From the NCBI RefSeq assembly GCF_003918875.1, contig NW_025767414.1, forward strand, positions 186,001-250,000: DNA of 64,000 nucleotides, in the 5' to 3' direction. Shown one piece after another: positions 1-64,000 of this stretch; positions within the stretch are counted from its first letter, which is position 1; every line of letters starts with the position of its first letter. A program made the position numbers and the translations under genes. The notes beneath the pieces are model-generated. The model did not search any database, had not been told where the DNA came from, and saw nothing but the letters and a program-made list of their open reading frames with translations. The stretch comes from Haliotis rubra. Taxonomy: Eukaryota.

Positions 1-878
1 GACAGATTTTTGCCTACATCTGTGTCATATCTGTGCAGTAGTCACAAAACCAAGGATGATCGGAATATACCCCTCCAGTCACTGAAGTATTTTGGAAACA
101 TCGAAAGCTAAACGCGCCAAGTGTCTGACGGGTCATCTGGCGGGAATCGGCCGATCATCTTTCGGACGGATCAGTCTAAGTAATAACACAGCTTCCAAAT
201 CGTGAAAGTTGACATTCGCACATACCTTTTGAACTTTTACCTCAAAAACGTTTTGTACCCGAACGATTCCGAATGCTATTTTCCGCACGATCGCTTCCGA
301 GTGATGCACATGGAGCACACCACAAGAGTGAGTAAACAGTCGCTGAGAATAGCGTTTTGTCAGTATTCAAGGATGTCAGCTTGCGGAAATATTAGCTAAT
401 GGTAGCCATGTCAACAGAAACCCAAAAGCGTATACTCTGCAGGTCATATGTCTGTGTTTTATGTGGGTTTTCATTTGTTATGAGATCAGTGTTGGCGACC
501 GGGGAAGAGAAAATCCATTTTGTAAGTCCCGCCAAACCCTAAATAGTAGCCGTTGTCTGATTAGTTAAATCCGTTCTGCCGTCTCGCGTTTGATTGGACG
601 GTCATAGGTCGCTCAATGGTTACCTTACGCGACCTTCCACAAGGTTTTGTTAGACTCAGTATAGCAGTGTAACGAATAATACTGAGCCTAAGTTTACTTA
701 GACTGCCGGACGGATGTAAACCAAATCGTTCGGTTACCGATCAGGCGCCGATCGATGCCTGCTTTAATATCACCAGGTTCCCGCTCGCTAGAAAAGGAGC
801 CCGCTCAGTGCCCGGAAAATCAAATTTCGTGTTCGACTGCAAGTTGTTGTCTCACAATCCACATTTTAGAAGACATGA

Positions 879-1041
879 CTGACTGAGTTTGGTTTTACGC
901 CGCTTTTAGCAATATTCCAGCAATATCACGGCGGGGGGACACCAGAAATGGGCTTCACTCATTGTACCCATGTGGGGACTCGAACCCGGGTCTTCGGCGT
1001 GACGAGCCATCGCTTTAACCACTAGACTACCCAACCGCCCC
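879..1041 (-). mobile_element. tRNA-derived SINE (family A), full length, (AGTC)n-tail subfamily
   Basis: Minus strand has GGGGCGG, an A-box (TAGTCTAGTGG), a B-box (GGTTCGAGTCC), a body and the tail GCTGGAATATTGCTAAAAGCGGCGTAAAACC-(AGTC)n; flanked by TAGAAGACATGA direct repeats. Confidence 0.9.
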
Positions 1042-1053
1042 TAGAAGACATGA

Positions 1054-1322
1054 GTGAGTGAGTGAATTTAGTTTTACGCCGCACTCAGCAATATTCCAGC
1101 TATATGGCGGCGGTCTATAAATAATCGAGTCTGGACCAGACAATCCAGTGATCAACAGCATGAGCATCGATCTGCGCAATTGGGAACCGATGACATGTGT
1201 CAACCAAGTCAGCGAAACTGACCACCCGATCCCGTTAGTCGCCTCTTACGACAAGATAGTCGCTTTTTATGGCAAGCACATGGGTTGCTGAAGACCTATT
1301 CTACCCCGGATCTTCACGGGTC
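1054..1322 (-). mobile_element. Non-tRNA SINE-like retroelement (family B), full length
   Basis: Starts GACCCGTGAAGATCCGGG, contains TTGTCGTAAGAGGCGACTAA and ends in the family A-like 3' tail; TSD TAGAAGACATGA; many copies in the window. Confidence 0.85.
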
Positions 1323-2699
1323 TAGAAGACATGAAGAGAGGTAGAAGTGCAGAGGTAGAAATCGCCATGATGCTCCCTTTCTAGCTCTGCCGTCAGAGTC
1401 CCGAACTGCCCGACGCAACAGACAAGGCCGGATCCACCCCCTCCCTTGAAGCCGCTCTAAAGTACTGTTGGAAATAGAATTTTTTTTTTTTTTTAAATTT
1501 CACATTTATATCTACAATTTATGTAGTTGATCTGTCAAAGTGTGAAATATCTGTTAAGCCAAAATTGGCCTATAGTCTCATGGGTAGGGAGAAAAACAAC
1601 TTTACTTGGGAGAGATTAGTGCAGAAATAGTTAAAGTACGAAGATGCTTGCTTTACTATACTAGTTCAGGGCGAAAGTGTGCTTTATTACACTATACATG
1701 GTGGTAGAGCGAACTGGATTTCTTTTCTAAGATGCCAAATTTAATATTTTCTAAGGATAATTACGATTAATTTAAGGCAGAAACAAACGACGGTGTCGGT
1801 GACCCAACTGGCGTGCTGTTCTATTGATGTGTCTGCCCCCCTACGTTAAGACGAACGTTACCAGAAACAAACAAATGATAACAGTTTGATGACGGTTTAC
1901 GATCGGATTAAATATCTTCTCTAAATTATTTTAATTACATCTGTCATTAACGTAAACCATATGGGACAATATGAACGTCGCATTTCTACTACCAACGTAA
2001 GTTTAGATCAGTACATCTAGATGAAGCTGAGTAGTCAAGCGACATTCCACGATTGCATTGTGGGAATGTAAACATTGCGAACATTACCGTGTCGCTGAAA
2101 ACTTGTGAGTCGAATTGACACATTTTAACCGTCGTAAAATATAAACGTAATGTTTCCACCAGTGATGTTAGCTGCGTGAAGCAACTGCAAACCAAGAAAC
2201 GGGATGCAACGGAGTAGTTTACTGTAGGAGGCCGTACGAGGCGATGACAACTGTAAAATGGTTCGATTACGAGGGAGCACACTAGAATGGCGTAGTGACG
2301 GGATAACGTCATTCAATTGTTACGTCATCAAAAAAATATACCTTTATTGTCTGATAATGTAATTTTTGTTTCGATTGTTCTAACTTCTAGGCATCTTAGA
2401 AATTGTATTACAAGGACACTTTTTAGCTTCATTATAAACGATACAAAATAATAACTTTAATACTGAAACTATTACGGATGTAGCTACAATGGAGTCTCAC
2501 TATCACCATAAAAACAAACAGGTAGAAGGGGTCGTCGCGAAAACAAAACAAGGAAGTGTTATTAATGAAACGGACTAATTTCTTTAAATAAGATACGGAA
2601 GGCCTTATCAATAGAGACCTCAACACAGATGTTACTCGCAGAACGCGCATCCGTCACCTCGACAATTTCTCCAAAACCTATAACTTGGCGGAGTCGAAG

Positions 2700-2909
2700 C
2701 ACAACATATCACTGAATGACAATTGGTTGTTCTGCAAGGAGTCAGTTCCGCCCGTGTTTCATTCATTGTTACATACGTTTCCCCAAAATACCAAGGTTGT
2801 GACACTTGACTTCCATATCCTGGTTACCATGACACTAGACATCCTGTGACACGTGATCACAGCTACCCAGTGGGCTGGAGAAACACATCAGGGACAGAGC
2901 GACTATCAA
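2700..2909 (+). other. Putative non-coding 5'-UTR exon of GPCR copy 1 (start approximate)
   Basis: Block conserved with 18840-19052; ends at donor AA|GTAAGT (GT 2910-2911); matching acceptor TTCTTGTTCCAG at 4113-4124 lies 12 nt before the ATG. Confidence 0.55.
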
Positions 2910-3759
2910 GTAAGTAAAATACTTGCGTTTTCCTGTAATAATTTATCCCTGCCTAAACTACATTTTTGCCAGCATTTATTTTAACGTTTTTCATTTGTGG
3001 CAAGACTTACCCGCGTTTTATGTTCTCAGAAAACTGAGACAAAGTAGGTGAGGGACAAGAATGAAATTTGCCTGTTCCTTTTATGTGGAGACGCCCTAAG
3101 TGATGCGGCAAATAGTGAGTGAGTGAGTATGTTTTACGCCGCTTTTAGCAATATGCCACCAATATCACGGTGAGGGCACCAGAAATGGGCTTCACACTGT
3201 ACAACGCTTTAACCACTACGCTAGCCCACCGCCCCAATGCGGCTAATAGTTGCCGACAAGCATGGGTATAGTGGTGACGTACATTTCCAAATCGGGTGAA
3301 TTTAGGTTTGGATCCTTGTGTGATGTTTACGCTTTAGACCAAGACTGAGTGAGTGAGTTGGGTTTTACACCGCTTTTAGCACTATTCCAGCAATATCACG
3401 GCGAGGGACACCAGAAATGGCGTTTAAATGACTTCACAACGGACACACACGCGGCGGCGGCAGTCTGTAAATAATCGAGTCTGGACCAGGCAATCCAGTG
3501 ATCACCAGCATGAGCATCGATCTACGCAGTTTGGACACGATGACGTGTCAACCAGGTCAGCGAGTCTGACTACCCGATACCGTTAGTCGCCTCTTACAAC
3601 AAGCATAACTAAAATGGGCTTAAGAAAATAATTATACAGCCTTATATGTGCGTTGGAAGATGGGCAGTGGTATATACAAACTTACCTCGATTTACTACAG
3701 AGAGATGCCTCCCTTGGGAATGCCTGGGTTAATAAGTGTCTTGCCACCCGGCCTGTATG

Positions 3760-3927
3760 TGAGTGAGTGAGTGAGTTTAAATTTACGCCGCTTTTAGCAA
3801 TATTCCAGCAACATCACGGCGGGGAACACCAGAAAGGGGCTAGCACATTGTACTCATGTGGGGAATCGAACCCATGTCTTCGGCGTGGCGAACGGACGCT
3901 TTAACCACAAGGCTACCCCACCGCCCC
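3760..3927 (-). mobile_element. SINE family A in the 5'-UTR intron of GPCR copy 1
   Basis: Family A sequence with TSD CTGTATGT; paralogous copy at 21003-21167. Confidence 0.85.
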
Positions 3928-4136
3928 TCGATCTGTATGTTTTCACAGGGCGATTACAGATCAATCAGATTCTTTAGAGAGTAATGAAACTACTGAAAGA
4001 GACGCGACATTTAAATCCGAATTATTCTGCTCGTTCTGTTCAAAGGAAAGCATCGAGTAAGCTCCAGAAGCGTTTGTCCAATTCTATTGCATGTGAAGTA
4101 AACGAATAATGATTCTTGTTCCAGACGGTTTGAGCA

Positions 4137-5372
4137 ATGTCCCTCAACTTATCAGAAAACGACATTGCGGATTACCTACGTCGTCATGACAACGCCTACG
4201 CCATCCAAACTTTACCCGCCATCTTGTACCTCGTCATACTGATGCTACTGGGCTTTGTCGGCAACTCCATCGTCTGCTATGTCTATCTCTTTAAGTTTCA
4301 TAGTGTCACAACCACATCATACTTCGTCGTGGCATTGGCAGTGCTAGATCTCTTAAACTGCATCACAAACATCCCCTTTGAAATCGTCGACCTCAGACAC
4401 AACTTTACCCTCGGATCTTCGGTCGTCTGCAAGATCATGCCATTGACCGTGACCTTTGTATCTCTTGCCTCTGGAACTGTTTTGCTAGCCGTTGCAGTGG
4501 TCAGGTATCGGAAGGTGTGTCATGCGTTTCGCAAACAGTTGACGAAATCGACAGCAAAGTTGGCCATTCTGCTTTGTTTTGTATTGGCTGCCGGTATGTC
4601 CGCGCCGAGTGTGTTTCTATTTGGGCCAAGGACGGTCGTGCTTGGCGGGGACGTTAACGGCACCGAATGTGGCGTATCGGAATCTTTTGAAGAGAGCGTG
4701 TTCGCTGTCGTTTACAACGGAGTCCAGTTTCTCGAGTTTGTCGTTGCCACAGTGACTATCGTCGTGCTGTATGTATTAATATGGCGTCAGATATCAAGGC
4801 AGCACAAATACGTGAGCACGGTAACCACGAGCGCCAATACTGGACGAACCTATGAGGTTCACGTTGCCCGCAGCAGCGAGAACGAGGCCACGTCAATGTC
4901 AACGGGAGATCTATATATTTCGTCCTCAAATGACAGCGAACAGGGTAAGAGTATCTCCAATGTCAGCAAATCACAGGATTCGACCATTCCTGGGAACAAC
5001 AGTGCTACAACAGTCCAAAGACAGCCAAATCTTGAAGATGCACAACAGCCATCTCAGTCTGACGACACAGACACGGTGAGAGTCAAGGACACGCCAAGGT
5101 CACAACGTGAGATACAAGTCCGGAAGACAACATTAATGCTATTCCTCATCAGCCTCGTTTTCATTCTCAGCTTCCTGCCTCATCTTGGCATCATGGCGGC
5201 CACCGTTAACAACAAGCACCTGTACGACAATCTCCAAGGAGCCCAGATCGCCGCATACAACATCTGTGAGAGATCCTATTTCATCAACAGCGCCTCCAAC
5301 CCCATCATTTACAGCTTCTGCAGCGTCAACTTCCGTCGAGCCGTCAGGGATATGATAAAGAGGAAGAAATAA
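4137..5372 (+). CDS. Class A (rhodopsin-like) GPCR, peptide-receptor-like, paralog 1 (VRY variant)
   Basis: 411-aa ORF with 7 hydrophobic helices: GN (TM1), LAVLD (TM2), TM3 Cys plus ECL2 Cys, VRY at the DRY position, long Ser/Thr-rich ICL3, SFLP (TM6), NPIIY (TM7), N-terminal NLS sequon. Confidence 0.95.
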   Translation: MSLNLSENDIADYLRRHDNAYAIQTLPAILYLVILMLLGFVGNSIVCYVYLFKFHSVTTTSYFVVALAVLDLLNCITNIPFEIVDLRHNFTLGSSVVCKIMPLTVTFVSLASGTVLLAVAVVRYRKVCHAFRKQLTKSTAKLAILLCFVLAAGMSAPSVFLFGPRTVVLGGDVNGTECGVSESFEESVFAVVYNGVQFLEFVVATVTIVVLYVLIWRQISRQHKYVSTVTTSANTGRTYEVHVARSSENEATSMSTGDLYISSSNDSEQGKSISNVSKSQDSTIPGNNSATTVQRQPNLEDAQQPSQSDDTDTVRVKDTPRSQREIQVRKTTLMLFLISLVFILSFLPHLGIMAATVNNKHLYDNLQGAQIAAYNICERSYFINSASNPIIYSFCSVNFRRAVRDMIKRKK

Positions 5373-5920
5373 TAAGAAACCAGACTCAGAAACGTTTAGC
5401 CTGATGGCCTACGATGCATCGATGGAGAATTCGTAACTACTGTACAATACATGAGCAGCGACTATGACCTCAAAAATTGATATTAATGCCCAGACTCATA
5501 CTTGTTTTAATAGTGCCAGTTCACTCAAGTAACATCGATACCAGACTGTCACAGTACACTGACTCCGAGCCAACATCGTTGCTAAGAGACACGAAGGGTA
5601 ACAATAAGTACCATCATTAAACATATTTGGGTTTGACTCGGACGAGGATCGAACTCCCGATCTTAAGCTACTCGGGCAGACGCTTGGCTAACAACACCAC
5701 GGAGGTGGTGAAATCTATGGCGGAAACAAGAAGATAGAGAGACTTCGAAAGAGATTTAGAAGACAACCCGTCACTGCTTCAGCTGTTATTTTCGGGTCCA
5801 CAGAATAATTTGAAGTCCAAGTTGTGAAGTCGTGTTATTCTTAAGACCCCTCTCCCATCCACCAGGGTGGAAGTCATTTACTGTTTCAGTTGATGCTGGG
5901 GTAAAAAAACTAATTTGCTA

Positions 5921-6186
5921 TCCCAGGACCACTAGCTGCCAAGTCAGCTGCCATGTCATAGCTGCCATGACCACTAGCTGCCATGCCATCCCAGGACCCT
6001 AGCTGCCATGATGACCACTAGCTGCCATGTCATCCCAGGACCACTAGCTGCCATGTCATCCCAGGACCACTAGCTGCCATGTCATCCCAGGACCACTAGC
6101 TGCCATGTCATCCCAGGACCACTAGCTGCCATGTCATCCCAGGACCACTAGCTGCCATGTCATCCCAGGACCACTAGCTGCCATGT
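5921..6186. repeat. 26-bp minisatellite CCCAGGACCACTAGCTGCCATGTCAT, about 10 copies
   Basis: Direct tandem repeats, degenerate at the left end. Confidence 0.9.
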
Positions 6187-7542
6187 CTGGAATGTTGTAC
6201 AGTTGTGCCGGAAAAAGCAAATGTACTGATTTGCTAAGGTATGTCTACAAAAGACATCAGGTTTTAAATGTATTTTATATTCAAATAAATTATATTTTCA
6301 AAATCCCAAATCATTCTAAGATTACTGACAAAGTGTCACTGCAGTTCATGCTTTGTATAACATCGCTATTACCAACTGAAAATCCAAACACAAGAAAAAA
6401 TCAACTGAAATGTTTAGTTTCTTTTGCTCCTCAGTATAGATTTTAATCAGCCTCATTTTATGTGCCTCTGCGTGTGAACTTGTTGGAGCGTGCTCCGTGA
6501 TGCTCAGATAATGTGTACTTCCTTGTGACAAGTTAGGCTCAGATAATGTGTACTTCCTTGCGACAATTCTCGGGAACAACTCTACCCTGATACATGATCG
6601 TGAATAACAGACATGACAATCTGACCAGAATGAAAATGTCTCAGATCAATCATCATCATCATCATCATCTCTTATTCTTTGTAACTCGTACCCTTTTGTG
6701 TATTTCTTTTCGGTAAATATAGACGTCGTCATCAACATCATCATCATCATCATCATCATCATAATTTCTTATTCTTTGTAACTCGTAACCTTTTGTTCGT
6801 GTATTTCGTGTAAATATCATCAAAGTCAACATCAGTATCCCTTATTCTTTGTAACTCGTAACACTTATCTAGTAGATGTGTATTTTGTTTCACGGGGGTT
6901 TGTGTCTGGATTTCTGTGGAATTGTTGATATTTACTGGACAATCCACAGAGACGGAAATTCGCTGCCACTTGGCGTGCTCATTCCCAAATATTGGACAAC
7001 CAGTACCGCCTCGTACTCATGTCAATGATCCGTAGTATATCCGTACCCAATGAAAATATACGTGATTTCAAGTTAATGTTTGTATTCTAAACTGCATTAG
7101 TCAGCTAATGAAATGAAATGCAATGACCCGGAAATACTTTGTCACCACTCGCCCTTTTCCGTAACCTCGAAGTCACTATTCGGCTTCTCCCGGAATAACA
7201 CGAGCGAGCACCTTTAGAATCCCTCACCATGATTTGTAAGGAAGTAACTTGCAACCTGAAGTGATACAAAGAAGTGTCTTAACAAGTGAGTGAGTTTAGT
7301 TTTACGCCGCACTCAGCAATATTCCATCTATATGGCGGCGGTCTTTAAATAATCGAGTCCGGACCAGGAAACCCAGTGATCAACAGCATGAACATCGATC
7401 TGAGCAATTGGTCTTTAACAAGACATTGTACACCAGACATTACTCAGACAAATTCATACCAAAGTAAACCAACAATTACTCTCTTGAATGGTACAAGTGC
7501 CGCTCAGTGGTCTTCATTATGGGTGTCACCTCTCGACCATCA

Positions 7543-7705
7543 GAGTGAGTGAGTTTAGTTTTAAGCCGCTTTTAGCAATATTCCAGCAAGATCACAGTAG
7601 GGGACACCAGAATTAGCTTCACACATTGTACCCATATGGGTACTCGAGCCCGGGTCCTCAGCGTGACGAGCGAACGCCTTAACCACTAGACCACCCCACT
7701 GCCCC
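7543..7705 (-). mobile_element. SINE family A
   Basis: Family A sequence with imperfect TSD ACCATC(A/G)GAG. Confidence 0.85.
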
Positions 7706-7777
7706 ACCATCGGAGCAGATTGAAGTAAGACGCATTTGCAATACCTTTACATGTTTAGTTGAAGACCGTCTATTTTC

Positions 7778-7962
7778 TATGGTGGCTGATTAGGGCCATC
7801 GCTTTCTCACCTTAAAATTCGGAGGCGAGAAAGCGATATCATGAGATGAGAAAGCGAAAACGCGAGACGAGAAAGCGATAGCACGAGACGGGAAAGCAAT
7901 AACACGAGACGAGAAAGCGATACCATTACGCGAGAAAGCGATGGCCCTAATCAGCCACCATA
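7778..7962. mobile_element. MITE with TATGG...CCATA termini and a 6-bp TSD (IS3EU-like non-autonomous element)
   Basis: Perfect 31-bp TIR TATGGTGGCTGATTAGGGCCATCGCTTTCTC; ATTTTC on both flanks; internal ~21-bp GAGAAAGCGA repeats. Confidence 0.8.
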
Positions 7963-8040
7963 ATTTTCATTTTTTAGGTCCGTTTCAAATATTTGTGTCG
8001 ACTGGTATTTGTTAGTTTGTGTTTGACGGAACACTCAGAA

Positions 8041-8282
8041 TATACTTCCCATCAAAAGTTTAGACTCACTAGTGTAAATATAGCCACTTACTTCAGGCAA
8101 CTGTTCTTAACTAAATTTTGCAAAATATTCCATACTGTTTAAAGGTACTGTGCGCAATTCATCTGCAGAAAGTTTGCAGTTGGTTCCCCCAAGTTAGAGA
8201 AATCAATCTTCGATGTAACCATATATATACATAGCATATAGTGAGTGTTTTAAGTGAGTCTAAACTTTTGATGGGAGGTATA
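8041..8282. mobile_element. Tc1/mariner-type MITE inserted in a family B fragment
   Basis: ~30-bp TIRs TATACTTCCCATCAAAAGTTTAGACTCACT / AGTGAGTCTAAACTTTTGATGGGAGGTATA with TA ends. Confidence 0.75.
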
Positions 8283-8699
8283 GTCCAGTGATGAGACGGT
8301 GGTCTGTAAATAATCGAACCCGGACCAGACAATCCAATGATTGACATCATGAGCATCAGATCCAGTTAGTGGCTTCCTAAAACAAGCATTGGATCTTCAC
8401 GGGACCCTTCCACTTAGGAGTGACTTATGGTTTTGCGAGGCTTTCAGTACCATCTCAGCGAGGGGGACGGGGTTTGAGACAATGTAACCAATTTGGGATT
8501 CGATCCAGGCCTAACGAACGAGCCCTATCACATCTAAGCTACCCCACCAACCTGACTCCATTCAATCTGAAGTTGCAAACCAGTGTAAAGTTTCAAAGAC
8601 TTGAGTTCGAACCTCCTTGGACTACCAGATCCGCGAAAGAATTGGTCTTCAGCAACCCACGCTTCTCGTAAGAGGCATAAGATTCGATCATTTACAGAT

Positions 8700-8915
8700 C
8701 GCCGGTTAGAGCGGAAGGTCGCGGGTTCGATCCCCGACCGCGTCATACCAAAAGACGTTAAAATATGGCACTTGTTGGTCCCTGCCTGGCGCTCGGCATT
8801 AATCGGTACAACAAGGACTTGTCTGCTCGGAGTCAGTATAATGTGTCTGAGTGGGGTATTCCTGCTTCACTGCGGCATGGTATCTCAGTGGGCGAACACT
8901 ATAGAGGCCCAAGTT
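8700..8915 (+). mobile_element. Third SINE type: partial tRNA head plus a central domain resembling the MetaSINE core
   Basis: B-box GGTTCGATCCC followed by GTCATACCAAAAGACGTTAAAATATGGCACTTG...CCCTGCCTGGCGCTCGGCATT; superfamily assignment is from recall only. Confidence 0.5.
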
Positions 8916-9016
8916 TGTTTTCTTTTTTGCACTGAAACGGTAATTAGGTTTTGTTCAATACACCTGTCGTTTCCGGACCGACAAACCTGCAAATGTGAAA
9001 GAAATAAAACAAAATG

Positions 9017-9165
9017 TAGTAGTGGTTAAGGCGTTCGCTCGTCACGTCGAAGACCCGGGTACGATTCCCCACATGGGCACAATATGTGAAGCCAATTTCT
9101 GGTGTTCCCCGTCGTAATATTGCTGGAATGTGGCTCAAAGCAGCGTAAAACTAAACTCACTCACT
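9017..9165 (+). mobile_element. SINE family A
   Basis: TAGTGGTTAAGGCGTTCGCTCGTCACG...AAACTCACTCAC. Confidence 0.8.
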
Positions 9166-9502
9166 TAAATACACAATGCCATTTATAAAGTGGTCAAATG
9201 TAGCATATGTTATACACGTTCTCAGTAAAGTACTGATTCTAGTTCTTACGGGTTTCAACCAACACTCGCAGAGTCAGGCATCTAACTGCCAGCACATAGA
9301 GTCAGTGCTCAGCCCAACAAAATTTCTAGAATAAGAAATTCACTGTGGAAGTGCTGTCCCAAATGTAACACATGCCTCATTCATTCAGTTCACAATCTTC
9401 GTCCTCAGCTGAATCGGCGATTTGTTTACACAGGTGATACACTGCATCAACTGTCGCCGCAGGAGCAGGATTAGTCAGACAGAACCTACGTTCCTGAACC
9501 TG

Positions 9503-9906
9503 AAGAAAAACTGTCATTATTTATTTGTGCGTTTTCCAAGTTTGTTACAAGGGCGCATTGGCAACTAAAGGAACAGTGCGAAAAAGCGAGATGCACGTGC
9601 ATTAGTGACGTCAGAGACATGTTATTACTGCTGATTGACAAAGTGAGAGAAAATGACAGGTTATAACTTACAAAGTCTATGATTTCTTCAAAGATGAAAA
9701 CGACAGGGGGTGACCGAAGTATGCAATAACTAAGTACATACAGCGCACTGCATGTGCAGCTGGGGTACGTATCATCACGCCAGCTCAAAAATTTGTTAAG
9801 AACCCGTTAACGCACGTGCATCTCGCTTTTCGCGTTGTTCCTTTAGTTGCCAATGCGCCCTTGTAACAAACTGGGAAAACGCACAAACAAATGATGGCAG
9901 TTTCTT
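9503..9906. mobile_element. Foldback/MITE with ~100-bp inverted arms
   Basis: 9503-9605 is approximately the reverse complement of 9805-9906 (core GTTTGTTACAAGGGCGCATTGGCAACTAAAGGAACA). Confidence 0.75.
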
Positions 9907-10805
9907 AATCAACATTTTTATTTTTGTGACAAAAATTATGCATTTTTTTTCTAGAGTTGGTCTGTTGTTTTTATTGCACTCCGCGTTGGTTTGATTCTTT
10001 TTATGTCTATTTGTTTTTGTGTTAGATTGCAATTCATCGATATCATTTTGTCACAATGACTGTACAGGTCATATCAATTCAAAGGGCTGCGTGGAAGAGA
10101 CAATAATACAGTTCCGGGACCGTGAGACAGACCATACATCGCGTTACAGGTCAGGTGACCTTTATCCGACCAATCAGAGAATCGCTTACAAGATCTTGTC
10201 ACTGCCCAGAGCTAAATCAGCGATTTGTTCACACTGGTGATATGCTGCATCAGCTATGGCTGCTAGTATGGCTGCTACCGATATAGAACAGAGAGATCGA
10301 TAATCGTTAACTAAACATCGATAAATATCGGAGAGGTAACTTTAAACAAAAATGCCCTAAATGTCTGAAAGAAATCAAAATATTTCACTGGTGGGTGTTG
10401 ACATGTTTTTGCATGGATTATTAGCAAAACAGCATCCTGAACATAATTTAGAAGCAGACCATGAATAAAGTCCTAAAATTGCATATTGTGTGAGAACATT
10501 TAAACTTTTTCTTTCACAAAAGTTAATGTACCATATTATCGGATGACATAGCTTTCATATCGATAATCATTGATAATTATTCCTATCGACAATATTTCCT
10601 ATTATCGATCATTTTAGCCCTTGCTGTTATTGCAGGACTAGACAGATAACACCCTACATTCGAAAGTATGCCGGATAAACCATCTCCTCTGTTCAGGAAG
10701 TCCTTGTTGGATGTAACCTTTTAGATGAAGTGTTCGAGTGTGCTTTATTTCCTGGGTAAGGATTGTGTGTCAGTCGACATGCCTCTGTTGAATATCTCTG
10801 CTGCA

Positions 10806-11041
10806 GACCCCTGAAGATCCGGGTTAGAATTGGTCTTCAGTAACTCATGCTTTTCGTAAGAGGCGACTAACGGGATCGGGTGGTCAAGCTTGGTTAACAC
10901 GTGTCATTGTATCCCAATTGCATAGAACAATGCTCATGATGTTGATCACTGGGTTGTCTGGTCCAGACTCGATTATTTACAGACCGCCTCCATATAGCTG
11001 GAATATTTAGTGTGGTGTAAAATTAAACTCACTCACTCACT
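10806..11041 (+). mobile_element. Family B retroelement, full length
   Basis: GACCCCTGAAGATCCGGG...(ACTC)n with TSD TCTCTGCTG. Confidence 0.85.
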
Positions 11042-12280
11042 CTCTGCTGTAACATATGTTATATTTGGGATTATACTTTCTTAGTAAAGTACAGATTATA
11101 GTATTTTTGTACTTCGAACCCAGAGTCAGACACCTAATCGCCAGCACACAAAGTCAGCCGCCAAACCCGAGCAGCCACCGCGACTTCCACTCCCAAATAT
11201 AACATATGTTACTGGCAAACAAGGATAAGTTGGACCGGCGCAGAGAACACGTTTACGAGAAGTAGGCGGTGCACGGCAATGAGCAAACCCATTTGGTTTG
11301 TGAAAGGTAGGACAGATGTAGGCTAGTGCTGGTGCAGTACATGACGATGAAATTGATTCCGCGCGTAGCTGCACACGCCTTGGTCATAAGACTCTCACGT
11401 CGGTGTACCAAGTCGCACTTCACTTGATCGCAGACAACATCACCCCCTGGAACCCTGTACTGAAGGCGTCAAGTGATACTGATTCTGTACAGCGAGCGCG
11501 CCAGTGATAGTGATCGGGGATTACGGACGTAAATGCGTGGGTTGATGAAAATATCTATATTTATTGTTACAAACAAATCATAACTCCCAAATAAGCATAG
11601 TACATGCATGTGTAGGCATCAATGCATCCCCGTATCATTTTCAATTTAGGGAGGTATAAAACTGAGAAAGCTATCGGCGAGTTAAGATCAGTAACATTCT
11701 GTAAAACATTGAATAATATGCATTGTGTCAATATAAATTTATTAGGGAAGAAATATAAAATGAAATCATATTTGTAACAGTTTAGTGCTCATTTGGGCCA
11801 ATTTTCTAGTTATTTACTTTACTATTTTTAGAGAATTTATAAAAATGTTTGATGAAACCCACAAGGAAATGGCTGATCATGAGGGCGTGCAGAGCATAGC
11901 TAGGTTTGCATTGTAACAACTCAGCTAATGAAGGTAAACGTGGAACAAATTCTTGGTCCAATTTTAGTGAACCCGCTTCCATAAAAGAACTAGCCATATT
12001 TTACTTTCATATTTGAAGTCTACAATACAATGCCTCGAATGTCTTATCAAAATTCTGAAAACAATATATTGTGTTCAACTGAAACACACTTTCATGATTC
12101 TGTAAACACAAATTATTTAAAATTAGACCTTTTTCATTCTTGTTTTAGAAAGGTTAGATGTACCATTGAATATATTTCGATAATCGTACGGTAAACGAAG
12201 AGAAGATTTAGAGTCATACATCTATGAAAAAATGTATTCATAGGCTTTCCTGCCACACAAGAGTTTAGTATTATGTGCAC

Positions 12281-38700: not shown

Positions 38701-41700
38701 CCTTCATCTTCCTTAAGCCAATACACCATCTCTGGAAATGCCAATAGCTACATCAATCCCATAATGCCAATAGACTCACAGTCCCATCCCAACCTTGACC
38801 AATAACACCAACCCTATTCTTACTGTTGACACTGCTCACTCACAGACAACCTTCATCTTCCTTCAGCCAATACACCATCTCTGGAAACGCTCACTACATC
38901 AATCCCATAATGCCAATAGACTCACAGTCCCATCCCAACCTTGACCAATAACACCAACCCTATTCTTACTGTTGACACTGCTCACTCATAGACAACCTTC
39001 ACCTTCCTTAAACCAATACACCATCTCTGGAAACGCTACATCAATCCCATAATGCCAATAGACTCACAGTCCCATCCCAACCTTGACCAATAACACCAAC
39101 CCTATTCTTACTGTTGACACTGCTCACTCACAGACACCCCACACCACCCCAAGAGTGTGTCCTCACTTGATGTCTCTGTGTACGGAGCCCAGCAGATCCT
39201 CCCTCTCCCGCAGTGATGTGATGTTGGCCTCCGTCTTCTGGAACTCGTGTGTGTAGTCCTGGAGGATGTCGCGATGTCGCTGCAGTGTGTGCAGGAGGGC
39301 GGCGCTGGGCGAACTCATGCTGATGTTCTGTGTGTACTCCACCATCCGTTCATTCACCCCCGACAACTGCAGCAGAAACGACCGGGTCTTGGATTCAGAA
39401 GTTGGAAACCAGGAAGACATGAGTCAGTGAGTATGGTTTTACGCCGCTTTTAGCAATATTCCAGCAATATCACGGCAGAGGACACCAGAAATGGGCATCA
39501 CACATTTGAGAATCAAACCTGGGTCTTCGGCGAGATGAGTGAACGCTTTAACCACTAGGCTACCTCACGCCCCAGGAAGACATGAAACCACACACAAAAG
39601 AACTTTATTGTTACTGTGAGAAGTACCTTGAAAGATTTTTAAGTTTTAAAATGTATCCATGAACAGTTACGATGCCTTTTTGAGGACTGACCAAGTGAGT
39701 AGGAATGGTTTTATGCCAACCTTAGCAATATTCCAGGAATATTACAGTGACATATACGAGAAATGGCTTCACAGAGTAGGGATTCGAACTCAGTTTTTTG
39801 CAAGAAGAGTGAACACTTTAACCTCTTGGTTACTACACAAGCTTGCATGTCTTGAGGAAGAGCTTATAACAAGGGGCACATTACAGGATCTGCAAAGAGT
39901 AACACAATTTGAAAAACAAATAGCGAAGTCTCAATGTCAGTTTTGCCAATCATTTTAGTGTACTGGTGAGATTTTGGCTTCAGGCCAAAGGCTAAAGTCA
40001 CAGATGACCAGTTATATTATAACTTACCTTTGCCAATAGTTGCTTAATCTCCATAGCCATTGTGTCGAACATGTGCTCACTGCTTGTCTTGTTTAACAGG
40101 GGTGCCGTGTCACTGAAACCATAGCAACTGACACGTGGATATCACACACATCGCTTAGCAACCAACATGCAGGTGTCACATGTATCATAGCAACTGATGG
40201 ACTGATATCAGACAAACATGCAGGTGTCACATGTATCATAGCAACTGATGGACTGATATCAGACAAACATACAGGTGTCACATGTATCATAGCAACTGAT
40301 GGACTGATATCAGACAAACATGCAGGTGTCACATGTATCATAGCAACTGATGGACTGATATCAGACAAACATACAGGTGTCACATGTATCATAGCAACTG
40401 ATGGACTGATATCAGACAAACATGCAGGTGTCACATGTATCATAGCAACTGATGGACTAATAACAGACAAACATACAGGTGTCACATGTATCATAGCAAC
40501 TGATGGACTGATATCAGACAAACATGCAGGTGTCACATGTATCATAGCAACTGATGGACTGATATCAGACAAACATGCAGGTGTCACATGTACCATAGCA
40601 ACTGATGGACTGATATCAGACAAACATACAGGTGTCACATGTATCATAGCAACTGATGGACTGATATCAGACAAACATGTAGGTGTCACATGTATCATAG
40701 CAACTGATGGACTGATATCAGACAAACATGCAGGTGTCACATGTATCATAGCAACTGATGGACTGATATCAGACAAACATGCAGGTGTTACATGTATCAT
40801 AGCAACTGATGGACTGATATCAGACAACATGTAGGTGTCACATGTATTATAGCAACTGATGGACTGATATCAGACAACATGTAGGTGTCACATGTATTAT
40901 AGCAACTGATGGACTGATATCAGACAACATGTAGGTGTCACATGTATTATAGCAACTGATGGATAGACATCACATGCACAGCTTAGCAACCAGTTTGATT
41001 TATCGGTATCCAAGTACCATAGCAACTTGCAGGAATATCATTTATCAAACAATTTCAACACGCATGTTTACATAACTGATGACAAAATGTATCCATGGCA
41101 ACATGCATGAGCAGCCTTGAAGTTACATTGTTACCATGGCAACATGCACACGTACATCACATTAAACAACAAATAGGTAATGGATTACACAGGTCACTTG
41201 TCACATCCATGAATGGTTTCTACTGAGAACTTCAAGAGAGCTGGTAATGAGTTTGTATGATTCCAACATACATGGTGGCAAGAATGTTAATAATACCAAA
41301 CATTTCAAACTCTCCATCTGTCATGTATATGTATTTGATTGGTTTGGTTTGTCTGTTACTTAACACAAAACTCAGCAATATTCCAGCTATATGGCAGCAA
41401 TCTGTAAATAATCATGTCTGGACCAGACAATCCAGTGATCGACATCATGAGCATCAATCTACGCATTTGGGATAAGATGACATGTGTCAACGAAGTCTGA
41501 CCACCCAATCCTGTTAGTCACCTATAACAACAAGCAGAAAACCAATTCTAACCCGGATATTCATGGATCGCCCTTAATTTAATCACTAAAAGAAATAGCA
41601 AGTACACAGCAAAGTGGCTGTGTATATTCACAGGTGAACCCTTGAAGTACTGACAATGGAAAAATTTGAAGTACCAAAGACGGAAATATGGAAACTCCCA

Positions 41701-44700
41701 CACCATGAAGCAAAGCATGATTCATCCTAACACAGATGAAAGCATCCTGAGACAAGGGAGGTAACTCTTTACTAAAGTCTAGGTTCAACTCTTGCCGACC
41801 TAGTTGGAATTGCAGTTATATTTTGGCTGGCCAAATAGGTCTGTGCATCAATCAAAACATGGCAGATGAACAACGGAGAAGGTACTATGGGTAAACAACT
41901 TCTTTATTATTAATGTATCGACGTTTTGGTGTTGATGCTAACACCATTCTCAAGCAAGTCTACTGTCAAATTGGTGTCAACAGCTATTTTCCAAATCTAT
42001 TTTTCATCAAGTTTTTGAAGATACTGATGCATTCCAAAAAGTAAGACCTATTCTTTCACAATATAGATCTTGATCATCAATGTCACTCTTGACTGGGTGC
42101 CAACATTGAACATTTGAAGTAAATGTCAATTTGTAAATGCAAATGATAGTAGAGACAGATTCTGACTGTTCAACAGGACGGACACAGAAGGGACATAACT
42201 CATAATGGCCATTTGTGGCGCTATAATCGGACCATAAACTCGAGTCTTGTAAGCAAAGAATTGAAACTGGACTCTTATACAGAGTTACCTCCCTTGCTCC
42301 GGAGGATGCCATGAAACATGTCACAATGACATTACTAACAACACAGAAATATCCAGATCCATCCCCCTGATAGAGCATAGCAACATTACCTCTTTTCATC
42401 ACTCGCTGGTGGGCTGGTTAAACAAATCATCAATGTATTAACAGATCTTGAAACAAATGTTATATCAAAATGTCACATCATCAAGTTTAAAATATAAACA
42501 TTACAGAAGTAAATAGTTTCCCTTTTCAGTCTCAGATTTTACATGTTTCATGAAAGCCCACCGACTCTTATCAAAGATATCATCCTGGTCATGAATGGAA
42601 CTGATTTAAATGTCACTAAAATCAATTACAGGTGGAAAATCGGCTACCTTTCATAGTCTCTCTGAGAGGAATAACTGGTTCCAAGCTTGCTAAAGGACAC
42701 CAGTTTAAGGTCAATTTCATTTTCAAGTTGCCGGGCCTGTTTTCGTAAATCTGAAAATCAAAAAATAATTCTTTATACAGGGTAAAATGTCTCATGCACC
42801 CATATAGTCACCCTATGTATGCTAACATTCAAATATCACACAATCTGTGCCAGAATCCCTTGAGACTAACTGCCTGAACCTTTTCATTGCATCATTTATA
42901 AGAGAATATATTGTTGTTTTCAGGGTTTTACGCTACGCACAAATGTAGAGACAGGATGTAGAAAACCCAAAATACTGCATCTGGAGAGACAATAATCGAG
43001 AAATATACCAAGCGACCAAGCAATCGATCACATTTTGTGCCTACACCTCATCAAGGGTAGTTATCTGGGTCTGTCGTTTCACCAATCAGTCATGACTAAT
43101 CGATTCGCCACTGATTCATTCCAAGCACTGAACTAATTATCTGAATGTACACTACAATACACCATTACAATACTTAAGGGTAGTTATTTACAGTACCCTC
43201 CTCATATTACCAGCAAAGATTCATACATTTTATTGACCACACATCCCCACCCAGGGGTGGAAATAACCCATTGCCCGACATCCGAGTCCAGTGTTTTTAC
43301 CAGTCTGGCAAGCAGATTCGTATATCACGCTGTACTAATGTCAAGTTGACTTTCCAATGTTAATTATGTTGTTTATCTAAAAAATCAACAAGAAAATCGG
43401 CCGGTATAGAGGAAAAATTATCAGGGCAAGTGATTTTACATGTGCCACTGTACCAGGGTACACCCAAAATTTTAAAGTTATTTCCACCCTTGCCACCCCT
43501 CCCCCCTAAGTGTAACATTTACTAAATAAAATGCCTAATTTCAAGTTCAGGCTAGAAGATAAACAATGCATGAAGATCAAGATGGGGGACACCAGAAATG
43601 GTCTTCACACATGGTACCCATGTGGGGAATCAAACCCGAGTGTTTGGCGTGATGTGTGAGTAGATTTCTTAATGGTGTTTGGACCGGTGATGTTTGGATG
43701 TGTGCAACATCAATTAAGCTACTTGATAAACTGCATTCCTGTGCATGAGATAATAAAAATTATTAATAACAAAAATATTACATGTCTTTTAAGTTCCCAT
43801 TTTTAATCCTTTTAGTACCATAATATAAGATGAAACTGAAATATAAAATGAATATATATTAAAAGTGCTTTCCCAGGCTCCATATAGTTATTCAACATCA
43901 GGAGTACATACTCAATATTTTTTTAAATATAGGAGTACTGGAAAACCTTAAGAGTACATTTACTGAAGTACTGAATGGAATTAATGGAGTGTGACTATAC
44001 GACAAGACGAACAAGTGATACTCATAAGCTGTTCATTCATTATTCGTACAACAATTTGATTACTTGACTGTTTACAAGTCGTCGAGGCACAGTCTTGTTT
44101 CTGAAAGAAACTTCTAATTTGTTTTTGTGCTGCCATGTTTACATTAGGGGTGGATATTGCAGAGACTGACTGACTGACTGAGTTTGGTTTTACGCCGCTT
44201 TTAGCAATATTCCAGCAATATCACGGCAGGGGACACCAGAAATGGGCTTCACACATTGTGCCCATGTGGGGATTCGAACCCGGGTCTTCGGCGTGACGAG
44301 CCAACGCTTTAACCATTAGGCTACCCCACCGGCCCGGGTATTGCAGAGAATATTCATATTGCGATATATTGCGATGCGAAAGCATGTATTGCGATATGTA
44401 TTGTAATATATTGCATGAAGTATTTTTAAACTAAAAACTACATATAATCGAGTTACTGCTTGATTTATAGGGCAAAAACACAACAAAATCACTATGCTTG
44501 ATTAAGCGTTAATAACAAATTTTAATCATGATAGAATAAAATGTGAATAATATTTGGCACAAATAAAACAAGGAAATATCCGAAGATTTCCGAGTGTTAC
44601 GACGTTTTCCGAATACAAGTCAAAATACCGGTTTTCGATCAGCTTATCGCACAATACGTATCGTTTTCATGTCTGAACCGGTAAATACCGGTAAACCGGT

Positions 44701-46859
44701 TATATTGCGCAGCCCTAGTTTACATACACATGCGTAATTTTGACCAATCAAATTTAACCAAGATGATTTGCTGCGGTACTCAGTTTCCTTAGCAACCGGG
44801 ATTCCCAGAACATGACAAGGGAAACCCCCATGTGTTGCTATCACTTAAATTCAAAGATGGGACACTGCTTGAAATCATATTGATATGTTTTAAATAAATA
44901 CATCTGTAAATGATTTTAAGACCGTACACCATTGCTGTGGTGCATGTCTGCTACGTTTCTAAATTATTTCCTACCGTATCGTGCCTATTTTTATCCGCAC
45001 ATACGCCGATACAGCCCTTATCTGTAGCCCTGTAAAAGTGCTTTCATAAAGAGGTAATATTGCCATAAAATGTGCCATTTCAGGTCATATTTAGCAAACA
45101 ATTATTGAAAACTCTCAACATCACCAATCTTATTATTGAATAATAATTCAGTGATAATGCATATAGAGATGATTGATCACTGAAAGGAGCTTATACACAC
45201 TTGACCCCAGCAACAGTCTGGCATCACAGGGCATTATGTTTTGCAACAAAGTTTTACAAAGTACATCCTAAGGTATTGTGACGTGACTGTGAAGATTGCC
45301 ATTCTGAACATCTAAAGGTTGGCCAATCTGAGACATAAACTCATCTGCAAAACATTACCATCAGTTTAACAGTGTCAAATCATATACTGGGTTTTACCTC
45401 GACTCACAACAAACAGGGGGTTCCCAGGGACCCCTAATTATTAGTGTTAAGGTAAAAAAAAGAAATCCTACCTACCTATCCTAAATTTAAAGAAGTGTAA
45501 TCGGAACGACAACATTTTTATTTGGCCTGAGGGTCCTTGCGGGCAATACGAGGGTCCTGTGAAGTTACAGTGCAGAGAACTGTATGTTTTGATAATTTCT
45601 TTAAGAGTCTGGAATAAATCATCGATCATGTGGACTGATGGATGAAATGATGCATGTAACTACTCTGATAGATACAACCAAACACTTAGCAAGACATAGA
45701 TGTGTTGTGAGTACAGTGAATAATATTGTGCATCCCTCCGGACGCACTGAAATTGTTTTATGCATCCATTCCTTACATTTGTGTGTACTGGATGCACATT
45801 TGCGCAACATGTAAAACCCTGCATAGATTATTCATCCAGTGATGACACTGAATATCCATCAATAAACAGTGTCCGTTTAACTTCAACTTAAGGGGGATTC
45901 CCTACACATGTTAACATGGTAAAGGTCTGTTTTCCACCCCCAGACTCTGATACTTAAACCAACTGGGATAATACCATGTCCATCACCTGTACACTGTGAC
46001 GGACTGCCAGCTTCAGTTAGGAATAATTATGAAGTCACCAGCTATAACGAGGAATATTCAGATATTATCTACATCCTCACATTATGGGTTTTCAGATGCT
46101 TAAGAACATCCATTGTCTGCTTGATTATTGAATAAACAATTGCAAAACATATCACTAAGTTACTAAAGAGTGAGAGTAATCACTGCTGCCTGAAAATATA
46201 CGACTGAAAACATTAAATCTGACACACACACAGTGATACTATTCGCTGATCAGTGACAGCCTGAAAGGCCTACGAAACTTCAAAAGATCTTAAAATACTG
46301 CTTCCACTGAAATAGATACAATAAGAACAGATTACAAGCATTGATGTCTTCTACAAAAATAAAGTAACTACATTTACCCTACTGTTCTAAGGTTGTGAAA
46401 GAGTACAGTCTGGCCATAATGTCAGTATCGATATTAAGGTCTTTGACTAAGGTCCTAAATAAAAAAGTGTACACATCTACATGTTCAAACCGTGAGTGAG
46501 AACCCCCTTGTTCCCATAAATTACCGACTTATATCTATATCTGGCCCTTTAATCTAGCTTATGTCTATACAAAAATATCAGATTCGATGCTGTATATCGT
46601 AATGTTGGCCGAACCTCACACAGATACCAAAGCAACCGAAATTGTCAAAATCGATCGGATTTGACATCTAAGCAAGAGAATATTTTTGGATTGATCTCAA
46701 TTAGTGTGGGACTGTTACATATGGCAGTCGTTTCTCTGTTTAAAACATTTCAATCACATCAATCTGCACCATCGCCGATTAGCATGAAACCTATAAGTAT
46801 GTCACTTTGACAAGTTCGCGTCTGTGTTTACCTTCCCACAAGTTCCCCATGTCGGCCAT
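35583..46859 (-). CDS. GOSR1: Golgi SNAP receptor complex member 1 (GS28), spliced 8-exon gene, 241 aa
   Basis: Join of 46859-46832, 42750-42648, 40112-40028, 39366-39167, 37938-37867, 37461-37432, 36674-36592, 35707-35583 gives 726 nt, all GT-AG and phase-consistent: MADMGNLWEDLRKQARQLENEIDLKLVSFSKL...HTLQRHRDILQDYTHEF...QRINLRKRRDSIILGGVIAVCIFLLLLYAFH. Confidence 0.96.
35708..36591 (-). other. GOSR1: U12-type (minor spliceosome) GT-AG intron, GOSR1 intron 7
   Basis: 5' splice site GTATCCTTT (36591-36583); branch site TCCTTGAC (35724-35717) just upstream of the TAG acceptor. Confidence 0.93.
36592..36674 (-). CDS. GOSR1: GOSR1 exon 7
   Basis: SIAIATKENLSSQKKILGTITQKMNSLA. Confidence 0.93.
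36898..37253. mobile_element. hAT-like MITE in GOSR1 intron 6
   Basis: Perfect 14-bp TIR CAGAGATGCCAACC / GGTTGGCATCTCTG; degenerate 8-bp flanks ending TATGT. Confidence 0.7.
37432..37461 (-). CDS. GOSR1: GOSR1 exon 6 (30-nt mini-exon)
   Basis: NSERLVDDQI; TTTTCACAG acceptor, GTGAGT donor. Confidence 0.9.
   Translation of the reverse strand, partial: LREISRRPD
37867..37938 (-). CDS. GOSR1: GOSR1 exon 5
   Basis: NAYKNSSGLNRRTDLYLKENDHIR. Confidence 0.93.
38215..39136. repeat. 142-bp tandem repeat, about 6.5 copies, in GOSR1 intron 4
   Basis: CATCTCTGGAAA recurs at 38301, 38443, 38585 and onward. Confidence 0.9.
39167..39366 (-). CDS. GOSR1: GOSR1 exon 4
   Basis: LSGVNERMVEYTQ...HTLQRHRDILQDYTHEFQKT...LLGSVHRDI. 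Confidence 0.95.
39423..39573 (-). mobile_element. SINE family A close to the GOSR1 exon 4 acceptor
   Basis: TSD AGGAAGACATGA at 39411-39422 and 39574-39585. Confidence 0.88.
40028..40112 (-). CDS. GOSR1: GOSR1 exon 3
   Basis: SDTAPLLNKTSSEHMFDTMAMEIKQLLAK. Confidence 0.93.
40163..40962. repeat. 51-bp minisatellite, about 16 copies, in GOSR1 intron 2
   Basis: GCAGGTGTCACATGTATCATAGCAACTGATGGACTGATATCAGACAAACAT. Confidence 0.95.
42648..42750 (-). CDS. GOSR1: GOSR1 exon 2
   Basis: DLRKQARQLENEIDLKLVSFSKLGTSYSSQRDYE. Confidence 0.95.
43252..43492. mobile_element. MITE with CAGGG-type TIRs
   Basis: CAGGGGTGGAAATAAC / GTTATTTCCACCCTTG; a similar element lies at 61549-61822. Confidence 0.6.
44145..44717. 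mobile_element. hAT-type MITE with a nested SINE
   Basis: TAGGG...CCCTA termini with perfect 8-bp TSD GTTTACAT; family A SINE at 44166-44335 inside it with its own TSD TATTGCAGAGA. Confidence 0.85.
46832..46859 (-). CDS. GOSR1: GOSR1 exon 1 coding part
   Basis: ATG GCC GAC ATG GGG AAC TTG TGG GAA G|GTAAAC; further in-frame ATGs at 46877 and 46868. Confidence 0.85.
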
Positions 46860-46887
46860 GTTACTCATAAGAGTCATGTTGGCAAGT

Positions 46888-46897
46888 TCTCGCGAGA
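46888..46897. promoter_or_regulatory. TCTCGCGAGA palindrome (CGCG/BANP-type housekeeping promoter element) of GOSR1
   Basis: Exact 10-bp palindrome about 30 bp upstream of the ATG. Confidence 0.7.
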
Positions 46898-48667
46898 TCG
46901 AGAATATTTTTGCGTACAATATTTTTGCTTCTAAAATGGGTAATATATAATTCCATTTAGGTCAATATTGAAATTCAGGGTTAATAATTGTGAAAACATT
47001 CTAATATAGACAAAGTGATAGCCTGTCATATATTTTATATTCCTAACAACTAATATTATATGGAACATAAGACGTCAAGTGAAATGCATATTGAGAGTGA
47101 GGATTTTGAAACCATTCCCCTTACACTGATGAAACATTCTGAAATTTGAACCGATAGTAACCAAAATATATCTTAAATAATTAAATAATAACCAGAGAAT
47201 TTCATGATGTTAAAATCTTTAAAGCGGGAAAATCATATGAAGTACACTTTGATTGCCTGTGCAAAATCTTAAATAGCTTGATAATTAAAACTACGTCATT
47301 ATGTTTGACTCTTACCTAAAAACTAAAATATACACGTGTCTAACATTTTGTTAAATTATGCAACAGCAAGTACAAGCTAATAAACACAGCCGGTTTACCA
47401 ATCAAATCACAATTATCTCAAGTACTTCCATGTCATCAGCGGTGCGAGCATGATGGTGGCATCAGTAAATATACACTTGACACACGCTGGTTGACCAGAC
47501 GGACATATATACACACCTTGATATGACATCGTCAGCAGCTCGTTAATGTGTAATCAGTCATTATTTATAGATCACGGTTATGTATTCGAGATCCGTATCA
47601 ACAAGTAGTATTTTTCAAAAATATATTAGCATAATTATCGAGATGGAAATAATTACGGCGATATCGACTTCGAGAATCTTTATTCAACATGGCAGGGAAA
47701 TCTAAACGGGATGGGTTAAAATTATAAACATCTTTTTTTTTCCTTGTGTGTGTATGTGTGGTTGGGGGGATGGGGGTTGTTAAACCATGGGGGGGGCCTC
47801 TTCTTCCCCTTGATCCTACAATAAACGTCCTGATTGTCATAAAGTTCCTTACTAAATTTCATTGAAATTGAAGCTTATGTGCATCTGCTTTAAACATATT
47901 TAATTCCAAGAGTGGAACCGGATTGGTAAACAAGCTATATGTAGGATCTGAAGTTCTTTTCTGATAAAAAATACTAATGGTAAACATTGACACTTTAAGA
48001 AATGGTTTAACGGTTCTCTCGTCCCTGAGCATCGGTTGTGGTCTTTTTGGTATTTATGTTCAAATCTTGCTCGAATACCTCTCTTTACGTTAAAATTTAA
48101 AAAGTAAAAGGTAAAAGGTACATAATTTTTTATTTTTTTTATGTACTGCACCTACTGTTTTCAATTACATACACACTCATATATACTAGTCTCTCTTGCA
48201 GTCTCAGCAACATTATTATGCCCTTCTGCCCAGCCCTTTTTGTAGCGTAAAATCCTCAAATGAAGCTAGTCAATAACTACCACTGTTTTTTTGTCAATCT
48301 CAAAATTCACTCAAGCTCCTTTAAATCTCAAAATAAATACCGCCTGATATTGCTGGAATTTTGCTAAAAGCGGCGTAAAACTAAACTCACTCACCCCAAG
48401 TTTAAATTTTAATGGAATGATGTGGTTATATTAAATTATATAATTTCCGTTCCTAGGCGTTAGTCTAACTAACACCAACACAAATTTCTAAAAGTCATAT
48501 TACAGATCAGAATAGAAATTTCTATCCAGCGAGCTTCTACACTGATAATTTACAGAATTACAAATGCGTTCCCCTCATTGAACTACATACTTGTTCAAGA
48601 ACCAGCATGTTTCAGTTTAAACAGGGATAATACTATCAGTTGTCATTGTATTTTATGTGTAGTTAGT

Positions 48668-49000
48668 CCAGTGGTCATCCTCTGACCTTCATATCATGTC
48701 GACCTGACCATTTTCTCTCCAGTGGTCATCCTCTGACCTTCATATCATGTCGACAGACCATTTTCTCTCCAGTGGTCATCCTCTGACCTTCATACCATGT
48801 CGACCAGACCATTTTCTCTCCAGTGGTCATCCTCTGACCTTCATACCATGTCGACCAGACCATTTTCTCTCCAGTGGTCATCCTCTGACCTTCATATCAT
48901 GTCGACCTGACCATTTTCTCTCCAGTGGTCATCCTCTGACCTTCATACCATGTCGACCAGACCATTTTCTCTCCAGTGGTCATCCTCTGACCTTCATATC
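48668..49000. repeat. 51-bp minisatellite, about 6.5 copies, between the divergent promoters
   Basis: CCAGTGGTCATCCTCTGACCTTCATA(T/C)CATGTCGACC(T/A)GACCATTTTCTCT. Confidence 0.92.
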
Positions 49001-49489
49001 ACTCACCGGGATTTCAAAGTGTAATACCGAAATCCCTACAACGCGCAAATATTTAGTTTCTGCATTCAAAATACGAATTTTAAATTAACACATACTCTAA
49101 CAATTCAAACGAAGTGATTGTATTTCCAAACAACATTTTTAACGAAACATCTTGCATAAGAATTAATGCTAACATTTTAGAGTAGAAGAAAAATAATGAG
49201 ACTACGTTGCGACCATGAAGAATGTTTAGGCAAAATTCTAAAACAATGTGGAATGTGTTTTCTTTACAGATCACCTAATTACAAATACCCTGTTTTCATT
49301 TACCAATCCGCAAGTCTTAATAAGAGATCTATTCGATTATATTTTTCTAACCTAGACATATTACTCTGTGGTAATTTATATTTCAGCCGCTCTCGGGTGT
49401 GTGAAATTTGTGTTTCAAAAAATACATATTACTACTTTGGCCGGATTAAATATTTTCGACAAATTATTTTGAACGTGCCTTACCATAAA

Positions 49490-49790
49490 GTCTGATTGGA
49501 TAGTATAATGAGCTAAACAGATTGCCATATATACATAGGTCGTTAATTAATTGGTAAGCACGTCACACGTGACAGTTATGTACACAGTTCTAAATACACA
49601 GTCATTATGCTAATTACATCCGGTTTGATTGGACAATCAGCAAGTCTACGGCTGCCGCATTGCCGACCGTGGACATATATAAGGAGTCGTAGGCATACTG
49701 TACTTCCGTCAATAACAGAATCACGTGACAAACATCCTATCGCCATACATGTGCAAGTGACCTGACTGACTTGGCGGTTGTTTTGAAAGT
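49490..49790 (+). promoter_or_regulatory. Cell-cycle-type promoter: three inverted CCAAT boxes, two E-boxes and a CDE/CHR tandem
   Basis: ATTGG at 49495, 49550 and 49628; CACGTG at 49566 and 49722; GGCGG (49773-49777), 4-nt spacer, TTTGAA (49782-49787). Confidence 0.7.
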
Positions 49791-49832
49791 AGTGGGATTT
49801 TTGTACGACGTGTTTTCAGCGATCATAGTGAA

Positions 49833-50054
49833 ATGGCGACGATTAAGAAAGCACTGCGAATGTCGATTCGTGGAAAACGGTACAGTGTTCTTGATGGAAC
49901 TCAAACAGACTATTTCAGTACTCCAAAATACGCAAAGCGACGAAACTCCGACGGTGACTCGCCCAACAGTGATGATCGCGGAGAGGTGAGACTCCCTAGA
50001 CGGGGGTCAAAAGTAACCCAGTCGGTCAGAGATGCAGTTGGAAACATTAGACAG
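49833..50054 (+). CDS. S/T-P-rich gene, exon 1
   Basis: GAAATGG Kozak context; MATIKKALRMSIRGKRY...VRDAVGNIRQ|GTAAGA. Confidence 0.8.
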
Positions 50055-53000
50055 GTAAGACTCAATATTTTTTCATTACTGTTGAATACAGGGGAATACA
50101 GATTTATGAAATGTGTGACCAAATGTGTAAACCAACCCAAATACATTGCGATCGCCGTTTAAAAAAATATGCTGTGTATTTCAGTATATTCGCCTCTGCT
50201 TGCGTAGTCGTTTGAGATATTTACTGTAGACATGTTATGTTAACTATTCCTTGACTAGTGTAAGTTCAAATTTCACAAGTAATGCATGTTACTTTGAAGA
50301 TAAGAACTGTGATGGGAAAAGTACATTAAAAACTGCTCCTAAGTAAAAAAATTCAAACATGGTCCAAAACATTGAAATTATGTTTGTGGTGAAACAACTT
50401 CAAACCATCCTAAGTTCATACTGATATTGTGGGTGTGTCTCAAAGCAATAGTTCAGTCTGGTTTGGAACTAGAAACCAAGTGAACAAATGGCATCACTTT
50501 AGACCACTCAAATTAACTGATATACACTCCTTATTTGTGCAAAAGATTTCACATCTTAATTTTCAGTTGTTTCACTTGCTTGTGTCGTGTGTGTTGAGAT
50601 AAATAGTATCCACATTTGAATTTGAAACAGAAATAAACTGTTACAGACCGCTGTTGAAATGATTAAGTATGAAAATATGGGATGCTTACAGGCATGACAG
50701 GAGCCATTAGACTCTGGTCTTCCTGGCTCACTGTGACTGTAATCATGGTAACGTGACCCGTCAGCATCCTGCCTCTTTATAAAACTAACTAGATGTGTTA
50801 ATGGCTACGTACTCTTTTACAAATTGGAGCGTGAATTTGGGGCTAGAACTTTGTCTTTTTTCATTTCTTGCACAAAACACATTTTGATGTTTAATTTGGG
50901 GAAATAACTCAATGAAATGTCACAAGAGCGGTATAATGAGGTTTACTGGGAGACAGGATGGGCCATTCAAGCCTTGCCTCCCAACTCATCATAGGTCATG
51001 AAGCTGTAACAATGTACAGACACTACATTCCAATTGGCTATTGTCACCAGGGCGCACATTTCAAACTGGTTTAATGACTTGTATTTCATCCTCTGTGTCA
51101 GGTGGACATTCTGATTATCCCACAGGGGTCCCGATTGACCCTCCCTGAAAAAGGTTGTCTCTTGCCAGATTCTGAGGAAATTCTATGACATTGAAACTGA
51201 GCACTTTGATATTTTCTGGTTTAAAAGCTGATACATATATTGCAATTATTATGTATGGTATGAATATTAAAACATGTCTCACTTTTGGTGCTTTTCATCA
51301 ACAGCAACAAATATTTGTGGAAAATATTTTGCAACATACTGGGTCTGAAAATCAGAAAAGTGTTTGTTTTTTATGATACATTTATGTGCAGTGGTTTGCA
51401 CTTTTTGTAAGTCTTTGTCAGCTCACAGACAAGTTCACTTGAAAATTTGAATTCAGTATTTGGGCTAGAAGTTATTGTTCATGGAAGACTGCACATGTGT
51501 TGCGATTTCCAAATGTACTTGTTCTCCAGGCAAATGGCATCCTGTGACCCAATTTCACATTATTCCGAATGAGTCACCATCCTGGGGATATGTTTTACGA
51601 ATAAATAACAGCTGCTTTCATACTAGGTCAGACTCAAGTGAGGTAACTGGGTGTTCATGAATAAAACATTGTTTTACCTTGCAATGAACATCGTGGATGT
51701 AGTTTGATACATTATTGCTGTTCAAATACATCAGCAGGTACTGGCTGAAAGTCAGAACAAAAACTGAATTCATCAGAGGTACAGATAAGCTGCGTATCTG
51801 AGTAAATTACGCAAATATTTATGTGAAAACTCAATTCCTATTAGGTCTATTGAATTTTTGTAAATACTCAATAAGTTTGATCTTGTGGATAGATAAAATA
51901 ACAGGTATACTGAGAGGTTCTATTTCAGGACTGAACTTGGAAACTTGCAGTCTTTCTTATCATTTCTGATATTACGGATGAAATATAAATAACAAACACA
52001 TAAATCAACATTTAAACTTTATTATATTTTTACAATTAATGGAAAATGACAAAATACCAATTGAGTTTGAGTGAGGTGGGTACAATTTATTTGCTTACTC
52101 AAAGGAAAAATAGGATACCCATTTGAGATGAACACAAGCGAGTACATAACTCAATGACCCAAAACTTATCTGTAGCTCTGATTCATGTTTATCATATCAA
52201 TGTCTTTTAAAAAAGTTTAGATTAATGTTTGATGTTGATCCAGTGTAGTAGATTTTTTCATGGACAAGTATTATTTGTACCTGACTTGAAAGTAAAATGG
52301 TATTGTGTATTCACTGACTGGAAAGGTCACTTGTTGTTGGAATGAAGAAGGCTGCCAAAACATGGTACCTGTTATTTCTATGCCTGATGGTCAGACCTGG
52401 TATTAGAGTATAAAACAAGGGCTTGTCGGGGTGTTTACAGTCTGGCATCCATGTTATACAATAGTTTGGTAACCAGTGGGAAAGCACTATAAAACAGTCC
52501 CTCCTGGATTCCACAACAAAAAATTTAAGAACTCCGCGGCAAATTTAAGTAAATTCTGCATCCCATTTTTCAAAATTCTGCAAAATATTCTTCAGTTAAA
52601 AACATGGGGGAAAAAACCCCGCAAAATAATGCAATTTCAATCTTAAAAAATGATCAATTTTGTGAACATAATTGCAGTGTCAAATTCAAATAATATTATT
52701 GTATGGTGCTGAAGAAAATATTACCTTATGAATAAATCATCTTTATTCGTGAATATTTGAAAATATCGTTATAACAAATGTCTCCATTCGTTTTTGTGTA
52801 ACCAATCATACTTTTGTAATTTACCCCTACTTTTCATTTCGGTTGATAGTCAATCTTGATTCAACTTTCAAAATAAGTAAATTCTGCAGCAGAAAAATGG
52901 CAAATTCTGCAGGTATTCTGCATGAAAATTCATTTTCCGCAGACAAAACATTTTGGGTTACATTTCCGCAATTTATTCTGCAATTGCAGAATGACGGAAT

Positions 53001-56000
53001 CCAGGAGGGACTGATAAAACTGATATTAGTCCCTTTTAGATGTAGTACAAATAGAAACCACATGTGAATGGATATTGGATTGCAAGTGCAATAATATTCT
53101 ATGCAACATTAAATTCCATTTCATCTGACCTTTACTGATCTAGTTAGGATCAAATGATGACAATAACGATGACAATGATGATGTTGATGATGTGTAGTTT
53201 TTTATGGTCAAACAAGAATTGAGTCATCACATCACAAAAGAGTATGAAGATTCACTCAGACTGTCTGTCCCTGCTGAAAACACCATGTCAATATTGTTTT
53301 GTACAGAACAGGCTTATGCCAAAGAGCCCTTCAACCACCCTCTAAAATTTAATGCATTTGTAAACATTGACTTAATCTAGCTAATTAGGATAAGCCCAAG
53401 CACACAGATCAGCTATGAACAAAGAGATAACGACGTGGTCAGGTGGACTTGTAACAGCATGGCCAGGTGAGAATTGACATGGAAACAGGTGTGAAATGAC
53501 AATCGCCATGTGATTATAAGGTTCTCTTGAAAAAATACTCGTGTCACAGCTGTGAGAAGCATACTTTTGAAATGTGATTTCAAACATTCTTGGGATGAAA
53601 GTGCCACTGTTTGGATGCTGATTTGTTTGGATAACAAGAATTATATGTGGTTTATACAGACTAATGTCCTCCATCTGGTGTATGTGGTAGTGATAACAAG
53701 AATTATATGTGGTTTATACAGACTAATGTCCCATCTGGTGTATGTGGTAGTGATAACAAGAATTATATGTGGTTTATACAGACTAATGTCCCATCTGGTG
53801 TATGTGGTAGTGATAACAAGAATTATATGTGGTTTATACAGACTAATGTCCCATCTGGTGTATGTGGTAGTGATAACAAGAATTATATGTGGTTTATACA
53901 GACTAATGTCCCATCTGGTGTATGTGTTAGTGATAACAAGAATTATATGTGGTTTATACAGACTAATGTCCCATCTGGTGTATGTGGTAGTGATAACAAG
54001 AATTATATGTGGTTTATACAGACTAATGTCCCATCTGGTGTATGTGGTAGTGATAACAAGAATTATATGTGGTTTATACAGACTAATGTCCCATCTGGTG
54101 TATGTGGTAGTGATAACAAGAATTATATGTGGTTTATACAGACTAATGTCCCATCTGGTGTATGTGGTAGTGATAACAAGAATTATATGTGGTTTATACA
54201 GACTAATGTCCCATCTGGTGTATGTGGTAGTGATAACAAGAATTATATGTGGTTTATACAGACTAATGTCCCATCTGGTGTATGTGGTAGTGATAACAAG
54301 AATTATATGTGGTTTATACAGACTAATGTCCCATCTGGTGTATGTGGTAGTGATAACAAGAATTATATGTGGTTTATACAGACTAATGTCCCATCTGGTG
54401 TATGTGGTAGTGATAACAAGAATTATATGTGGTTTATACAGACTAATGTCCCATCTGGTGTATGTGGTAGTGATAACAAGAATTATATGTGGTTTATACA
54501 GACTAATGTCCCATCTGGTGTATGTGGTAGTGATTGACGTTACAAATTGCAGTAAGCACTAACAAACAGCATTATAATCATTAGGGCTGCCATTAGCCTT
54601 GCTCCAAGGCTGTACTGAATGCTGAGCCCATGGATGTATAGTAATTCTATCCTTTAAAGAGGCAAGTCTAGATTAGCAGACAGACTGCGTCTATGGATGC
54701 CAGTGGGTATATTGTTTCAGAAATTTTCATTTAAACTTTTAATTATTACTGTGGAGACTTGTGCAAATCTAGGCTGTCATGAATCCTCTATTAGAATGTG
54801 TAGTATCACAAATATTGGGCAATGAATATTCATATTTGGCTACAAAACTATCGGACATGTTTTGATCATGTTGATACAATGATAGTGTTACTTCATCAGG
54901 ACAATGGCCAGTGACCACAATACTGTCAAAGTAAACATATAAAAGTGTTGGCTATGTTCCTGGCTTGGATATATTTCATTCTGTATTCTCATTTTGATAT
55001 TTGATATATAAAGGTGTTTTCTTTGCAAAAAAAAGGTCAGTTAAGTACCATTACACTAAGGCTTTTAATGAAAAGCTATATTCTAATGAGTGTTGTATTT
55101 ATCCATCTTTGTGTTTTTATCTCTCTCTCAAACCTGAATTATTTTAATAGATGTCTGCTTTTTAAATTAATAGGTGCAATTGTATTTAAAAACTTAACTC
55201 ATGTTCTCATCCTGTAATGTGCAGTGACTGAAAATGCCACTTGAAATGTCCACTGTGAAGGTCCCTGTAAGAATTGGTCTTCACGAACCCATGACTACCA
55301 GTGGTCAGTCTCACTGACCAGGGCTAAAAAAATGCAAAAATCTGCACTCGCCCTGCAGGGCAAGTAATATGAACTTTCCACTCACCCTTCTAAAATTGTA
55401 CTTTCCCTATAGATCATGCATCATTTAAATTTAAATTATTTTATTTCAAAATGTTTGCTTGGACTAAAATACTTTGTCTTATGTACAAAATCTTTGACAA
55501 AGTTGAATTTGTTCACCATTTAAGATAGCTGAACTTCAAGGAAAAGAAAAATGTTACTTTTGGGTCAGAAAACGTACTCGTCCTCTAGGAGGAGCAAATT
55601 ATGTTTTTCACTTGCTTAGAGGACAAGCAAATTATGTTTTTCACATGTTTAGAGGATGAACAAATTATGTTTTTCACTTGCTCGAAACAAATTTTACTCG
55701 TCAATACGGGAGGACGAGTGGAATTTTCGAGCCCTGCTGACTTATTAATGTCAGCCACAGTAAACCAACTTCATGGATGAATGTTCATGATATCAATCAC
55801 TTGATTGTTTAGTTCAGACTCAATTATTTTCAAACCACTATCATAGTATTTCTGAGTATGATGTTAAACAAAGAGTGATATTTATTGACATGTACAATGT
55901 CAACAAAAACTGAGAATATTAATGTTAACAACACGCTACAAGACAGGCTTCTTAAACAGTGATCACACAACTTTCTTCATGAAGTAACCAGTTTCAATAC

Positions 56001-59000
56001 CAGGGCCTAGATTTTCGAAGCTCTCTTAGCGCTAAGATAGTCGTAAGTATTGTAATGTATGGCACTTACTACTATCTTAGCACTAAGAGAGCTTTGAAAA
56101 TCTAGGCCCTGGTACTTAAACATGATCTATTTCACAATGATTGACAGATTTATGACACAGAGTTATGTAATTACATCTTAGACAATCTAGTTGCACAATA
56201 TGTAGCCAGCAATATTTGCACATGGCTTGAGTGTAAAATTAAATACTCTTTGTACAATAAAAGTCTGGCAACAAATTGGCTCCACTTAAACAGACACACT
56301 TATCAATGTCTACTTACATTATTAACATATTGGGTCAGCCTTTGAAGTTGGTCTCAGTTCTACCATTGTTCATGCTTGACTTTAATTACTAACATTCCCC
56401 CTTACATCCAATGTAAACACAGAAGTAATCCCTAAATTGGCTATTCGTCCATCCATCATGCTAAATAGATACACATTATTCACTGCAACACATGGTCAGC
56501 CTGGACCGGTCTGTCTGTGGACCGGTCAACCCAGATTGGTTCTGGACCCCACTGTGTGGCTGGAGATTAGACTGTCCACACAGCCCTAGGATAGGTCATC
56601 CTTTGTCCAAGAAGGCCATACTGGCCCTTTTATCAAAGTCCTTGTCTTGGCGCCCTGGGGCTATCTCTCCCCTCCCCCTCTCCAGCACCCCCCTGGGAGC
56701 TGTTTGAGTTGTAATGAGTGCTTGAGATGGGTTGCATCATAGGGTGTTAAATGCGGGACACACTGGCCATGTGGCTGGGGTGTGAAGAAAGGGCAGGGGT
56801 TTATCAGGGATTTCAAACTGAGCATCCTTGTCAGACAAACCGAAATATAATACTCAAATTTTAATAAGGATACTTTCATATTTGTCTGTAGTGCACAGAC
56901 CAGTTTCTTGTATTTATATAAGTCGGATTTGAAAATAACTCCAATTTTCTTATTTATTTGTTCATCTTTGATAGTACATAAAACTGATTCTCATATTACT
57001 GTAAGTAAATATTTCAGTATATTGAACATATCTTATTATACCTATCAAAAGTTTGTGTGAAGATGTTTTGTTCAGTATTAGGATTTTATGAAACTTAAAT
57101 TCAAAGGTATTTTACAGTTTCATGTAATACAGTAATGTAAAACTACATGTCTGCACTAGTCGTATTCGGTGAAATACAAGTCACCTCTTTAAGTCCCCCT
57201 TAAAAGCTATAACATTTATAACTAACATAAAAATGTATCAGTAAATTCTTCTTTGTAATTTGTGAAGTTTTACTGACACTTGTGGCAGGCTTTGGGACTA
57301 TTATTGGCCTTGCAGATGGTTTCGATAAATCCTCAAGGGTGTAACCTGATATGTGAAGCGGGTTACTCTGACAGTAATCAAAGACCACTTGATGCATCAC
57401 TGTCAATCATTTCCCTGAACTCACAGTCAACATGGGAGGGATTTATTCAGGATTTTCAACTGAGTATCACCAGAATCCTCCTTTAAGGCAAATTGGTCAA
57501 ATCTTTTTTTGTCATTATTTTCATAAATTCCCATGAATTATCATGATTATAGTAGTATCAAACTAAGTATGAGCATTATCAGCTGTGAAATACCAGGGAC
57601 TTTTTTCGAAACTTAAACATGCTCATTAAAAGGTGAAATTATCCTTGTATTTTGGGTTTTCAGACACTTAAAAAACATTCCTAGTTAAGTTTCCATCACA
57701 TGAACACCTATAACACATCTGGCTTAGCTTATAAAAGATCATTAAAAAATGAACAGTGTTCATCCAAGGCAACACCCCGCATCATAGCCTGAGAAAGCAC
57801 TTCTGTCCAAAAATGTATGATGTCCAAAACCTGTGATCTGACAATAATGAATAAGGAGAAAATATAGTTCCAATTCAAGAGTTTTTCCAACATTTCTTCC
57901 AGCCCAAATGGTCCTGGGCCCCAATCTACAAAGCCTTCTTAGCACTATGACATTCGTAAGCCTATGATAAATAAGAGTTACGACAGGTTGTAACGTTATG
58001 AACGCTTTTTGGATCTGGACCCTGCTCAATATGAATCATGTCTAGATTTTCCACGGGTTCAGTGAGTGAGTGAGTTTAGTTTTACACCACTTTTAGCAAT
58101 ATTCCAGCAATATCATGGCGGGTGACACCAGAAATGTTCCTCACACATTGTACCCATGTGGGAAATTGAACCCGGGTCTTCGGAGTGATGAGTCAACACT
58201 TTAACCACCAGGCTGCCTTACCACCACCCAATCGTTCAGATTCTAATTCCTGTTTCCCTGTTGCTCCATTTAGTTTGAATGTATTGCTTGTCTTTGTATT
58301 TTAAGAGACTGCACATTATTTATTCTAAAGGTGCCCACTATAATGCTCCGTTTTATCTGTTACAGAAATTCCGCATGTCAACCCGCAGGAAGATGAGACT
58401 GAAGGAGAAGAAAGGTGTGTCCCCCCGGACACCCACACGCGTGGGGAAGAGGACCATCGGGAAGACCCCTCCGTAGCGAAGCACCAAGATCTACTCCCCC
58501 TTCTACATAGAGACCCCTAAGGAGCTTGTGAAGGCACCCAGAAATGGACCCCGTATGGGCAAAGGGTAGGTTATGTTTCATTTATCCCAGGAAGTACATG
58601 TGATTCGTAGGGCTGCAACAATTCACCCACACCTCGATTCGATTCAGTTTTTTATATTGGACCCTCGATTCGATCATTTTCGATTTGAGTCTTCATACAA
58701 GTAAAAACATCAGATTTCATTTAACTCTCAGAGTTAAAGTGAGTCAGCTTTTTTGCGTGAAATTCATTGTCAACTTGGCGATGTCTACTAATGACAATGC
58801 ACATTGGATAAGTAGCCCAGCGTCAACCAATCACATTTTGCCTCATATCAGCGCTTGAAACTGTTCGATTTGGATTAAAAATTACGTTCTCGCTGTGTGG
58901 AAACAGTTGAAATAGATACTCAATTATCGAATCGAAATAGTGATAATGGTTATCGAAAATCAAAACTAAGGTGTCAGATTCAATTTTTGATGAATCGAAT

Positions 59001-60869
59001 CGAATCACTGCAGCCCTAGTGCTTAGACTGGATTGTGGGGTTCTGGGTAGGAATTTGGGACACTTGATGACTTGATGACAGAAGTGTAGTGATTATACTC
59101 CAGGTTTGTGGGCAGTTGTTCATGACATCAATCACTGAATTGCTCGGCCGAGACTATTTATATTCAGCTCTCATTGTGACTGTAATATTTCTTAACTTGC
59201 CATTACACAACAAACACACACCTTCAAGCACTGTATAGAGTTGTAATTAGATTATTGAAGTACAGAATTGAGACGACTATTATTTTCATCTCTGGTCCAG
59301 GGTCGAATTACACGAAGAGATGGTAACAAAAGACGAAAACCTTCATACATGTTGACACATTGGCAACTCTGAGAAGTCTTCATGGAATTGGACCAGGTGT
59401 TCTAGACAACTCTTCTCAGTAATCTCAATAGTGCCTAAGAAATTCTGAGTATGTAGTAGAATATTGATACTAGCTCAACCTTGTTCAGAGTTTTTGTATT
59501 AGGTGCAGTCTTTGAGTTTAACCGCTGGGCTGAAGCCTGAGTCAAGTAACTTTCCATTTGGTCTAGTAAGAACAACTAACTAAAGTCCATATGATACCAA
59601 TAAAAACAGAAGAAACAGATCAGTGTCTTCTGGCTTGTGGTTACACAGACAGTCAAATACAACCATGTGTTGGAAATATACCAGAAGGTTCAAATTGCAA
59701 GGGGAAACGTGAGGATACTGAAGTAAGTTTTTGTGAGATTTATAAGTCAGTGAATCAGTGTGATGTATGTTGTATTGCAGACAGATGGTGGAGACTCCGA
59801 CTCGCCTGAGACGGGAGGTGGAAGCACTGACAGCCAACATGCAGGCTCTAGCTGCGCTCACGCCCACCACACTCCGAGACCGAGCAAAGACCAGGTAACC
59901 CTCCACTATAGAGCTCTAAACAACAAGAGGTTTATTATATTTACCAGATGTACAGACAGACCATATTGGAACCTTTGTGAGAGCCCTCCTAGTTGGGTTA
60001 CCATTGTTCCAAACCAGTTACCATAGCTACACAGTCTCCTGGAGGCGGTGGGGTAGCCTAGTGGTTAAAGTGTTTGCTCGTTCCGCTGAAGACTTGGGTT
60101 TGATTCCTCACATGGGTACAATGTGTGAAGCCCATTTCTGGTGTCCCCCGCCGTGATATTGCTGGAATATTGCTGAAAGTGGTGTAAAACTACACTCACT
60201 CACTCCTCCTAAAGGCAGTAATTGATAACTGTTTGTTTTGGACAAAGGACCCTGGAACATGAAACTAGAGTTTATATGAGAGGATCCACATATTTGATCA
60301 ACAGCTGGTATTTACTGATTGACGGATACAGACTTACAGAATGTAGGTGAAACAAATTTGTGCTTTGGGCTAGACATGGCCGCTCGTCTGTTTATTCCAG
60401 ACTAGTAGCAGTCTGGCCTAGTAGTTGTTCGATCCACAAATCTAATTAGTTTGTTTGCATAACTAGCCTGAAATAAACTAGAAATAAATCAGTGTCTTCC
60501 CATGATGGTTTTCGCGATCGGGTGGTCAGGCTCGCTGACTTGGTTGACACATGTCATCGTATCCCAGTTGCATAGTTGATACTCATAATGTTGATCACTG
60601 GATTGTCTGGTCCAGACTCGATTATTTACAGACCGCCACCATATAGCTGCTGAGTGCAGCATATTAAACAACAACCAACAAACCAACCATGATGGTTTTG
60701 TTCTAGTTTGTTAATTTTGGAGCAGCGATGAAATACTATCCCTCACATTATCGATCCTGTCATTCATTTAACCCCTTCTGTTTTCAGGCGACCAGCCTCA
60801 CCCATCACAAATGGCAGCCTGAAAGTTCGAACTCAAGCACGGAGAAGAATCGAGACCACCGTGTACTAA
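49833..60869 (+). CDS. Uncharacterised 4-exon basic, S/T-P-rich protein (possibly a remote PIMREG/FAM64A relative) with an in-frame TAG in exon 2
   Basis: Join of 49833-50054, 58366-58565, 59781-59894, 60788-60869 gives 618 nt with GT-AG sites and matching phases 0/2/2; the only interruption is TAG at 58474-58476. Confidence 0.75.
51774..52180. mobile_element. MITE with CAG termini and a 6-bp TSD
   Basis: CAGAGGTACAGATAAG / CTTATCTGTAGCTCTG flanked by ATTCAT on both sides. Confidence 0.75.
52495..53013. mobile_element. MITE with CAG termini and a 6-bp TSD
   Basis: Perfect 18-bp TIR CAGTCCCTCCTGGATTCC flanked by ATAAAA on both sides; internal AATTCTGCA repeats. Confidence 0.8.
53631..54534. 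repeat. 60-bp minisatellite, 15 near-perfect copies, intronic
   Basis: Successive 60-nt lines are identical apart from rare substitutions. Confidence 0.97.
55319..55736. mobile_element. MITE inserted into an old family B copy
   Basis: CAGGGCT...AGCCCTG with CTGAC duplicated on both sides; family B sequence resumes after it. Confidence 0.65.
56001..56111. mobile_element. ~110-bp near-perfect palindromic MITE
   Basis: CAGGGCCTAGATTTTCGAAGCTCTCTTAG...CTAAGAGAGCTTTGAAAATCTAGGCCCTG. Confidence 0.8.
58061..58229 (-). mobile_element. SINE family A, diverged
   Basis: Family A sequence with CpG decay. Confidence 0.8.
58366..58565 (+). CDS. S/T-P-rich gene, exon 2 (contains the in-frame TAG)
   Basis: TTACAG|KFRMSTRRKMRLKEKKGVSPRTPTRVGKRTIGKTPP*RSTKIYSPFYIETPKELVKAPRNGPRMGK G|GTAGGT. 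Confidence 0.75.
58608..59018. mobile_element. hAT-type MITE
   Basis: TAGGGCTGCA / TGCAGCCCTA; imperfect 8-bp TSD GTGATTCG / GTGCTTAG; subterminal TCGAT repeats. Confidence 0.75.
59781..59894 (+). CDS. S/T-P-rich gene, exon 3
   Basis: TTGCAG|(G)QMVETPTRLRREVEALTANMQALAALTPTTLRDRAKT|GTAACC. Confidence 0.75.
60043..60205 (+). mobile_element. SINE family A, full length
   Basis: GGCGGTGGGGTAGCCTAGTGGTTAAAG...(ACTC)n. Confidence 0.88.
60788..60869 (+). CDS. S/T-P-rich gene, exon 4 (terminal coding exon)
   Basis: TTTTCAG|(R)RPASPITNGSLKVRTQARRRIETTVY*. Confidence 0.72.
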
Positions 60870-63001
60870 AGTGCTAGCTAGACCTCGTGCTGTAGTAGTG
60901 TTGTGATGTCCCATGACCCAAGTTGCCATGACGATACATCACAGAACATCAGTATTCATGATATTACCAATGTTTGTAGACATGCTGTCATGCTGTGTCT
61001 CTTCTGTCTGACACACTGTACACTAGTTGTGTATCTATAGTACCTGTGATCTGTTTGTTTTCATTCATTCACTCACATTCATTTATTTTCTAAATGGCAT
61101 TAGAAATACTTTTTACTATTTTAGCTATGATTTTATTTCATCTTCACTAAGGCTTTTAATTTGCTATCATTAAGCATTTTGTTAATGTTGTGATATTTAT
61201 TTATTTCACCATTTGCTTAAGCTCCTAGGCTTATAATATTCTATTTCATAATTTTTAAACTTTTCTATTATTGCTTATGAGAGGAAAGTGCCAATGTTGG
61301 TATATCTTTTTTCTTTCTGTAGTCAATATCTGCCAATGTACTACTCAAATGAAAGATTAACTGTGAGAATCATGTGTTCTTTAACATCTTTGAAGTAGCG
61401 GATTTAGTTCTCTGATTAGATATGACTAAATATATCCAAATATCACTGATATGAGTGCCTATGGAACAGTGTATATCTGCAACGCCTGGAGAGAATCTTG
61501 ACGAATATCAAACTGGTATACATAATACATGTCAGTATCACAATTTTACAGGGATAGAAATTAACCTTAAGTTTACAACCTTGGAGAGCGTTAATGCATA
61601 GAGAATGACCCAAATTTTTAATATTCTACCAAGCATTGGGAAAGTTTGATTTAGAAGCCCAAGTCTAGTAAATTTCTTTCAGTCAAGTAAGCTTGTCAGT
61701 ACATTAATACTAAGATTTACTGAACTGATGTTAAGAGACAGGTTCAAGCTATTTGACTCGAAAGATTTTGGCTCAGACTGAAATTGACAACTTTCTCAGG
61801 GTATCGTTAATTTCCATTCCTGGGTAGACAACATCAAATATGTATTCATTTACCCTTAGTTGTCAGGTTCATAAGGCATACAGTTGCTCATTGTATCAAG
61901 TTCCACGAAGGTTAAGCCCAATCAACCTTACATTCATTCCAATTTACTTAGGACTTACATGCTCACGCATCTGGAGAAGGGGCTTCAAGGAAAGCTAAGA
62001 GTATTATGATGAACAGACTGACCTGAGAGAAGGAATCAATTCGTGTTGCTCAGTAGATTAGAAGAAAAATGTCAACTGGGGATTTGTTGTTGAAATGATT
62101 TATTTATGACATAGAAGCTAGTTCAAATAACACAGGCTTTGTATATTATTTTACCCATATTCTTAGATAACATTTCATCTTTGATCATCATCGTTCGTCA
62201 TCGCTTGTAGATTTCACAGAATTTGGCCAGTGTGCTTCCAGAATTTGTTTTAAGCTACACATTTACAATATCTTTCTCTAATCTTTTGTCTTAATGAAGT
62301 GAGAAGATTTCTCACTCTTCTCAACTCTCACCTGCATAATAAATTACATATGAGAACTAATGATAGGAAATTCAAACTTGTCCAGAAAATGCTTTAATCT
62401 TTGGCAAATTGCTTCAAGCAAGATCCAATATATTTCCCCTATAAATTTGAATCGTTTTTGGTTAAAATGGTAATTTTGTAATTTAAAATGTTCCGGTGTG
62501 AAGATCAGGGGGTACTTTTGTCATTGTGGTAAACGATAAGATTGAGGGTCTCCAGATTAAAATATTTTAGGAAACAAGTACCACCATACCATAGTTTTGA
62601 ACGTTGTTTTATGTACAAAGTTAGGTGAGTGTTCTCATTGTGAATGTCTAAGTGCATTGTATGCACAGTGTATCTATCTGTAACCTATCTATTGCACAAG
62701 TTGCTGCCATGTGTATACTCACAGAGGTATTCAGCATTGATGTATATATTTCATATGTGCTGCCTTAGTGCTAGTCCCATAGGGACATTCTGTACTTGAG
62801 ATCATCCTCACCAGTCAAGGGTCTTCGCTAGGGGTTACACACTCAGTCCCACTACTGAGCATGTCAGGGAGTAGGTATCTGTATGTTGTCCGTAACATTG
62901 GTCGATCTTGAATAGATCATGAGTTACCTTCAAGGTGACATCCTGTGCATATTTTTTATTGTGTCAAATGAAATATACAGGGTTTTTTTGTGAAGTTCAG
63001 A

Positions 63002-63246
63002 CAGTCAAACCTGATTTATCTGGAACGATTACTGGTAATGAATGAATAGATATGAATCTAGATTATTGCATTACTCGCCATCGCCCGTCACGACAAAATT
63101 AGCTGTTCAACTTTGAATTAAAAATTGCATTTCGGTAGAATATTTGGTCAATATATAAGTGGTCAGTCACTGTGATACGCAATCGACCAAATATTTCGAG
63201 AATGAGTCATTGGTGCCGTCTGGTTCAAGATAAGGAGGTTTGACTG
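63002..63246. mobile_element. pogo/Tigger-type MITE
   Basis: CAGTCAAACCT...AGGTTTGACTG|TA. Confidence 0.75.
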
Positions 63247-64000
63247 TAGCGCAGTATCATACAGGTATCAAGGTGGCTTTACATAACAAACTCATGTTTG
63301 CTAGTTTATGTTAACAAACATAAGTTTGTGTGTGTTAGTGTGTCTGTATGTGAACACTGCAAGGACAATTTGTGACGTTTGACAGAAATAGTATCAGTTA
63401 CCGATATTTTAACCATCATTTTAGTGTTATGTATCTTGATTTTACCAAGATGGTTATCAGACTACTAGACTTGCTCTCAACCAATCAGATGGTAGACATC
63501 ACATGAATTTTACGGACATCTGCTACAAAATTGGATATGTTTGTGTGTGAAAACACAAGCTGGCAGACATTCTGGAGTTAGCCAGCCTGTGTTTGCACAC
63601 TTGGGTTGCCCATGTGAAGCCACCTTCACAGGACATCCTGTACAACACCTATTGGTGCTGGACTCTTGACCATTAAATAGCATTGGTTTATAACACTACA
63701 CTGGACATGAGATCCTTTATCATGAAACAAACATACTTGATTCTATGTCTAAGATTTAGCATCAAGTATGCTCAGAGCTGTGATATATATAAGCATAGAT
63801 GACAACTCCAAGTGTAGGTCCTTCCTCCAAGGAAGACTACATGGGAGACACTGATTCTTGTGATTTGCTAAGGTGTTTGGTTTTGAATTAGAGCTAGTAT
63901 AAATCTGTTATACTATCACAATTTTCAAAACACAAGTATATCTCAAAACTGAAACAAATACTTTACTTGTATTTGGTCCTTGTTTGTAGTCTTGTGTTGG

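What the first reader, a model, noticed from the sequence alone, without database searches (positions are those of the whole stretch)
58366..60869. Single in-frame amber stop in the middle of an otherwise intact 4-exon gene: readthrough, editing, alternative acceptor or null allele
Seen: exon 2 reads ...ACC CCT CCG TAG CGA AGC ACC AAG ATC TAC TCC CCC TTC... The frame stays open for 29 more codons, and exons 3 and 4 splice in phase (2,2) to a terminal TAA. The product is 205 aa if the TAG is decoded and 110 aa if not. The downstream part looks coding (GC-rich codons, SPF, TPK and TPTR sites, a helical segment). Known: C at +4 favours leaky termination; A-to-I editing turns UAG into a Trp codon; a stop 89 nt upstream of an exon junction would normally trigger NMD. 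Inference: options are programmed readthrough, editing, use of CCCCTCCGTAG as an alternative in-frame acceptor, or simply a nonsense allele or base-call error. The last is the most probable a priori.
Basis: partly seen in the sequence, partly recalled or inferred. Interest (0 to 1): 0.7.

Follow-up and report, generated by a model that had tools for sequence, protein, structure and literature searches.

The report
Private stop codon in abalone gene
The amber stop is a single C-to-G difference found only in this assembly: other reads of the same abalone species, a sister species' DNA and spliced RNA, and three other abalone genomes all read a tyrosine codon there, so it is a sequencing error or a rare broken allele, not a recoding signal.

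Summary

The TAG is private to this sequence:
- Position 58476 is G in the window. It is C (TAC, Tyr) in the best same-species DNA contig (X1), in a sister species' DNA (X3) and in a spliced exon 2-3-4 RNA contig (X8).
- Haliotis asinina, H. cracherodii and H. rufescens also have TAC, and their annotated proteins are exactly 205 aa with Tyr at that position.
- The gene is otherwise intact: dN/dS is 0.04-0.06 and every splice site is kept.

- Readthrough: the stop is not conserved.
- A-to-I editing: it would give Trp, not Tyr.
- The alternative acceptor: its AG exists only because of the G, and it would delete a family-conserved motif.

I put an assembly base error at about 0.5 and a rare null allele at about 0.43. 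Only assembled contigs were served, so I could not separate these two.

The gene belongs to a mollusc-wide, uncharacterised family of about 200 aa. It has a conserved CDE/CHR cell-cycle promoter motif. A link to PIMREG is only a weak lead. The same scan noted this gene separately as s1-325448.

The parts
49773..49787 (+). CDE/CHR-type cell-cycle promoter motif (GGCGG, 4 nt, TTTGAA), 46 nt before the ATG. Inverted CCAAT boxes (ATTGG) lie at 49495-49499 and 49628-49632.
   Evidence: The motif occurs once in the 64-kb window, where 0.03 matches are expected by chance. It is present at the same place in all Haliotis loci that include the promoter: L001, L002 and L003. This is motif-level evidence only.
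49833..50054 (+). Exon 1 coding part: 74 codons, phase 0 at the donor.
   Evidence: Translation. It is identical at protein level to residues 1-74 of H. asinina XP_067683390. Relatives were found by phmmer.
58366..58565 (+). Exon 2: 66 codons plus 2 nt. It opens with the family-conserved motif KFRMSTRR and also holds the YSPF-IETP motif.
   Evidence: Translation. Family alignment A6. The RNA contig of X8 covers 58377-58564 and continues into exon 4.
58474..58476 (+). The in-frame TAG. The base that differs is G at 58476, which is C (TAC, Tyr) everywhere else that could be read.
   Evidence: table 3: G>C at full depth in X1, X3 and X8. TAC in H. cracherodii, H. rufescens and H. asinina. Y in the 205-aa proteins.
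59781..59894 (+). Exon 3 (phase 2 in, phase 2 out). It encodes the most conserved block of the family, ETPTRLRREVEALTANMQAL..LTP.
   Evidence: Translation. Invariant columns. X8 has depth in the two bins spanning 59698-59911, which hold exon 3, and none in the flanking intron bins (table 2).
60788..60869 (+). Exon 4 coding part, with the TNGSL motif, ending in TAA. The 3' UTR runs on at least to about 61226.
   Evidence: Translation. X8 record 24 lies on 60785-61226 and on exon 2 within the same 738-nt contig (table 8).

Best explanation
The codon at 58474-58476 is normally TAC (tyrosine). The G at 58476 that creates TAG is a single-base departure private to this assembled sequence.

I take it most likely to be a consensus or base-call error of the assembly. 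Nothing is decoded, edited or spliced around. The animal's real gene reads Tyr.

Shown: the TAG is absent from every other source that could be read; the exon structure is correct; the gene is under strong purifying selection.
Inferred: the G is an error rather than a real allele.
For: -, table 3: at 58476 the same-species DNA contig (X1, 408 nt, only 2 differences from the window) reads C at full depth. So do sister-species DNA (X3) and RNA (X8).
- TAC in three further Haliotis genomes.
- the annotated orthologues are exactly 205 aa, with Y at this position.
- this Tyr heads a motif Y-R-x-x-K-x-YSPF that is also present in pteriomorph bivalves.
- no other lesion, all splice sites kept, dN/dS 0.04-0.06 against three congeners, including the part after the stop.
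- 58476 is the only place in about 2.3 kb of unique sequence where the window differs from both X1 and X3 among the rows shown.
- other follow-up notes of this scan describe this genome as a Nanopore-based blacklip abalone assembly with many coding-frame errors. I did not test this.
- The base sits between two CpGs (CCG TAC CGA). From general knowledge, this is a context prone to nanopore miscalls where DNA is methylated. This is inference.
Against: - The window differs from X1 at seven other single bases in the same 2.3 kb. At several of them (59918, 59928, 59947) the window's letter matches the sister species while X1's matches organism C. So the window is a genuinely different haplotype, and X1's C does not directly contradict a real G allele.
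- No indel discrepancies with X1 occur in the unique sequence here (table 4), so the local assembly quality looks good.
- The errors that other agents reported for this assembly are mostly frameshifts, not substitutions.
- Only assembled contigs were available. They drop minor alleles, so a heterozygous G cannot be excluded.
Confidence: 0.5

Rival explanations
1. The G is real: a rare nonsense allele (TAC>TAG), heterozygous or individual-specific, of an otherwise constrained gene. Its mRNA would have a premature stop 89 nt before an exon junction, so nonsense-mediated decay would be expected to remove it. Any product would be a 110-aa stub lacking the family's most conserved blocks, which makes it a null allele.
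For: - The window haplotype truly differs from X1 by about 0.4-0.5%, in substitutions only. Some of the window's letters are shared with the sister species (table 3), so private single-base alleles are expected at roughly this density.
- There are no local indel errors (table 4).
- Everything downstream of the stop is still perfectly conserved, as expected for a very young allele.
Against: - No independent source shows the G: X1, X3 and X8 read C.
- The exact TAG-bearing 65-aa ORF is not on record in any public assembly. This is a weak negative.
- Nonsense alleles of a strongly constrained gene (dN/dS about 0.05) are rare.
- Other agents' notes report that the assembly is error-prone.
Confidence: 0.43
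2. Programmed readthrough: the UAG, followed by C, is decoded by a near-cognate tRNA, so that the full 205-aa protein is made from a genomic TAG.
For: - The stop is UAG-C. By general knowledge this is a leaky context.
- The downstream frame is open and conserved.
- X13 (organism C, about 7% divergent) does not read C at 58476. Its actual letter was not shown.
Against: - The stop is not conserved. Six independent sources read TAC there: DNA of four further species (the sister species and three congener genomes), one other DNA contig of the same species, and one RNA contig.
- Downstream conservation is fully explained by ordinary translation through a Tyr codon.
- No readthrough element was sought or seen.
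Confidence: 0.03
3. Cryptic in-frame acceptor: the C>G change creates an AG after a pyrimidine run (CCCCTCCGTAG). Splicing exon 1 to 58477 would skip the stop and remove 37 codons.
For: The skipped length is 111 nt, so the junction would be in frame. The AG exists only in the window's allele.
Against: - In the sister species the RNA contig carries exon 2 from at least 58377, upstream of the site.
- The skipped part opens with KFRMSTRR, which is conserved from chiton to gastropods and bivalves.
- The authentic acceptor, 111 nt upstream, is intact and conserved.
- This reading matters only if the allele is real.
Confidence: 0.03
4. A-to-I editing of UAG to UIG (read as Trp) restores the frame.
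For: None beyond the arithmetic that UAG can be edited to a Trp codon.
Against: - The orthologous residue is Tyr (TAC), not Trp.
- In the sister species DNA and RNA agree on TAC.
- No inverted repeat pairing with exon 2 was found in 58560-60800.
Confidence: 0.01

Closest known systems
Single-base consensus error, or segregating nonsense SNP, in a draft genome assembly
   Same: One substitution creates a stop in a gene with no other defect. Every other source reads a sense codon. Strong purifying selection continues on both sides of the site.
   Different: Nothing differs. Which of the two it is remains open, because raw reads of the assembled animal could not be examined.
Annotated Haliotis orthologues: XP_067683390.1 (H. 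asinina) and XP_046340244.1 / XP_071093098.1 (H. rufescens / H. cracherodii), 'uncharacterized protein', 205 aa
   Same: Same four-exon structure, same length, 97-98% protein identity, same CDE/CHR promoter motif (seen in H. cracherodii and H. rufescens; the H. asinina promoter was not checked).
   Different: They read TAC (Tyr) where the window reads TAG.
Programmed stop-codon readthrough genes of animals (leaky UAG/UGA followed by C)
   Same: UAG-C context, with an open and conserved frame after the stop.
   Different: The defining feature, a stop conserved across species, fails. All orthologues that could be read have a sense codon.
PIMREG / FAM64A / RCS1 (Pfam PF07326), a vertebrate mitotic regulator
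   Same: - Similar size, about 200-250 aa.
- Basic, largely disordered protein rich in S/T-P sites. The Atlas model of P0044 has pLDDT 0.52.
- KEN motif near the N-terminus in most molluscan members.
- Cell-cycle promoter motif.
- It is the nearest named family by language-model features for two orthologues, at 0.76-0.77.
- PIMREG is described as a mitotic regulator of the metaphase-anaphase transition (abstract of PMC9909346).
   Different: No Pfam RCS1 match at E up to 10 in any of 29 family members. All named sequence relatives are molluscs. The feature scores are below the level at which shuffled proteins also score. Homology is not shown.

Membership tests
Programmed stop-codon readthrough | The stop codon is conserved at the same position in orthologues. 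| tested here: not met
   TAC in H. asinina, H. cracherodii and H. rufescens, and in X1, X3 and X8.
Programmed stop-codon readthrough | Protein-level conservation continues in frame after the stop. | tested here: met
   This is explained by ordinary translation, because the orthologues have no stop.
Programmed stop-codon readthrough | Ribosomes translate past the stop. | not testable with these tools
   Needs ribosome profiling or a reporter assay in a carrier of the TAG.
A-to-I recoding of a stop codon | Genomic A is read as G in RNA of the same individual, and the restored residue (Trp) matches the orthologues. | tested here: not met
   The orthologous residue is Tyr. In the sister species DNA and RNA both read TAC. 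No RNA run of the window's own species was served.
Alternative 3' splice site | Transcripts join exon 1 to 58477, and the AG is available in the species. | tested here: not met
   The RNA contig holds exon 2 from 58377 onward. The AG is absent from all TAC-bearing genomes. The skipped motif is conserved across the family. The exon 1-exon 2 junction itself was not seen, because the contig starts at 58377.
Mollusc-wide uncharacterised ~200-aa family (no Pfam) | Full-length sequence similarity and the shared motifs: the SVRDAVG..RQKFR.STRR stretch, YSPF.IETP, ETPTRLRREVEALT.NMQAL..LTP and TNGSL. | tested here: met
   Exon-by-exon alignment to the family. Profile E-values of 1e-27 to 1e-91 among members.
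PIMREG / RCS1 (PF07326) | Significant match to the Pfam RCS1 model. | tested here: not met
   No match at E up to 10 in 29 members, nor in the separate exons of the window.
PIMREG / RCS1 (PF07326) | Similarity by other measures (language-model features). | tested here: inconclusive
   RCS1 clusters are the top named hits for both P0044 and P0018, but only at 0.76-0.77. The tool states that hits under 0.9 are leads only.
DREAM/MuvB-regulated G2/M genes | A CHR element (TTTGAA) with a CDE 4 nt upstream, close to the start, plus CCAAT boxes. | tested here: met
   49773-49787, unique in the window and conserved in L001, L002 and L003. This is motif presence only. Binding and cell-cycle expression were not tested.

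The most novel reading that the evidence does not exclude
The TAG is a real allele that persists because it is tolerated, either through leaky decoding of UAG-C or through use of the in-frame AG acceptor that the same mutation creates. It might even be shared with organism C, whose contig (X13) does not read C at 58476 and whose actual letter was not displayed.
Probability: 0.03. Interest if true: 0.5.

Novelty: already known. Interest (0 to 1): 0.08.

Why it matters
It matters little as biology. It is a clean example showing that a lone in-frame stop in an otherwise perfect gene of this assembly should be read as a base error or private null allele.

Practically, the gene should be annotated as a 205-aa protein with Tyr at residue 111, as in three congeners. 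The stop has probably kept it out of protein sets: no product of this genome's copy appeared in the searches I ran.

The gene itself is worth a look for its own sake, and the scan holds that as a separate finding. It is a mollusc-wide, unnamed, disordered protein with a KEN motif in most members and a conserved CDE/CHR promoter motif.

Tried and rejected
- Pfam scans of each exon piece, of five orthologues and of all 29 family members gave no family.
- A PDB profile search gave nothing meaningful.
- The word search with exon 1 alone found only an exon-1 ORF on a genomic contig of another abalone, because of that tool's length window.
- An exact look-up of the TAG-bearing 65-aa ORF (58279-58473), meant to find independent contigs with the same allele, found none on record. 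This is a weak negative.
- I considered a possible short intron removing the TAG (donor at 58415 or 58417, acceptor at 58476) by eye. The 62-nt version shifts the frame into a stop, the 60-nt version has a poor donor, and the RNA contig of X8 is collinear across the region. Rejected.
- A search for an inverted repeat that could pair with exon 2 found none.
- The sigma-70 promoter scan is irrelevant to a eukaryotic gene.
- The letter of X13 (organism C) at 58476 could not be read.
- No RNA run of the window's own species was served.
- Exons were handled by reference, and the intact orthologues P0023 and P0044 stood in for the whole protein.
Full report
**1. Observation**

The gene model holds exactly.
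- Exon 1 CDS is 49833-50054: 74 codons, ending in phase 0 before GTAAG.
- Exon 2 is 58366-58565, after ttacAG.
- Exon 3 is 59781-59894 and exon 4 is 60788-60869 (TAA). Both of those junctions are phase 2.
- The only in-frame stop is TAG at 58474-58476. It is followed by C and lies 89 nt before the exon 2 donor.
- Termination there gives 110 aa. Decoding gives 205 aa.

**2. Reads**

Only Logan contigs were served, no raw reads, and no run on record as RNA from the window's own species. I laid four runs on 58200-61400.
- At 58476 the window has G.
- X1 reads C at full depth. X1 is organism A, the best holder. Its contig is 408 nt and has 2 differences from the window.
- X3 (organism B, about 4% divergent) also reads C at full depth.
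- X8 (organism B) also reads C at full depth.
- Record 24 of X8 is one 738-nt contig lying on 58377-58564 and on 60785-61226. The 112 letters in between fit exon 3, and X8 has depth in the bins that hold exon 3 but none in the intron bins next to it. It is therefore a spliced exon 2-exon 3-exon 4-3'UTR transcript carrying TAC.
- X13 (organism C, about 7% divergent) does not read C. Rows seen only in X13 were not displayed, so its letter is unknown. TAT would be the simplest guess.

**3. Orthologues**

- A phmmer search with exon 1 and two profile word searches recover about 45 proteins. Every named one is molluscan: gastropods, bivalves, a chiton and cephalopods. Every one is 'uncharacterized'. 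Most are 190-260 aa.
- Haliotis asinina XP_067683390 (P0023) and H. rufescens/cracherodii XP_046340244/XP_071093098 (P0044) are exactly 205 aa. They read ...GKTPPYRNTKIYSPF... where the window reads ...GKTPP*RSTKIYSPF....
- I fetched their genomic loci. The codon is TAC in all three.
- In the family alignment this Tyr heads a motif Y-R-x-x-K-x-YSPF that pteriomorph bivalves share.

**4. The gene is otherwise healthy**

- Exon by exon, with the stop codon skipped and no joined sequence built, dN/dS between the window and the three congeners is 0.04-0.06. dS is 0.16 to H. asinina and 0.34-0.35 to the two American species.
- Every splice site is kept and there are no frameshifts.
- The family's most conserved blocks all lie after the stop: YSPF-IETP, ETPTRLRREVEALT-NMQAL-LTP and TNGSL. 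A 110-aa product would therefore be a null.

**5. The exotic readings**

- Readthrough fails its defining test, because the stop is not conserved.
- Editing of UAG would give Trp, but the orthologous residue is Tyr. In organism B, DNA and RNA agree on TAC.
- The proposed acceptor CCCCTCCGTAG exists only because of the G; TAC genomes have no AG there. It would delete KFRMSTRR, which is conserved across molluscan classes. The RNA contig carries exon 2 from at least 58377.
- I also rejected a short intron spanning the TAG. It would have the wrong frame or a poor donor, and the RNA contig is collinear across the region.

**6. Error or allele?**

These data cannot settle this.

For a base error:
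- No other source shows the G.
- It is the only place among the displayed rows where the window differs from both X1 and X3 in about 2.3 kb of unique sequence.
- The base sits between two CpGs.
- Other agents' notes call this a Nanopore-based blacklip abalone assembly with many coding errors. I did not test this.

For a real allele:
- The window is a genuinely different haplotype from X1. There are seven other substitutions, and at some of them the window's letter is shared with organism B.
- There are no local indel discrepancies.
- Contigs drop minor alleles.

The exact TAG-bearing ORF is not on record elsewhere, which is a weak negative. I put error at about 0.5 and a real null allele at about 0.43.

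**7. What the gene is**

- There is no Pfam family and no PDB relative.
- The ESM Atlas model of P0044 is low-confidence (pLDDT 0.52), which is consistent with a largely disordered protein.
- Most members carry GKEN near the N-terminus. Haliotis and Gigantopelta have lost the KEN.
- A CDE/CHR motif (GGCGG-4 nt-TTTGAA) lies 46 nt before the ATG. It is unique in the window and conserved in L001, L002 and L003. Two inverted CCAAT boxes lie upstream.
- By established knowledge of DREAM/MuvB targets, this suggests G2/M expression. That is inference.
- The nearest named family by language-model features is PIMREG/RCS1 (PF07326), for two orthologues that are about 50% identical to each other. The scores are only 0.76-0.77, so this is a lead and not a membership.

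**8. Verdict**

This is ordinary.

**9. Rule compliance**

- The exons were always given by reference and never joined.
- The protein was never read through the stop.

Noticed in passing
window 49495-49499, 49628-49632, 49773-49787; L001 1517-1531; L002 2939-2953; L003 2938-2952: There is a canonical CDE/CHR pair (GGCGG, 4 nt, TTTGAA) 46 nt before the ATG, with two inverted CCAAT boxes upstream. The CDE/CHR occurs once in 64 kb and is conserved in the three other Haliotis loci that include the promoter. It suggests a DREAM/MuvB-type G2/M gene. This is the subject of the scan's separate note s1-325448.
   Followed up: partly
window 58477-58563 (second half of exon 2): The 29 codons after the TAG show no synonymous difference to any of three congeners. 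The 36 codons before it show 7-9 (Fisher p 0.006-0.03 per species; the comparisons are not independent). This hints at an extra constraint at the nucleotide level, such as a splicing enhancer or RNA structure, or at a local mutational cold spot.
   Followed up: partly
window about 58608-59020 (intron 2): This is a high-copy repeat: contig depth is 10^3-10^5 against about 10^2 in the flanks. Its short terminal inverted repeats are visible by eye (TAGGGCTGCA... / ...TGCAGCCCTA), with internal TCGATTCGA motifs. It looks like a MITE.
   Followed up: no
window about 60019-60232 and 60447-60660 (intron 3): Two stretches have enormous contig depth (10^7). One of them looks tRNA-derived by eye, consistent with a SINE. 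Many 'opposite strands' joints link 60044 to 60516. They are probably related very abundant SINE copies in inverted orientation. The repeat finder did not pair them at its thresholds.
   Followed up: partly
alignment A6, columns 20-30: Most family members have a GKEN (KEN-box-like) motif after R-Y-x-x-L. Haliotis (GTQT) and Gigantopelta (GKQS) lack the KEN. So if it is an APC/C degron, vetigastropods and their neighbours lost it.
   Followed up: no
L002 1-312 and L003 1-258, minus strand: In H. cracherodii and H. rufescens the upstream neighbour on the opposite strand is a GOSR1-type SNARE gene (PF27017, PF12352). I did not check whether the window keeps this neighbour.
   Followed up: no
window 58476, run X13: Organism C's contig covers the site but does not read C. 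Its letter (G, T or A) was not displayed and could not be re-queried.
   Followed up: no
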